Source of the DNA: Methanobacteriota archaeon
Lineage (GTDB): Archaea > Thermoplasmatota > Thermoplasmata > SG8-5 > JAGLSY01
DNA: 64,000 nt
Assembly (NCBI GenBank): GCA_020696385.1
Contig: JAEHCQ010000006.1
Location: 108,455-172,454, forward strand
Reading direction: 5' to 3'
Positions within the stretch are counted from its first letter, which is position 1; each line of letters starts with the position of its first letter. Under the pieces are notes generated by a model. The model saw only the letters and a program-made list of their open reading frames with translations, did no database searches and was not told the DNA's origin. Positions 1 through 64,000 of the stretch are shown here, piece by piece. A program made the position numbers and the translations under genes.

Positions 1-1
1 G

Positions 2-1828
2 AAAGCACCTCCCGAGATACAGTATACACCGACCCATTTGCCAGTCTACAATATTAGATTCACTTCTCAAGACATAATAGATGTGACAGAATCTTATTCC
101 TTAGAGGTCGAATATGACACGGATAGAGATACCACTCTCAATCATACTGTTTATCTATTGGATGATGGGGAAAAGGTGATCGAGTTCCAGGAAGAGTTCA
201 TTGTGAATGGAACTGGCAGTATTTGGTTCAATGCCAGTGCCAATGACACATACAATTATTTCCATCATGTGGGTGACGGATACCAGACGATAAGAGCGGA
301 CAATGGCACGGGATTGATAGAGGAATGGGAGAATGAAGTAACCTTACGCTCCGGCGACAGACTTCCCTGGGACATGGTGAAAGATGCCCTGATAGTATCT
401 TTCACGATCGCTACCATTGTCACGATCATTGATTTCACGGCAGGTCTTCCAATGGCCTGGCTGATGGTTCGGAAAGATTTCAGAGGAAAGAAGTACATTG
501 ATACTCTGATCGATATGCCACTGGCAATACCCACAGCGGCACTTGGTTTCTCGACTGCTATGTTCTGGGCTGTCACACCTGGCCTAAACCCATACGGCTC
601 GCTGAGCCTCACATCATCGCCTTTTATCCTTGTGATATTGCTTCACATCGTATTTTCATATCCTTACATGGTGCGTTCATTATCTGCCATACTTCATGAG
701 ATCGATATAAATTATGAGGTTGCGGCTTCCACATTGGGAGCACCTCCATTGACAGTTGCCAGAACTATCACCCTGCCTCTTTTCAGAGCTGGACTCGTGA
801 CCGGTATCATCCTCTGTTTTGCCAGAAGTCTGAGCGAAACAGGTGGAACAATGGCCGCACTCGCCATGATGTCACCCGCAATGGGGGAACTGGCATACCC
901 CATGAAAACCGGGCCAACCCTTATCGGAGCCTGGAAGCATGCGGGAGGATTTGAACCACATCTGGCCTTCACTGCCATGATTCTGGTCATTATCACTCTT
1001 ATATTGCTGGTCATCATTAAGATAGTGATAATGAAGTTCAAGATGCCCCTCAGAAAGGTATTCCCAGGACCCGAGAGGCTTCTCAGCAAAGGTGTCTTTC
1101 CAAAGATGAAAGATGCTCTATCTTTCATATTCATGTTCCTGGTATTGCTCATACCTTCCTTCTTCATATTCAGTTTTGTTCTGACGGGGGAGCCATCCCC
1201 GGTCGATTGGGGTGGCTTCTGGGGCGCCATGAGATTTTCCTTCCTGGTGGCCGGGGTCATTACAGTTATAAATCTGATATTCGGAGTGCCACTGGCTATC
1301 TACATAGTTAGGGGAACCAATAAGATAATGACAAATATCCTGGATGTGCTGGTAAATGTCCCGCTTATTGTCCCGACCTCCGCCCTGGGTATATCTCTGG
1401 GAATGTTCTGGGGTTCGATGGATCTGGGAATGACCACACTTCTGGTCATATCCGCTCATCTGGCCTTCACATTTCCACTAGTCGTTAGAAATGTGGCAGG
1501 CGCGATGGAGGAACTGGATCCCACATACGAGGAAACAGCCAGAACATTGGGAGCAAAACCAATGTTCGTCTTCAGAAAGATCGTGTTCCCATCCATCAAG
1601 TTCTCTGTGTTAGCAGGAGCGATAATGGCCTTCACAAGAAGTCTTGGAGAGACCGGTGCAACTCTGGCGGTTGTCAAGGAAGCCAATACTGTGCCAGTCT
1701 ATATTGTCGGACTGGTCAAGGCCGGCAATTATTATCCCGCGGCTCTGGCATGTATCGCTCTGATATTCATTTCATTCATAACCATGATGGCCATGCGCTA
1801 TATGACGAAAAAAGCAGGTGATAATTGA
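2..1828 (+). CDS. ABC transporter permease with two fused CysT/ModB/FbpB-type modules and an N-terminal hydrophilic domain (5'-truncated by window)
   Basis: Two EAA-loop motifs (YEVAASTLGA, YEETARTLGA) and two FxRSLxETG motifs; frame open back to position 2, so the true start lies upstream. Confidence 0.85.
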   Translation, partial: KAPPEIQYTPTHLPVYNIRFTSQDIIDVTESYSLEVEYDTDRDTTLNHTVYLLDDGEKVIEFQEEFIVNGTGSIWFNASANDTYNYFHHVGDGYQTIRADNGTGLIEEWENEVTLRSGDRLPWDMVKDALIVSFTIATIVTIIDFTAGLPMAWLMVRKDFRGKKYIDTLIDMPLAIPTAALGFSTAMFWAVTPGLNPYGSLSLTSSPFILVILLHIVFSYPYMVRSLSAILHEIDINYEVAASTLGAPPLTVARTITLPLFRAGLVTGIILCFARSLSETGGTMAALAMMSPAMGELAYPMKTGPTLIGAWKHAGGFEPHLAFTAMILVIITLILLVIIKIVIMKFKMPLRKVFPGPERLLSKGVFPKMKDALSFIFMFLVLLIPSFFIFSFVLTGEPSPVDWGGFWGAMRFSFLVAGVITVINLIFGVPLAIYIVRGTNKIMTNILDVLVNVPLIVPTSALGISLGMFWGSMDLGMTTLLVISAHLAFTFPLVVRNVAGAMEELDPTYEETARTLGAKPMFVFRKIVFPSIKFSVLAGAIMAFTRSLGETGATLAVVKEANTVPVYIVGLVKAGNYYPAALACIALIFISFITMMAMRYMTKKAGDN

Positions 1829-1869
1829 TGAAACGATCTCGCATTTTCCAGAAGGCAGGTGATAATTAA
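1828..1869 (+). CDS. 13-codon mini-ORF (MKRSRIFQKAGDN) coupled to both neighbours
   Basis: TGATG overlap with permease stop, TAATG overlap with ATPase start; GGTGA SD before both ATGs. Confidence 0.45.
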   Translation: MKRSRIFQKAGDN

Positions 1870-2978
1870 TGCCTGAAATACACATCAAGAATCTGAAAAA
1901 GGCCTTCGGAGATCTGGTGGCCATCGATGATCTTACCATCGATGTCAAGGATGGCGAATACCTTACCATACTTGGCCCCACAGGTGCTGGAAAGACCACA
2001 CTTCTCAGACTTATTGCTGGACTGACCGATCAGACATCTGGTAGCATATTTATTGATGGAAAATGCGTTGATGATCTTCCCCCAGAGAGGCGGAAGGTCG
2101 CTTTCCTCAGTCAAACCTATTCATTATTCCCACACATGGATGTCTGGGAAAATACCACTTTCGGCCCCATAGCCAGAGGCTGGAACCCCGAGCAGGTGGA
2201 GATAATTGGCCGTGAGATGCTGGAGATGGTTCACCTATACGATAGAAAGGATGCCTACCCGAGTGAACTGAGTGGTGGGATGCAGCAGAGAAATGCTCTG
2301 GCACGTGCTCTTTCTGCGGATGCCAAGATACTGCTCCTTGATGAGCCCCTCAGGGCTCTAGATGCTCGCCTTAGGCTTGATCTGAGGTATGAGCTGAAGC
2401 AATTGTCAAAGGACATGGGCATGACCACCATCCATGTCACCCATGATCAGGAAGAGGCTCTGACCATATCCGACAGAATACTTGTGCTTCGTGATGGGAA
2501 GGTGATACAATCTGGCACACCAAAGGAGATATTCAATAAGCCAGCTATTCCATTCATACATCACTTTGTTGGTGAGGCGAATTTCATAAGTGGCAAGCTG
2601 TTAGAAGTGGGTGATGAATACTCGATCATTGTGGATGATGATGGTCATAAATATAGGACCCAGAAAACAGATATCAAACCAGGATCGCGTGTGGTGACCG
2701 GCATCAAGACCGAATTCACACTTATGACCAAGGATATATGGGAAAGTGAGGACATAAACAATTTTACTGGCAGTATTGAGAGAATACTTTTCCTTGGTAG
2801 ATTCTCTGATTTCGAGATCAAATTGGACAATGGAGAGATCGTGCATGCCAGGCTTCCAGGATATCAGGCCAATAAGTTCGAGGATGGCGATAAGGTCAAT
2901 ATTCATTATTCACCACAGAGATTACTGGTATTTCCCGAACCAGAAGGCGGGATAAAGAAAGCACTGGAGATGGTTTGA
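1869..2978 (+). CDS. ABC transporter ATP-binding protein (PotA/CysA/FbpC-like, C-terminal TOBE)
   Basis: Walker A GPTGAGKT, LSGGMQQ signature, LLLDEP, HVTHDQEEA. Confidence 0.93.
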   Translation: MPEIHIKNLKKAFGDLVAIDDLTIDVKDGEYLTILGPTGAGKTTLLRLIAGLTDQTSGSIFIDGKCVDDLPPERRKVAFLSQTYSLFPHMDVWENTTFGPIARGWNPEQVEIIGREMLEMVHLYDRKDAYPSELSGGMQQRNALARALSADAKILLLDEPLRALDARLRLDLRYELKQLSKDMGMTTIHVTHDQEEALTISDRILVLRDGKVIQSGTPKEIFNKPAIPFIHHFVGEANFISGKLLEVGDEYSIIVDDDGHKYRTQKTDIKPGSRVVTGIKTEFTLMTKDIWESEDINNFTGSIERILFLGRFSDFEIKLDNGEIVHARLPGYQANKFEDGDKVNIHYSPQRLLVFPEPEGGIKKALEMV

Positions 2979-4081
2979 TGCCTGAGATCGAAATGAAAGG
3001 CATAACAAAGCGTTTTGGCAAAGTTACCGCCGCCGCCAATATCAATCTCAAAATTAAGGAAGGCGAGTACGTGACAGTGCTTGGACCATCCGGATGTGGC
3101 AAGACCACTCTCGTCAAGATATTATCCGGAATATGGGAACCTACGGAGGGCGATTGCTTCATTGATGGCAAGAAAGTAACTGGCATACCCACTTTCGAGC
3201 GTGATCTCGGATATATATTCCAGAATATCGCTCTATTCCCACACATGACCGTTTGGCAGAACACATCCTATGCTCCAATTGTAAAGGATCGAGACCCAGA
3301 GGTCATAGAGAAGTCCACTACCGAGAACCTGGAATTGGTGAATCTGCTTCAGAGAAAGGGATTCAAACCCTTCGAGCTCAGTGGTGGTGAACAACAGAAG
3401 GCAGGTATTGCCAGAGCCCTATGCTCGGGTTCCAAGCTTCTCATACTTGATGAACCACTTTCTGCACTGGATGCTCGTGTGCGCCTGGATCTTAGATATG
3501 TGATCAAGAACCTTGTAAAAAGCAAGGGTCTAACTGCCATTCATGTTACACATGACCAGGAAGAGGCCATGTCCATATCCGACCGCATAGTTCTAATGAG
3601 AGCTGGTGGTATTGTTGAAATTGATACTCCCGAGAACCTGTACAATAGGCCAAAGAACATCTTCACTGCCAACTTCATCGGCGAGGCCAGCTTCATAGAG
3701 GGCAGGATAATCAAGAACAATGAAGATAATTGCTGCACCATGAAGGCGAGGAATGGCTACAAGCTGAAGATCAGGAACGACAGTTGCATGATGAAGGGAG
3801 CTGGTGTGGTCATCGCAGTAAGGCCAGAAAATCTTTTCATTTCCAGAGAAAAGGAGAATAATTCCATACCTGGGGAGATCGAGGATAAGATATTCATGGG
3901 CTCTTTCATGAGGTACAGGATAATGCTGGCCACACATGATCTCGTCCAGGTGGAGATCGCAGAGGCCGTTGACAAAACCTTTAATATCGGTGATAATGTT
4001 AATGTAATATTCAAATCAGAGAAGCTTTTGGTCTACCCCAGACCAAAAGAGGGATTACAGGAGGTGCTTAGCCTTGAGTGA
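2975..4081 (+). CDS. Second ABC transporter ATP-binding protein, paralog of the preceding gene
   Basis: GPSGCGKT, LSGGEQQ, LILDEP, HVTHDQEEA; overlaps upstream stop. Confidence 0.93.
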   Translation: MMPEIEMKGITKRFGKVTAAANINLKIKEGEYVTVLGPSGCGKTTLVKILSGIWEPTEGDCFIDGKKVTGIPTFERDLGYIFQNIALFPHMTVWQNTSYAPIVKDRDPEVIEKSTTENLELVNLLQRKGFKPFELSGGEQQKAGIARALCSGSKLLILDEPLSALDARVRLDLRYVIKNLVKSKGLTAIHVTHDQEEAMSISDRIVLMRAGGIVEIDTPENLYNRPKNIFTANFIGEASFIEGRIIKNNEDNCCTMKARNGYKLKIRNDSCMMKGAGVVIAVRPENLFISREKENNSIPGEIEDKIFMGSFMRYRIMLATHDLVQVEIAEAVDKTFNIGDNVNVIFKSEKLLVYPRPKEGLQEVLSLE

Positions 4082-4745
4082 AGAAAAATATGCCAATTGG
4101 TTTGCCAGGAGAAGGGAAGAGAACGTCATGGACGGAGTGAAGGAACATATCCTCAAAATTGTAGACACATGTGAGGAATTGAACACATCCATCAAGGCCA
4201 TCATGAATGATGAGGAAGAAAAGGCATTACAGGCAATAGCCAGGCTTTTCCTGAATGAAAAGGCCGCGGATAATATCGAGGTCTCACTCAATGAACAGCT
4301 TTCCACTGGCAGCCTTCCATCAAAGGAAAGGGAAGACCTCATGCACCTTGTCAAAAGAATGGATGGGATTGCTGACTGGACAAAGAGCGCGGCAAGAAAT
4401 ATCGAAGTTCTCATAGATGCCGAGATAGAGGTTCCTGAAAAGATCTGGAAGTATTATGGAGTACTCGCCGGACGAGTACTAGACACCTCAAAGGAAGTCA
4501 AGCTTTGTATAGACTTTCTCGGCGAGGATGATGACCAGTTCAAGGTTCACAAGGGCAATGTAGAGAGGATAGAACATGAAATTGACGATCTCTATTTTAA
4601 GATCAAAAAGAAGGTCATGCTGTCCGATATAGACCCCAGGGTCATCTTCATACTCAGGGATATAGTTCATGCCCTAGAGAACGCGGCAGACAGCTGTAAA
4701 GCATCAGCAGACCTGATGCAGATCATCATGGTCGCGCATAAATGA
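4074..4745 (+). CDS. DUF47 / TIGR00153 PhoU-like phosphate transport regulator
   Basis: EKAADNI, REDL..L...D.IAD, EHEIDDL, LENAAD helical-bundle motifs. Confidence 0.85.
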   Translation: MSEEKYANWFARRREENVMDGVKEHILKIVDTCEELNTSIKAIMNDEEEKALQAIARLFLNEKAADNIEVSLNEQLSTGSLPSKEREDLMHLVKRMDGIADWTKSAARNIEVLIDAEIEVPEKIWKYYGVLAGRVLDTSKEVKLCIDFLGEDDDQFKVHKGNVERIEHEIDDLYFKIKKKVMLSDIDPRVIFILRDIVHALENAADSCKASADLMQIIMVAHK

Positions 4746-4755
4746 GCGCAAAATG

Positions 4756-4782
4756 ACAGGCAGGTCTTGAAAACCTGCCTGT
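4756..4782 (+). terminator. Perfect 10-bp hairpin after the ABC/DUF47 operon
   Basis: ACAGGCAGGT-7 nt-ACCTGCCTGT, 10 nt after the stop. Confidence 0.55.
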
Positions 4783-4951
4783 ATATTTACCTCTGGCCAT
4801 CTCTATCTATTTTGCCCATCCATATATAAATATCTCTATTGTCAGATCTGGCCAGTATCTCATATGATTGTGTGATTATATATCTATATTCAAATCTCTA
4901 TATACCTATAGAAAACATTATACCGTATAATCAAATTCATGCCTGATACAC

Positions 4952-5959
4952 ATGGAAACTCGTAAAGTACAGGTAACAGGCGGCTCGTCCTTCGTCTTAA
5001 CATTGCCCAAGGAATGGATAAATTCTGCAAATATAAAGAAAAATGATCCACTTGGCGTGATCATCCAGACAGATGGAACTCTCCTGATAACAACACAAGA
5101 AACTGGAGAGAAGGCCAGTCTCACAAAGAACTTTCATGTAGATGATATTAAGAATTCATCTCATCTATTTCGACTACTTATTGGAGCCTACATCATGGGT
5201 TACACCAACATCGTGGTGTCATCAAAAAGCAATATCGATGGCATGGTGAGGGACACTGTGACCGAATTTACTCAGATCGCAGTCGGGCCAGAGATAATCG
5301 AAGAGGATGCGCATTCCATCACGGTAACTGATTTTCTCAGCCCTACGGAGATGCCCTTTAACAAGACCATTCGCAGGATGCATCTATTGGTTCAGACAAT
5401 GCACAAGGATGCTATGAGAGCCCTGCTGGAGCAGGATCTCACGATCGCGGAGAATGTCATCAAGAGGGATCAAGATGTAGACCGCCTTGAATGGCTGGTG
5501 GCCAGGCAGTCCAATATCGTGATAAGGAATATCAGTATCGCGAAGAAAATAGGTGTCATGCCGGAAGAGGCCAGCAATTATTATCTTATAAGCCGGGCGA
5601 TAGAAAGAATTGGGGACCATGCTGTCAAGATCGCGGAGAACATTGAACCTCTCACAGATAAGAAGGTCGATCAAAAGCTCATAGCCAAGATAAGCCAGGC
5701 CGCGGAGATGGCCCTGGACATATTCAATGGATCAATCAAGGCCTGGATCAATAGGGATCTTGACCTGGCTAACAAGAATATAGATGAGAAGAAACATCTG
5801 GTCGAGCTGTGTGAGAATATCACCGACCATCCGATAAAGAGCAAAGGCAGGACATACATCGCGGTAAGCTACATTGCGGAGTCCATCAGAAGGACTGGTG
5901 AGTATTCTGGTGGTATATCGGAGATCGTGATAAACAATCTGATAAAGGATTCGGATTGA
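4952..5959 (+). CDS. phoU: Archaeal phosphate uptake regulator (AbrB-like N-terminus + two PhoU domains)
   Basis: METRKVQVTGGSSFVLTLPKEW N-terminus; RDQDVDRL, IERIGDHA, ESIRRTGEY. Confidence 0.9.
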   Translation: METRKVQVTGGSSFVLTLPKEWINSANIKKNDPLGVIIQTDGTLLITTQETGEKASLTKNFHVDDIKNSSHLFRLLIGAYIMGYTNIVVSSKSNIDGMVRDTVTEFTQIAVGPEIIEEDAHSITVTDFLSPTEMPFNKTIRRMHLLVQTMHKDAMRALLEQDLTIAENVIKRDQDVDRLEWLVARQSNIVIRNISIAKKIGVMPEEASNYYLISRAIERIGDHAVKIAENIEPLTDKKVDQKLIAKISQAAEMALDIFNGSIKAWINRDLDLANKNIDEKKHLVELCENITDHPIKSKGRTYIAVSYIAESIRRTGEYSGGISEIVINNLIKDSD

Positions 5960-5993
5960 TTCTGATAGGTTCATATTTATTCGAATGCATTCA

Positions 5994-6150
5994 GAATAGA
6001 GCAGAATACATCAATGTATATGCAGGATGTATTCGAACATGCCCCGTCTGATTGACCCGATAGCACAAAGGAGGGCGGGGTACTGGATTCGATGAATATT
6101 CAAGTGACAGTTCTCTATTCGAAACCCCGTCAGAATGGCGGGGAGGTCAA
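5994..6150 (+). repeat. Structured intergenic element, family A copy 1 (IS200/IS605 right-end / omegaRNA-like)
   Basis: Nested inverted repeats; ends GAAACCCCGTCAGAATGGCGGGGAGGTCAA; homologous blocks at 34530-34698. Confidence 0.55.
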
Positions 6151-6220
6151 TCTCTCTAAAACCCTAAACACCCTCAAAGATAGAAATTTACAACATTTAC
6201 AACATTAAAATAGAAAAGGG

Positions 6221-6247
6221 ATGCAGGCCGCTTCAAACGGCCTGCAT
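6221..6247. terminator. Hairpin between convergent phoU and porB
   Basis: ATGCAGGCCG-7 nt-CGGCCTGCAT with T-rich tracts on both strands. Confidence 0.6.
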
Positions 6248-6270
6248 ATTCTTTGTTTTGATGGCCTGGC

Positions 6271-7209
6271 TTATTCTTTCTTATCCTCTGAAAAGGCCTC
6301 GACGAACTTCAGGTCCATCTCGTTTTTCTTGTAGGCCCATCCCTGGATGATCTTTATCTGCTCATCCGTCAGATGGCGGAAACGACCTTGCATTTTCAGA
6401 TAATCATCGACTGGCTCCATCTTTGGCTTCACACTGAGGGTGATTACCCCATCCACCATCTCGAAGAGGGTCCACATGCCTGAGTTGACCGCTTTCTTTG
6501 CGACCTCCACAGTTTTGGCGGTGTCCATTCTCCAGCCTGTTGGGCATGGTGCAAATATCTGCAAGTATCGGAAACCTTTCATGTTCTTGGCCTTCTCGAT
6601 CTTCCTTAGCATATCTGCGGGGTGACCGACACTGGCTGTAGCAACATAAGGTACATTGTGAGCCATCATGATCTTTGGGATGTCCTTCTTGAACAATTCT
6701 TTTCCACCGATCTTTGTTCCTGCCGGTGTAGTTGTTGTCCAGGCTCCGAAAGGTGTACTTCCACTCCTCTGGATACCAGTGTTCATGTAAGCCTCATTAT
6801 CATAGCAGATGTAGAGGATGTCCTCGTTTCTCTCAGCAGCTCCAGAAAGAGCCTGGAAACCGATATCTCCGGTTCCACCATCTCCTGCAAAGGCCACCAC
6901 ATTGACGTCCTCTTTGCCCTGCTTGTTAAGAGCCTGCTTGATACCAGCCGCGCATATTGCCGAATTCTCGAACAATACGTGCAGATAAGGGACCTTGAAT
7001 GCATTGTGTGGATATGTTCCACCGAAGACAAGCAAACAACATGCTGGGAAGTACGTGACCGTATTTGGTCCAAGTATCTTCATTGCCGCTCTTACAACAA
7101 TTGGAGCTCCGCATCCGCCACAAGCAGTGTGACCACTTGTGAATAGTTCTTCTTCTGGTAATGTCTTTATTGTGATACCTATGGTTTCACCCCCCTGGTG
7201 CCTATCCAT
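6271..7209 (-). CDS. porB: 2-oxoacid (pyruvate):ferredoxin oxidoreductase beta subunit; true start possibly ATA at 7182
   Basis: GHTACGGCG, TPP motif GDGG...YDNEAYMNTGIQRS, PCPTGW. Confidence 0.93.
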   Translation of the reverse strand: MDRHQGGETIGITIKTLPEEELFTSGHTACGGCGAPIVVRAAMKILGPNTVTYFPACCLLVFGGTYPHNAFKVPYLHVLFENSAICAAGIKQALNKQGKEDVNVVAFAGDGGTGDIGFQALSGAAERNEDILYICYDNEAYMNTGIQRSGSTPFGAWTTTTPAGTKIGGKELFKKDIPKIMMAHNVPYVATASVGHPADMLRKIEKAKNMKGFRYLQIFAPCPTGWRMDTAKTVEVAKKAVNSGMWTLFEMVDGVITLSVKPKMEPVDDYLKMQGRFRHLTDEQIKIIQGWAYKKNEMDLKFVEAFSEDKKE

Positions 7210-8360
7210 ACAATCTCATTCTCTGCTTCACCCTTCTCGGCTGCTTCCAGTACCTTATCGAACATCAAGCGAATATCTGGTTCTGTGACATCTCTGCCAC
7301 CCAGACCTGCCAGAACATTGATGACTGGTATGGTGTAGCCGTATAGAGCATTCCTGGCCTCTATCCATGATGGTCCGCCAGCGCTGAAACTCACAGCCCT
7401 GTCATAGACTCCGATCGCCTTGCATTTGCTGGCGACCTTCCTGATGGCCTCGGTTGGGTATGGCCTGAAGAATCTCAGTTTGACCAGACCGACCTTTTTG
7501 CCTGCTGCCCGGTATTCATCGACTATATCACGAGCCGTGGATGTAACTGTACCCAGTGTGATTAGGATAGCATCCGCGCCTTCTGTTTTGTATTCCTCAA
7601 TAAGTCCACCGTAGTCGCGGCCAAACTCCTTGGCCCATTCTGCATTAACTTCCTCAACGACCTCAAGGGCATTCCTCATGGTCTCATCGGTCTGATATCT
7701 TACTTCCTGAATGTATTCTGGAGGTGAGAAGGAACCGATGATCATTGGATCCTTAGGATCCAGAACTGCGTGATCCGGTCTGTATGGTGGTAGGAATTTG
7801 TCCACTTTGTCCTGATCTGGGAAGTCGACTGGCTCGACAGTATGCGAAAGGATGAAAGCATCCAAGCACACCATGATAGGCAGAAGAACGCGTTTGTCCT
7901 CTGCGATCTTGAAAGCCTGGATGGTCATATCCATCACTTCCTGGTTATCTTCAACGTAAACTTGCATCCATCCAGTATCTCTTTGAGGCATGGTGTCATT
8001 GTGCTCTGCCCAGATACCGATTGGTCCTGCGACTGTACGATTAACGACGGGCATGACCACTGGAAGGTGAGCTGATCCTGCAATGAAAAGAACTTCATGC
8101 ATGAGTGCCAGTCCCTGTGATGCTGTCGCCGTGTATGTTCTAACACCTGTTGCACTGGCTGCGACACAAGCGCTCATAGCGCTGTGCTCGCTCTCGCACC
8201 TCATGAAGGCCGAGTCCAAAAGTCCATCATTTACGAATTCCGAAAGGTGCTCGACAATGAAGGTCTGTGGTGTTATTGGGTAGGCCGCGATAACGTCCAC
8301 CCTTGCAAGCATGGCCGCAAATGCAGCCGCATAATTACCTGTAACTACTCTTTTAACCAT
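7179..8360 (-). CDS. porA: 2-oxoacid:ferredoxin oxidoreductase alpha subunit
   Basis: AYPITPQT, ESEHSAMS, TATASQGL, GLGGRD; GGAGG SD before ATG at 8360. Confidence 0.93.
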   Translation of the reverse strand: MVKRVVTGNYAAAFAAMLARVDVIAAYPITPQTFIVEHLSEFVNDGLLDSAFMRCESEHSAMSACVAASATGVRTYTATASQGLALMHEVLFIAGSAHLPVVMPVVNRTVAGPIGIWAEHNDTMPQRDTGWMQVYVEDNQEVMDMTIQAFKIAEDKRVLLPIMVCLDAFILSHTVEPVDFPDQDKVDKFLPPYRPDHAVLDPKDPMIIGSFSPPEYIQEVRYQTDETMRNALEVVEEVNAEWAKEFGRDYGGLIEEYKTEGADAILITLGTVTSTARDIVDEYRAAGKKVGLVKLRFFRPYPTEAIRKVASKCKAIGVYDRAVSFSAGGPSWIEARNALYGYTIPVINVLAGLGGRDVTEPDIRLMFDKVLEAAEKGEAENEIVWIGTRGVKP

Positions 8361-8430
8361 ATCGAATCCCTCCATTCTGTTCCGGGCTTTTCTGATGCTC
8401 TGCCATATTCAAATTTAAACGCATCAGAAA

Positions 8431-9327
8431 TCACCGCTCCATCTTTATTGCATCTTTTGGACATTCATTGGCGCATATTCCGCAACCTTTGCAGTATTCC
8501 AGGTGGAATTCCAGGGTCTTGGCATCGCCTTCGCCGACCTCTTTGATCGCTCCGTCTGGACAGTAGAACCAACACATTCTGCACATGATGCATTTGTCAG
8601 GATCATGTACCGGAGCGAAGGTCTTCCAGCTTCCAGTTTTGTTATCTACAAAACTGCCTGGGCCAACGAGCCCCTCTGGTGTTTTCATGGGCCTGGTGGC
8701 TAATCCTAGTGGGAGCTCCTTATAATCTGGAAGCCATTTACCGCCTTTTTCATAGGTCATGGTTCCCTTGCAGGTTCCTACACTTGTTCTTTCGTAGGCG
8801 ACCTTTGCGGCATTGGCATTCTTGGCAGCCAGTTTCTCTCCGATCCTGCTACCGAAGATATCCATGATACCTGCGACGATCGAATCAATAGAAACAAGAC
8901 CAGTAGCCTTTGCAAAAGCACCCAGGATCGCACTGTTAGTGATAGGCTGACCCAGTGTTTCCAATGCCACTGTGGTTGCGTCAACTGTTGCACATTTGAC
9001 CGATTTTCCCAGCTCGATATCCTCTGGCTTTGCATTGGAATTGATAATGGCCATTCCGTCATCCTTCAATCCATCTGCAACATCCACAAGACCTGTCAGC
9101 TTGTCATCCAGGACCACGATATAATCTGGCTCGTAAATGAGCGTCTTGGAGAATATCTTGTCCTTATCTACCCTTGTAAAGGCCATTACCGGGGCACCTC
9201 TTCTCTCTGCTCCAAAGTAGGGGAACGCGACTGCGTAATTACCTTCCTGGAAAGCAGCGGAAGCAAGTGCCTGGGCTGCCATTACGGCTCCCTGGCCTCC
9301 TCGACCATGAAATCTTACTTCAAACAT
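8431..9327 (-). CDS. porG: Fused gamma-delta subunit of 2-oxoacid:ferredoxin oxidoreductase
   Basis: RFHGRGGQG and [10 protein letters not shown] (gamma); [30 protein letters not shown] (delta, 2x[4Fe-4S]). Confidence 0.9.
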
Positions 9328-9530
9328 TTTCTATCTCCTTTTTTATTACGTAAATACGGTTATGTGGGCGAGTATGGAAATCATGATAATAAGGGTTGTG
9401 ATTAATTATAGAATGAAGAATGTCAAAAATGATAAAATCAAACTCATTACGCAAATAATTTACAAACATGTTTTATAAAATAAATGCGTGCACATCAAAG
9501 AGAGAATGTGCATTTAAAAATTGGAAAGAT

Positions 9531-9556
9531 TGGGAAGGCTTTTTACAGCCTTCCCA
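9531..9556 (-). terminator. Hairpin downstream of nifJ
   Basis: TGGGAAGGCT-6 nt-AGCCTTCCCA, 30 nt past the stop. Confidence 0.55.
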
Positions 9557-9585
9557 TTATTCTTTATTTTGGCTTGACAGCTATC

Positions 9586-12500
9586 CTAGCATTCTTCTGC
9601 TGCCATGGCCTTGTACTTGAGATATTTCTCTTTCTGGCTCACGGCAAGGTGTGCATGCAGTTTCTTGGCGTCCTCGGGGAACTGGAGAGTGAGTGTGTGA
9701 TACCTTACCTCTCCCATCAGGAATTCCTGCATGTCTCCGGTTGGCTCTTTGGAGTCCAGCTGGAATGGGTTCTTTCCCTCTTCCTTGAGCCTTGGGTCAT
9801 ACCTGTAGAGGAACCAGTAACCGGCCTCGACAGCCTTCTTCTCCTCTGACTGGGTCTTGGTCATGCCACCAGCTTTTATTCCATGGTTGATGCATGGCGC
9901 ATAAGCAATTATCAGGGATGGTCCAGGGTAAGATTCTGCTTCCTTGACAGCTTTTAGGTACTGATTCTTGTTGGCTCCGATCGCCACCATTGCCACATAG
10001 ATATAACCATAGGACATTGCAATGACTCCCAGGTCCTTCTTCACGGTCTTTTTCCCGCTGGCTGCGAACTTCGCAACCGAACCTACGGGTGTCGCCTTGG
10101 AAGCCTGGCCGCCGGTATTGGAGTAAACCTCGGTGTCCATAACGAGAACGTTCACGTCATGTCCCATAGCCAGCACATGGTCAAGACCTCCATATCCTAT
10201 ATCGTAGGCCCAGCCGTCTCCACCGAATATCCAGTGTGATGGTTTGGTGAACATATCTTTCTCATCATACATTCCTGCAAGGATCTTGTCCTCCGAGCGC
10301 TCTTTGAGGAACTCCTGGATCTTTAGAGATACTGGTTTACAATCATCACCGATGTGCATTACTTCGAGCCACTTGGTCAGAAGTTCTTTGAATTCACCCT
10401 CAACTTTGTTCTCGTCAAGTGCGATCCTGACATAGCTTGCAAGCTTGTCTCTCCTGGCAGATGTAGCCAACTGCATTCCGAAACCGTATTCGGCATTGTC
10501 CTCGAAGAGGGAATTGGCCCATGCAGGTCCATGTCCCAGTTCGTTCACAGTGTATGCTGTTGATGGTGAATATGCGGCCCAAATGGATGAACAGCCAGTT
10601 GCATTGGCTATCATCATTCTGTCACCGTAAAGCTGTGTGATGGCCTTAACATAAGGTGTCTCTCCACAACCTGCACAAGCACCCGAGAATTCAAGCAATG
10701 GTCTGCGGAACTGGGAACCCTTGACAGTGTACTTGCTCATTCCACCATCGCGGACCGGCAATGAATTCAGATAGTCCCAGAGTGCTTCGCCACCTTTTTC
10801 CCTCTGGCCTTCCATGGATGTCATCTCCAGTGCCTTGCCCTTGGTTGCCGGGCAGACATCAACACAGTTTCCACAGCCCTGGCAGTCCATAACAGATACT
10901 GCAAGGGTGAACTCGTATTCTCCCATATCTTTACCCATAGCTAGCAATCCGATGTAACCCTCAGGGGCCTTCTCGGCTTCCTGCTTCTTGAGAAGGACTG
11001 GCCTTATGACCGCATGCGGGCAGACGAATGCACATTGATTACACTGGATACAGTTCTCGGAGATCCATTCGGGAACAGTGATAGTTGTTCCACGCTTCTC
11101 GTATTTGGAAGTCCCTGGTGGGAAGAAACCACTTGGTGTGAAATCAGAGGTCTTGAGGTCATCGCCCTTGAGATTACCCATGGTGTCCACGACCCTTCTG
11201 ATGAACTCTGGCCGGCTCTCGTCAACATGAGCAGGAGCATCAACAGCATTCTTCCATGATTCAGGATATTCGATCTTCTGGAGCTTGGCCAAGGCCGCAT
11301 CAACAGCGTCGAAGTTCATCTGAACAATCTTATCACCCTTTCTACCGTATGTCTTCTTGATAGCACCCTTCAAAAGAGCGAATGCGTCATCGACTGGCAT
11401 GATCTTTGCCAGTTTGAAAAAGACAGACTGCATGATCATATTGATCCTCTGGCCAAGGCCAAGTTCCTGTGCGAGTGCAAAAGCATCGATATTGTAAAAT
11501 TCCAAATTATTCAGGGCTATGTCTCTCTTTAGCTTACTGGGGAACCTTTTCTCCATATCCTCAAGGGTCATTGGTGAGTTCAAAACGAAAGTTCCTCCTT
11601 CCTTGATGCCCTCCAGTACGTCATATTTCTCGACATACGTGGTGCTGTGAACCGCGATATAATCGGCAGTATCCAGATTGTATCTTGCCTTAATGGCCTC
11701 ATCGCCGAATCTCAAGTGAGAGCGAGTAACACCGCCGGATTTCTTTGCATCATACTCAAAGTAACCCTGGACGAACTTGTCCGTATTGTCTCCGATTATC
11801 TTTATAGCTTCTTTATTGGCACCAACGGTTCCGTCACCGCCTATTCCCCAGAACTTGCATCTGACCGTGGATGCTGGTTCTGTGTCTATCTTCTCGGACA
11901 GCTCCAGGCTTGTGTGTGTAATGTCGTCAGTTATACCGATCGTGAAGTGATTTTTCGGTGTATCCAGTGCAAGATTGTCAAATACAGTCTTGGCCATCGT
12001 GGCCGTGAACTCCTTGGAGCTCAAACCATACCTTCCACCGACAATGGTCCTCATGTCACCCTTCTGTTGGAATATGGTACAGATATCCTCGAAAAGCGGT
12101 TCACCGTAAGCACCTGGCTCCTTTGTCCTATCGAGAACAGCGATCGCCTTCGCGGTCTTTGGAATTGCATTGTATATTTCCTCGACTGGCAATGGCCTGT
12201 AAAGTCTGAGATTGACGACACCGATCTTCTCACCCTTCGAGCAAAGATGTTCAACAACTTCACATGTGGTCATCGCACCTGCACCCATCGCGATGATGAC
12301 TCTCTCGGCATCCGGGCTTCCAAAGTAATCAACAAGGTGATACTGTCTTCCGGTGAGCTTTGCGACGCGATCCATCTCTTCCTGAACTATCTGAGGGACT
12401 CTGTCATAATACTCATTACTCCTCTCTCTTATCTGGAAATATGTGTCTGGTCCAGCAGCAGCCATTCTGATGTGTGGGTGCTCGGGGTTGAGTGCCCGAG

Positions 12501-13116
12501 CCTTGAACTTCTCGACGCAGTCCCAATCGACCAGATTGGCCATATCATCATAGTCCAATACATTGATTTTCTGTATCTCGTGGGAGCTTCTGAATCCCTC
12601 GAAAAAGTGTATGAAGGGCACAGATGACCTCAAAGTGGCGAGGTGAGCAACAAGCCCCAGATCCATTATCTCCTGGATAGAAGATGAGCATATCTCGGCG
12701 TACCCGGATGGTCTAGCGGCCATCACATCGGAGTGGTCTCCGAAAATTGAGAGAACCTCCATTGCCAGGGAACGAGCTGAAACATGGAATACTGTAGGCA
12801 TCAATTCGCCGGATATTTTGAACATGTTGGGAAGCATCAAAAGAAGTCCCTGGGATGCCGTGAATGTCGTAGTAAACGCACCCGCGGCAAGAGAGCCATG
12901 AATAGCGCCTGCGGCACCTCCCTCTGACTGCATTTCAGCCACTTTCAAGACCTGGCCGAAAATATTCTTTCTTCCGTGCGCGGCCCATTCATCTGCGATC
13001 TCACCCATGGTGGAAGACGGTGTGATGGGATATATCGCTGCCACATCACTGAACGCGTACGCCACATGCGCCGCGGCCGTATTGCCATCCATTGATTTCA
13101 TTTTATCTTTTGACAT
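9586..13116 (-). CDS. nifJ: Single-chain pyruvate:ferredoxin (flavodoxin) oxidoreductase
   Basis: DGNTAAAHVAY, IYPITPSS, MQSEGGAAG, CIQCNQCAFVCPH, EFSGACAGCGET, GGDGWAYDIG. Confidence 0.97.
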   Translation of the reverse strand: MSKDKMKSMDGNTAAAHVAYAFSDVAAIYPITPSSTMGEIADEWAAHGRKNIFGQVLKVAEMQSEGGAAGAIHGSLAAGAFTTTFTASQGLLLMLPNMFKISGELMPTVFHVSARSLAMEVLSIFGDHSDVMAARPSGYAEICSSSIQEIMDLGLVAHLATLRSSVPFIHFFEGFRSSHEIQKINVLDYDDMANLVDWDCVEKFKARALNPEHPHIRMAAAGPDTYFQIRERSNEYYDRVPQIVQEEMDRVAKLTGRQYHLVDYFGSPDAERVIIAMGAGAMTTCEVVEHLCSKGEKIGVVNLRLYRPLPVEEIYNAIPKTAKAIAVLDRTKEPGAYGEPLFEDICTIFQQKGDMRTIVGGRYGLSSKEFTATMAKTVFDNLALDTPKNHFTIGITDDITHTSLELSEKIDTEPASTVRCKFWGIGGDGTVGANKEAIKIIGDNTDKFVQGYFEYDAKKSGGVTRSHLRFGDEAIKARYNLDTADYIAVHSTTYVEKYDVLEGIKEGGTFVLNSPMTLEDMEKRFPSKLKRDIALNNLEFYNIDAFALAQELGLGQRINMIMQSVFFKLAKIMPVDDAFALLKGAIKKTYGRKGDKIVQMNFDAVDAALAKLQKIEYPESWKNAVDAPAHVDESRPEFIRRVVDTMGNLKGDDLKTSDFTPSGFFPPGTSKYEKRGTTITVPEWISENCIQCNQCAFVCPHAVIRPVLLKKQEAEKAPEGYIGLLAMGKDMGEYEFTLAVSVMDCQGCGNCVDVCPATKGKALEMTSMEGQREKGGEALWDYLNSLPVRDGGMSKYTVKGSQFRRPLLEFSGACAGCGETPYVKAITQLYGDRMMIANATGCSSIWAAYSPSTAYTVNELGHGPAWANSLFEDNAEYGFGMQLATSARRDKLASYVRIALDENKVEGEFKELLTKWLEVMHIGDDCKPVSLKIQEFLKERSEDKILAGMYDEKDMFTKPSHWIFGGDGWAYDIGYGGLDHVLAMGHDVNVLVMDTEVYSNTGGQASKATPVGSVAKFAASGKKTVKKDLGVIAMSYGYIYVAMVAIGANKNQYLKAVKEAESYPGPSLIIAYAPCINHGIKAGGMTKTQSEEKKAVEAGYWFLYRYDPRLKEEGKNPFQLDSKEPTGDMQEFLMGEVRYHTLTLQFPEDAKKLHAHLAVSQKEKYLKYKAMAAEEC

Positions 13117-13411
13117 ATTAATACCTCGTCAATTCCAATCCCTTGCCCGTATGGCTTGAGGAATGAATTTCAATCCATTTCTGGATGGGGAGCGGTAATA
13201 TGTTATCTACTTTAATGTTATTGTATAGTTAGTATATAGATATGATAATTTTCAATGTATTTTGTGCCATAAATACTATTTTTCGAAATATTTTGATATC
13301 TTTAGACAAAATAAATTTCCGAGAAGATATGGAAATATGCAATAAAATCCATAGTGTAGAACAAAATTCCAGGCATAAGACTTATATTACCAAGATATAT
13401 ACCTAGTGAAC

Positions 13412-13529
13412 AATGAGGGCTCCCAAAGCTGAAGCATTGGGATATCCTATCTGGATATGAGCCCTTATTGAATTCAACCCAAGCCGATATTGTACATATT
13501 GTCCTGCTTCGACTTGGGGATGATTCAAT
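13412..13529 (+). ncRNA. Structured element family B copy 1, probable 5' leader of sepF
   Basis: Three-way junction AATGAGGGCTC/GAGCCCTTATT plus a long second hairpin; TATA-like TTATATT about 25 nt upstream; homologous to 18092-18170. Confidence 0.5.
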
Positions 13530-13537
13530 AAAAGGTC

Positions 13538-13921
13538 GTGATTACTTTGCCATCTACAATAGGTAAGAAAAAACCACATGCGAAAGGCTCCGCCAGAGAA
13601 GAACAATATCTTGATCTCGGGGCGATGGGATATGAAGATGAAAGTCTAGCAAAATTTGCAGGCTCATCTATCAAGATAGCTGAGATCTATCGTTTTGAGG
13701 ATCTTAAGAACCTTACCAAATACCTATATGAGGGTCACACGATCATTATAGATTATTCATCCTTGGCCAATGATGAGCTGATCATGAGAAGGATCACAAA
13801 TGAGCTGAAAGCCATCACCGATGATACGAACGGTGATGTTGCAGGTATTGGTCATCATATGTTATTGGCTACATCTAATGGCATAATGGTGGACAGGAAC
13901 AAGATACGCGGTTCCTATTGA
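13538..13921 (+). CDS. sepF: Archaeal cell division protein SepF (DUF552)
   Basis: EEQYLDL N-terminal motif; G..IIID....RRITNELK....NGDVAGIG...LLAT..GIMVDR. Confidence 0.8.
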   Translation: MITLPSTIGKKKPHAKGSAREEQYLDLGAMGYEDESLAKFAGSSIKIAEIYRFEDLKNLTKYLYEGHTIIIDYSSLANDELIMRRITNELKAITDDTNGDVAGIGHHMLLATSNGIMVDRNKIRGSY

Positions 13922-14015
13922 TCATCGTGACAACCCAGATTATATTTATTGAATAGTGTGAACGCTGTAAATATTCTGCATTATCTCATCTATGGAATGA
14001 TTTATATTGATCATT

Positions 14016-14723
14016 CTATTGCGATTTCATCGAAAGCAGTTTGACACTTATCTTATCGCCATATTCTATCAATGCCGCATAGCCATCCTTTGCGGCCCCG
14101 GGATTGACATATGTGCACCCCTTCTTCTCGATGGAACCTCTTGCATCTGACACATGCCCAGATATCACAAGCCTCGGCTTCACCATGCGTATGTATTCTC
14201 GGATATCTCGATTACCCACATGCTTACCCTCTGCCTTGTCATTGAAGCCGAATGGTGGGATGTGAGTGATTAGAATATCAATGGTCTTCTCATTGATATC
14301 CTCCATACCCTGGATATCCTCAACTGTCTCCAATCTAGGAAGGCTCAGCTCTGCCACTTTCTCATGCACTTCTTCCTTCTTGAAAAGATCAAAGGGGTAC
14401 ACGATGCCATGAAATTCCACGCCCCTGAAGGACATGTGTGTGTCAGCATCCATGTACTCTTCTTTCAATATCTCGCCGATCATCTCTTTGGGATCCGAAT
14501 TACCATTAACAAAAAGTATGGGGAGGTCAATGTTCCTTATGAACTCCGTCGCCCAGGATGTTGGTCCAAAGTGTGTTATATCTCCAGCCAGCACGATGAT
14601 GTCGGGATGATGTTCTGAAATAAGGTCAACAAGAACTTTCTCTCCAGTTCTTGTTCCGTGTATGTCACTGAGAGCCAGTATTTTCAAGGTTCCACCTCCA
14701 TCATACAATAATGCATTACTCAT
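14016..14723 (-). CDS. Calcineurin-like metallophosphoesterase (Icc-related); likely TTG start near 14687
   Basis: SDIHG, AGDIT, GNSD, THIPP, SGHV, NPG motifs. Confidence 0.85.
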   Translation of the reverse strand: MSNALLYDGGGTLKILALSDIHGTRTGEKVLVDLISEHHPDIIVLAGDITHFGPTSWATEFIRNIDLPILFVNGNSDPKEMIGEILKEEYMDADTHMSFRGVEFHGIVYPFDLFKKEEVHEKVAELSLPRLETVEDIQGMEDINEKTIDILITHIPPFGFNDKAEGKHVGNRDIREYIRMVKPRLVISGHVSDARGSIEKKGCTYVNPGAAKDGYAALIEYGDKISVKLLSMKSQ

Positions 14724-14730
14724 ATATCAT

Positions 14731-15675
14731 TTATATTGTGAATATCAGGACAGCTACGGCGAATCCAAGTATGGCGCCTGTATTCAGCAATGGCAATCCA
14801 GCTTGAGGATTCCCTCTCATGACGAACTTCATCAAGGCCATGAAGCCGATCAGGCCTCCGATTATTGTTGCCATGGCCACCATTGTACTTTCAAATGTTG
14901 GTCCACCATTGGAGAAGAAAGTATAGGCCGATACAGCGAGACTGCCCGGGATGATTATATCACCCAGACCCATGAACATCGCCTCTATCTTCTTTTTCTT
15001 CTTCAAAGAGGATTTAATACCTTTCTGGTCCCTGAAGGAATAGTTCTTTGATTTGGGAACCACCAGGAGCACTGGTAAATGCTGTTCAGTGACCGCATCT
15101 GCCAATGCTATCATGTGTTTTGTCTTGTAGACTGCTATGGCGTCATAGATCGCCAGACCTATCAGAAGTATGAGGATCGGGTATAGTCCAAGTGAGATAC
15201 CCAATATCGCGGTAACTCCTGCTCCAATGATTATACCCAGGGTGTTAACGACATACCATTCAGGAAATTTGTAAAGGATATATGTCAGGATAACTGAGAT
15301 CACAAAGGCAAGTAGATTGATGAAGGCTATCAGTGAATCCTGAGACCATGCTGGCGGTGGATTTCCTCCAATATACCACACTATGTAAAATAGAGGTAAT
15401 AGAAGTACGGAATACAGGGCAAGGCATGATGCGAAAAGGATCAGCAACTGAACGAAATTCTTTTTGCCAGCCTTGATTAATAAGAGAATAACACCCGTGA
15501 AAAGCAGTATGATGACCATGTACATGATGGGGTTCATGGGATCTTCTGGATCCTCGAAGGCCTGATAGCCCGCATCGGACATCGGGCCCGAAATAAGAAG
15601 AGCCAGTATCTGGGTGAATACAAAAATAGCTCCCATCCCGATGATGGAATATATCTCGCCTTTGGACAGGGCCAT
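14731..15675 (-). CDS. Presenilin / signal-peptide-peptidase family intramembrane aspartyl protease
   Basis: About 9 TM helices, IYDAIAVY, MGLGD, PQAGLPLLN. Confidence 0.92.
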   Translation of the reverse strand: MALSKGEIYSIIGMGAIFVFTQILALLISGPMSDAGYQAFEDPEDPMNPIMYMVIILLFTGVILLLIKAGKKNFVQLLILFASCLALYSVLLLPLFYIVWYIGGNPPPAWSQDSLIAFINLLAFVISVILTYILYKFPEWYVVNTLGIIIGAGVTAILGISLGLYPILILLIGLAIYDAIAVYKTKHMIALADAVTEQHLPVLLVVPKSKNYSFRDQKGIKSSLKKKKKIEAMFMGLGDIIIPGSLAVSAYTFFSNGGPTFESTMVAMATIIGGLIGFMALMKFVMRGNPQAGLPLLNTGAILGFAVAVLIFTI

Positions 15676-15679
15676 GTGA

Positions 15680-16303
15680 TCACTCTGTGTGCAATACGGC
15701 GAAGGCCATTTTTCCCATGACCTTGGTGACCTTTATCTTGACAATGGAACCCTTTGCAGTTCCTGGCACATATATTATGAAATCGTCTATTTTGGCGATA
15801 CCGTCGCCTTTCTTTCCAACATCCTGGATCATGACCTCATAGACACTGTTTGCAACAACTGCCTTGACATCCCGTGCTGCCGTGGTGCTCTTTCTCACAC
15901 CAATTGGTCTTCTTGCTCCGCATGCCTCACATTCAAGAACATCCACCCTGCCTTCCTTGACAATGTGGGTATCTGGTCGCTTGCATTCGGTGCATAGAAC
16001 AAAAGAATTCACATAGGCTTTTAATCTAGTTTCTACCTGTTTTGGTATAAGACGGCTCTTGAAAACAGCCCTCTTACCATCCAGAACACCTGGAGTTCCA
16101 AGCTCTCTCTGGAAATATGCGAGTAGATCAGTAGGCTTGCGCCTTATTGTCTCAGCTATGTCTCCGAAGTTCCTGAAAACAGTTGATTTACCCTCTACGA
16201 AAAGATCAACTTCCGGAACTTGGAACCTTTCTTCCTTTGTGATCCCCTTAGGCAATTTCTCCTTAGCGGATTTCAATAGCTCAGAATAATCGTATTCGGT
16301 CAT
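15680..16303 (-). CDS. eif2b: Translation initiation factor aIF-2 beta with C-terminal TRAM domain
   Basis: ERFQVP, RELGTPG, CTECKRPDT...CEACGA zinc finger; GKKGDGIAK...IYVPG TRAM; start moved to MTEY. Confidence 0.93.
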   Translation of the reverse strand: MTEYDYSELLKSAKEKLPKGITKEERFQVPEVDLFVEGKSTVFRNFGDIAETIRRKPTDLLAYFQRELGTPGVLDGKRAVFKSRLIPKQVETRLKAYVNSFVLCTECKRPDTHIVKEGRVDVLECEACGARRPIGVRKSTTAARDVKAVVANSVYEVMIQDVGKKGDGIAKIDDFIIYVPGTAKGSIVKIKVTKVMGKMAFAVLHTE

Positions 16304-16540
16304 GCAGACCCGATTATTCTGGCATTGAATATATAATATTCGGTTGAAACAACCCGCTGTAGCGGTATGTTTCAATTGTAGGCCATAACCTCGACCTCTC
16401 GAAGCTTTATCCAGCTTCGAGTCCAGTTAAAAAAATAATGATGAGGTTACGGCGGTATAATATGTCCAAACCCGCAGAGAAAATCATACTCTGCGGTTAT
16501 TCATGTTGATGCCAGGCCTCAGTGTGGTGGTGTGTTTCCA

Positions 16541-17995
16541 TTATCCTTTCATAACACCCATCGGCACCAGTTTAGCAACCAGTTTGGAAATGCCAGCTCC
16601 ATCCGCGACACCAACAACATCATCAACTGATTTGTAGGCTCCAGGTGCTTCTTCGGTCAGCACCTGTCCGCTTGCGGCCCTGACATAGATGCCATCCTTT
16701 GCCATATCGCTCTTTATTTGATCTGGATTGAAGGAGTTTATAGCCTTCTTTCTGGACATCATACGTCCCGCACCGTGGCATGTTGACCCAAAGGTCTCTT
16801 CCATCGCGGTCTGGGTGCCTGCAAGCACATAGCTCGCAGTTCCCATCGTGCCAGGTATCAGAACTGGCTGTCCCACATCGCTGTATACATTTGGAATATC
16901 ACTCATGCCAGGCCCAAATGATCTTGTGGCTCCTTTGCGGTGCACCATGACCTTCCTGCGCTTTCCATCCACAATGTGTTCTTCTTTCTTCGCGATATTG
17001 TGGCATACATCGTAGACGAGCTTCATGTCCATATCTTCTGCCTTCTGCTTCATCACATTCTCGAATGACTCACGCACCCAGTGAAGGATCATCTGGCGGT
17101 TGGCCCATGCATAATTTGCTCCACTGGCCATAGCACCGTAATAATTCTGTGACACCTTGGATGATATTGGAGCACATGCAAGTTGTCTGTCTGGCAGGGA
17201 TATGTTGAATTGCTTGATGGCGGATTCCATTTCGCGGAGGTAATCCGTTGCTATCTGATGGCCAGCACCTCTAGAGCCCGTGTGTATCATGACCGTGATC
17301 TGGCCTTCGCCAGTGATCCCGAAGGCCTTGGCAGCTTCCTGATCATATATCTCTTCCACTTTCTGTATCTCCAGAAAGTGATTGCCAGCACCCAGGCTTC
17401 CCAATTGTGGGGCTCCTCTTTTCTTCGCTTTGTCGCTGACCTTGGAAGAATCTGCGGCTCCCATGTTTCCATTTTCTTCTGTAAATTCGAGGTCAGATTC
17501 CCAACCATATCCATTCTTTACAGCCCATTCGGATCCATTGTCCAGAACATCTGAAAGTTCATTTGGTGATAGTTTCACCTTGCCTTTTGATCCCAGGCCA
17601 GATGGCACATTATGGAATATTTCATCAACAAGGTTTCTGACCTTCGGTCTGACTTCCGCCTCGGTCATATTGGTCCTGACCAGCCTAACACCGCAATTGA
17701 TATCGAACCCAACTCCTCCTGGAGAAATTACGCCTTCATCGATATCTGTAGCGGCCACACCACCAATTGGGAATCCATATCCCCAGTGGATATCTGGCAT
17801 TGCCAAGGACTTGCCGACAATGCCTGGCAGAGCAGCTACATTGGCAACCTGTTCTGGAGCATTGTCCTGCTTCACCAGTTCAATTAAATTGTCATCTGCA
17901 TATATGATACCAGAGGTGTTCATCTCCTGTTTGTGAGTTTGCGGTATCTCGTATCTGAAGTCATCTATCTTTTTCAGTTCGCCTTGCCATTTCAT
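16541..17995 (-). CDS. rtcB: RNA-splicing ligase RtcB
   Basis: MPDIHWGYGFPIGGV, GFDINCG, GAGNHFLE, HTGSRG, HRKGATR, HGAGR, EEAPGAYK. Confidence 0.97.
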   Translation of the reverse strand: MKWQGELKKIDDFRYEIPQTHKQEMNTSGIIYADDNLIELVKQDNAPEQVANVAALPGIVGKSLAMPDIHWGYGFPIGGVAATDIDEGVISPGGVGFDINCGVRLVRTNMTEAEVRPKVRNLVDEIFHNVPSGLGSKGKVKLSPNELSDVLDNGSEWAVKNGYGWESDLEFTEENGNMGAADSSKVSDKAKKRGAPQLGSLGAGNHFLEIQKVEEIYDQEAAKAFGITGEGQITVMIHTGSRGAGHQIATDYLREMESAIKQFNISLPDRQLACAPISSKVSQNYYGAMASGANYAWANRQMILHWVRESFENVMKQKAEDMDMKLVYDVCHNIAKKEEHIVDGKRRKVMVHRKGATRSFGPGMSDIPNVYSDVGQPVLIPGTMGTASYVLAGTQTAMEETFGSTCHGAGRMMSRKKAINSFNPDQIKSDMAKDGIYVRAASGQVLTEEAPGAYKSVDDVVGVADGAGISKLVAKLVPMGVMKG

Positions 17996-18091
17996 TATCT
18001 CACCTCTGGTCGCACATGCATACACACATGCAATTACTATCTCTGATATTACATCATGTACTTAAGATTGATACCTGGAAAACGATAAATT

Positions 18092-18299
18092 AGTGAGGGC
18101 TCCCAACCCTAAAGGGTGGGGCATCCCACGCTATTTTCTGAGAGAACAGCGAGAGGATTGAGCCCTTACTGAAGCAAACACCAAATTGTGTTTGCTCTTC
18201 TAATTGCGCTTATGCACAATTAGAAAATTCGCACCATTGCCTACAATTTAATGAACATCGCCTTTCATCCGTAAGCCTAAAGGCTACGGCATTCAGGCG
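18092..18299 (+). mobile_element. Family B copy 2: non-autonomous IS200/IS605-like palindromic element with two CTAAAG-loop end hairpins
   Basis: CCCAACCCTAAAGGGTGGGG at left, CCGTAAGCCTAAAGGCTACGG within CGCCT/AGGCG at right, no ORF between. Confidence 0.6.
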
Positions 18300-18331
18300 T
18301 GGTACGAATTCAGTAAAACTGGCTCAGTTCA

Positions 18332-19630
18332 TCAGATAATTTTCTCCCACTTGAACAGATCGAGGACCTGTGAGAGCGTGCTACCACGTTTTATCTCTTC
18401 TCTAACACGATTCTCTCTCTCAAATACATCCAGTGCCCGGTTGGCTATCTCGACTGCAACATGCTTTGGAATGACGACAATACCTGTTTCATCACCCACT
18501 ATCCAGTCGCCAGTTCTTACCTTCTGACCACCACAAACAATGTCAATTCCAATCTCGCCATGTCCTTTTGGCTCGCCTGCACATGGTCGTAGATGTCTGG
18601 CAAAAGCAGGGAAATCCATATTCTGGATCTCGTCAATGTCTCGAATTGCTCCATCAATGACCACTCCTGAAAGCTTTCTCTGTTTACAACTCCATGATGC
18701 CAATTCTCCCCAGACAGCTATCTTTCCACTTCCTGCATCGATCACAAGAACATCGCCTTCATTTGCTCCGTCAATGGCCTCAACTGGCTTTGCCCAATCA
18801 CCGTCAATGGTCCTGACGGTGAAGGCTCTTCCGATCATCTTTCCATTCCTCTTGATATATGGCTTGATGTTGACCATGGCTCCTTCTTTGTGCATGGCAT
18901 CTGATATGTTAGGCGTGGATACCTTTTCCAGTGCCTCCCTTATGCTCTCCGCACTGTATTTCTTGAAAAGATCTGTACTGACTGGTATCATCTCATCAAT
19001 GGCCTTCTGAATGTCTGCAGTTGCCTTTGTTACATCATTCGCTTTGATGATCGCTCCTCCGACAATGATGATCGAAGCACCATTGGCGATGGCTGTTGAC
19101 GCGGTCTCTGAATTTATCCCGCCTGCAACCGCGATAGGTAATTTCGTGATCTGATAAAGCATCTTGACAAGATCAAATGGTTCTCCGCCAGTCATTTGAT
19201 GATCAATGCTCGCGTGCACGCAGAGAATGTGCACGCCGAAGCCTTCCAGCTGTCTAACACGCTCCTCCATATTGTCCACGTTCATCAGGTCCGCCATTAC
19301 AAGTGAACCGTACTGGCTGGCAGATTTTACAGCTTCCGTGATAGTCCCGTCATCTGACAATCCCATGATTGCCACGACATCCGCGCCAGAGCGTGTGGCC
19401 ATCTCGACCTCCACTCCGCCGACATCCATCGTCTTCATATCCGCGACGATGGTCTTGTCCGGGAACTCGGCTTTTAATCTTCTAATAATATTCATGCCCT
19501 CGCTCTTTATCAGGGGAGTTCCAGCTTCTATCCAATCGGCTCCGCCTGCAACGGCTTCCCTGGCTATCTGTATCGCGCGATCTCCTTGAATAAGGTCCAG
19601 GGCTACCTGGAGCTTGACCTTTGATGTCAT
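18332..19630 (-). CDS. hxlA: 3-hexulose-6-phosphate synthase fused to RraA/demethylmenaquinone-methyltransferase-like domain
   Basis: LQVALD, IEAGTPLIKSEG, ADMKTMD; C-terminal STPNISDAM, AVWGELA, IDGAIRD, GDWIVGD; start set at MTSK. Confidence 0.9.
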   Translation of the reverse strand: MTSKVKLQVALDLIQGDRAIQIAREAVAGGADWIEAGTPLIKSEGMNIIRRLKAEFPDKTIVADMKTMDVGGVEVEMATRSGADVVAIMGLSDDGTITEAVKSASQYGSLVMADLMNVDNMEERVRQLEGFGVHILCVHASIDHQMTGGEPFDLVKMLYQITKLPIAVAGGINSETASTAIANGASIIIVGGAIIKANDVTKATADIQKAIDEMIPVSTDLFKKYSAESIREALEKVSTPNISDAMHKEGAMVNIKPYIKRNGKMIGRAFTVRTIDGDWAKPVEAIDGANEGDVLVIDAGSGKIAVWGELASWSCKQRKLSGVVIDGAIRDIDEIQNMDFPAFARHLRPCAGEPKGHGEIGIDIVCGGQKVRTGDWIVGDETGIVVIPKHVAVEIANRALDVFERENRVREEIKRGSTLSQVLDLFKWEKII

Positions 19631-19760
19631 TGATAACATGTAGAGAAGATGAGAGATAAAAGTTTTGCGTAGTATCTCAATAACCAAATTCCTGCATAAA
19701 CAATATATGAAAGATTGGATATAGCGGCTTCCAGAGACCAATAATAACACAGGTGATACA

Positions 19761-21167
19761 ATGACCTTGATGGTTCAAAACACACTATCCGGCAAGCTAG
19801 AAGAATTCGTACCAGTTAGAGAAGACCAGGTCGGCATGTACGTATGTGGTATCAACACATACGATGACTCCCACATGGGGCATGCGAAGGCCGCGGTGAC
19901 CTTCGATATTATCCGAAGGCATGTGGAAAAGAAGGGCTACAATGTGAAATATGTTATCAATTTCACAGATATCGAGGATCACTGTATCGAGAGGGCGATC
20001 AAACTCGACTGGCCCTTGGATAAGCTTACCGATAAATACATTGCCGAATACCACAAGGACATGTCCGCCCTGGGTGTGAGAAAGGCAGATGTATATCCTG
20101 TAGCCAGCCATCACATGGGGGACATAATCGATGCCATTCAAAAACTGATAGACAAGGGTATGGCCTATGAATCCGGCGGGGATGTTTATTTCAGAGTTGC
20201 AAAGGTCAAGAACTACGGCGTGCTATCCAAGCAAAAGCTTGAAGACATGCAGGCCGGAGCCCGTATCGATATTGATGAAAAGAAAGAAAATCCAATGGAC
20301 TTCACGCTCTGGAAAGTGAAGAAGGAAAATGAGCCATTTTGGAGCTCTCCATGGAGCGAGGGAAGACCCGGCTGGCATATCGAGTGCTCGGTGATGTCGA
20401 TGAAGTATCTTGGCGAGACCTTCGACCTTCATGGCGGAGGGACCGAACTGGTATTTCCACATCATGAAAATGAGATCCTGCAATCCGAGGCATTGTCCAG
20501 CAAGCCATTTGTCAAATATTGGCTTCATGGTGGTCTGATGAACGTGGGCAGTGAGAAGATGTCCAAGTCCCTCAATAATTTCTTCACCATCAAGGATGTG
20601 CTGAAGGAGTTCGATCCGCTTGTTGTTCGATTTTTCCTGCTGAACACCCATTACAAAAAGCCGATAGATTTCAATGATACTGCCCTGGAAGAAGCAAAGC
20701 GCTCTCTTAGCAGGCTCCAGAACACACTGGACAATACCAGGAACGCACTTGCAAAGGCCGATGATACGATAACTGATGGCCTGGTAGGTATTGCCGAGCA
20801 AGCGATCAAGAACTTCGACAAGGCCATGGACAATGATTTCAATTCCAGGGATGCAATCGCATCCATGTTCGATTTTGCAAAAGAGGTAAACAAATATCTC
20901 GAATCCACTTCAATAAGCAAGAACAGCATCGAAGCAATATTGAGAAGCTTCGATGAATTCGACGACCGCCTCACGATCTTCAGAGAATCCTCTGGAGGAC
21001 TGGACAATGAACTGGTCGATGATCTCATGCAGGTGCTTATCGATATCCGCAAGGATGCGAGGGCCAGTAAGAACTTTGAATTATCTGATAAGATAAGGGA
21101 TAAGCTGAAGGAACTGGGCATCACCATCGAGGATACTGCCGATGGTGTTAAGTGGAAAATGTCCTAA
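19761..21167 (+). CDS. cysS: Cysteine--tRNA ligase
   Basis: MYVCG..YD.SHMGH, GRPGWHIECS, FPHHENE, KMSKS. Confidence 0.97.
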   Translation: MTLMVQNTLSGKLEEFVPVREDQVGMYVCGINTYDDSHMGHAKAAVTFDIIRRHVEKKGYNVKYVINFTDIEDHCIERAIKLDWPLDKLTDKYIAEYHKDMSALGVRKADVYPVASHHMGDIIDAIQKLIDKGMAYESGGDVYFRVAKVKNYGVLSKQKLEDMQAGARIDIDEKKENPMDFTLWKVKKENEPFWSSPWSEGRPGWHIECSVMSMKYLGETFDLHGGGTELVFPHHENEILQSEALSSKPFVKYWLHGGLMNVGSEKMSKSLNNFFTIKDVLKEFDPLVVRFFLLNTHYKKPIDFNDTALEEAKRSLSRLQNTLDNTRNALAKADDTITDGLVGIAEQAIKNFDKAMDNDFNSRDAIASMFDFAKEVNKYLESTSISKNSIEAILRSFDEFDDRLTIFRESSGGLDNELVDDLMQVLIDIRKDARASKNFELSDKIRDKLKELGITIEDTADGVKWKMS

Positions 21168-21234
21168 ATATTGATATCTACATTACTGTAAAATATTATA
21201 GTGTCTGTTATTACATAGTATAGACTGGGTTAGT

Positions 21235-22314
21235 TTATACTCCTTCGCTTTCGTATTTTCTTACCAGCCTGCGCAAAACTTCAACGCTGAAGCTCTCTTC
21301 CTCGAAGGGCTGCTTCCTCATCCTGTGGGGTAGAGCCATTTCCGCGGCCACGATAACATCGTCCGCAGTGGATTCCAGATGGCCTTCAAGAGCGGCATTG
21401 GTCCTCGCTGTCTTCTCAATTATTATATCGCCTCTGTGGCCATCTATATTGAAATCAATTCCCAGTCTTGTGATTATCGAGAGTATGTGGTCAGGAGTGG
21501 TTACGTTGGCAAGAATTTCCCTCGCTTCCACTATGGTCTTCTTCAATTCCTCTATATCGTCCTTGAATTCTTCTCTGAAAAGCCATGGATCACTGGCAAA
21601 GGCCTTTGTCTTTTTGATTATCTCCACCCTCTGCTCGACATTGTCAATGCCCTTTACCTCTGCCTGAAGTGCCAGACGGTCAAGCAACTGTGGTCTCAAT
21701 TCTCCTTCTTCAGGGTTCATACTTCCGATAAGAATGAACTTGGATGGGAAGTTAAGACTTATTCCCTCTCTCTCAACGGTAACAACGCCCATTGCTGCTG
21801 CATCCAGAAGCACATCGACTATATTGTCCTCAAGTAGATTTATCTCATCCACATACAGGATGCCTCTGTGAGCCTCTGCGAGTATTCCCGGTTCAAAGGC
21901 CTTAACACCCTGTGACAGAACTTTTTCGATGTCTATGCTGCCTACAAGCCGGTCCTCCGTGATATTAAGCGGAAGATCTACCACATTGATCGGAACCCAA
22001 GTCTCTTGGATTTCTCCTTTTTCATGCTTGGCCTTACATTCAGTACAGTATTTTTCAGGATCCTTTGGGTGACAATTCAATTTGCACCCATCCACGATCA
22101 AGATCTCCGGGAGAATATCCAATAAAGCTCTAACAGCGATGGATTTGGCCGTGCCTTTTTCGCCCCTGATCAATACACCGCCCACATTTGGATTGATGAT
22201 ATTCAGCAAAAGGGCTTTTTTCAAAACTTCCTGGCCAACTATGCCATTGAATGGGTATACAACCCTTTTCGGTTGAGCTTTGGATCCACTTTGTTCAGTA
22301 TCCATTTTGCACAC
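21235..22314 (-). CDS. ChlI/BchI-like AAA+ ATPase (chelatase subunit I family)
   Basis: [74 protein letters not shown]. Confidence 0.88.
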
Positions 22315-22318
22315 CCGC

Positions 22319-25300
22319 TTATTCTAGATCGGCTTCCCTCTTATCAATAAGCCTTCTTAGCATTTCTTCACTGAATTCTTCATCATCTTCGAATGCCCTT
22401 CTCTTCATCCTGTGTGGCAGGGCCATTGAGGCAGCTACGATAATATCTTCTGTGGATGTTTCCATTCTACCTTCAAAGGCCGCGTTTGCACGTGCCGCCC
22501 TCTCTATTATGATATCCGCTCTGTGGCCATCGACATTGAAGTCCATGCACACCTGAGCAATTAGCTTGAACATCCTTTCTGGAGTGGTCACCTTGGATAG
22601 AAGTCCATTCGCTCTTTCTATCTTATCGACCAGTTCTTTCCTCGATGCCTCGAACTTCTCCCTGAATTTCAATGGTTCCGAGGTGAACTCTTCACGACGT
22701 CTCACAATATCTATCCTCTTACCAACATCTTTGATACCGATAACATCAGTCTGTAAAGCGATCCTGTCCAATATCTGTGGTCTCAATTCACCTTCTTCAG
22801 GGTTCATACTTCCCACGATCAAGAACCTTGATGGATGGCTCAGACTGATTCCTTCTCTTTCAATAGTGACAATGCCAGAACCTGCTGCATCAAGTAAAAT
22901 ATCAACTATATAATCATCCAGCAGGTTTATCTCATCAACATACAGGACACCTCTATGAGCCTCGGCAAGTATGCCCGGCTCGAAGGATTTCACACCTTCT
23001 GTAAGAACTTTCTCGATGTCTATACTTCCAACGAGACGATCTTCAGTAACATTCAATGGCAGATCAACGACCTGGACCTGTCTCGTGTGGACCTTTAAAT
23101 TACCTGCCTTGTGTCTGGCCGCACATTCTGTACAGAATTTATCTTCTTCCTTTGGATCGCAATTGAACTTACATCCTGTGACCTCGATATCTGGAAGGAT
23201 CTCAGATAGCCCTCTGACCGAAACAGATTTTCCGGTTCCTTTCTGTCCTCTGATTAGAACCCCGCCGATCTCGGGATAAATTGCATTGAGAGTAAGTGCG
23301 CTCTTCATCTTTTCCTGGCCAACCATGGCGGTGAATGGGAATAGAACACGCTTCTGCTTACCTCTGTCAAGCATCTTGTTTGCAGCCTCTTTAAGCTTCA
23401 GCTTGTCTTCCTCATCCATTCTGTGTCTCATCTGACTTTCCAGCTCAGTTCGGAGATTCATCATCTCCTGCTCTTTCATTCTTAATTTTTCTCTATTGTC
23501 ATCGAGCAGGTTCTTCTGAATGTCCAGTTCACTTCTTGAATGGATCAGTTCCTCTTCCTTCATCTTGAGCTTCTCTTCCTCCTCCATCATCATGTCATCC
23601 GCACGTTTCTCCAGCTCTGTCTGGATGAGACTTTCCATCTCTTCTTCCTTCATACGTAGCTTTTCTTCCTCTTCAGCCATGTGCTGGGTCTTGAGCTCCA
23701 ATTCTGAACGTATGGCAGAGACCTCTTCCTCCTTCATTCGGAGTTTCTCTTCTTCCATCTGGATCTGGTCTGAAAGTGATTCTAATTCTGTCTTGATCTC
23801 ATTGATCTCTTCATCCTTGAGGCGTAATTTCTCTTCCTCTTCCTGGATCATCTGTTCATAATTTTCTTCCAGCTTCTGCTGTATCTCCTCAATTTCCTCT
23901 TCCTTTTCTAGATAAAGTTCAAGCTCATCTCTTGAATTATCTGCAAGGACATCTGGGTATTTGAAAAAGATCAGGTAGAAATCAAGGATAATTACCATAA
24001 TAAGAATGATGAGAGTTATCGTTATAAGGATCAAGTCACCTTGAAGGAATTGGGAGCTATAGGCCACATCCATACCAAGACCAATGGCCATGAGGCTTGA
24101 TGGGATCAGTGATATTACGAGATTGGCCTTTCGATCCCAGAAATGAAGTATGGCGGAGCTCATTGATAATAACATGGCGAGAAGTAGGATCGATATGCTT
24201 GAGATATTACCAAAGGTCGGAACAAGGCTGAATGATACGGACGGTACTCCCGTATCATTAATCATATTGGTCACTATAAGTATGAATTCGACCAGAACGA
24301 ATATGGCAAGGAATATGTAGAAAAATAATGTTATCAAACTCATATTGTAATAATTGAAGAAACCGTCCTTCTTCTTTTCTTCATCAAGTATCTCATCGAT
24401 CTCTTTCTTCTTTTTTCGATCCCTGATCTTTGCCTCTATCTTGTCTTTTTTCATCTCGGCCTTTGGATCATATTCATCTTCAAGTCCATCAGAGTCGGGA
24501 TCTGCATCCATATCTTCTGGATCGTCAATGTCGCCAGCTTTCTTTTTGCCTTTCTTACCCCATCTGGATGCCTTTTTCTCTTTTGCTTTTGTATCTTCTT
24601 TTGGTTCTTCATCCACTTCTATTTGATCGTCATCTGGTGTTTCTTCCACTTCCTCGTCTGAGACTGTTTCATCTTCAACACCGTCCTCTTCAACAACATC
24701 TTCAGTGGTCTCTTCTTCGACCTCTTCTTCATCAATAGTATCTGGCTCAAATGTTGTAAGGTCTGTATAACAATTAGAACATATCTCGGCTGTTTTATCG
24801 ATGCCCTTTGCACATGATGGGCATCTCTTTGAATGGGTTAGGTCATAGTCACAGATCGGGCACTTTTCACTGTCTGTGTTGATAACATCATCACACGATG
24901 GACAGAGCATCTGATCATCCTCTATTATGATTTCCTCGATCTCCTCATCTGGATCACTGTCCTCTTCTTCTATGATCTCTTCTTCCTCTTCCACAACCTC
25001 ATCTTCGGTTATGTCCATTTCCTGGCCAGGATCATCATCATCTGTTTCATCATCCTCATCAACTGTTAAGGACTCATCTGGAGAATCTCCTCCGATCGTT
25101 CCAAGATCCCATTCGCCAGAGCTCTCATCTGATTCTTCTGATGCAACCTCTTCTTCCTCTGGGTTTTCTTCGATCTCTTCATCTCCAAGATCAAGGTCTA
25201 GCTCTTCTATGGTTGAATCTACATCATCATCAAGATCCAGATCACTTAGATCAAGGCTGTTAGAATTATCTTGCTCTTCTTCTATGATCTCTTCTTCTTC

Positions 25301-25393
25301 ATCAACAGGCGGCAGGTCAGCTCCACAATTGCTACATTCGGTTGTCGAATCGTCGTATGTCAGTGCTTGGCACATGAGGCATATTCTATCCAT
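22319..25393 (-). CDS. Multidomain membrane protein: zinc ribbons, acidic tract, 4 TM, repetitive coiled coil, C-terminal ChlI-type AAA+ domain
   Basis: Three CxxC..CxxC ribbons; four hydrophobic segments; [11 protein letters not shown] repeats; [35 protein letters not shown]. Confidence 0.85.
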
Positions 25394-25409
25394 TTTTAAC
25401 CTACCATTC

Positions 25410-26090
25410 TTATTTTCCTGTTTCTATCAATTTTGCTAATTTATTACTGTTCAATCGCCTGTATACGATAAAGCCAGCTCCGAGCAATGCAGCCATGAAT
25501 GAGATACCTATTGGCACGTTCACATCCTCGTCGAAATATGGTGGGATCTCATAATCTGCCGAGAACGGCCCCTGATAACCACATCTGGCCTCTTTCATAT
25601 CATAGGCATCGATCTTGATGACATCTCCTGAGAATTGGGTTAATGCAAAGCTAACATTCAGTCCAATGGGGTCAATTGAATTATCCTCCCACTCGCCTAT
25701 ATGATATGGGAGATACACTGAATTATCTTCATCCAGGTAATTCCCGGTAGTCTCAACCCAATCAATGACAGCAATTCTTGCATTCAAGTCCGTGTACTGC
25801 TTATAGGTTATATTGCAGATCTCATGGCCATTTCCATCCAGAACGACCAAAGTTATGTTGTAAATGTCACTCCAGCCATTCAGATCCCTCAATGAGATAT
25901 GAACCATTATTAGACCATTGTGATCATCCACAAATACATCGACCATTGAGGGTGGATCATTGGATACACCAATACCACCGGCCTGAGCATCAACAATGTC
26001 TGGCAAATAGACAAAAGCAAGGCTGAACACTAACAACAAACTGAATATTTTTCCAATTGTGATTGGATTCATCCTCCTCCCGTTTGACAT
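25410..26090 (-). CDS. Exported protein with signal peptide and C-terminal membrane anchor, unknown function
   Basis: Hydrophobic N-terminus ending VDA-Q; C-terminal PIGISFMAALLGAGFIVYRR. Confidence 0.75.
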   Translation of the reverse strand: MSNGRRMNPITIGKIFSLLLVFSLAFVYLPDIVDAQAGGIGVSNDPPSMVDVFVDDHNGLIMVHISLRDLNGWSDIYNITLVVLDGNGHEICNITYKQYTDLNARIAVIDWVETTGNYLDEDNSVYLPYHIGEWEDNSIDPIGLNVSFALTQFSGDVIKIDAYDMKEARCGYQGPFSADYEIPPYFDEDVNVPIGISFMAALLGAGFIVYRRLNSNKLAKLIETGK

Positions 26091-26165
26091 AGATACCCCT
26101 CTGAACATTTAAAATCGGGTTTGTATAACATATACTTTATTATATATATTAATTATCCATAGAAC

Positions 26166-27587
26166 TCAAACCCATTTTTTCTTCTTTCGTCGCTTGTAGC
26201 CTGAACCTCCTTTTTTCTCGGCTTTCTCTTCTTCTTCCTTTCTTTTTCTTTCTTTCTCTGATTTGTGACCTTGATATGCCATTATCAGGAATGCCAATAC
26301 AATTCCTACAATGATCAATGATATTGCCAATATGTTCATTGGGCCAAGTCCGACATCTTCTTCCTCCTCCAGAAAGGTCTTGGCCTTGACCACAATGGTT
26401 GTTGTGAATTGGCCGGAGTTTGCGAAATCATCGGTCTCAGCCATGAAATTAACGTAGGCCAGCATAGATGGCTGACCTCTTGGTGGGGCAATTGAACAAT
26501 TAATAGTTACAAGCATATGGGTCTCTGTATCTGAAGATACCTGTGCATACACTGGCTGTGTTACTTCAATATCATTTTGAAGTATATTGACAAGGGAGAG
26601 TTTATCTACCTCTGTAGATAGATGGCTATCCTTTGTTCCAGTTAAGTAAAGATCGAGCCCCAGCTCATCATTGTAATCTGCGATCAACCTGCTTTTGTAT
26701 TGGACCACCAAACCAGACATTTGGAAGATATCATATCCGGGTCTAGCCACCTTGACGATCACATTGAATGCAGATTCTGGTGCAAGTATGAATGATATCA
26801 TGGTCGGTGTCACCAACATCTTTGGCTCCCCATGTATCCTACCTTTTACAGTGAATTCTCTTGGACTCCATTTCTCTGCTCTGAATGCTATATGATGAAC
26901 TCTCTCCTCACCCAGGTGACTTATGCCAGTGGAGTTGGTAGTTGTGAATAACTCATCATAATCATCATATGATATATCAAAGTCCATAGGAACGTTGCCT
27001 GAGTTCTTTGTTGTGAAATAAGTGGTATTCTGTGGATCATCTTGCATGTATGAATCGATCGAATCCGTTTGGAAAGGAGACACATTGAAATAGAAATTCG
27101 GACCTGAAAATGCTATGCCAGACACTGGTGCTTCCACTATGAAGGTCTCATTCCATTCTTGAATTGCCTGGTCATCAACGATTATCGAAAGGATCCATTG
27201 TCCTGGCGTGGCGTTCCCAATCATACCAAGATAAAAGCAATATGTATTTTCATAGACACTGGACAGGTCGGAATTTATGAAATCAGTGTACAAATGATCA
27301 GTCCAGATAGAATTATTGTAGGACCAATGATAGTAATTCGTTATATCCGTGTTATTATGTTTTATGGAATAGGCGTACACATCAATAGTATTGGCTGGCG
27401 AGTTCAATTCAATGGTCAGATTGTGCAAAACACCCGCAACTGTGATATCCATTCCATCACGCTGTCTTAACACCTCTCCCGATATGCGAAGCTCCACCGA
27501 ATCGACCAGCTGGGCCTCGGCAAATGTTGGAATAATGGATATTAGAAATAATAGACTCAATATTATAGCCAAAGGTTTCTTGATCAT
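26166..27587 (-). CDS. Exported beta-rich surface protein with C-terminal TM and Lys/Glu-rich tail, unknown function
   Basis: MIKKP signal ending AEA-Q with GGTGA SD; many N-x-S/T sequons; TM then KSEKERKRKEEEEK...KRRKKKKWV. Confidence 0.75.
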   Translation of the reverse strand: MIKKPLAIILSLLFLISIIPTFAEAQLVDSVELRISGEVLRQRDGMDITVAGVLHNLTIELNSPANTIDVYAYSIKHNNTDITNYYHWSYNNSIWTDHLYTDFINSDLSSVYENTYCFYLGMIGNATPGQWILSIIVDDQAIQEWNETFIVEAPVSGIAFSGPNFYFNVSPFQTDSIDSYMQDDPQNTTYFTTKNSGNVPMDFDISYDDYDELFTTTNSTGISHLGEERVHHIAFRAEKWSPREFTVKGRIHGEPKMLVTPTMISFILAPESAFNVIVKVARPGYDIFQMSGLVVQYKSRLIADYNDELGLDLYLTGTKDSHLSTEVDKLSLVNILQNDIEVTQPVYAQVSSDTETHMLVTINCSIAPPRGQPSMLAYVNFMAETDDFANSGQFTTTIVVKAKTFLEEEEDVGLGPMNILAISLIIVGIVLAFLIMAYQGHKSEKERKRKEEEEKAEKKGGSGYKRRKKKKWV

Positions 27588-27762
27588 CAATTCACCCATT
27601 ATGCTCAGAGATGCTATATACATATATGCATGGCTAACATAGCTAAGCAACTTACTCAGATAAAGTTGGTTAAAGTATATATTATTTATGCGCGTGTGTT
27701 ATATAATATTACGTTTTAGATCACAAGATCCTGCTCATTGTACGCATCCCGTAATAATTTGA

Positions 27763-28776
27763 TCATATCAGATACATATCATCATCTATCTTGATGATCG
27801 TGGTCTCCTGACCTTCTGAAATATAATCCTGAGGCTTTTTTATCGTAATTGGCTTAAAAGTCACTGGATCCATGATCTGGATCTCTTTTTCCCCTTCATG
27901 AATTATGACTGCTTTGGAGATAGTATAACCTCCCATGTTCACAGTGAACTTATTGAACTCATCATATCTGATCTTCTTCTTTCCCCAGGTGTTCAGATCT
28001 TTTAAGAATGCAAAATTCTTCGATACAGAAGTAACAATATATGTATCCTTTTTATCTGACACGATATCATCCTTTCTCATCTTCGGGAGCCTTAACGAGT
28101 AAGTATAACGGAATACATCCTTTCCATCATTTTGCCCGAATATTCTGGATGTCTCTGTGACCTTGCCCCCAAAACGGCTCTGAAGATCCCGCACCTGGGA
28201 CTTTGATAATCCCGATGAGCCCATGTAATAATCTGTCCCGCCCTTTACCTTTGATTCCTTTGTCAGAAAGGCCTGCCTATCTGATTTATTCTCATCAAGA
28301 CTTTTATTGAGGAATCTGCTGATACCTTCCATATCTGAATCTGATGGATCTCTTCCATCACCTCTTATCTGGATGATGGCTTCAAAATATCCGCCTCTCT
28401 TTCTGCTACATACGTCACAGACCTGTTTCTTTGTTCTCAATTTGAAGCTCAATGGGATCTCAAGAAATAATTCCTCTATGTTTATCTCAACAGATAATTC
28501 GATCTGGAATTCATTCGTTCCCTCTGGGAATTCATCAAAATCTATGGACGGATCACTCACAAGTTTATCAAATTCCAGATTATTCTCTACTATTGTCTGC
28601 ATCCCATCGAATGGCCTGACCCAGGACGAGCTTCCGATAAGGTAATCTCCACATTCTGGACAAATAATGCGCTTGACATAAGGGGGAACCTTCACAAGCT
28701 CCCTGTCATCTATAAGGCATTTCTCGCAAAGATTTCCGTATGTTCTTTCATCAGAACCACATTTTATGCAATACAT
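27763..28776 (-). CDS. nmd3: NMD3 family ribosome biogenesis protein
   Basis: CIKCG..LCEKC, CPECG, CDVCSR..GGYFEAIIQIR, QIMDP.TF. Confidence 0.88.
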   Translation of the reverse strand: MYCIKCGSDERTYGNLCEKCLIDDRELVKVPPYVKRIICPECGDYLIGSSSWVRPFDGMQTIVENNLEFDKLVSDPSIDFDEFPEGTNEFQIELSVEINIEELFLEIPLSFKLRTKKQVCDVCSRKRGGYFEAIIQIRGDGRDPSDSDMEGISRFLNKSLDENKSDRQAFLTKESKVKGGTDYYMGSSGLSKSQVRDLQSRFGGKVTETSRIFGQNDGKDVFRYTYSLRLPKMRKDDIVSDKKDTYIVTSVSKNFAFLKDLNTWGKKKIRYDEFNKFTVNMGGYTISKAVIIHEGEKEIQIMDPVTFKPITIKKPQDYISEGQETTIIKIDDDMYLI

Positions 28777-28797
28777 ATCAAAACCTATCAATAACAC

Positions 28798-29097
28798 CTA
28801 ACAGTAATATATCTGGACATGCGGAATGCCTGCTATCTCGATGACAGCATCTTCATCCACATACCCCAGCTTGATCCCCAGAGATATGGTCTCTTTTCCA
28901 AAGAGATTCATTGTCGATGCCTGAGAGAATAATACCTCCAGATCCTCTTCATCAACTGGCTGTATGCCATAAAACCCCTCCGATAATGATAATTTTAAAT
29001 CTCCATCATTCAATGTGGTTCCGATCAGTTCCTGGTCACAAGCTGCGAGAAGAGCAGTACTATCTTGTCTGTGCATTCGTGCAGTTATCATAATCAC
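28798..29097 (-). CDS. DUF424 family protein
   Basis: LLAACD.ELIG, FYG, NLFG, IAGIPHVQ; typical position beside nmd3. Confidence 0.85.
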   Translation of the reverse strand: MIMITARMHRQDSTALLAACDQELIGTTLNDGDLKLSLSEGFYGIQPVDEEDLEVLFSQASTMNLFGKETISLGIKLGYVDEDAVIEIAGIPHVQIYYC

Positions 29098-31232
29098 AAC
29101 TCATGGACCAATCTATATAATGGCTTTCCATCGAACAATCCCGACTGATATAGCTCGCCACCTCGGCGCATCTTATCAAAGATCTTAGTTGCTTCAGAAT
29201 CCATTATACCATGTTCGAATGCAGAATCCACAAAGTCCTTTTCACTGAAGCCATTTGCATCATCCTTCAGGAGCTCTGTTATTATCATTCGCACTTCTTT
29301 CATCTTGTCTCGCTGGGCTTTGGGATTTCCAGTATTGATCACATCCGTGTCCCAATTTTCGAATGAACCACGGCCAAGTACACGCCTGAAGAATTCCTGA
29401 GATATTCGTTTGGCCCTTTCTGCATCATCGATCGTCACTTCTTCGCTCATCCTTCCTCTTGCACTTGCCTCTGCCAATCTAACAAAAGCCTCCAATTGCC
29501 TGGCAGTTATCGGGACAGTTCCCTCCTCTCCCATTTTTCTGACCTCAAGGTAGTAATTCTTGAGGGTTTCCATCGCTGAATCCGTCATTACAGGGGATAT
29601 TTTCTTTGCAACAAAAACGTATTTTCTCAGTATCTTCTGCTCGATCTGGGGTTTGTGTATGGCTCTAAGGTCATCCAGTTGTTTTGTTGTGCTAATTCCT
29701 GTCTCGCCCCCGGATGCTTCATTGCTCATTGTCATTTCACCTAAAAGGTGAGAACGAAGGATGTGGGAAGCTATCTTAGCATCATTCATTTGATCAGGTT
29801 TGTCAGATATAGGGAATATCATATCGAACCTGGACAATAATGTGGTCGGTATATTGATCTGAGAGAATATGTAATCATTCTGGTCGAACCTGCCTTCTTT
29901 AGGGTTTGCAGCTGCGAGGACCGAGCATCTTGATTGAAGTGTGGCTGTAATTCCAGCTTTGGCGATGGATATCGTCTGTTGTTCCATTGCTTCGTGCATA
30001 CTGCTACTATCTTGCTTGCTCATCTTATCAAGTTCATCAACACAAGCGAGACCCTTATCTGCCAGCACAAGAGCTCCAGCCTCCAGGGTCCAACGTCCAT
30101 CACCGCTCTCATCTTTTACCGCTGCAGCTGTCAACCCCGCACTTGTGGATGATTTTCCAGAAGCATAGATGCCTCTGGGTGTGATATTGGACATATAATT
30201 CAGCAATTGCGACTTTGCAGTTCCAGGATCTCCAACCAATAATATGTGTATATCTCCTCTTAACTTCGTCCCATCTGGCATCTTCTTACTGAGGCCACCA
30301 AACAATTGAAGGATAAGAGCCTCTTTCTCGACCTCCAATCCATATATGGTGGGGGAAACAGATTGGACCAATTTCGCATAGATATCTGGATCTGAAGCAA
30401 GCCTCTGAATTTCTGCATGCTCTTCCTCAGATATCTCGATCTCATCGAACTCCGCCTCTATGACATCTATACTGTTGACATCCAGGTATATGTCAAAAGT
30501 GGTCATCTGATTCTGCCCCTTCCTCTGCATCCTTGTCTTGAGGATACCATTGATTACGATCCTGTCGCCAGGATATGTCTCTCCAGTTAGATCATCCTCA
30601 ACTATCGAAAATAGAAACTGTGCCAATGCGCCACCACGAAGTTTTTCGGGTCTTTCCTGTATCTCGATCTTCTGAGTATCTATGAATGTCGAGTCTGAAA
30701 TATTAGGTATGAATCTTGTAGCTCCACGAGCTCTCCCACATCCCCCAATATCATTGGGGCATTCCATTGGTTCGTGTAGGATAGTATCCTCCTGATGAAC
30801 TATCTGTTTTGTATGGCATCTTGCACATTCGAAAACAGCTCTCTGAACTCTTGGTCTTACATCGGAAGCTCTCTTGACCACTCCCTCTATCGATAAAAAA
30901 TTACCAAGATGTTTGCTCCTAATCTTTCGAACCTCTGTTCTGAGATCCTTTGGGATATTCATTATTCTGAGCTTTAGTTCCACACCTTCTGAGGTTGGAG
31001 GTATGAACTCTTTTATGGCCTGTTCTCCAGATGATATTATCCTATTTGGGTCGGTCAATAGCGATATTGCCATCTCATTATCATATCTATCAATATCTTC
31101 AAACTTAACCTTGAGACTTTTTTCCTCTGGATAGATATCACTGAGGGATTTGATCTTAGGTACGTAGTTTGATTCTTCGAGGATCTCTCCCCATTTCTGA
31201 ACCAGTGTTTCCTGGGTCTGTTCTGCGGCCAT
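29094..31232 (-). CDS. mcm: Replicative helicase MCM (no intein)
   Basis: CARC..CPNDIGGC zinc site, GDPGTAKSQ, LEAGALVLAD, VDELDKM, SRFD, TARQLE. Confidence 0.96.
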   Translation of the reverse strand: MAAEQTQETLVQKWGEILEESNYVPKIKSLSDIYPEEKSLKVKFEDIDRYDNEMAISLLTDPNRIISSGEQAIKEFIPPTSEGVELKLRIMNIPKDLRTEVRKIRSKHLGNFLSIEGVVKRASDVRPRVQRAVFECARCHTKQIVHQEDTILHEPMECPNDIGGCGRARGATRFIPNISDSTFIDTQKIEIQERPEKLRGGALAQFLFSIVEDDLTGETYPGDRIVINGILKTRMQRKGQNQMTTFDIYLDVNSIDVIEAEFDEIEISEEEHAEIQRLASDPDIYAKLVQSVSPTIYGLEVEKEALILQLFGGLSKKMPDGTKLRGDIHILLVGDPGTAKSQLLNYMSNITPRGIYASGKSSTSAGLTAAAVKDESGDGRWTLEAGALVLADKGLACVDELDKMSKQDSSSMHEAMEQQTISIAKAGITATLQSRCSVLAAANPKEGRFDQNDYIFSQINIPTTLLSRFDMIFPISDKPDQMNDAKIASHILRSHLLGEMTMSNEASGGETGISTTKQLDDLRAIHKPQIEQKILRKYVFVAKKISPVMTDSAMETLKNYYLEVRKMGEEGTVPITARQLEAFVRLAEASARGRMSEEVTIDDAERAKRISQEFFRRVLGRGSFENWDTDVINTGNPKAQRDKMKEVRMIITELLKDDANGFSEKDFVDSAFEHGIMDSEATKIFDKMRRGGELYQSGLFDGKPLYRLVHEL

Positions 31233-31410
31233 GCTACTAACTCCCCCTTTTAAAGGACTGGACACGAGAATATCCGTGGCCATCTGCCCAAATCAAGGTA
31301 ACCACTTGGTAAATCATAAGTGGTATAAATAATCCATTAATATTTTTCATTTAAGTCATCTGGATCGGGTAATTAAAATATTTTAGCTTTCTCACTTAGT
31401 GTGATAAAAA

Positions 31411-33198
31411 CTACTCGACTGTAACGCTCTTCGCCAGATGCCTTGGTTTGTCTATTTCGCAATTCCTTGCATCCGCGACATAGTAAGACAGCAACTGCAT
31501 GACCACACTTGTCAATACTGGTGTGAAAAGATAATGCACATCCGGTATAGGAATGACCTCATCAACATACCGCTTCAGCTCCTTATCGCTCTGATTGCCG
31601 ATACCAACAACTGGAGAACCTCTTGCAGCCACTTCCCCTATATTTCCAAGCATTTTCTCATAAGTGTAATCCTTGACAGCGACCGCGATCACAGGGGTTT
31701 TCTCGGTTATAAGGGCGAGAGGCCCGTGCTTCAATTCACCACCAGGGTATCCTTCTGCATGGATGTAGGATATCTCCTTCATCTTCAATGCCCCTTCCAA
31801 TGCAACAGGATAATTTATGTTGCGGCCGAGGAAGAACATGCTCTGTGAATCCGCGATCTTCTCAGCGATCCTTTTGATGTTATCTGCATTGTTGAGGATG
31901 GTCTTAACTTGCTTTGGCAGATCTCTCAATCTATTGATCATCCGCCTTGCTCTGTCCGGGCTGAGCGAACCATTTGCCCGGCCGAACCTTATTCCAAGTA
32001 TGTACATGGCGATTATCTGTGTGATGTAGGTCTTTGTAGCCGCAACACCTATTTCCAGATCCGCCCTTGTGTAAAATGTCTCATCAGTTTCTCTTGTCAA
32101 AGTACTGCCCACGATATTCACGATGCTCATGGTCCTGAGACCGCGTCTTCTCGCCAATCTTACCGCGGTCATTGTGTCAAGTGTCTCACCACTTTGACTT
32201 ATCGCGATTACCAATGGCCTTTCACCTGCATCTGCCAGGAATCTGTACTCAGATGCTAGCTCAACAGTTACAGGGATCTTCGCAAGATTCTCGATAATAT
32301 GTTTGCCCACAAATCCTGCATGGTATGATGTGCCGCAGGCGATTATCTTGATATTGGAAATATGATTGCTATTGGCGTAGCTGTCGAAGTTCAACACTTC
32401 TCCCAAAAGCGTATTATGAATTGCTTTTGGTTGTTCGAATATCTCCTTCAACATGAAATGCTCATATCCCCCTTTCTCGGCTCCATCAAGGGTCATGTCA
32501 ACCTTTTGCCAATCCCTTTCTACCGGATCTCCATCAAAGGTTTGGATCTCAACACCTTTGCTCGTGATGGCGACGATCTCCTCGTCAAGAAGATAGATCA
32601 TTTTGTTAGTATATTCGAGAACCGCGGGTACATCCGACGCTATGAAATTTTCATTATGTCCTACACCGACGATCAATGGACTTATCATCCTTGCTCCGAC
32701 AACTTTATCTTTTTCGAAAGTTGTTATTGCAACAATTGCATAACTTCCTCGCAATCTTTTGACCACTTTTTTCATGGCATCTTCGAGATTATCCTCATAA
32801 TAATTTTCCAAAAGATGCACGATGACTTCTGTGTCAGTTTCGGATGAGAAGATATGCCCTTCTTTCATTAGCTCGTCCTTTAATTCATTGAAATTATCGA
32901 TGATACCATTGTGCACAATTGCAAATTTTCCTTTGCAACCCTTGAACGGATGTGAATTATTTTTGATGGGCTTACCATGTGTTGCCCATCGAGTATGTCC
33001 GATACCTTGTGTACCTTTAAAATCTGGTGTGATATTGATAAGATGATCGATGTCTCCCTTGTCCTTGAAGACATTTAGCTCATCATTGATGACAGCGATA
33101 CCTGCGGAATCATAACCTCTGTATTCGAGTCGCTTTAGGGCATTCAATAAGATGTCCTTTGCCGCTTTTGGCCCGGTATATCCAATTATTCCACACAT
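31411..33198 (-). CDS. glmS: Glutamine--fructose-6-phosphate aminotransferase
   Basis: MCGIIG, EYRGYDSAG, GHTRWATHG, SQSGET, ELKHGP, KPRHLAKSVTVE. Confidence 0.97.
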   Translation of the reverse strand: MCGIIGYTGPKAAKDILLNALKRLEYRGYDSAGIAVINDELNVFKDKGDIDHLINITPDFKGTQGIGHTRWATHGKPIKNNSHPFKGCKGKFAIVHNGIIDNFNELKDELMKEGHIFSSETDTEVIVHLLENYYEDNLEDAMKKVVKRLRGSYAIVAITTFEKDKVVGARMISPLIVGVGHNENFIASDVPAVLEYTNKMIYLLDEEIVAITSKGVEIQTFDGDPVERDWQKVDMTLDGAEKGGYEHFMLKEIFEQPKAIHNTLLGEVLNFDSYANSNHISNIKIIACGTSYHAGFVGKHIIENLAKIPVTVELASEYRFLADAGERPLVIAISQSGETLDTMTAVRLARRRGLRTMSIVNIVGSTLTRETDETFYTRADLEIGVAATKTYITQIIAMYILGIRFGRANGSLSPDRARRMINRLRDLPKQVKTILNNADNIKRIAEKIADSQSMFFLGRNINYPVALEGALKMKEISYIHAEGYPGGELKHGPLALITEKTPVIAVAVKDYTYEKMLGNIGEVAARGSPVVGIGNQSDKELKRYVDEVIPIPDVHYLFTPVLTSVVMQLLSYYVADARNCEIDKPRHLAKSVTVE

Positions 33199-33216
33199 AT
33201 AATATCTCTTTATTAA

Positions 33217-34416
33217 TCAGATAACTGAGGAGTTGTCAGGTATCTCCTTTGATATTATCTTTTGTGATGAAATATCACAATTGGAACCTATAATTGTTCC
33301 ACCGATAACACTGACTTGATCTCCGATCATTGTCCTCTCACCGATCAAAGCACCGATGTGTTCTACTTTATGAAGTTCATTATCCATTTCAATGTTTCCC
33401 GATCTTGATGTCGAACAAAATTGTGGTCCTATCTCTACCCCATCTCCAATTACGGAATTAGAAATATGACATGTTGCACCGATCCTCACGTCACTCATGA
33501 TCACACTGTGCTCTATGACGGAGTTAGGTCCTATCCTAACATTATTGCCGATACTTGTTGATGGATAAATTGTAACATTTGGTCCGATTTCACAACCCTC
33601 CCCGATCTTTGTTGGTCCAACAATGTAAGCACCAGATCGGATTATGGTTCCTTTTCCTATCGAGACAGATCCTTTCAATGTAACATTCCTTTCGATCCTT
33701 CCCGATGTATGAGATTCATTATTGTTCAATGCCATAGAATTGACATTTATGATGTCCCACGGATAAACGATATCTTGCCATGTTCCCTTTGTGGTGACAG
33801 CGATGATCTTTTTCTTCGCAAGGATGGATTGTAGAACACTTGTCATGTCATAACGACCATCTTTCATGACCTTCTCAATATCATCAAATATGCTGACAGG
33901 CAATTTGTATATTCCCGTGCTGATGAGATTGCTTATCTCCTCTTCGGGTTTTTCAATTATATTGCGAACAACATTACTCGACAGTTCTACTACACCATAT
34001 TTGGAAGGTATGTCGCTCTGCACTATCACTACCTTATGCTTTTGATTTCCTTTTATCGCATCCGATACGGTCTGAGCATCTATCAGGTTATCCCCTGGTA
34101 GGAGAATGAAATCATCCTTGATCTTATTCTTCGCCATGCTCAATGCATAGGCAGTGCCGATCTTGCCCACTCGTCTTTTCTGAACTATATAAGATATTTT
34201 CACATCAAAGTCCTTGCCATCCTCAAAATAGCTCATTATACGTTCCTTATGATAACCCACAACAATGACAATATCCCTTATCTTGTTCTGGGCCAGGGCT
34301 TTGATCACATATTCCAGTATCGGGCGGTTGGAAATGGGCAACATTCCTTTTGGCTCAGAATTCGTAAAAGGTCTGAGCCTTGTTCCCTCTCCAGCAGCAA
34401 GTATCACGGCTTTCAT
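33217..34416 (-). CDS. glmU: Bifunctional sugar-1-phosphate nucleotidylyltransferase/acetyltransferase (archaeal GlmU-like)
   Basis: MKAVILAAGEGTRLRPFT, IEKP, C-terminal hexapeptide repeats; upstream of glmS. Confidence 0.85.
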   Translation of the reverse strand: MKAVILAAGEGTRLRPFTNSEPKGMLPISNRPILEYVIKALAQNKIRDIVIVVGYHKERIMSYFEDGKDFDVKISYIVQKRRVGKIGTAYALSMAKNKIKDDFILLPGDNLIDAQTVSDAIKGNQKHKVVIVQSDIPSKYGVVELSSNVVRNIIEKPEEEISNLISTGIYKLPVSIFDDIEKVMKDGRYDMTSVLQSILAKKKIIAVTTKGTWQDIVYPWDIINVNSMALNNNESHTSGRIERNVTLKGSVSIGKGTIIRSGAYIVGPTKIGEGCEIGPNVTIYPSTSIGNNVRIGPNSVIEHSVIMSDVRIGATCHISNSVIGDGVEIGPQFCSTSRSGNIEMDNELHKVEHIGALIGERTMIGDQVSVIGGTIIGSNCDISSQKIISKEIPDNSSVI

Positions 34417-34529
34417 ATACTCACATACCTCCTTAGGTCTGCTATTTTATAAAGGTTTGGTTTGATTTCATTTGATAAATGGGGTGTGGATGTGTGTAGT
34501 GTTCATTTGTTAGATCGTTGGAGAATAAG

Positions 34530-34698
34530 GACCTCGCCCATCGTTGAACTCTTGGCGGGGTTTGATTAAAACCACTCGCTTTGAACACGAGTGGTTTAAT
34601 TATTTACTGAGATATTGCTGTCACTCACTGAGAAATCAAATATAGTACCCCGGCCCTGCGTCACTCGGGACGGGGCATGTTCGCATAATCATTGCTCT
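34530..34698 (-). repeat. Structured intergenic element, family A copy 2
   Basis: Shares GACCTC, CGGGGTTT, CTGTCACT, AGTACCCCG, GACGGGGCATGTTCG and TGCTCT in the same order with the reverse complement of 5994-6150. Confidence 0.55.
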
Positions 34699-34717
34699 GC
34701 TAACACATTGAATTCGA

Positions 34718-35797
34718 TTATTCAAGTGCCTCGTCAAGAAGTTCCCAAAGACTCATCACCTTAACTCTCTTTTTATATTCTTTACGGGCAAGCATTGATC
34801 CTGTTAGGAGTGTGGATTCACAGGTCGGACAAACTGTAACAAGAACATCAACACCAGTGTCTATGGCCTGCTTCATTCTCTGCTTCGACATGTCTTCCAC
34901 AAGCTCTGGATCTGTGATCAGCATACCACCACCGGCTCCACAACACATGCTGAACTCCTTATTGTTCTCCATTTCATGGACACGCACTCCCATGGCCTCA
35001 AGTATCTCTCGGGGTTCTTCAATGACACCGAGCTTCCGTCCAAGATCGCATGGATCATGATATGTTGCATCCATGTCCAAGTTCTTTAGCTTGACCTTTC
35101 CTGACATTATCAGCTCATGAACTCGCTTGACCACGTGGGTGGAATTAAGGTCCATCTCTTCCTGTGTGAACATAGTACATGACGGACAGAGAGTGATGAA
35201 ATCATCATGCGGATATGCTTCTTTGAATTTACTTACTATTTCGGGCATTTCATCTTCATAGCCAAGAACATGAGCGATGTAACCACAACATGATTCATCA
35301 TCTGTTATCTTGGCCTTTATTCCCATCTTATCGAGAACTTTTATGATGAGTTTAACTTCATTCTTATTGCCCTTGTACTGACAACCAAGATAAACAGGAA
35401 CCTCACCATCAGCAGTTTCCTCAAATATCTTGCTTGTTTCAATACTTCTACCAAAGACATCACCTGTTCTCTTGATGCTTTCAATAGCCAGATCATATTC
35501 AGGTCTTATCAATCCTTCTTTAACAAGTTTTCTTCTCAGTTCAATGAACCTTTCTGTGTTCGGCAGGGCGCAATGAGCATCGCAAGCACCGCAAAGCGTG
35601 CAAGTAAAGGCTACTTCGGCCAATGCCATGCTTGCATCATAATGGCCATCTATCAATCCGAGCATGGCTCTGTTCTTTCCCTTGCTCGTGTATGTCTTTA
35701 TCCTCAATATCTTGTAAACTGGACAATTCCTTTCGCAGAAATTACATGAGGTTCCGAAACATGTCTCTATATCATCCCTATGTTCTTCAATGGACAT
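34718..35797 (-). CDS. Fe-S oxidoreductase with ferredoxin-like and two CCG domains (GlcF/HdrD-like)
   Basis: CNFCERNCP, CTLCGACDAHC, SCCG, CPSC, YHDPCDLGR, CCGAGGG, CPTC. Confidence 0.88.
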   Translation of the reverse strand: MSIEEHRDDIETCFGTSCNFCERNCPVYKILRIKTYTSKGKNRAMLGLIDGHYDASMALAEVAFTCTLCGACDAHCALPNTERFIELRRKLVKEGLIRPEYDLAIESIKRTGDVFGRSIETSKIFEETADGEVPVYLGCQYKGNKNEVKLIIKVLDKMGIKAKITDDESCCGYIAHVLGYEDEMPEIVSKFKEAYPHDDFITLCPSCTMFTQEEMDLNSTHVVKRVHELIMSGKVKLKNLDMDATYHDPCDLGRKLGVIEEPREILEAMGVRVHEMENNKEFSMCCGAGGGMLITDPELVEDMSKQRMKQAIDTGVDVLVTVCPTCESTLLTGSMLARKEYKKRVKVMSLWELLDEALE

Positions 35798-35799
35798 GT

Positions 35800-37257
35800 T
35801 CACTCCTCCTTTTCCAGTACTTTTTCCCTGGTGAACTTCTTTCCGGGATTCATGATGCATTTTGGATCGAATATACGTTTAATTTCCAGCATGTATTGTG
35901 CTCCGGCACCATGCTCGTATTCGAAATAGGGAACCTTGAGGTCTGTATCCGACATATAGGTGGACATTGTACCTTCAAGATCGACAGCTCTCTTTGACAT
36001 TTCCTCAAAGTACTTGCGGAAGCGATCAACTTCATCCTGATCGCGATAGTTCACGAACAATGCGCATGAAAGTGAGAATCCTATACTTCCAGGATGTTCA
36101 AGATATGCATTCATTCCGAGTATGTCTAGCTCATACTTTTCTGCGGTCTCGATAAATATATCATAATATTCTTCCAATCGCCCCATGGGTATTCCAGGAT
36201 CTGCAGCTCCGAACTTTTTCACCTTTTGGGATGCTGGCCATTTCTGTTTGAAGGCAGGGAAATCAAGTGTGTGCTTGCTTATCCACCAATTGTCTATTAT
36301 CTCCCTTTCCTGGATCAATTGTCCACCCATCTCATCCGCCATGGCATAGGCTTTCTTCAATGAGAAATCAACGACATCCTTATCGCCTGCAAATATTATT
36401 GCCAACAATGATCCGGCCCAATCGGGTATCTTTGGATCATGGCCATGTTTTTCCTTGTAAGCATGGGTGTAAAACTTCAATCTTCTTTTACAATTTATGT
36501 GGGCTCCTTCAGGAACCAATCCCATGCGCAAAAGGTTGTCAAGGTAATCAACAGCCTTGCTCATTGAATCGAATATTATCATATCCACATGCCTGTGTTC
36601 TGGTACAGGCTCGAGTTTGACAGTTGCGCCAGTGATCACTCCAAGTGTACCTTCACTGCCAATAATTAAATCCTTAAGCTTGTATCCTGAGGCTGAAAAC
36701 CGGGCTTTTCTGTGTCCTGCTTCAATAACCTCACCTCTACCGGTCACCATTTCAATAGAAAGAACCTGATTGAGGGGTTTTCCATATTTCATTCCAAAAG
36801 TTGAATCATTATCGCAGGCTATTGCAGATGCGATGGTGCAACTCCACTTGCTCTCTGGAAGTATGGGAAACCAGAGACCGTGAGACTTTCCAGCATCCAC
36901 CAGTTCCTGGAGAGTGGCTCCCGATTGTGTGCGAATTGTTTGATTCTCCACATCAACCTCCACTATCTTGTTCATGCAAGCTCCGTCGATGTATATTCCA
37001 CCATGGATGGGGACTGCTCCACCAGCCATACCAGTCAATCCACCGCCTGCCGTGACAGGTATACCATACTTGTATGCGATCTTGACAGTCTCGACAACAT
37101 CTTCTGTGCTTCGTGGACATATCACAACATCTGGTGGCATTATCTCTTTTTGCGTTCGGGGTGACCAATCCGCCCCGAATATGAATCTTTCAAAATCCTC
37201 TGTCAGAACCTTGTCTCCAAGTGCAGCTTTCAGCTCCTCAATATACTCCATGGTCAT
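35800..37257 (-). CDS. FAD-linked oxidoreductase (GlcD / D-lactate dehydrogenase superfamily), divergent active site
   Basis: GGGLTGMAGG, GSEGTLGVIT, KRIFDP..IMNPGK. Confidence 0.85.
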   Translation of the reverse strand: MTMEYIEELKAALGDKVLTEDFERFIFGADWSPRTQKEIMPPDVVICPRSTEDVVETVKIAYKYGIPVTAGGGLTGMAGGAVPIHGGIYIDGACMNKIVEVDVENQTIRTQSGATLQELVDAGKSHGLWFPILPESKWSCTIASAIACDNDSTFGMKYGKPLNQVLSIEMVTGRGEVIEAGHRKARFSASGYKLKDLIIGSEGTLGVITGATVKLEPVPEHRHVDMIIFDSMSKAVDYLDNLLRMGLVPEGAHINCKRRLKFYTHAYKEKHGHDPKIPDWAGSLLAIIFAGDKDVVDFSLKKAYAMADEMGGQLIQEREIIDNWWISKHTLDFPAFKQKWPASQKVKKFGAADPGIPMGRLEEYYDIFIETAEKYELDILGMNAYLEHPGSIGFSLSCALFVNYRDQDEVDRFRKYFEEMSKRAVDLEGTMSTYMSDTDLKVPYFEYEHGAGAQYMLEIKRIFDPKCIMNPGKKFTREKVLEKEE

Positions 37258-37525
37258 TGCCTCGAAGGGACATATATTTCATGATGATAAAGATATTGGA
37301 TTTTTCTCTTGTATTATTAACTATATATAACAATAGTCTAACACACTATACTAATTAAAAAAATGATAAATATAGATATTATCCGCTTATTTTCTTAAAC
37401 CTGAAAACGTTTTGATTCTATCGAGATCGACTTCACTATCCATTAATGCATGATCTTACTTCGTAGATCATAAAAAGACCGCAAAACCTTCGGTTATGCA
37501 GTTAAAAATATAAAAAGTTAAAAGG

Positions 37526-37547
37526 GAGAGAGCCCGAAGGCTCTCTC
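37526..37547 (-). terminator. Hairpin plus T-tract after the S8 protease
   Basis: GAGAGAGCC-CGAA-GGCTCTCTC followed on the minus strand by CCTTTTAACTTTTT. Confidence 0.7.
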
Positions 37548-37566
37548 ATTTTGCTTAGGTTCTTGC

Positions 37567-40500
37567 TTACCAGTTGACTGTCCAGGTTCCGCCTACTGCG
37601 ACATAGACCCAGTACGCTTCGCCACGCTGGAGGACATAATTGTCCGCCAGGGTCACGATATCGTATGGTCCAGCACCGTAGCCTTCAACCATGGATGCAC
37701 CAGTTGCCAGCTTCAGATCACCTACATCGTAGGTTGAATCATCCTGTGCAGGGTAACCGACAAGATTCCAACCGGAGCTCAGAGTAATATCTGTGCTTGT
37801 TGGCTCATATCCGTCTCCAACAGACAGGAGTGCTCCTGCTGTTGTGAGTTTCACCCACATACCCATTGCGTTACTAACGCTTGGCATGTCCTGTGTGATT
37901 CCTGCTGCTGCCTGTGCTTTGTCATAGGTCTTCCAGTGGTCGACTTCAATTGGGTTGTACCAAGTGATGATCTCCCATGTGGTGTCACCATTGCCCCAGT
38001 TCGCATCATCGAGAACTGTTAGAACATCGCCGGATGCAGTTATTGGGAAGGATACGAATATCCAGTCTCCTGCTCCTGCTCCACCAGTGTCTATATCATA
38101 TGGCACTGCTGGTGCTCCGCCTGGTTCCTGCACTTCATTGGTGTTTGTGTCCTCATTGGATGATGTATCAACTGCTCTAACAACATACCACCAAAGTGTG
38201 GCGTCTGCCTGGCCTCTACCCATGTCCACATAGCTTGTTGTTCCATATGGAACAGAACCTATTAAGGACCATGGGCCGCCTGGGTTTGCGTCACCAGATC
38301 TGTAGATGTTGTAAGACATGGTGTCTGGAGATACCGAGTCAGTCCAGCTGATTGTATTGTGGTCTGCAGGGTTTCCAGCAATAGACCAGCTGAAGCCGGC
38401 TATGTTGGAGTTTGCTGCTGCTGATCCCCAATCCAAGTGACTGCCACCCTGACCTCCACCGGATACCGTACAATCATAGCTGACGGTCCACTGGGATGCA
38501 TCAAGCTGTGTAGCTCCAAGAACTTCTGTTGTGAAGGTTGCTCTGAGTGTTCCTGGTGGGTTGGTTGCTGCTGCATATAGTTCAACAACTATTGAGTCGC
38601 CTGCATCTAATATGGTTAGAGGTGGTGTCCATGTTCCAGAGTGTAATCCGGTAGTGGTGCCACCGCCGACAGCCGATACTGCTGTTGTCAGTTGTGTCTG
38701 TACACCGGCGCTGTTCCTCTGGTACACCCTTATTCCACCGTACACTGGCTGCCAGTTTCCGAGGGAAGGTGTCTCAATTGTTGTAGATGACTGGGTAGTT
38801 CCAAGTGAGTAGGCTGTCAATGAATTGACAGTTACTTCATTGGCCACACCTCTGAAGAACCTCTGTTCTGTTGTCATGGAACCTGCTGGCCCATCCTGTA
38901 CAACTGTAAGTCCGGTCACCGGTGTTGGTGGTGTGGTGTCAACAGTTGTGAAGGTCCAGGTAACCGATTGTGTTGATCCTGTTCCATCAGTTGCTATTGC
39001 ATACCAGTTGTATACGGTTGCTGAGGTCAGTCCTATTGCACCTGTTGTGGCTGTGGCACCGCTTGCAACTCCATTCACTGTTGCGAATGGGGTTCCGCTG
39101 TCCCAGTAGAACACAACATCCATCGAATCTGATTCATAATCTGAAACATCTACGCTGAATGCCTTGCTTACTGCTACATCAAGCTCACCATCGAATGGGT
39201 CTGGGTTCATAGGTTCGTATGGACGTCTTGGTGAATCAATGAAGATCTGAGTCTCTGCCCAGGCTCCCCAGTTGTTTGCTGCATCCATTCCTTGTACCCA
39301 AATCTTGTGCCATCCACCAGCCCAGCCAGTAGTGTCTATTGAGGTAGTACTCTCAACAGCCTCTGCTGGTGAGTTGAATGAACCATCCATTGTGTCCATG
39401 CCAACTGGTGTTGGGTTCACATCGGTCTTGTACTGAGCATCTGCGACATTGCTACCGCCAGTTGTCCATTCGTGTACATTACCTACGACTACGACAGTGT
39501 CACCTGGAATACAGAGAACCTTGTCTGTTGAGACATATTCTGTAATTGGTCCAACGGTGTCCGTTGCTGATTCCCAGCCATTGTAAACATGCATGGCTAT
39601 GATATCATGACCGCCTTCCTTGGTGAACTGGTTCTGTGCTATCAACACTGTGTTGGAGTTCTCCCATGATGCAGATCGCTGCTTGCCCTTGACAAAACTG
39701 TCTAGAGTCAAGTACTGTATCTTTGTAGCTGCTCCACCTGTGTAATCGTCGTCATAGAACATCAGCATGTTGGTCTGACCGTATGGGTCGTACCTTATGT
39801 TTCTGTGCATGAACACGTAGATGTAGTCATCTGCTGTGTAATCCAAGTCCAGAAGGAACCTTGTTCCATAATCGTGGTCACTTGCTACAGGTCCGTATGG
39901 TCCGTATCCAGCATTTCCATTGTTCTCAAAGCTGACACCATTATCATCGGAGTACATAACAACGACACTTCGGTCGCCATCTGTGTTCGCACCCTTGAGG
40001 TAAGCTCCATACTGCCTGTTATTGGAGGCACCCTGGTTTGCTGCTACACCCTGTGGGAACATCATGTTATCTGGTGAATCCAGAGCCATTCTTACTGCGC
40101 TCCATGATCCATCGTAGTACTGGAATGTTGCATCCCTGTCCTGTGCTGCATCTCCACTGTCTCTCTCATAATACCAGAGAGCTATGTTACCTGCAAGGTC
40201 TGTGTATGCATGCGGGAAGAAATAGAACATACTCGCGACACCTGGATCGATCTGCGTGAATGCAGACCAGGTAGCTCCTCCATCTGAGGATGACTTTCCA
40301 GTAGTAGATATCGATACCTGTGTAGCTGTCATCAGATCAGTACCTGAATATCCAAAGTCCTCTACAACAAGGTAGAATTGTTCTCCGTTTGGATACCATA
40401 CTATGTTGACAGTTCTGTAAGTATCCCTGCCGCCACCTTCAACTCCTTCACCAAGTGCGTATGCATCTGATTCAGTCCATGATGTGTATGGGAAATCTGC

Positions 40501-43500
40501 ATAATTCACCTTGATGTAAGAACATCTTGTATCGGCTGTACTACCACCATATCCATCGGGATTCCATGCATTGTACGCTATTGCTATCCTGCCTGCATTA
40601 GGTCCATTTGAAGCCCTTGCTATTCCTAAATAGCCTGGTGTCCATGAATCCTGAGATATTGGTATTGGGGTACTCCATGTAAGACCACCATCGCTGGATA
40701 ATGTGAAGTATGCCTTGTCACCGAAGTTCTCATCCTGCCTGTAGGTACATGCAACATAATCATTACCGCCTGATTCCCAGGAGGTAAATGCTGGTGCGTC
40801 CTCGTGCACTGGCGCGTCAGCTATCTTCCACTGTGTGGGTGTCTTCTCTGTGACCACATCCACTTGGAAAGCTATAGTTGACTGTGCGATAGGTGCGGAT
40901 GCATCATTGTTGGATGTTGCAGTTAGTGTAACAGTGTATGTTCCAGCTGCGACTGCTCCGACATTGATCCTTGCATATCCGTGTACCCTCTCATTGACTC
41001 CTACTGAAAGACCAGATGCTGGGAAGTAAGCTGCTGTGAAACCACCTGGGACAGATGATGTGATCGTGTAAGAATCTGCTGTTGATCCACCATTGTTAAT
41101 CCAGTATGGCACAATTACGCTACCACTTGGAGCACACTTGAACACTCCTTCTCCGTATCCATCTGTTTCAGGAACCACTCTTGGTGTGTCCAGGTTCATG
41201 CTTACCTTGTAAACATTGTCTCCTGCGTTCACATCAGAAGCTGTGTTCATTCCACCAGTCATAGCAATTGACCATGGGAATGCTGCGCCAGCCTTTAGGA
41301 TGATATCTATGTCCCATGTTCCTACCCTTGGCTCAGCGATGGTAAAGACCTCTACGTTGTTTATATCGTCACCGCCGTCATCGGCTGTGTCGAAGTCGTA
41401 GCTTGCCCCGCCCATCCAGGTTGGATAAGCTGCATTTGACCAGTCACCGGCAGTTGGTACAGGGGTGGACTTTCCTTCTTTGAAAGCATTTCCTTCATAC
41501 CTTGTTCCATCTGGAGCGGTAACAACCAGGTCATAGTCTGTTGACAATGCACCTGCGGAAGTTGTGTCCCAGTGTGAGAAGGTGATCTTCAATGGTACGC
41601 TCTCATCTGTAACGACCATGTCGAATCCCATTGTTGAGTCATCTGTTGTACCTGTTGTTCCACTGGAGTGGTACCACTGCAATGTGTTTGGTGCAGGTGG
41701 ACAGATCGAGTTCCTCACATTGACACGTCCCCATCCCTGATCGTTGCTTGGGTATCCGTGTCCCATGTCAACGGCTCCGTGGATAAGGAGAGTCTTCAAA
41801 AGGTTACCGTGTGGTGTGATGCCAACGACATCCACCAGGTAGTCCCTTATAAGGGCTGTGTCACCAGCTGCTGCTGGGCAAGCCATTGAGGTTCCCTGAA
41901 GTGAAGCGTAGTCACCTATGCCATCACCGTCTTCATCCATGATCGTTATCAGATCATACAAACCTGGAAGTTCGGCTTCTGCTGTGTCATCAGATTTGAC
42001 AGAGTAAACAGCTGTTCCGGACTCGACAATATCTGGTTTGATCCTGTCATCGCCTGGACCTGCTGGACCTCTGCTACTGAAACTGGCCATCTGGCCGTAG
42101 TTATCAGATGAATCGAAGTCGATAGCACGCATGTTCTCTGCTGCACCCACTGAAACTGCAAGTTTACCGTTTCCGGATCCGCTTGCTGTCAATGTCCTTG
42201 GACCGTCGTTTCCGGCGGCGAACAGAACAATGGAGTTTGCATTTGATTCCATGAAGTTGTCTGCTGTCTGGTCATATCCTGAAGACATAGTAGCTGGTCC
42301 CCAACTGTTGGTGAAGATCCTTGCACCAAATGTATAACCTGATGACCACTCTGTGCTGACCAAGCCAGCTCTGAAGTAGATTGTTGCCTCTGGAGCCCTA
42401 CCTGCAAATCCTGCCCTGTCTGGGCGGCCTGCGGGGTTGGTTGCGGCTAACTCATTGTAAAGCCTGTCTGTAGAGCTTAGACCGAGGTATTCCTCCATCA
42501 TTCCACCGTCTCCAGCAACTGTACCTGTAACGTGAGTTCCATGGTACTCTGCATCGGATGTTGAATCTGGGTTCTCAAGCCTGTCGCCTAATGGACCCTG
42601 GATGAAATCCGCATGAGTTGAGTCTATTCCAGAATCCTGGACGTGGACGATCTGACCCTGACCTGCTATGTCCTGTGGTAGATTGGATATGTCACGGTCC
42701 CACAGATCCCATGCCTGAGATATTCTTCCTCCTACGTTGTTAAGGAGTTTCATCTCTGGCAGGTACCATACCTGATCGACAGATTCCAGTTGTGCAACAT
42801 CGGCTATCAATGAAGCGTCAACTGTACACAGTACATCACCATAGTTGGTGTCTGTAACGTCCCATGCACCGAGGCTGCTCAGTTCATTCATGATCTGTGC
42901 GGCACTAATGCCTGGGAATGGGTTGATGGTCATCTGGATAGTTCCGACCTTTCCATTGAGTTTTGCATCTACTTTGAATGCTGGCTCGTATGGTCCGACC
43001 CACTGAACATAGTCCAGATTCTCTACATTGGCCTTCTCGGCAGAGTTCATCTTGGCGACGACTGCATTGTCGTTGATGTATCTCCTGATACCGCCTGTGT
43101 TGGACTCTATTCCATCAAACCAGACCTGATTGCCTGGTGTGACGAACTGTACGATGTAGTTCTGTGTTCCAGTGTTCTGGAATCTTGCTGGAACATTGTA
43201 TCCAGTCTCTGTGTTGAAACTGATATCCTGTTCCAGGAATTTCATCTGTGTCCTTTCCTGAAGGTCCACGACGCTCATTCTGTTTGAGAGTGCTCCTCTC
43301 TGGGAATTTGTTACTTTAACATAGGCTCCCCATTCGTTCAAGCTCACTATTTCGGTTCCACTGTCCTGTAATTCTCTGGCTTGTTCTGGTGTATCAAAAG
43401 TCACCAGGACAAAATCTGTGGATTCTACTGCATCGACCGAATTATCGCCAAGATTTGACGCTAATATCGACCAAGACATAGAGACCATAGAGATTACAAC

Positions 43501-43545
43501 AATCATAGAAACCACTGTTGATAATTTCTTGTTTTCATTGCCCAA
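37567..43545 (-). CDS. Large secreted S8 subtilase with propeptide, Asp-box region, Ig/FN3-like domains and duplicated GW..V..P C-terminal domain
   Basis: Signal peptide; QDSGID, HGTHVTG, AAGNDG, GTSMACP intact; SSDGGxTW boxes; GDWIFVSFP / GWNLVGYP..GEAYWV. Confidence 0.92.
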   Translation of the reverse strand: MGNENKKLSTVVSMIVVISMVSMSWSILASNLGDNSVDAVESTDFVLVTFDTPEQARELQDSGTEIVSLNEWGAYVKVTNSQRGALSNRMSVVDLQERTQMKFLEQDISFNTETGYNVPARFQNTGTQNYIVQFVTPGNQVWFDGIESNTGGIRRYINDNAVVAKMNSAEKANVENLDYVQWVGPYEPAFKVDAKLNGKVGTIQMTINPFPGISAAQIMNELSSLGAWDVTDTNYGDVLCTVDASLIADVAQLESVDQVWYLPEMKLLNNVGGRISQAWDLWDRDISNLPQDIAGQGQIVHVQDSGIDSTHADFIQGPLGDRLENPDSTSDAEYHGTHVTGTVAGDGGMMEEYLGLSSTDRLYNELAATNPAGRPDRAGFAGRAPEATIYFRAGLVSTEWSSGYTFGARIFTNSWGPATMSSGYDQTADNFMESNANSIVLFAAGNDGPRTLTASGSGNGKLAVSVGAAENMRAIDFDSSDNYGQMASFSSRGPAGPGDDRIKPDIVESGTAVYSVKSDDTAEAELPGLYDLITIMDEDGDGIGDYASLQGTSMACPAAAGDTALIRDYLVDVVGITPHGNLLKTLLIHGAVDMGHGYPSNDQGWGRVNVRNSICPPAPNTLQWYHSSGTTGTTDDSTMGFDMVVTDESVPLKITFSHWDTTSAGALSTDYDLVVTAPDGTRYEGNAFKEGKSTPVPTAGDWSNAAYPTWMGGASYDFDTADDGGDDINNVEVFTIAEPRVGTWDIDIILKAGAAFPWSIAMTGGMNTASDVNAGDNVYKVSMNLDTPRVVPETDGYGEGVFKCAPSGSVIVPYWINNGGSTADSYTITSSVPGGFTAAYFPASGLSVGVNERVHGYARINVGAVAAGTYTVTLTATSNNDASAPIAQSTIAFQVDVVTEKTPTQWKIADAPVHEDAPAFTSWESGGNDYVACTYRQDENFGDKAYFTLSSDGGLTWSTPIPISQDSWTPGYLGIARASNGPNAGRIAIAYNAWNPDGYGGSTADTRCSYIKVNYADFPYTSWTESDAYALGEGVEGGGRDTYRTVNIVWYPNGEQFYLVVEDFGYSGTDLMTATQVSISTTGKSSSDGGATWSAFTQIDPGVASMFYFFPHAYTDLAGNIALWYYERDSGDAAQDRDATFQYYDGSWSAVRMALDSPDNMMFPQGVAANQGASNNRQYGAYLKGANTDGDRSVVVMYSDDNGVSFENNGNAGYGPYGPVASDHDYGTRFLLDLDYTADDYIYVFMHRNIRYDPYGQTNMLMFYDDDYTGGAATKIQYLTLDSFVKGKQRSASWENSNTVLIAQNQFTKEGGHDIIAMHVYNGWESATDTVGPITEYVSTDKVLCIPGDTVVVVGNVHEWTTGGSNVADAQYKTDVNPTPVGMDTMDGSFNSPAEAVESTTSIDTTGWAGGWHKIWVQGMDAANNWGAWAETQIFIDSPRRPYEPMNPDPFDGELDVAVSKAFSVDVSDYESDSMDVVFYWDSGTPFATVNGVASGATATTGAIGLTSATVYNWYAIATDGTGSTQSVTWTFTTVDTTPPTPVTGLTVVQDGPAGSMTTEQRFFRGVANEVTVNSLTAYSLGTTQSSTTIETPSLGNWQPVYGGIRVYQRNSAGVQTQLTTAVSAVGGGTTTGLHSGTWTPPLTILDAGDSIVVELYAAATNPPGTLRATFTTEVLGATQLDASQWTVSYDCTVSGGGQGGSHLDWGSAAANSNIAGFSWSIAGNPADHNTISWTDSVSPDTMSYNIYRSGDANPGGPWSLIGSVPYGTTSYVDMGRGQADATLWWYVVRAVDTSSNEDTNTNEVQEPGGAPAVPYDIDTGGAGAGDWIFVSFPITASGDVLTVLDDANWGNGDTTWEIITWYNPIEVDHWKTYDKAQAAAGITQDMPSVSNAMGMWVKLTTAGALLSVGDGYEPTSTDITLSSGWNLVGYPAQDDSTYDVGDLKLATGASMVEGYGAGPYDIVTLADNYVLQRGEAYWVYVAVGGTWTVNW

Positions 43546-43879
43546 TTTACATTCCTCCTTCCTTATATCTTATTTTAGAAGCAAAGATTTCTCCTCTTTT
43601 CCTCACTTGTTTCAGTTTGTTTAAAATCTAAGCTGTTGCTATATCCTATGATGTTTGTATTATATAAAATATTCGCAATATACTGTATGTTTAATTAGTA
43701 TAAATATTATTATTAATAGGTAATAGTTGTGACAAGCTATATATTTTATTCAAAACTTCTTGATAAAGTTTTAGATTATCTGTTTGTTATCGGGGATATG
43801 CAAATTTATATAAAGGTCTAAACAATAAACATCCGTAAGACCTCTCATATCGAGAGGAATCGAGGACGGAGGATTGTAA

Positions 43880-46800
43880 ATGCCAGTTGATAAGACAGTT
43901 AAGACAATAAGTTTACTGTTAGTTATGGCTCTTGTGCTAGGTCCATTGGGCGGCGTAAGTGTCAAAGAAAGCTATAATGGAGTTTTAAACCCATCTACCC
44001 CAGATTCAGGTGATATTACAGATGCACCCGACATCTTAAATAAGGATATTGCAGGCAAGAATCTGCCCAATACCCAAGCATCTTCGAAGCGTACGAACTT
44101 TGGAGATCTTACTGAGATGAATGGTGTGTATTCCACCAGTGGGATCAAGCCATCCCAGGCAGCCTGGGGTAATTGGAGTTACAGAGATGCCCATAATGTT
44201 CCAATGGTTGCGAACATGGGCTATGAGGGTGCAGGTGTATCTGTGGCTCTCGTTGATACCGGAATTGATTTCGGTAATATCAATCTGGCAGACAAGTACA
44301 TGACCGTGGATGACCCCACGTCACCGTATTATGGCTGGCCAATGGCATTTGATCCTTTGGCATTGTCATCTTACTTACAAGCTAAAGAGGTCCGAGTAGG
44401 GAATGGATGGTACGCAAATACATCCATAAATGGAACTGGTCCATTTGATGTTAACCATGAAATAAAGGTTGATGGAAAGAATGATTTCTCCCAAACAGAA
44501 TTGGTTGGTAAGGACAGATATTCAGATGTCAGAGTTAATGGAACTTCTACGAAAGCAGAGTTCGATCTGAATGAATTATTCATTACAAGAGATGATACAT
44601 ATTGGTATGGTGGTGTCAATACTCGATATGCTGAAATGAACAGAACTTTTGGATTTGCCCTTGACTTTGATGGGGCTGCGAGTGGTGGATTGACCGATCC
44701 TCGTGGTAATTACCTCCATTTCAAAGCATCACATTCTGCACCTGTCGAACAAGTAGCATACAGTCCAGATAATAACCTCATTGCCTCCTGTGCTGCATCT
44801 GGTACTACTGATGCGCCAACATCATCTTACAGCGTAAATTCTGTAAAGATCTGGGGTGTAGATGGTAGCCTCATTGAGACTCTACCAAGTGAGGTGAGCA
44901 ATGTCTTCACAATAGCATGGTCTTCGGATGGTAGCTATTTGGCATATCAGACATTGAAAGAGGTTATTGTCTATGAAACATCTGGCTGGACAGAAGTGTG
45001 GAGAGTGGAAACCATATCCGAATCAGACGGATATAGAGAATCCATGACCTTCAGTCCTGATAACTCGATATTATACTTCGGAATGAAGCTACCAAGATTA
45101 GGTTTCTTGTTCATGAACAATGGGACTCACATGGCTAAAAGCATAGGTGGAAAGGCTTTTTCATTGGCTTTCAATCCGATATCTGGAGATAAGATCGCCG
45201 TCGGTCTTGGGGATGGATACGCAAAGATTCTTGATAGCACCTTCCCATACTCTGAGATATTACAATTCAAAGACCCTATCTTAAGCAGTAATATTGAAAC
45301 TGTCGCATGGAGCCCAGATGAGACCAAGATCATCACTGGCATAGGCAGCTTAGGTACAAGTATCATGCAGATATGGGATGCAAGTACTGGGGCTTGGATA
45401 GCCAATATTACCGGTGGGCATGACCCCGACTCAACTGTAAATACAATAAAATGGCTAAGCACAGGTGAGATCATCACAGGAGCAGATGATGGTAATATGA
45501 TTGTATGGGATGATACTACTTATAGCATTATTGACACAAAGGTTAGTATAAATAATGAACCAATATACTCTTTTGATATCAATGACGTCACTGGTGAATA
45601 TTTCCTAGGTACAGCGGACTGTCTTGTTACAAAATTCAGCAGTGATTGGGGTACAACAACGCCATTTGCAGCCCAGAGACCTGATGTCATGATATATATT
45701 GATTATGAGAGAGAATACTATACCTTCGGAGCCGATGGGCAGAAGTTGACGACCCGCGATCAGATATTCAATCCTGATGTTTATAAATGGGATGAATCTT
45801 CCTCCTCATGGGAATCCACCAACCTTTCTGCAATTGGAGGAGAATACATTTACAAAGGATCTTTGGCAGGAGAGTTCACAGAGGTTGGCTTTGTCGAATG
45901 GAGCATACCAAGGAACTACAGTGATTGGCCAGGATCAAATGACCTGTATGTCAGTTCATTTATCTGTGATTGGGAACCATCCCGACCACAGGATACTATC
46001 CCAATGGATTGTAATGTCCCGTCACCTCCAACTTCTGTTTGGGTGGATTTCACAAATACTGAGCCCGTAGGTATCAGTGCATGGGGACATTCATACATTC
46101 CTAAGACAACTGTCGATCACGCTAAAGTTACTAGTGTGAGCCCAGATGATACTTATCACTTTGGATACCACCCAAGTAAGTCACTTACAAAAATGCTGGG
46201 TCCTGTATCTATCCTGGTTGTAGAATCAACAACATTAGGAGAATGGGATCAGGTATACATTGATATGAATACAGATTATATAATTGATGACAACGACATT
46301 GTTGTCGATATCAATAATCCTCTGGCAGTATGGGATGCCTGGAATGGCAGCCAGCCTGGTTCAGATGGATACCCTGACATATCTGGTGGTCTTCTTTACT
46401 TTATTGCAAATGGAACCAATAAATTACCGTATTCTGACAGAATGGGAGAGCTATTAGAGCTCACATGGAATGAAGACAGCCCAATGCCGATACCAGGTAA
46501 TGGAGAACTTGTCGCTTTCTATGGTGAATTCGATTATGATGATCTAAATGGAGAAATAGTAACACATGGAACACAGATGGCGTCAGTTATCGCATCTGAA
46601 GGAGTAATCAATGGACAGAATGGACCTATCGAGGGTGTAAGCCCAGATATCAAATTCCTTCCAATGTGTAATGCCCAGTATGATCTTGAGAATTCCCTGT
46701 ACTTTGCAGTAGAGGGATATGATGGTATACCAAACACTGGTGATGAAGCAAACATAGTATCAACGGGCCAGTATTCATCTGGCTATGACAATGGTTTGGA

Positions 46801-49800
46801 TTCAACTTCAAGTGTTATTGAATCACTTGTAAACTATACCAACTCAAATGTTACTTTCATTGCCCCATCTGGAAATGATGGAAGTGGCTATGGAACTATA
46901 GCCTCACCTTGCGGACCAAGCACTCTTGTTGTTGGTTTTGCTGAGGACAATACATTTGTTTCTGGCGGAGGAGATGTTCATCATTATGGATCAGTTGGAG
47001 AAGCATCATCACGAGGGCCAACTGCTACTGGTCTGATTAAACCGGACATCATAGCTCTTGGCAGTGGTGAAACCGATATGCCTATTGGTTTCAGTGGATC
47101 ATTTATTGGTACAGATGGATCAAAGGAGTTCTGGACGTGGACATCATCAAGTGAGTTTGCAACCGCAACTGCAACTGGCGTGATGGCTCTTATATACCAA
47201 GCTTACGAAGATACCTATGGAAATTACCCAACTATTGAGACCGCCATGAGCCTGATTAAATCATCCGGTAGGGATCTTGGACACGATCCGTACACACAGG
47301 GAAGTGGATTCATTGATGCTTATACCGCAATACTGGCTGCAACAGGAGCTACAGGTTTGACAATGGATGTTCCGGATTCAACATTTGGAGATTCATATGG
47401 GTCAAGCTACACAGGATTCATAGATGTTATGGATCGCGGAGATTCCGCTGAATTGTCTATAGACATCGAGAACCTTGGAAGTGGCACAGAGGATGTTGTA
47501 TACTCTATGGAATATCTTAGAAGAATAGATGTCTCTGAGTTTAATATCACAATGGCAACAGGAACTTCTGAATTTGAAGGTGAATTGTCTAGTTACATAC
47601 CATTGGAAGCCCAGGTCATTAAAGTTGTTGCTCAAACACCATATGTCGGGTTCAGCATAGGATATGGAGATTATTCAATAACACTATGGGATTGGGAAGA
47701 TGCCCAGGGCCCAGGTGAGACAAATTATGGTATTATAGATGATTCTGATGACATAAGCTATCTCATATCCACTCATCAAGAATCGGTTAACTCACTTGTT
47801 TGTACCTATGCATTACCCTATGGAGGACTTGCAGGTAAGCTTATTATGGATATTATCCCATCAAATGATGTCGGAGCTCTTTTAGATAGGAACTGGACAA
47901 TAACTGTAGAATCCTTTGCACTTGGAGAATGGGACTGGTTGGAGATGTCTAAATCAACCGATGCAATACCTACTGGTGGCACAAGCACATTGGATCTTAC
48001 CATGACTATTCCGGACAATGCATTGCCTGGAACATATGGAGCATCTATAGTTGCATCATATGATGAAATAGCAGGTAGTTTCAATGATGTGTATGGCCCG
48101 ACCTTAGAAGGAGATACAAGCTACTTGGATGTTGATCTTGATACAACACATTGGGATGATGGAGCTATTGGTAACTACTGGGATGATTATGGCGGAGCGG
48201 GAACATATGCTCTACCTGATGGAGACAATGCAGATAGGTTCCCACAGATGACACCATTTAGATCCACATACACAGCCCATAATCCGATTGCGATAAATGG
48301 CAATGGAGGTTTCTCTTCTGTTGCAAACAGTGGAGCTGGAACTGCCATGAACCCATGGGTCATAGAAGGCTATGAGATCGATGGAACAGCTTTCTCACAG
48401 GCAGGTATCAGTATCGAGAACACGGATGCCTATTTCATCGTCAGAAACTGTTACATCCACGATGCACAGGGCAGTGCAGGAGTATACCTTGATAATGTTG
48501 AGAATGGTGCATTCATAAGCAATAATGTATCAGCCAATGCCCAGCAAGGTTTCTATGTCACTAATTCCGACAATTTGTATATAGCAGATAATGATATCAT
48601 GGATAATTTAGCAGATGGAATAGACCTGAGTGTATCTGAATATGTCACTATTGCTTACAATGATATATTCAATAATGCAGGTAATGGCTTTGCATCAATT
48701 GCTATAAATATGAATGATGATAATTATTGTAATATTATAGGTAACTATATGGTAGGTAGACCACTGGATGCTGGCTTTGGATGTACCCTTGGCTTGTATA
48801 CATCACACTACAATGTGATCTCGGGCAATAACATGACTGACGAAGACCAGCTAATTGATGCATGGAGTGCTACCAACAATGAGGTCACTTACAACACCTT
48901 TGTAAGGGCAAATGAATTCACAGCTGTGGCATTCTGGACAGCCGCATCAAACAACAATGATATACACCACAATGCATTCTACGACATTGACATATCTGGC
49001 TGGCCTAATGCAGAAGCTTATGATGATGATGCATCAAACAACTGGGATGATGGAGCTGAAGGAAACTTCTGGGACATCTACACAGGCCCAGATGCAGATG
49101 TTAACGGAATTGTGGATGCACCATTTGCAATTGGTGGAGGTGTTAACCAGGATAATTTCCCATTGGTCACACCAAACACAGATATGCAAGGTTATCTACC
49201 TGCACATGCACCGATAGTCATCGATGGTGATGCAGACTTTACAGCACCAAACGGCGTGGTTAGCGGAACTGGAACCTCAGCAGACCCATACATTATCGAA
49301 GGGTGGTCAATAGTCGGGCCTGGAAACGCGATTCAAATAATGAACACAACTGAGTACTACGTTATCAAGAACTGTCAGCTGATTGGCAATGGAACTGACT
49401 TCGGTATCTTCATCACAAACTCAACAAATGGAGTAGTGAGGTTCAATGATATATCTGGATTCAATGCTGGAATCGGCATAGGATCCACAGACATATCTGT
49501 GTCCCACAATATGTTATACTCTAACATAGTAGGTGTAACATTGGGAATGTCCACAGATGTCACATTGGAACACAATGTTGTAGATGCTGGTATGTTTGGA
49601 TTCTATGTGTCTATGTCTGAGGACTGCTATATTATGAACAATGATATCAGTGGTAGCGCAGTTTATGGGATACAGCTGAACAGTTCAAGCGGTATCAACT
49701 ATGTGTACTACAACAATCTGATGTCAAACACAGGCCAGGCTTTCGATGATACACTTGGAGACACAGTAGATGACTTCGAGCTATTCGCAGCCCATGGTGT

Positions 49801-52800
49801 TCCAGCAGACCTCATTGATGTATATGATGTGGCCTGGTGCAATATCTCAGTTGATGGTGTTCCTCTTGTGGTGGATATTGATTACACATTGGATATCGAC
49901 ACTGGTTATATCATGTTCACACCAACTTTGAACGGTCTCCCAGGTGGCTCGAATGTTCTCATTGATGCCAATCTAATATACACTGAATCAATACCAACTG
50001 GCTTCAGTCTGGATGACAAGAGATTGGTCGATGCAAGTGCTGTTGTGGATATATACCACAAGAGATTGAATGGAACAATGGAACAGATCGCAGATAGCCA
50101 GATAAATGTGAACTACGCTGTAGGGACTGTTGCATTGAACTATTCTGCAAATCTTGAACTTGGTCTGTATATATTCGCAAACTACACATATTACAACAGA
50201 ACTGTAATGCAGTCATTCTCTGTGAATGTGCAACCTCAGATAACAGATACAGGATCATTCACATATGGAGATTCAAATTCCACTGAAGAACCTGGCGTCA
50301 TGCCAACATGGGGTATGAGACCAGGACAGGGCTCAACACTACAGAGTGGTGATAGAAGATACTTCCACCTGTATGTACCTGCACAGGGATTGTATGCAAC
50401 ATCACAATTGGACGACTATTATCTGTTCAATGAGTTGTCATGGGGTATGAATGCCACTGATCTCAACTTTGTGATATATGGAAAGGGTGACGCCGGTATC
50501 ATGCCAAGTGCAGCACCTTACTACGCATCTTCACTCGGTGCTAGTGAAGAAAAGGCTGACTTCAGCTTCTTTACTGCAACAGAGGGTCCGAAAGAAGTTC
50601 TTGTTACACCATTCGCAAATGAGATAATAACGATCGTGGTATCTGCAAAGAGCTTTAATGGAACTGGAGACTCGGTCGAGATGCTTGAAGGAAGCAGTGG
50701 ATGGCTGAAACTTAGTAGCAAGAATCCAAAGACATGGACAGATAATCAGGTAGGTCACATGAATGTTTCAATGTTCTCCAACCTTAACCTGGACTCTGGT
50801 ATCTATGCATCTATTGTGGGCCCTGCTCAGGGGCAGAGAACAACAGAGGATGTGTATGTGGATGACCTTTCCAATGATGATGGAACAATGGAGGGTTGGC
50901 TTACACTTTTGACATCTGGTGCATACACAAAGGTTGTCACAGTGGAAAATGCTCTTAGCTGGGATGTTCATATATGGGGTGACCCAACATGTCCTGATCT
51001 TGATCTGGCTGTGTTCCTGGATGGACTTAATGGCCAGCCAAAAGATGGTGAAGCTCAATGGCAGGAAATAATTACGAAGAATGATATTGAGTTCGATGCT
51101 TATGCTAGTTTATATGGGACTGGATCCTATGCATATTGTGCAGACATGGATGCGGATGAGGCTCTGAAATTCATAAGCCCGCCAGATGGTGATTATATCA
51201 TCAAGGTTCTTGGATACACCGTCATGGGAAATCCAAGTCACTTCGATCTTGAATTGAAGACCATCTTCTCTGGTGTAGAAGGATATAAGATCATGCCTAA
51301 TGAAGCAGAATTTGCTGATGAGGACACAACAAGTAATGGATACCTCAATGAAACATCAATACCATCATTCACAGAAAGATCATTCAGTGTTCTTTGGAAC
51401 TTCCCAGAGGGAACTGTGGATAATGTATATGGTGGAATCTACGTGCTTGGAATTCCAGAAGCGAACAAGCTCATTGTGATATCCACTGATATCTCACTTG
51501 ACAGGGAAGCTCCTACCATAATACCACAATATACTGGACCAGGTACGATTACTAGCTCAAGAACTCCTTTGATATCTGCGAATATAATTGATACTGAAGT
51601 GGGGGAGATAGATCCGATTGGTGTGACAGTTCTCTTTGATGGAGTTGATGTTACAACAACCTCTTTGGTCTTGGTATCCGAAACAGAATCATCAGGAGCA
51701 CTGGGTTATTGGAATGGTGCAGTCTCATACACACCAGCTAATCCACTGAGTGACGGTGGACACATGATATCCATTGCATCAAAGGATTTCACAGGTAATG
51801 AAGCAGTCATGGAATGGGCTTTCACTGTTGATACATTGGCACCGGCTTTATCTTTGAATTCAGCTAATTATCTACATGTGACAGATGACACATACACAAT
51901 AACTGGAACCAGTGAGCCTGATGCGAATGTCAAGATCATGATGGGTGCAGAATCTTATGATGTGGAAATTAAAGCAGACGGAAGCTTCTCTCAAATGATA
52001 TCATTAGATGTAAACAGAGGAACCGAGGTAGTTATTGAGGCTCGAGACATGGCCGACAATATAGCCCGCGAGAATCTGTTAATTGTCTATGACACAGATC
52101 TTTCAGCAGTATCATCACTTCAGAGTAGCAATGGATACATTACAAACAAAGACTACACAATTCTCACAGGTAGTGTTGATGAGCCAGGCGAGCTCAAGAT
52201 CAATGGAATGACAGTTGAGATAAACAGTGTCGGTACCTTCAGTGATGTTATAGATCTCGTCGAGGGATCCAATGTCATTGAGATCTCTATGACAGACTTG
52301 GCAGGAAATGTTCTTGTGGATTGGGTAAACGTAACAAAGGACACTGTTGCACCCATAATTGATATCGAGATCCCTGACATGGTCACTGATGGAATAATCA
52401 ACATATCTGGAAAGGTCCTTGCAGGCTACTCGGTCAAGGTAAATGGAAAGATACCATCTACTGATTCCACCAGAGACGGTGATATTGACTTTACGAAATC
52501 CCTGGTTCTTAGCTATGGATTGAACACAATTGTCATCGAAGCGAAGGATGATGCTGGGAATGTCATGGAATTCAGGCACACGATAGATTATACATCAGAG
52601 GATGCAGGAACTAACTATGCAGCAATTGGAATGATGATCGTATTACTGGTCGTTGGACTGGTTGTTGGATTATTGGTTGCTATGGCCATCTGGAAAGAGA
52701 GACCTTATGATGAAGATGTGCCATCGGATGATGAACCTGAAGAGCTTGTCGAAGATGAAGAAGTTGTCGAAGAAGAGATCATGGATGAAGAGGCATATGG

Positions 52801-53170
52801 CGAGGAACCAATGGAAGTTGAGGAAGATATCTATGAAGGCGATGTAGAGCCAATAGAGACTGAAGAAGAGATCATGGATATATCTGAAGACCCTGTAGAT
52901 ATTGCAGAAGAGCCTGCGGACATCGAGGTCGAAGAAGAGATCATGGATATCCCCGATGATGCTGAGCCAATCCCAATGGAGGAAGGTCTTCCAGAAGAGA
53001 TGGCTGAGGAAGAACCTATCGCAGATGATACTTCCATGGTCGAGGAATCTCTTGAAGAAGCACCGCCAGAGGAAGATGAGAGGGTCATAAGGCTTACCAA
53101 GGCATTCGAGGACGGAAAGATCTCTGAGGAACTTTACAACAAGAACCTGGCCAAGCTAAAGGACGAATGA
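43880..53170 (+). CDS. Giant membrane-anchored S8-family protein with WD40 and beta-helix insertions; catalytic Ser apparently lost
   Basis: Signal peptide; VDTGID (D126), HGTQMAS (H896), SGNDG, SSRGP, KPDI; SSEFA in place of GTSMA; WD40-like repeats; NosD-like repeats; D.AGN Ig repeats; TM and acidic tail. Confidence 0.85.
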   Translation: MPVDKTVKTISLLLVMALVLGPLGGVSVKESYNGVLNPSTPDSGDITDAPDILNKDIAGKNLPNTQASSKRTNFGDLTEMNGVYSTSGIKPSQAAWGNWSYRDAHNVPMVANMGYEGAGVSVALVDTGIDFGNINLADKYMTVDDPTSPYYGWPMAFDPLALSSYLQAKEVRVGNGWYANTSINGTGPFDVNHEIKVDGKNDFSQTELVGKDRYSDVRVNGTSTKAEFDLNELFITRDDTYWYGGVNTRYAEMNRTFGFALDFDGAASGGLTDPRGNYLHFKASHSAPVEQVAYSPDNNLIASCAASGTTDAPTSSYSVNSVKIWGVDGSLIETLPSEVSNVFTIAWSSDGSYLAYQTLKEVIVYETSGWTEVWRVETISESDGYRESMTFSPDNSILYFGMKLPRLGFLFMNNGTHMAKSIGGKAFSLAFNPISGDKIAVGLGDGYAKILDSTFPYSEILQFKDPILSSNIETVAWSPDETKIITGIGSLGTSIMQIWDASTGAWIANITGGHDPDSTVNTIKWLSTGEIITGADDGNMIVWDDTTYSIIDTKVSINNEPIYSFDINDVTGEYFLGTADCLVTKFSSDWGTTTPFAAQRPDVMIYIDYEREYYTFGADGQKLTTRDQIFNPDVYKWDESSSSWESTNLSAIGGEYIYKGSLAGEFTEVGFVEWSIPRNYSDWPGSNDLYVSSFICDWEPSRPQDTIPMDCNVPSPPTSVWVDFTNTEPVGISAWGHSYIPKTTVDHAKVTSVSPDDTYHFGYHPSKSLTKMLGPVSILVVESTTLGEWDQVYIDMNTDYIIDDNDIVVDINNPLAVWDAWNGSQPGSDGYPDISGGLLYFIANGTNKLPYSDRMGELLELTWNEDSPMPIPGNGELVAFYGEFDYDDLNGEIVTHGTQMASVIASEGVINGQNGPIEGVSPDIKFLPMCNAQYDLENSLYFAVEGYDGIPNTGDEANIVSTGQYSSGYDNGLDSTSSVIESLVNYTNSNVTFIAPSGNDGSGYGTIASPCGPSTLVVGFAEDNTFVSGGGDVHHYGSVGEASSRGPTATGLIKPDIIALGSGETDMPIGFSGSFIGTDGSKEFWTWTSSSEFATATATGVMALIYQAYEDTYGNYPTIETAMSLIKSSGRDLGHDPYTQGSGFIDAYTAILAATGATGLTMDVPDSTFGDSYGSSYTGFIDVMDRGDSAELSIDIENLGSGTEDVVYSMEYLRRIDVSEFNITMATGTSEFEGELSSYIPLEAQVIKVVAQTPYVGFSIGYGDYSITLWDWEDAQGPGETNYGIIDDSDDISYLISTHQESVNSLVCTYALPYGGLAGKLIMDIIPSNDVGALLDRNWTITVESFALGEWDWLEMSKSTDAIPTGGTSTLDLTMTIPDNALPGTYGASIVASYDEIAGSFNDVYGPTLEGDTSYLDVDLDTTHWDDGAIGNYWDDYGGAGTYALPDGDNADRFPQMTPFRSTYTAHNPIAINGNGGFSSVANSGAGTAMNPWVIEGYEIDGTAFSQAGISIENTDAYFIVRNCYIHDAQGSAGVYLDNVENGAFISNNVSANAQQGFYVTNSDNLYIADNDIMDNLADGIDLSVSEYVTIAYNDIFNNAGNGFASIAINMNDDNYCNIIGNYMVGRPLDAGFGCTLGLYTSHYNVISGNNMTDEDQLIDAWSATNNEVTYNTFVRANEFTAVAFWTAASNNNDIHHNAFYDIDISGWPNAEAYDDDASNNWDDGAEGNFWDIYTGPDADVNGIVDAPFAIGGGVNQDNFPLVTPNTDMQGYLPAHAPIVIDGDADFTAPNGVVSGTGTSADPYIIEGWSIVGPGNAIQIMNTTEYYVIKNCQLIGNGTDFGIFITNSTNGVVRFNDISGFNAGIGIGSTDISVSHNMLYSNIVGVTLGMSTDVTLEHNVVDAGMFGFYVSMSEDCYIMNNDISGSAVYGIQLNSSSGINYVYYNNLMSNTGQAFDDTLGDTVDDFELFAAHGVPADLIDVYDVAWCNISVDGVPLVVDIDYTLDIDTGYIMFTPTLNGLPGGSNVLIDANLIYTESIPTGFSLDDKRLVDASAVVDIYHKRLNGTMEQIADSQINVNYAVGTVALNYSANLELGLYIFANYTYYNRTVMQSFSVNVQPQITDTGSFTYGDSNSTEEPGVMPTWGMRPGQGSTLQSGDRRYFHLYVPAQGLYATSQLDDYYLFNELSWGMNATDLNFVIYGKGDAGIMPSAAPYYASSLGASEEKADFSFFTATEGPKEVLVTPFANEIITIVVSAKSFNGTGDSVEMLEGSSGWLKLSSKNPKTWTDNQVGHMNVSMFSNLNLDSGIYASIVGPAQGQRTTEDVYVDDLSNDDGTMEGWLTLLTSGAYTKVVTVENALSWDVHIWGDPTCPDLDLAVFLDGLNGQPKDGEAQWQEIITKNDIEFDAYASLYGTGSYAYCADMDADEALKFISPPDGDYIIKVLGYTVMGNPSHFDLELKTIFSGVEGYKIMPNEAEFADEDTTSNGYLNETSIPSFTERSFSVLWNFPEGTVDNVYGGIYVLGIPEANKLIVISTDISLDREAPTIIPQYTGPGTITSSRTPLISANIIDTEVGEIDPIGVTVLFDGVDVTTTSLVLVSETESSGALGYWNGAVSYTPANPLSDGGHMISIASKDFTGNEAVMEWAFTVDTLAPALSLNSANYLHVTDDTYTITGTSEPDANVKIMMGAESYDVEIKADGSFSQMISLDVNRGTEVVIEARDMADNIARENLLIVYDTDLSAVSSLQSSNGYITNKDYTILTGSVDEPGELKINGMTVEINSVGTFSDVIDLVEGSNVIEISMTDLAGNVLVDWVNVTKDTVAPIIDIEIPDMVTDGIINISGKVLAGYSVKVNGKIPSTDSTRDGDIDFTKSLVLSYGLNTIVIEAKDDAGNVMEFRHTIDYTSEDAGTNYAAIGMMIVLLVVGLVVGLLVAMAIWKERPYDEDVPSDDEPEELVEDEEVVEEEIMDEEAYGEEPMEVEEDIYEGDVEPIETEEEIMDISEDPVDIAEEPADIEVEEEIMDIPDDAEPIPMEEGLPEEMAEEEPIADDTSMVEESLEEAPPEEDERVIRLTKAFEDGKISEELYNKNLAKLKDE

Positions 53171-53206
53171 TAGCGCGATAATCATTGCGCTTTCACATCT
53201 TAACAA

Positions 53207-53228
53207 TGCCCGGGATAAACCCCGGGCA
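53207..53228. terminator. Hairpin plus T-tract between convergent genes
   Basis: TGCCCGGG-6 nt-CCCGGGCA then CTTTTAATCTTTT. Confidence 0.65.
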
Positions 53229-53320
53229 CTTTTAATCTTTTAATTTTAATTAAGATATAGATAAAATTTGGAAAATATTCATATGAATCCGAATATCAAT
53301 TCATGAGAAATCGAATATGA

Positions 53321-53902
53321 TCATTCCCATGTGATCCTGTATTCACAATGATCCGAATCTTCTTCAGTATTGCACTTGACCTCGGTTACAGTTCCTTTTA
53401 ATTTACAAAGCTCAAGCATTCCTGCCAGGCTACCTCTGAAATATTCGCATTTGGCCTTGTCCTCTGGAAACCCATGGTAAGTGAATATCAATTCATTATC
53501 AGATACCTCTGTGTACTCTGGCTTTCCAAAATCATACACATTACCCCAATTATCACTTGCTAGCTTTACAAAATCCATAACCACAGGAGCCCTTGTAAGG
53601 TAGCTGAGATGCCCCATGTTCTGCAATGTTTGAAAGCCAATGTCATAGCATTTAGATAAGTCTCCATTTCCAGTAACTATGTCGGCGCCCCTTAAGAATT
53701 TTAAATAGATCTCATAAGAATACCAGTTCTTTGGAATGATATTATTCTCATTGATCTTTTCATGTAATGTTCTTCCATTATTGATCATCTCCAGGAACTG
53801 ATCAATTCCCTGTGTTCCTCGTTTATGTTTTACATAAGCGATAACATTCTGGAGATGTACACCTTTAATCTTACCTTCAAAAGTCACAATAAATACCTTC
53901 AA
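53321..53902 (-). CDS. V4R / heme-NO-binding-like (DUF2378-like) protein
   Basis: IKG..L...G N-terminus, WY, C.YF.G.L.G, E.KC......HCEYRITW C-terminus. Confidence 0.6.
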   Translation of the reverse strand: MKVFIVTFEGKIKGVHLQNVIAYVKHKRGTQGIDQFLEMINNGRTLHEKINENNIIPKNWYSYEIYLKFLRGADIVTGNGDLSKCYDIGFQTLQNMGHLSYLTRAPVVMDFVKLASDNWGNVYDFGKPEYTEVSDNELIFTYHGFPEDKAKCEYFRGSLAGMLELCKLKGTVTEVKCNTEEDSDHCEYRITWE

Positions 53903-54864
53903 TTAAGTTTATCAAATGCCTGGAAGATGGCAGTGGAGTATTTTTCCAATTCGGTTAACTTTTTTCTATCTCCACTCCAATTATTGAATTCTGATGCGTA
54001 TTTCTTTTCCATTATTTGTAGTGCCTTTAATATTATCTTGTACATGATGGGCTTTTCATCACCATTTATGACCACAGCCGCATATACATGGTTACTATCT
54101 TCCAAGATGATCGAATGACCCTCATATGTTAGTTTATGGACATGCTCCCCTTCATTGAAAGCCTTGCTCATCTGTTCCCTTATGGCCATTACCATTCGAG
54201 ATAGGAGTTTTTTACTAAGTTTTTCTGGAGGGATCTTGCTCTTGACAGATAGTAATGTCCCATCTCTATGAATGAAAAATATGGTCTCTGCAACAGGAGC
54301 CATTGGCACAACCCCTATCTCCTTTTTCTCTTCGGGAGATAGTTCCATCTCAAATGCACTCTCAAAGAATCTTTCCTTGATCCTCTTCCTAAGTGCCTTT
54401 ATGTCTGCCTCGATCTCATCAAGGTCTTCAGGGTCAGATAATTTATTGATTATCTCCTTGGCTTCCTTTTCAAACCCATTGATATTGAGAGAGGCCAGTT
54501 CTGCTTTAAGCTCATTGATCCGTGAATGATCTTTAAAAGATTCAAGATATGTCTCGATCTCTTCGATCTTGGATAGATCTTTAAGGAATGATTTGATCTC
54601 CAGGAACCTCTCATTCTCATCATCGACATCTAATTCATTGAGTTGAACTTCCAGCTCTCTCAATCTTGCGATCTTTCCTTCATGATCCTTGAAAGCATTC
54701 TTCAATTTGGTCTTGCTTCCGGTCTTGATCAAAGCTGTAAGATCAGATACTTCATAACCTTCAGAGAGCCAAGCAAAAAGTTTATCTGAGTATTCACTGG
54801 TATCAAATTCTTTCTTCTTGGGTGTAGATCTCTTTGATTTAGTACCAGTTTTCTTCTTGGCCAT
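53899..54864 (-). CDS. Coiled-coil protein with C-terminal longin-like domain
   Basis: Charged helical N-terminus; IFFIHRDGTLL..LLS.MV.AI....AF..L.YEG.SIILE..VYAAVVI.G..E.KY...WSGD. Confidence 0.55.
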   Translation of the reverse strand: MAKKKTGTKSKRSTPKKKEFDTSEYSDKLFAWLSEGYEVSDLTALIKTGSKTKLKNAFKDHEGKIARLRELEVQLNELDVDDENERFLEIKSFLKDLSKIEEIETYLESFKDHSRINELKAELASLNINGFEKEAKEIINKLSDPEDLDEIEADIKALRKRIKERFFESAFEMELSPEEKKEIGVVPMAPVAETIFFIHRDGTLLSVKSKIPPEKLSKKLLSRMVMAIREQMSKAFNEGEHVHKLTYEGHSIILEDSNHVYAAVVINGDEKPIMYKIILKALQIMEKKYASEFNNWSGDRKKLTELEKYSTAIFQAFDKLN

Positions 54865-54906
54865 TAGATTCCCCTATATAAGCTTGGAGAATGCATAACT
54901 GATATT

Positions 54907-56820
54907 TTAGTGCTTCCCTTTATCATATGTCATATCAAAGAAGCCAGATATCTCTCTTATGTGGTCATCACTAGCCCGCAATCCGGGAAGATTCTTTCTG
55001 AATTGTTTGATCCTTCTATCGAGTATCAAAGCCGCTCCTCGGTCATTTTCAGTCCTGATGAGTCTTCCTATGCTCTGGAGTAATTTACGAGTGGCAGGGG
55101 CAATGACCGTGTATTCCCATCCACGGGCGTGTTTCCTTTCATAATATTCGAAAAGGGATCTGTGCTTCGCAGTTGGCTTTGGGAAAGGGATGCCAACCAG
55201 AACCACGATCTCCAATTCATCTCCTGGAAAATCGATCCCCTCGCTGATCCTACCACCCATTACCGCAAGAAGAATAGCATCCGTGCTATTCTTGAACTCA
55301 TTGACCATATCCATCAATCCATTCTGGGACATTGAACTTTTTTCATAGAATATTCTCCTATCGCCAATATCGACCATGGACTTGAAGGAAGATAGTATGG
55401 AATAGCTTGGAAAGAATATGAGTGTATTCTTCTTGAATTCCGCTACCAGTGTATCTACGTGATCTCGAATAAGCAATTTCATCTCATCCGATGAATTGAA
55501 AACATCGTATTTTGTGGTAACGTCCTCCCGATATAATGTGATCCGATTATCTTCGGAAAAGGGACTGGGTAAGCTCAGCATCTTTGTTGTAATCGGCATA
55601 CCGATGGAATCGCGATATTCATCAAGTGGTGATAGAGTGCCTGAAAGATGGATCGATGAATGACAATCATTCACTATAGATGTTATTTTGGATGGATCCA
55701 TGCCATATGATTCCAGACCTGGTCCTTCACGGATTACAAGCTTTGCAGAATCGTGATCCTCCATTGTTACCCAATTGATGAGAAACATACCAATTGAATG
55801 CAGGTGTGAACGAGGCAATTTACCTTTTTTTCTTTTTGACTCTCTTATTATCTCGCCATGGGTAAGGATATCAAGGAGCATCTCTTTGAGCTCATTGTCT
55901 GTTACCTTGAACTTACTCATCATGGAGATCTCCAGTTCATTTGGAGGGACAAGGCCGTCCTCATCCTCATCTACCAGGTACTCGTCAATGATGTCATAGA
56001 TCGATCGGATCAGATGATTGAGGACATTGGAAATTCTAATTCCCTCGACCAGCTGGGGGTCACCTATCTTCTTCGCCTCATTCAATGCAGAGTGCAAGGA
56101 TCTTATGGAAATGTCGGATGATATCAATTCTCTGGCAAAATCGGGAAGATTATGTGCCTCATCGATTATCAGTATCACATCTTCCTCCGTGGAATTCATC
56201 CAATTCAGGAACATCCGACGTATCATCGGACTAAAGAAGAATATGTAAGGGGCAGCAATAACATCCGCGCTTGGCATGAGAACTTTGCTTGCTTCATATG
56301 GACATATATTATCTTTGATACAATGAAGCTTGAATTCTTCCAGAACTGGTGTATTATCATTCACGAACCCTTTCAATATCTCCAGATCATAGTTCAGAAG
56401 ATTCGCATAATATCTACATCCACGCTTTTTCTCGCCATCTATAGTGGCTTTCTTCTTATCACTGCATAATTTGGATAGTTCCTCTGAGCTCCCCTGGGAT
56501 ATATTTGGATCATTCATGAACAAGGGACATTGGTTCTGTCTCCCCTGCATCCCAATGCCAAATATTTCATGCTGTTTCTTTATCTGGCGTAATTCCTTGA
56601 ATATCTGATCCTGTTGTGAATTGGTCCGGGTGAGATAGATGATCTTTTTATCATTCTTCATTCCATATTCTATGCTTGGAGCCAGGGCGCATATTGTCTT
56701 ACCTGAACCAGTTCCAGATTCGATGATGATACTTCCATTTCGGGATAAAGCACGGTGGATCTCTTCGAGTATGATTTTCTGATTGGGTCTGGGATCATAT
56801 GGGAACATTGTGTTGGTCAT
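54907..56820 (-). CDS. xpd: XPD/Rad3/DinG family Fe-S DNA helicase
   Basis: RPNQ Q-motif, SGTGSGKT, four Fe-S cysteines (..CPY), IDEAHN, SGTL, FFPSY, SEGIDF, QSIGRLIR. Confidence 0.93.
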   Translation of the reverse strand: MTNTMFPYDPRPNQKIILEEIHRALSRNGSIIIESGTGSGKTICALAPSIEYGMKNDKKIIYLTRTNSQQDQIFKELRQIKKQHEIFGIGMQGRQNQCPLFMNDPNISQGSSEELSKLCSDKKKATIDGEKKRGCRYYANLLNYDLEILKGFVNDNTPVLEEFKLHCIKDNICPYEASKVLMPSADVIAAPYIFFFSPMIRRMFLNWMNSTEEDVILIIDEAHNLPDFARELISSDISIRSLHSALNEAKKIGDPQLVEGIRISNVLNHLIRSIYDIIDEYLVDEDEDGLVPPNELEISMMSKFKVTDNELKEMLLDILTHGEIIRESKRKKGKLPRSHLHSIGMFLINWVTMEDHDSAKLVIREGPGLESYGMDPSKITSIVNDCHSSIHLSGTLSPLDEYRDSIGMPITTKMLSLPSPFSEDNRITLYREDVTTKYDVFNSSDEMKLLIRDHVDTLVAEFKKNTLIFFPSYSILSSFKSMVDIGDRRIFYEKSSMSQNGLMDMVNEFKNSTDAILLAVMGGRISEGIDFPGDELEIVVLVGIPFPKPTAKHRSLFEYYERKHARGWEYTVIAPATRKLLQSIGRLIRTENDRGAALILDRRIKQFRKNLPGLRASDDHIREISGFFDMTYDKGKH

Positions 56821-56946
56821 TTAACCAACTCCGAGCGAGCAGGGTCGGGCGATTTTTCTTTTGCAATGGAATACTTGTTCTTTTGGAGCCCGACCCAGCA
56901 CAGGGAGGGTAAAAGAAAAGGCTTCCGGGAACATAGAATTGACCAT
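56821..56946 (-). CDS. 41-codon upstream ORF abutting xpd in frame
   Basis: ATG 56946 to TAA 56821, immediately before the xpd ATG; TATATATA about 25 nt upstream; begins MVNSMFP vs xpd MTNTMFP. Confidence 0.35.
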   Translation of the reverse strand: MVNSMFPEAFSFTLPVLGRAPKEQVFHCKRKIARPCSLGVG

Positions 56947-57063
56947 TAATCATTGATGACGCATTTGGAATATATATAGTACATTGGGGGGTGGGCGAAT
57001 ATATTCAGTGGAGAATATGAAATGAGGGAATTTCCCATCTCATATCCTTCATTAATACCTACC

Positions 57064-58134
57064 TTACGTTATTATCTCACTGAGCATATCCTGCTCAATG
57101 GCAGCTTTGATATCCTTGGCAATTCTGACACCAGTTGAAAGCTCGGGTTCTATGTAATCCGAATATGGTGATCCTGATGGGAACAGGTTCGTACCTGCTA
57201 CAATTCGGGATGATATCTCAAATACAATGAACTCCAATTTGTCATTTACAATTGTCTCCAGGCAGAATGGTCCTATCATACCACCAAAAAGCTCGATGGA
57301 CTTCTCAACGACCATCTCACCCATCTCGAATACCTTCGGCAACAGTGATTCCCTCAGAACCAATGGAACATTTCCTGTGACCACGAAGGAAGGATAGATA
57401 CCTTGCTTCTTGAGGTCTTCTTGCGAACCCAGTTTGTACATCTCGTCAATATTTGTTTCATCACGGCGGTCAAGGCTCATGAGCTCCAGGCTTCCCTTTG
57501 ACATGGAGTAGCCATCTTGTTTGATGGGTGAATAGAAATAATGTAAATAATACCTGGTTCCGATTATGTATTCCTGGATATGGAATGTCTCATCATGGTC
57601 GATACCCATCTTGAATTCATTGTAATCCTTGGCAATAAAGAATCCACGACCACCTTTAGCACCATGATACTTCACCATAACAGGCTCTTCAATATCTTCC
57701 GGACTTGAGATGTATTTTGGCATTTTAAGCCCAGATGATATTAGCCATTCTCGCTCCATGTTTCGATCAGATTCCCATCCAAGTACGGCTCTGTTACCGT
57801 AGGTTGGAATTGGAAGTTCTGCGAATTCTTTGGCGCCAAGATATTCAACAAAAGAACCATGTGGTATTATGATGACATTCTTCTTGATCATCTCTGGTAT
57901 CTTATCATTAATCTGCTTATAATCATCAACAATAAGGTATTCATCTGGCTTGGCCAGTGGAAATGCATCGTAGAATTTTGGAACCTTTTTCAAAGCAATT
58001 CCCAATGTCTTGAAACCTTCCTTCTTCGCACCATGAAATATCTGCAAACTGGAGTGCGAACACACTGTAGCGATCGTGATATTATCCTTGTCATAAGAGG
58101 ATAATATTTCCTCTATATCGTTCTTAAGAGCCAT
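57064..58134 (-). CDS. purP: Formate--AICAR ligase (FAICAR synthetase), ATP-grasp
   Basis: CSHSSLQI..GAK.EGF, IPHGSFVEY, GAKGGRG, VVTGN.P..LRESLL, FEIS.RIVAGTN. Confidence 0.92.
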   Translation of the reverse strand: MALKNDIEEILSSYDKDNITIATVCSHSSLQIFHGAKKEGFKTLGIALKKVPKFYDAFPLAKPDEYLIVDDYKQINDKIPEMIKKNVIIIPHGSFVEYLGAKEFAELPIPTYGNRAVLGWESDRNMEREWLISSGLKMPKYISSPEDIEEPVMVKYHGAKGGRGFFIAKDYNEFKMGIDHDETFHIQEYIIGTRYYLHYFYSPIKQDGYSMSKGSLELMSLDRRDETNIDEMYKLGSQEDLKKQGIYPSFVVTGNVPLVLRESLLPKVFEMGEMVVEKSIELFGGMIGPFCLETIVNDKLEFIVFEISSRIVAGTNLFPSGSPYSDYIEPELSTGVRIAKDIKAAIEQDMLSEIIT

Positions 58135-58200
58135 ATCAGTATAATTGAGAGGATGTATATTAACATATCTCAAAGAATGATCTCATTAATGAATGAAAAT

Positions 58201-58294
58201 GGCCCCGTCATCGACTGTAAAATACGACATCATGACGGGGCTTTTAAGTGTGCTTCTAATCGCCTATATTCTGTATATTACTAGCGATTAGAAG
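58201..58294. repeat. Two consecutive intergenic hairpins
   Basis: GCCCCGTCAT..ATGACGGGGC and CTTCTAATCGC..GCGATTAGAAG. Confidence 0.5.
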
Positions 58295-58337
58295 AACTAA
58301 CACGTCTGAATTTATCTCATTTACAAAGTGTTTGTTC

Positions 58338-59252
58338 CTATTGTTTTGGCAGATACGGTGCTATCGCGCTTACGAAAGCTGGAAGGTGTCTTGTCTGCAT
58401 GATCAGTTTACCTGGTCCTACAAAGTCAGTTACAAGTCCTTCACCGCTCAGGATAGTGGATTTCCAACCGCCAACACGCCTTACCGAGAATTGCATATGA
58501 TCCTGGAATGCGACAATGTGGCCTGTGTCCACGGACAATACTTCACCTGGCTGGAGATCTTTCTCGATAATTCCACCGAATGAAGTTACCCAGACAGTTC
58601 CTGGACCTGATGCATGGAGCATGATGAAGTCCTTTTCAGAAAGGAATCCCTTGAGTCCTTGCCATTTTGTGTCCAGGTTCACGTGGGGCATGGACGCAAG
58701 GTAAGCTCCACTCTGTATGATCATTCCAGAGGGTTGCTTTGTGAGGTCTATTGGATAGATATCACCCATTGCGGCTCCAACAAGTGCCAGATCTCCATTT
58801 CCCTGTGTTGCTGTGTATGTGTTGACAAAGAAGGATTCGCCACCCAGAGCAGAGGTCATAAGTCCCTTTACCAGACCGCCTTTTCTTCCTGCTGTCTGGA
58901 TCTCAACTGTCCTGTTCATGTACATCATAGCACCCTTCTCTGTGGTCACGCTTTCCCCCTGCTTGAGGTGGAATATCAATGCTGTAAAGGATGGAGAATG
59001 TACTGTCTCATTCTCCGGTACAGCTCCCGGTTGTACCGGCGCTGGCTGTGCATAGCTCTGCTGTGGTGCAGGCTGATGTTGTTGTGGTTGCTGTTGTTGA
59101 GGCTGGTGGTGCTGTGCTGCAGGCTGATGTTGCTGAGCTGGTTGTTGAGCTGCTGCTGCCGCTTGACCATATTCCTGGCATGTGTAACAGTACCACTGGC
59201 TGTATTGTTCAATATAATTCATTTGGTTTCCGCATTTCTGACATTGACTCAT
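58338..59252 (-). CDS. TIGR00266 / AIM24 family protein with N-terminal zinc ribbon and Gln/Pro linker
   Basis: CQKCG..WYCYTC; QQPAQQH repeats; GESFFVN, VDTGHIVAF, SGEGLV..F.GPG. Confidence 0.88.
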   Translation of the reverse strand: MSQCQKCGNQMNYIEQYSQWYCYTCQEYGQAAAAAQQPAQQHQPAAQHHQPQQQQPQQHQPAPQQSYAQPAPVQPGAVPENETVHSPSFTALIFHLKQGESVTTEKGAMMYMNRTVEIQTAGRKGGLVKGLMTSALGGESFFVNTYTATQGNGDLALVGAAMGDIYPIDLTKQPSGMIIQSGAYLASMPHVNLDTKWQGLKGFLSEKDFIMLHASGPGTVWVTSFGGIIEKDLQPGEVLSVDTGHIVAFQDHMQFSVRRVGGWKSTILSGEGLVTDFVGPGKLIMQTRHLPAFVSAIAPYLPKQ

Positions 59253-59368
59253 GATATCACCTAAATTCGATCTATTCAATGTATAAACATCAATTCGAAT
59301 ATAAAATTTGCTAATCTATATTACATTATGCTGTAACATTTTAATACAATCAGTTAATTGACCCTTGT

Positions 59369-60169
59369 ATGGCTAGGAAAAGAAAGTTAAGTGAGGTAGA
59401 GGATTCTGAGATCTCATGCTATTATTGCAATAAGCCCATCACTGACAAAGCTATAAAGTGCCCACATTGTGGAAAGATCTTTTCTGTTGGAAAGAAAGTA
59501 ATTGCTTTTTCTATCGTCATGATCATATTGATTGCCAGCCTGGGAATTTATGCTTATAATCAATATAATGCCGTTGGCCAGGAAGGATATGACGGTGACG
59601 ATGATATAATTGGAGATGATATTATACCACCAGCTGATGATAATTCAAAGAAGATAATGATCGAGTTGAATACGATAAGAGCCCCAATAACCACGAAGAA
59701 CTTCATTGATCTTGCGAATCAAGGCAAGTACACCAATGTTCCATTCCACAGGATTATTGATGATTTCATGATCCAGGGTGGAGACTTCACCAATAAAGAT
59801 GGTACTGGAGGCCATGCTGCAGAATACCACAATGGCTTGGGAAACCCATCTGATGAGAACAGCTGGATGATACCGGATGAATTTCATCCAGAACTTACCC
59901 ATGTACGCTACGCGATCTCAATGGCAAATGCCGGAGCAAACACCGGAGGCAGCCAGTTCTTTATTGTGACAAAAGTAGGCGGAACTGACTGGTTGAACAA
60001 TGCTCACTCTGTATTTGGCATAGTGGTCGATGGATTCGAGCATGTCGATGCGATGGGTTTAGTAGCAACAGATGGTGGGGATAAACCATTGAGCCCAGTT
60101 ACATTGGATTCTGTGAAGATCACAACATCTGCCGGAAAGACATACGCTACATTGAATGTATCATATTAA
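59369..60169 (+). CDS. Membrane-anchored cyclophilin-type peptidyl-prolyl isomerase with N-terminal zinc ribbon
   Basis: CYYC..CPHCG, one TM; FHRII..FMIQGGD, SMANAG.NTGGSQFFI, WL..HSVFG. Confidence 0.92.
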   Translation: MARKRKLSEVEDSEISCYYCNKPITDKAIKCPHCGKIFSVGKKVIAFSIVMIILIASLGIYAYNQYNAVGQEGYDGDDDIIGDDIIPPADDNSKKIMIELNTIRAPITTKNFIDLANQGKYTNVPFHRIIDDFMIQGGDFTNKDGTGGHAAEYHNGLGNPSDENSWMIPDEFHPELTHVRYAISMANAGANTGGSQFFIVTKVGGTDWLNNAHSVFGIVVDGFEHVDAMGLVATDGGDKPLSPVTLDSVKITTSAGKTYATLNVSY

Positions 60170-60306
60170 TGAGCTAGTCTCAAAACACAAGCCAGTAAAT
60201 GTGGATTCGTCTGCATTTACTGCTCTATCAATTTTTACTATCATATAATATCAAATTTAAAAGTGATCTATCAAATTTAAAAATAGATTATAATAGAATA
60301 TGAAGA

Positions 60307-60609
60307 TCATTTCTCGATCTGAGACTTGCCCAGGGTAATGGCTTTGTCTTTCATGTTTATCTTTGATCTTACCGTCATGATAAGCCCTACAATGAAAGAT
60401 ATTATCAGAACTGGCCATTGATATGTCGAGTCATCAAGAATGACTATCGATGCGGCACCCACCAGAAGAAGGAAATATCCAATGTAATACGAGATACTAT
60501 TGATATTCACCGGGGTTGTGTTCTCCTTACCACAGTATATGCACCTGTTTTTTTCGAACATGGTCTTTGCAAAGGCATCATCACAATCCTGGCAATAGGT
60601 ATATCTCAT
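60307..60609 (-). CDS. Small zinc-ribbon protein with two TM helices
   Basis: MRYTYCQDC..RCIYCG then two hydrophobic segments. Confidence 0.65.
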   Translation of the reverse strand: MRYTYCQDCDDAFAKTMFEKNRCIYCGKENTTPVNINSISYYIGYFLLLVGAASIVILDDSTYQWPVLIISFIVGLIMTVRSKINMKDKAITLGKSQIEK

Positions 60610-60734
60610 ATTATCGATGAATGCATGACCTCTCTTATATTTTGTGCCAATAATATGGAATTTGCGAGAGAGATTTAATATCACAATGCTTTTTCAAGGA
60701 GCAAAATATAATTAACAATAATGCTTTCTTACAG

Positions 60735-61538
60735 ATGATGGTTCCAGCATATAAACCCGAATTCGAGCAGATATTGCACAGGTTCATAAAGGATTATTTC
60801 GCATCCAGTGGAGCTTCCGGTGTCATAATCGGATTGAGTGGTGGATTGGATTCGACCGTGATCCTGAAGCTATGTGTTGATTCGATTGGCCCGGATAAGA
60901 TCAAGGGCCTGCTACTTCCCGAGAAAAGTACTCCTGCCAGCAATATGGACGAGATCAGGGACTATGCGACCACTTTGAATGTGGCCACAAAGGATATTGA
61001 GATAACTGAGATCGTTCAATTGATCAACAGGGATCATCCAACAGATTCGAGTACGATCCTCGGTAATCTAAAGGCGAGGACACGGATGCAGTTACTCTTC
61101 CATTATGCTGGCATGGAGAACCGATTGGTCATGGGCACAAGCAATAAGAGTGAGCTTCTGACAGGTTATTATACAAAATACGGGGATGGAGCTGCAGACA
61201 TATCTCCAATAGGTGATCTTTACAAAACTCAGGTGAGAGAACTTGCTCGCAAAATAGGGGTTCCCGCGCATTTTATAGACAAAACTCCCTCGGGCGACCT
61301 ATGGGATGGGCAAAGCGACGAGGATGAACTAGGCATCTCTTATGAGGTATTAGATCGGATACTATTGGGCATAGAGATGGGGCTTGATGATAATTCGATA
61401 ATCAGAAGAACCAGGGAGACCGAGAATACCATCCTTCATGTAAGGGCTCTGGTCAAGAGATCTGTTCACAAAAGGCGTCTTGGTCTTATCCCAAAGATCG
61501 GGTTAAGAACAGTTGGTCTGGATTGGCGTGAGTATTGA
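60735..61538 (+). CDS. nadE: NH3-dependent NAD+ synthetase
   Basis: GLSGGLDS, GNLKARTRM, GTSNKSE, GYYTKYGDG, DLYKTQV, QSDEDELG. Confidence 0.96.
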   Translation: MMVPAYKPEFEQILHRFIKDYFASSGASGVIIGLSGGLDSTVILKLCVDSIGPDKIKGLLLPEKSTPASNMDEIRDYATTLNVATKDIEITEIVQLINRDHPTDSSTILGNLKARTRMQLLFHYAGMENRLVMGTSNKSELLTGYYTKYGDGAADISPIGDLYKTQVRELARKIGVPAHFIDKTPSGDLWDGQSDEDELGISYEVLDRILLGIEMGLDDNSIIRRTRETENTILHVRALVKRSVHKRRLGLIPKIGLRTVGLDWREY

Positions 61539-61646
61539 TTCTAATAAAAGTCGAATCAAACTCTTTACCTGCTGTGATTTATTACACGTTTGATAAAAAA
61601 GATGCATGCATTTCTAAAATGCACATCTTAAAAAAAAGTAAAGTGG

Positions 61647-61671
61647 AGCCAGGCCTTTGAATGGCCTGGCT
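61647..61671. terminator. Hairpin between convergent nadE and arcE-like gene
   Basis: AGCCAGGCC-7 nt-GGCCTGGCT with an A-tract on its left. Confidence 0.6.
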
Positions 61672-61695
61672 ATTCATCTATCATGGGCAAAGGGT

Positions 61696-63006
61696 TTAGA
61701 ATTTGCCCAGAACTTCTTCCAGCTTGTTGCCACCGATCTCTTCCAGTCTGTAATAGACCCTTATGATCGGTTTATTGACTGTTATGACACGTGTCAGATC
61801 AATTGGTGTACCGGCCAGTACGATGTCGCAAGGTGTTGCATTTATCGTCTCCTGGAGGTCATTGATCTGCTGATCCGAGTATCCCATTGCTGGCAGGAAT
61901 CCTGTCATGTGTGTGTACTTCTCATAGGTTTCCTTGATCGTGCCAAGTGCGTGTGGGAGGGGATCTGCCATTGAGCCTGCTCCGAACTGCTTTGCAGCCA
62001 CGGTTCCAGCCCCATAGTTCATCTCACCATGGGTCAATGTTGGTCCATCCTCAACTACCAGGACATTCTTTCCCTTGATAGCATCCACATCGTCTATAGA
62101 AACAGGGGATGCGGCGTCGATCACGATAGCATTTGGGTTCAACATCTTGGCATTCTTCCTAACGATCTCAACATTGGCTGGTTCCGCGGTCTTGATCTTG
62201 TTTATTATGACAATATCAGCCATTCTCAGATTGGTCTCTCCTGGGTAGTACAGAAGCTCGTGACCTGGTCTGTGTGGGTCAACAATGACCATCTGCAGGT
62301 CTGGCTTGTAGAATGGGGTATCATTGTTTCCGCCATCCCAGATGATTATATCTGCTTCTTTCTCAGCCTCTGCCAGGATAGCTCCGTAGTCAACACCAGC
62401 GTACACAACGATGCCCTTGTCAATGTGGGGCTCGTATTCTTCTCTCTCTTCAATAGTGCACTCGTGCTTGTCCAGGTCTGCATATTCTGCAAATCTCTGA
62501 ACCGCCTGCTTTGCCAAGTCTCCGTATGGCATGGGGTGTCTGATCGCGACGACCTTCTTTCCCTTTGCCTTCAGGATGTCTATGACCTTTCTGGTTGTCT
62601 GGCTCTTACCACAGCCAGTCCTTACTGCACATATGGAGATCATAGGTACCTTGGATGGTATCATTGTGTCTGTCGCAGAAAGAACAACAAAGTTAGCGCC
62701 AGTTGCATTGACCAGGGCTGATTTGTTCATTAATGTGACATAATTAACATCACTGTATGAGAATATCACGTCTACAATGTCATGCTCCTTGATTAAGCTG
62801 ACAGTCTCGCTCTCATCATGTATCGGAATTCCATTCGGATACAACTTCCCCGACAATGAAGGGGGATACATTCTTCCATCTATATCTGGTATCTGGGCTG
62901 CAGTGAATGCGACGACCTCATAATCCTCATTGTCCCTGTACAGAACATTGAAGTTATGGAAATCTCGACCTGCTGCGCCCATAATTAATATTTTCTTTCG
63001 ATCCAT
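61696..63006 (-). CDS. arcE: COG2403 P-loop protein (cyclic 2,3-diphosphoglycerate synthetase-like), probable arginine synthetase
   Basis: GAAGRDFHNFN, QIPDI.GR.YP, RTGCGKS, RHPMPYG, TIEEREEYE, WDGGNND, EDGPTLTHG. Confidence 0.75.
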   Translation of the reverse strand: MDRKKILIMGAAGRDFHNFNVLYRDNEDYEVVAFTAAQIPDIDGRMYPPSLSGKLYPNGIPIHDESETVSLIKEHDIVDVIFSYSDVNYVTLMNKSALVNATGANFVVLSATDTMIPSKVPMISICAVRTGCGKSQTTRKVIDILKAKGKKVVAIRHPMPYGDLAKQAVQRFAEYADLDKHECTIEEREEYEPHIDKGIVVYAGVDYGAILAEAEKEADIIIWDGGNNDTPFYKPDLQMVIVDPHRPGHELLYYPGETNLRMADIVIINKIKTAEPANVEIVRKNAKMLNPNAIVIDAASPVSIDDVDAIKGKNVLVVEDGPTLTHGEMNYGAGTVAAKQFGAGSMADPLPHALGTIKETYEKYTHMTGFLPAMGYSDQQINDLQETINATPCDIVLAGTPIDLTRVITVNKPIIRVYYRLEEIGGNKLEEVLGKF

Positions 63007-63176
63007 TTCCTCACCTTATCAAGGGGAAACAACAGGATGAATATAATGCTTAGGATGGTAAGGGATAATATATTGAGATTCAAGGCTCAATAGTTTGTTC
63101 ATGTTTTGAAAACCCAAGTAAAATTATTATATATGAGAGCTGTATTTCCGACCAAGCCAAAGAGTGAGAAATATTG

Positions 63177-63229
63177 GCTCCTGTAGTGACAGTGCCTCGG
63201 CAAAGCCGAGCCCTCTACACCACAGGAGC
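63177..63229. repeat. Hairpin built from direct and inverted copies of the tRNA-Glu 5' end
   Basis: 63177-63188 equals tRNA nt 1-12; 63214-63229 is the reverse complement of tRNA nt 1-16 with one mismatch. Confidence 0.7.
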
Positions 63230-63253
63230 TCAGATGACTCATCAATGGCATAT

Positions 63254-63328
63254 GCTCCTGTAGTGTAGACCGGCCAATCATTCAGGGTTTTCGACCCTGT
63301 GACTCGGGTTCGAATCCCGACGGGAGCA
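63254..63328 (+). tRNA. tRNA-Glu (anticodon TTC), no intron, CCA not encoded
   Basis: Acceptor GCTCCTG/CGGGAGC, anticodon arm CAGGG-TTTTCGA-CCCTG, T-loop GGTTCGAATCC. Confidence 0.96.
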
Positions 63329-63341
63329 TTAAAGTACTGGC

Positions 63342-64000
63342 CTAACGCATGATTCCCCTCGATTGGGGAATCAGCGTTTCTCTTTCGGCCATTACTTGAC
63401 TCATCAGATCCATCTTGTTCTCTTCGATTGCTCCCACATACATTAGGAACGTCTCTTCGTTTGAATGACCTGATATCGCCATTGCAGTCTGAATGGGCTC
63501 TCCCGACTTCTTGCAAGCCAGGTACAGCTCTCGACAGGCCATCCTCCTTATCATGTGAGAAGTCAGATGAATCCCAGCTCTCCGGCCACATATCCGAAGA
63601 TATTTCGCCATCGTGCTCTTGCTCATTGATCCCATTGTATTGGTCATTGACCAAATAAACAAACGATCCGGGATCGTTGCTTGGGGATTGTTCGCAAGAA
63701 CTCTCATTATCTGAGCTTGCCTCCAGGCGATGTATTGCTGGAACATGGCATAATCCTGGGGCCGGATAGGTACTATCCTCTGCTTTTCTCCAGATCGGCC
63801 TTTGTCCTTCAACAATACATAAGTCGGGTGAATGTCCTCCGGGAGAACGTTGATAGCTGCTTTCCTTCGAGCAGTCAGCCCGAAGAACAACAGCAAGGTT
63901 GCTCCCACGATATCCACAGAATCGTAAGCACATTGCATTATCAAAGCGTAATCCTCTGATGATATCCTTGGCCTCGATGGGATCTGATCCGGCCAGACCA
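63342..64000 (-). mobile_element. Tyrosine recombinase/integrase (C-terminal part) of an element integrated at tRNA-Glu; truncated by window
   Basis: R (LTARR), K (KDKG), HxxR (SHMIRR), H (SGHS), Y (LMYV) in canonical order; ends 13 nt from the tRNA 3' end; frame open to window end. Confidence 0.85.

Follow-up and report, generated by a model that had tools for sequence, protein, structure and literature searches.

A ChlI-type AAA+ module fused to a four-TM membrane protein in a conserved surface-protein operon of uncultured Thermoplasmata

Gene organization and conservation of the operon

In the ORF listing of the 64,000-nt window (the whole stretch of DNA analysed here), four tightly packed genes lie on the minus strand and form an operon that encodes two surface proteins, a large membrane protein and a soluble ChlI paralog, referred to as S1, S2, BIG and CHLI respectively. 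Its features are:

26166-27650, minus strand: S1 ORF; the ATG at 27587 is backed by orthologs
26166..27587, minus strand: S1, 473-aa type-I membrane protein
25410-26108, minus strand: S2 ORF; the ATG is probably at 26090
25410..26090, minus strand: S2, 226-aa type-I membrane protein
22319-25393, minus strand: BIG, 1024 aa
24338..25393, minus strand: BIG residues 1-352, with zinc ribbons, acidic tracts and a basic juxtamembrane stretch
23969..24337, minus strand: BIG residues 353-475, 4-TM module, from hydrophobic segments
23342..23968, minus strand: BIG residues 476-684, coiled-coil stalk, from sequence repeats
22322..23341, minus strand: BIG residues 685-1024, ChlI-type AAA+ module and lid (Pfam, NCBIfam)
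21235-22314, minus strand: CHLI, soluble ChlI paralog, 359 aa, starting 4 nt past the BIG stop codon
27614..27628, minus strand: TATA-like AT-rich stretch, 27-41 nt upstream of the S1 ATG; a resemblance read by eye
27592-27596: GGTGA, a Shine-Dalgarno-like motif upstream of the S1 ATG, read by eye

With the starts 27587 and 26090 taken, the intergenic gaps are 75, 16 and 4 nt, which reproduces the co-oriented, tightly packed arrangement described in a sequence-only reading of this DNA. The architecture proposed there, with two exported and C-terminally anchored surface proteins, a 1024-aa BIG and a stand-alone ChlI paralog, is borne out by Pfam and NCBIfam profiles and by the sequence itself, and each part assigned to BIG (zinc ribbons, acidic tract, 4 TM, long coiled coil, ChlI AAA+ domain) was found in sequence or profile analysis. 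That reading did not recognize the architecture from any described system, and our literature searches likewise found no published description of it.

The four genes also co-occur elsewhere and make up a conserved unit. The full S1-S2-BIG-CHLI order is present in 16 of the 40 loci taken from other genomes, spanning eight families (f1, f2, f3, f4, f5, f12, f15 and f18), and four further loci are interrupted by contig ends. The TM module has 40 matches in 251 genomes of the class, and for 33 of them the same contig has an S1 match no more than ~3 kb away. Membership in a known anti-phage defence system was rejected with the PADLOC models, to which five of six proteins have no match and CHLI has a single weak AAA match, to RtcR.

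Surface proteins S1 and S2

Both surface proteins have a hydrophobic N-terminus, predicted to be a signal peptide cleaved at AEA-Q in S1 and VDA-Q in S2, and a C-terminal TM segment. The ectodomain of S1 is ~400 aa long, bears nine NxS/T sequons and includes an Ig region of ASH/PapD-like type, and the cytoplasmic tail is K/R-rich. The Ig region gives weak matches, to Cep192_D3 for 5 of 18 orthologs and to HYDIN/VesB-like Ig for 3 of 18, besides a Hydin match with E 3.4e-4. For a relationship to CARDB/NPCBM_assoc (COG1470), Pfam gives only sub-threshold matches, of ASH-type Ig, and Atlas feature scores of 0.89-0.90 are leads only. None of 13 S1 homologs has a functional name (two are called "hypothetical protein") or a Pfam domain.

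S2 has a single beta-rich ectodomain of ~150 aa and a short cytoplasmic tail, without any match in Pfam, NCBIfam or PDB, and adjoins S1 in every case found. An NK-LA motif in its tail is common to the S2 proteins of all AAA-bearing loci and is confined to them; its presence follows which type of cytoplasmic domain the TM module carries.

Membrane module and stalk of BIG

The N-terminal part of BIG contains three CxxC…CxxC zinc ribbons (residues 5-23, 164-181 and 191-208), with Zn-ribbon profile matches on residues 164-208 (Pfam/NCBIfam), and two acidic tracts, one of 54% D+E (residues 31-160) and the other of 46% D+E. This part is variable, ranging from 0 to 443 aa among orthologs and missing in family f18. 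The four hydrophobic segments that follow lie within residues 356-472, with an LH..D motif conserved at the cytoplasmic end of TM2; because the external loops lack K/R and the cytoplasmic sides are K/R-rich, the sequence fits an N-in/C-in topology. No relative of the 4-TM module was found in PDB.

The predicted stalk consists of six 28-residue (four-heptad) repeats with an 11-residue core motif, and its 206 aa include one Pro and one Gly, with hydrophobic positions conserved at a spacing of 3-4. The length from TM4 to the AAA module, measured directly in 9 of 19 proteins (own BIG included), is 193-214 aa, and the distance from TM4 to the Cys4 landmark of the AAA module is 263-284 aa in all 19. 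The stalk alignment is almost gap-free, and both its length and the six repeats are kept across families.

ChlI-type modules and a ChlD-like partner

ChlI-type motors normally insert magnesium, for chlorophyll, and to our knowledge no ChlI/ChlD motor has been described other than as a soluble partner of ChlH/CobN in tetrapyrrole metalation. BIG residues 685-1024 and CHLI both match Mg_chelatase, AAA_lid_2 and AAA_5 (Pfam, NCBIfam), and score 396 and 405 bits against TIGR02030 (BchI-ChlI), below its equivalog cut-off of 466.95, which we count against the interpretation favoured below. The alignment of CHLI to solved ChlI/BchI chains runs over the full length (E 1e-97 to 5e-87), with an identity to solved ChlI of ~50% as estimated from the printed alignment. 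Walker A, Walker B and ELRPQxLDR, which the sequence-only reading had assigned to both AAA domains, are indeed there, together with sensor 1 and sensor 2; Walker A of the own CHLI reads GTAKS in place of GTGKS, and the BIG module has a Cys4 insert after Walker A. In this lineage, a 4-TM subunit is fused to a motif-intact ChlI AAA+ module via a ~200-residue stalk of fixed length. No protease domain was found on BIG or CHLI with Pfam and NCBIfam. In the tree, CHLI and the AAA module of BIG form two sister clades (100/99) that branch in parallel and adjoin Cys4-bearing bacterial ChlI/ChlD, and three of the four nearest bacterial genomes contain CobN.

A second ChlI-related locus lies 63 kb from the operon in the own genome (G000:C47:65101-68957) and encodes a pair referred to as VWA3 and CHL2. 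VWA3 is a permuted ChlD-like protein with an N-terminal VWA domain followed by two degenerate ChlI modules (VWA-AAA-AAA). Its VWA domain matches the BchD/ChlD C-terminus (TIGR02031, 264 bits; TIGR02442, 431 bits; PDB 2x31_A, 1e-9), and the MIDAS motif DxSxS is found in 12 of 12 orthologs. VWA3 is predicted to be cytoplasmic, with no TM segment or hydrophobic N-terminus (maximum 19-residue hydropathy 1.35). CHL2, the fourth ChlI-like protein of the genome, is degenerate and is located downstream of VWA3 in every locus covering that side (in G005 ~8 kb away rather than adjacent).

At a presence threshold of E<=1e-65, the pair occurs in 29 of 32 BIG-bearing genomes, the other three being 64-84% complete, and occurs without BIG in nine genomes, eight of them 57-78% complete and the ninth with a contig that ends just past S2; because the relatives are kin, these counts cannot be taken as independent observations. 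In eight relatives (G006, G009, G022, G029, G032, G041, G043 and G065) no more than 15 kb separates the pair from the operon, and in family f4 the pair is on contigs other than the operon's.

The window has no match to VWA or CobN, in agreement with the sequence-only reading. Its broader statement that chelatase partners are missing holds for CobN/ChlH, with no candidate for PF02514 in the own genome (94.5% complete) and none in the order's 22 genomes, but does not hold for ChlD, given VWA3 and CHL2. Among the own genome and 40 relatives, CobN is present in 3 of 41, all in families f9 or f10, which lack S1.

An alternative is that the proteins form a non-canonical class I chelatase, which would insert a metal into a tetrapyrrole or other cofactor with an unrecognised, possibly membrane-bound substitute for ChlH/CobN. 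The ~50% identity to solved ChlI and the ChlD-type VWA would suit such an enzyme, and it is conceivable because the own genome makes tetrapyrroles, to judge from HemB and HemC, and has one SirC/Met8-like gene, while neither CbiX nor CobN was found there. LarC- and LarB-like nickel-cofactor genes also lie 3-5 kb from the VWA3 pair. However, this Lar neighbourhood is seen only in the own genome, the SirC/Met8-like protein may chelate iron itself, CobN was found in none of 22 genomes of the order, and the tether, the stalk and the strict S1/S2 linkage have no role in chelation. We also know of no chelatase made of I and D subunits only, and consider this explanation very unlikely.

The S1-S2-TM module outside this lineage

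S1, S2 and the 4-TM protein constitute an older, rare three-part envelope module of Thermoplasmatota, none of whose parts is functionally annotated. A set of 1.84 billion proteins contains 119 representatives of the 4-TM family. PAS is the commonest cytoplasmic end (28 of 106 representatives), with DUF4332 (8), Zn ribbons (~7), ChlI (6) and TPR (~3) also found. Moreover, seven loci encode DUF835-TPR proteins close to the operon or to the VWA3 pair, and DUF835, an inactivated KaiC, is listed among the output domains of response regulators in archaea (PMC5847659). The PAS ends and the nearby DUF835-TPR proteins point to signalling rather than mechanics. Given the PAS, Zn-ribbon and TPR ends, a role in signalling is roughly as plausible as one that is purely mechanical.

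One form of signalling would be an outside-in receptor, in which S1/S2 sense an extracellular or envelope cue and the 4-TM module relays it to the cytoplasmic domain it happens to bear, here a ChlI/ChlD AAA+/VWA machine acting to remodel some target in the cytoplasm. The variety of domains borne by the module and the DUF835-TPR neighbours are consistent with it, but the system has neither a fused kinase, REC or other output domain nor a conserved one in its neighbourhood. PAS domains more commonly have an input role, in which case the output would be on the surface side, and a stalk of fixed length suits a mechanical link or a spacer equally well. We regard this receptor as possible, though on the unlikely side.

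Other neighbours would suit a role in handling large surface proteins. Secreted proteins of 720-1070 aa are encoded between the VWA3 pair and S1 in three relatives (G022, G032 and G043), and the own genome has an array of their paralogs. Giant proteins with the S1 N-terminal domain occur in another class, where at least five genomes (G352, G424, G430, G442 and G483) encode them ~10 kb or less from the module, and in G352 a C25 peptidase adjoins it. The complex might therefore be a device for the assembly, anchoring or export of such proteins or of an S-layer, by analogy with a MoxR-vWA-Ig-like membrane system predicted in other archaea (PMC5898192). However, such neighbours are not conserved across families, none is in the own window, and there is no translocon-like component, which leaves this device quite improbable.

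A possible membrane task for a chelatase motor

Because the gene order is conserved, the ChlI identity and motifs are intact and CobN is absent, because BIG-AAA and CHLI are sisters beside bacterial Cys4 ChlI/ChlD from mostly CobN-bearing genomes, and because a ChlD-like partner co-occurs with BIG, stalk length and repeats are conserved and the S2 tail co-varies, we see about an even chance that the product of the operon is a membrane complex peculiar to certain uncultured Thermoplasmata, in which a class I chelatase motor would be redeployed for a membrane task unrelated to tetrapyrroles. The ChlI motor has apparently been reused in an envelope or signalling role. The I/D motor is retained intact here and the H subunit lost, and throughout a group of uncultured archaea the motor is joined to a membrane protein and linked with surface proteins.

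BIG and CHLI may assemble into a ChlI-like hexameric ring, perhaps 3:3, and a 3:3 ring would carry a three-stranded stalk up to ~30 nm long. The dead AAA modules, three per VWA3:CHL2 pair, could with two pairs form a second, ChlD-like ring on which the VWA domains are displayed. By way of the stalk and the 4-TM bundle, ATP hydrolysis by the active ring would then act on the S1/S2 ectodomains. As for function, we favour inside-out control or remodelling at the surface, e.g., of adhesion or the arrangement of envelope proteins. A complete trans-membrane actuator, where a mixed BIG:CHLI ring and a VWA pseudo-ring on a rigid ~30-nm stalk use ATP to switch or pull the Ig-like S1/S2 via the 4-TM bundle, is speculative and rather unlikely in this specific form. 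If the coupling is real, it would represent a new archaeal route for energy or information across the membrane, and a wider range of tasks for AAA+/VWA pairs.

Comparison with known systems

The class I chelatases are similar in that CHLI and the AAA module of BIG are both homologous to ChlI over its full length and keep its motifs intact, that a ChlD-type VWA with MIDAS is present and the dead AAA modules are likely scaffolds, and that the closest outside relatives are in CobN-bearing genomes. Unlike them, the system here is without ChlH/CobN, fuses one ChlI to 4 TM and a ~200-aa stalk, and includes two surface proteins in its operon. Whereas ChlD has the order AAA, linker and C-terminal VWA, VWA3 has the VWA first, then two degenerate AAA modules, with CHL2 separate.

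The MoxR-VWA systems (Bat-type, arCOG01314) likewise combine an AAA+ ATPase, a VWA protein and membrane proteins with Ig-like ectodomains, and the arCOG01314 neighbourhood is predicted to be a new archaeal secretion system (PMC5898192). A MoxR (COG0714) identity of the ATPase is ruled out here, its best families being Mg_chelatase and BchI-ChlI. The VWA protein is secreted or membrane-bound in those systems and predicted to be cytoplasmic here, the ATPase itself is membrane-tethered here, and no arCOG01314-like flavodoxin-domain protein was seen.

FtsH and archaeal LonB place an AAA+ ring at the cytoplasmic face of the membrane, as is predicted here. They differ from BIG in having a protease domain and a short linker, instead of a tether of ~200-aa coiled coil, and the clade of BIG is ChlI.

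In the mechanotransmission ABC systems MacB, FtsEX and LolCDE, a cytoplasmic ATPase is coupled via a 4-TM unit to working extracytoplasmic domains, and the same three elements occur here. However, the ATPase classes are unrelated, the ectodomains here are separate type-I proteins, and a long stalk separates the membrane from the ATPase. If the actuator proposed above is correct, it would be an archaeal AAA+-powered counterpart of these ABC systems or of inside-out integrin activation.

Genes of the Operon

The four co-oriented minus-strand ORFs of the operon, flanked in the ORF listing by cysS and an NMD3-family gene, encode two surface proteins (S1 and S2), a large membrane protein ending in a ChlI AAA+ domain (BIG), and a stand-alone ChlI paralog (CHLI).

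Genes of the operon and its flanks (window coordinates)
19761-21167, plus strand: cysS, convergent with the operon
21235-22314, minus strand: CHLI, 359 aa
22319-25393, minus strand: BIG, 1024 aa
25410-26090, minus strand: S2; orthologs begin at the same ATG, which has a purine-rich motif ahead of it
26166-27587, minus strand: S1; the ATG at 27587 agrees with ortholog N-termini, with an alternative TTG at 27650 in the ORF listing
27763-28797: NMD3-family gene (Pfam)

The S1 ATG has a GGTGA motif ahead of it, and an AT-rich stretch resembling a TATA box also lies upstream. The ORF coordinates reproduce exactly the intergenic gaps of 75, 16, and 4 nt read earlier, and the 4-nt spacing between BIG and CHLI suggests that the two may be translationally coupled and made in similar amounts. 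The housekeeping genes flanking the operon (cysS, NMD3, MCM, glmS) are conserved only within a genus or family, and are uninformative on its function. Also in the window, an OMPdecase/HUMPS-family domain fused to an RraA-like domain (18332-19750) adjoins RtcB (16541-18025, assigned by eye).

Conservation of the Four-Gene Unit

The co-occurrence on which the sequence-only reading depended is found well beyond this genome. Among 40 loci of other genomes chosen for an S1 match, the full S1-S2-BIG-CHLI order is present in 16 (in G002, G005, G006, G007, G009, G010, G012, G013, G016, G022, G029, G041, G043, G065, G074, and G154), spread over eight families (f1, f2, f3, f4, f5, f12, f15, and f18). 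Contig ends cut four further loci (L029, L037, L074, and L076), and the remaining loci carry other forms of the module made up of S1, S2, and the transmembrane (TM) region of BIG. Among 251 genomes sampled evenly across the class, the S1 profile has matches in 52 and the BIG TM region in 37. Of the 40 TM matches, 33 have an S1 match on their own contig at a distance of ~3 kb or less, and the other seven are either on short or split contigs (four) or weak (three). All known carriers are uncultured.

ChlI Modules and the Stalk of BIG

Mg_chelatase, AAA_5, and AAA_lid_2 (Pfam, NCBIfam) cover BIG 685-1024 and the whole of CHLI, with the top NCBIfam families (TIGR02442 and TIGR02030) scoring under their cut-off for both modules. 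Solved ChlI/BchI chains match CHLI along its entire length (E 1e-97 to 5e-87). Both proteins had been credited with intact ChlI motifs, which holds for all catalytic motifs of BIG in 19 of 19 orthologs and for Walker A and sensor 2 of CHLI in 18 of 18; under strict patterns, the same 18 CHLI proteins give no match for Walker B in seven, sensor 1 in four, and the arginine-finger stretch in three, chiefly at f18 loci. The Walker A of the CHLI studied here is GTGKS with a Gly to Ala change. In a maximum-likelihood tree, rooted only at its midpoint and with the CHL2 rows (a degenerate ChlI-like protein, see below) on long branches, the BIG AAA module and CHLI form sister clades (100/99) with the same internal branching in each, which suggests a single ancient duplication after which both copies were inherited vertically together.

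BIG also has the remaining parts ascribed to it earlier, here seen as three Cys4 zinc ribbons, acidic tracts (D+E up to 54%), four hydrophobic segments at 356-472 whose charge distribution is consistent with an N-in/C-in topology, and a stalk of 206 residues that contains one Pro and one Gly. The stalk consists of six 28-residue repeats with conserved hydrophobic positions spaced 3-4 residues apart, and its alignment across orthologs is nearly gap-free. In direct measurements on 9 of 19 proteins, our own included, TM4 and the AAA domain are 193-214 aa apart; the Cys4 landmark follows TM4 by 263-284 aa in all 19, and the region N-terminal to these parts varies from 0 to 443 aa. Among the parts of the ChlI form of the module, the stalk stands out.

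Chelatase Partners

The sequence-only reading held that the operon has no chelatase partners, and this stands for the large subunit: no CobN/ChlH candidate was found in the genome under study (94.5% complete) or in any of 22 genomes of the order. Across 41 genomes searched (this one and 40 relatives), CobN/ChlH occurs in three, all from f9/f10, families without S1. The claim does not stand for ChlD, as a ChlD-like pair lies on the same contig.

G000:C47:65101-68957 (L013:7102-10957): genes for VWA3 and CHL2, 63 kb upstream of the operon

VWA3 (921 aa) is a permuted ChlD-like protein, with an N-terminal VWA domain followed by two ChlI-like modules without Walker motifs. Its VWA domain resembles the C-terminal one of BchD/ChlD (TIGR02031, 264 bits; TIGR02442, 431 bits; PDB 2x31_A), and 12 of 12 orthologs keep the MIDAS motif DxSxS. 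CHL2, a ChlI-like protein of 365 aa whose gene overlaps that of VWA3 by 8 nt, has degenerate Walker A and B motifs, and neither protein has a TM segment. CHL2 is downstream of VWA3 in every examined locus that includes the downstream side, ~8 kb off rather than adjacent in G005.

VWA3 matches at E<=1e-65 occur in 38 of the 251 class genomes. Long-form BIG is found in 32 genomes, 29 of which also have VWA3 (the three exceptions are 64-84% complete), counts that overstate independence as the genomes are kin. VWA3 without BIG is seen in nine genomes, eight of them 57-78% complete and the ninth (G032) with a contig that ends just after S2. The pair lies at most 15 kb from the operon in eight genomes of f3, f5, f12, f15, and f18, and directly adjoins it in G006 and G009.

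A Cys4 insert (C-x3-C-x8-C-x2-C) follows Walker A in all five ChlI-type modules (BIG, CHLI, the two of VWA3, and CHL2); in the alignment of CHLI with solved chains, cyanobacterial ChlI has no such insert. Because this insert is shared with bacterial and archaeal ChlI/ChlID relatives, and CobN is present in three of the four nearest bacterial genomes, we conclude from sequence comparison that the motor descends from ordinary class I chelatases by loss of the H subunit. That it is still a chelatase, working with an unrecognised large subunit, seems to us very improbable. The genome encodes HemB, HemC, and a SirC/Met8-like protein, and CbiX, like CobN, was not found in it, but the chelatase reading leaves the tether, the stalk, and the surface proteins unexplained.

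Just downstream of CHL2 in the same genome (L013:11435-12373), a gene encodes a protein of 312 aa that begins with a TM segment, continues with a helical region, and ends in a double Zn ribbon; this protein was not found beside the pair in other families. Located 3-5 kb upstream of the pair, and seen in this genome only, are LarC-like (Ni_insertion, PF01969) and LarB-like (AIRC) genes flanking a PP-loop gene (G000:C47:60466-62803; L013:2466-4803), which by eye look like a nickel-pincer cofactor set.

The S1-S2-TM Module and Its Cytoplasmic Ends

In every case a multi-TM protein comes after S1 and S2, but its cytoplasmic part varies. Other forms include proteins of ~300 aa that end in a Zn ribbon (L033, L061-63, L071-73), proteins with TPR-like ends (L057-60), and a 1301-aa FG-GAP-repeat protein (L065). 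In a different class of the phylum, S1-profile matches occur in 23 of 35 f45 genomes and in some of f57, and the third gene there carries PAS or DUF4332. The TM module is rare: among 1.84 billion proteins, an exhaustive search with its profile (alignment A5) returned just 119 representatives; a Pfam scan of 106 of them (E up to ~4e-9, the 13 weakest left out) identified PAS_9 in 28, DUF4332 in eight, Zn ribbons in ~7, ChlI in six, and TPR in ~3. The module is older than its ChlI form.

Directly downstream of one Zn-ribbon form, a gene at L061:3174-5141 encodes a protein of 655 aa that combines a coiled coil with a KaiC-type ATPase domain, which may be a second, unrelated way to attach an ATPase. 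Tandem DUF835-Zn ribbon-TPR proteins occur near the operon or the VWA3 pair at seven loci of several families. Coordinates at which such proteins are found:

L038:6032-9084: DUF835-Zn ribbon-TPR proteins
L075:1430-4461: the same
L036:14489-17936: the same
C22:96500-99635 (own genome): the same

DUF835 is described as an inactivated KaiC in PMC5847659. The PAS domain swaps in the module, together with the DUF835-TPR proteins nearby, make an outside-in receptor a serious rival to the inside-out control that we favor below.

Surface Proteins and Their Neighbors

S1 and S2 have hydrophobic N-termini, C-terminal TM segments, and nine and three NxS/T sequons respectively, and no Pfam, NCBIfam, or named homolog was found for either. 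S1 gives weak ASH/PapD-type Ig signals only, a homolog (P0011) offers in Atlas no more than a lead to CARDB/NPCBM_assoc proteins, and PDB profile searches with S2 and the TM module found no relative. Homology between S1 and S2 is undetectable (hhalign probability 65% over 20 columns). The cytoplasmic tail of S2 carries a motif common to AAA-bearing loci only, which hints that it may contact the cytoplasmic part. A candidate pairing of the basic tail of S1 with the acidic tract of BIG was dropped, as the long tail also occurs outside the AAA-bearing form.

In f45 genomes (L077, L080, and further S1-profile matches), giant surface proteins (open frames of 641-3103 aa, most >1500 aa) have an N-terminal domain homologous to S1 residues 3-154, and lie within ~10 kb of the module in at least five genomes. 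A C25 (gingipain-type) peptidase adjoins the module in L080. In G022, G032, and G043, the stretch from the VWA3 pair to S1 contains genes for proteins of 720-1070 aa, which are homologous to an array of paralogous large secreted proteins in our genome (G000:C11:425000-467000), none of which has a Pfam domain. On the same contig, a VWA_2 match (G000:C11:126775-127101) falls within an 8676-aa open frame that would encode a giant protein. The large proteins and the peptidase that neighbor the pair or the module suggest a role in handling large surface proteins, although they are confined to few lineages.

Proposed Mechanism and Comparison With Known Systems

The I and D subunits of Mg-chelatase form rings. 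By analogy, BIG and CHLI would form an active ring, and a second ring, presenting the VWA domains, would be built from two VWA3:CHL2 pairs that each supply three dead modules. With a coiled-coil rise of 0.15 nm per residue, the ~200 residues of the stalk could hold the ring on a coiled coil of up to ~30 nm. In the reading that we favor, ATP hydrolysis would drive control of the S1/S2 ectodomains from the cytoplasmic side.

No PADLOC family of known anti-phage defence matched. The architecture had not been recognized from described systems, and a search of the full-text literature likewise gave no account of a ChlI tethered to the membrane or of a module made of S1, S2, and the TM protein. PMC5898192 offers the nearest published idea, a MoxR-vWA-Ig-like system that it predicts in other archaea. 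The building blocks are known already, and their combination appears to be new.
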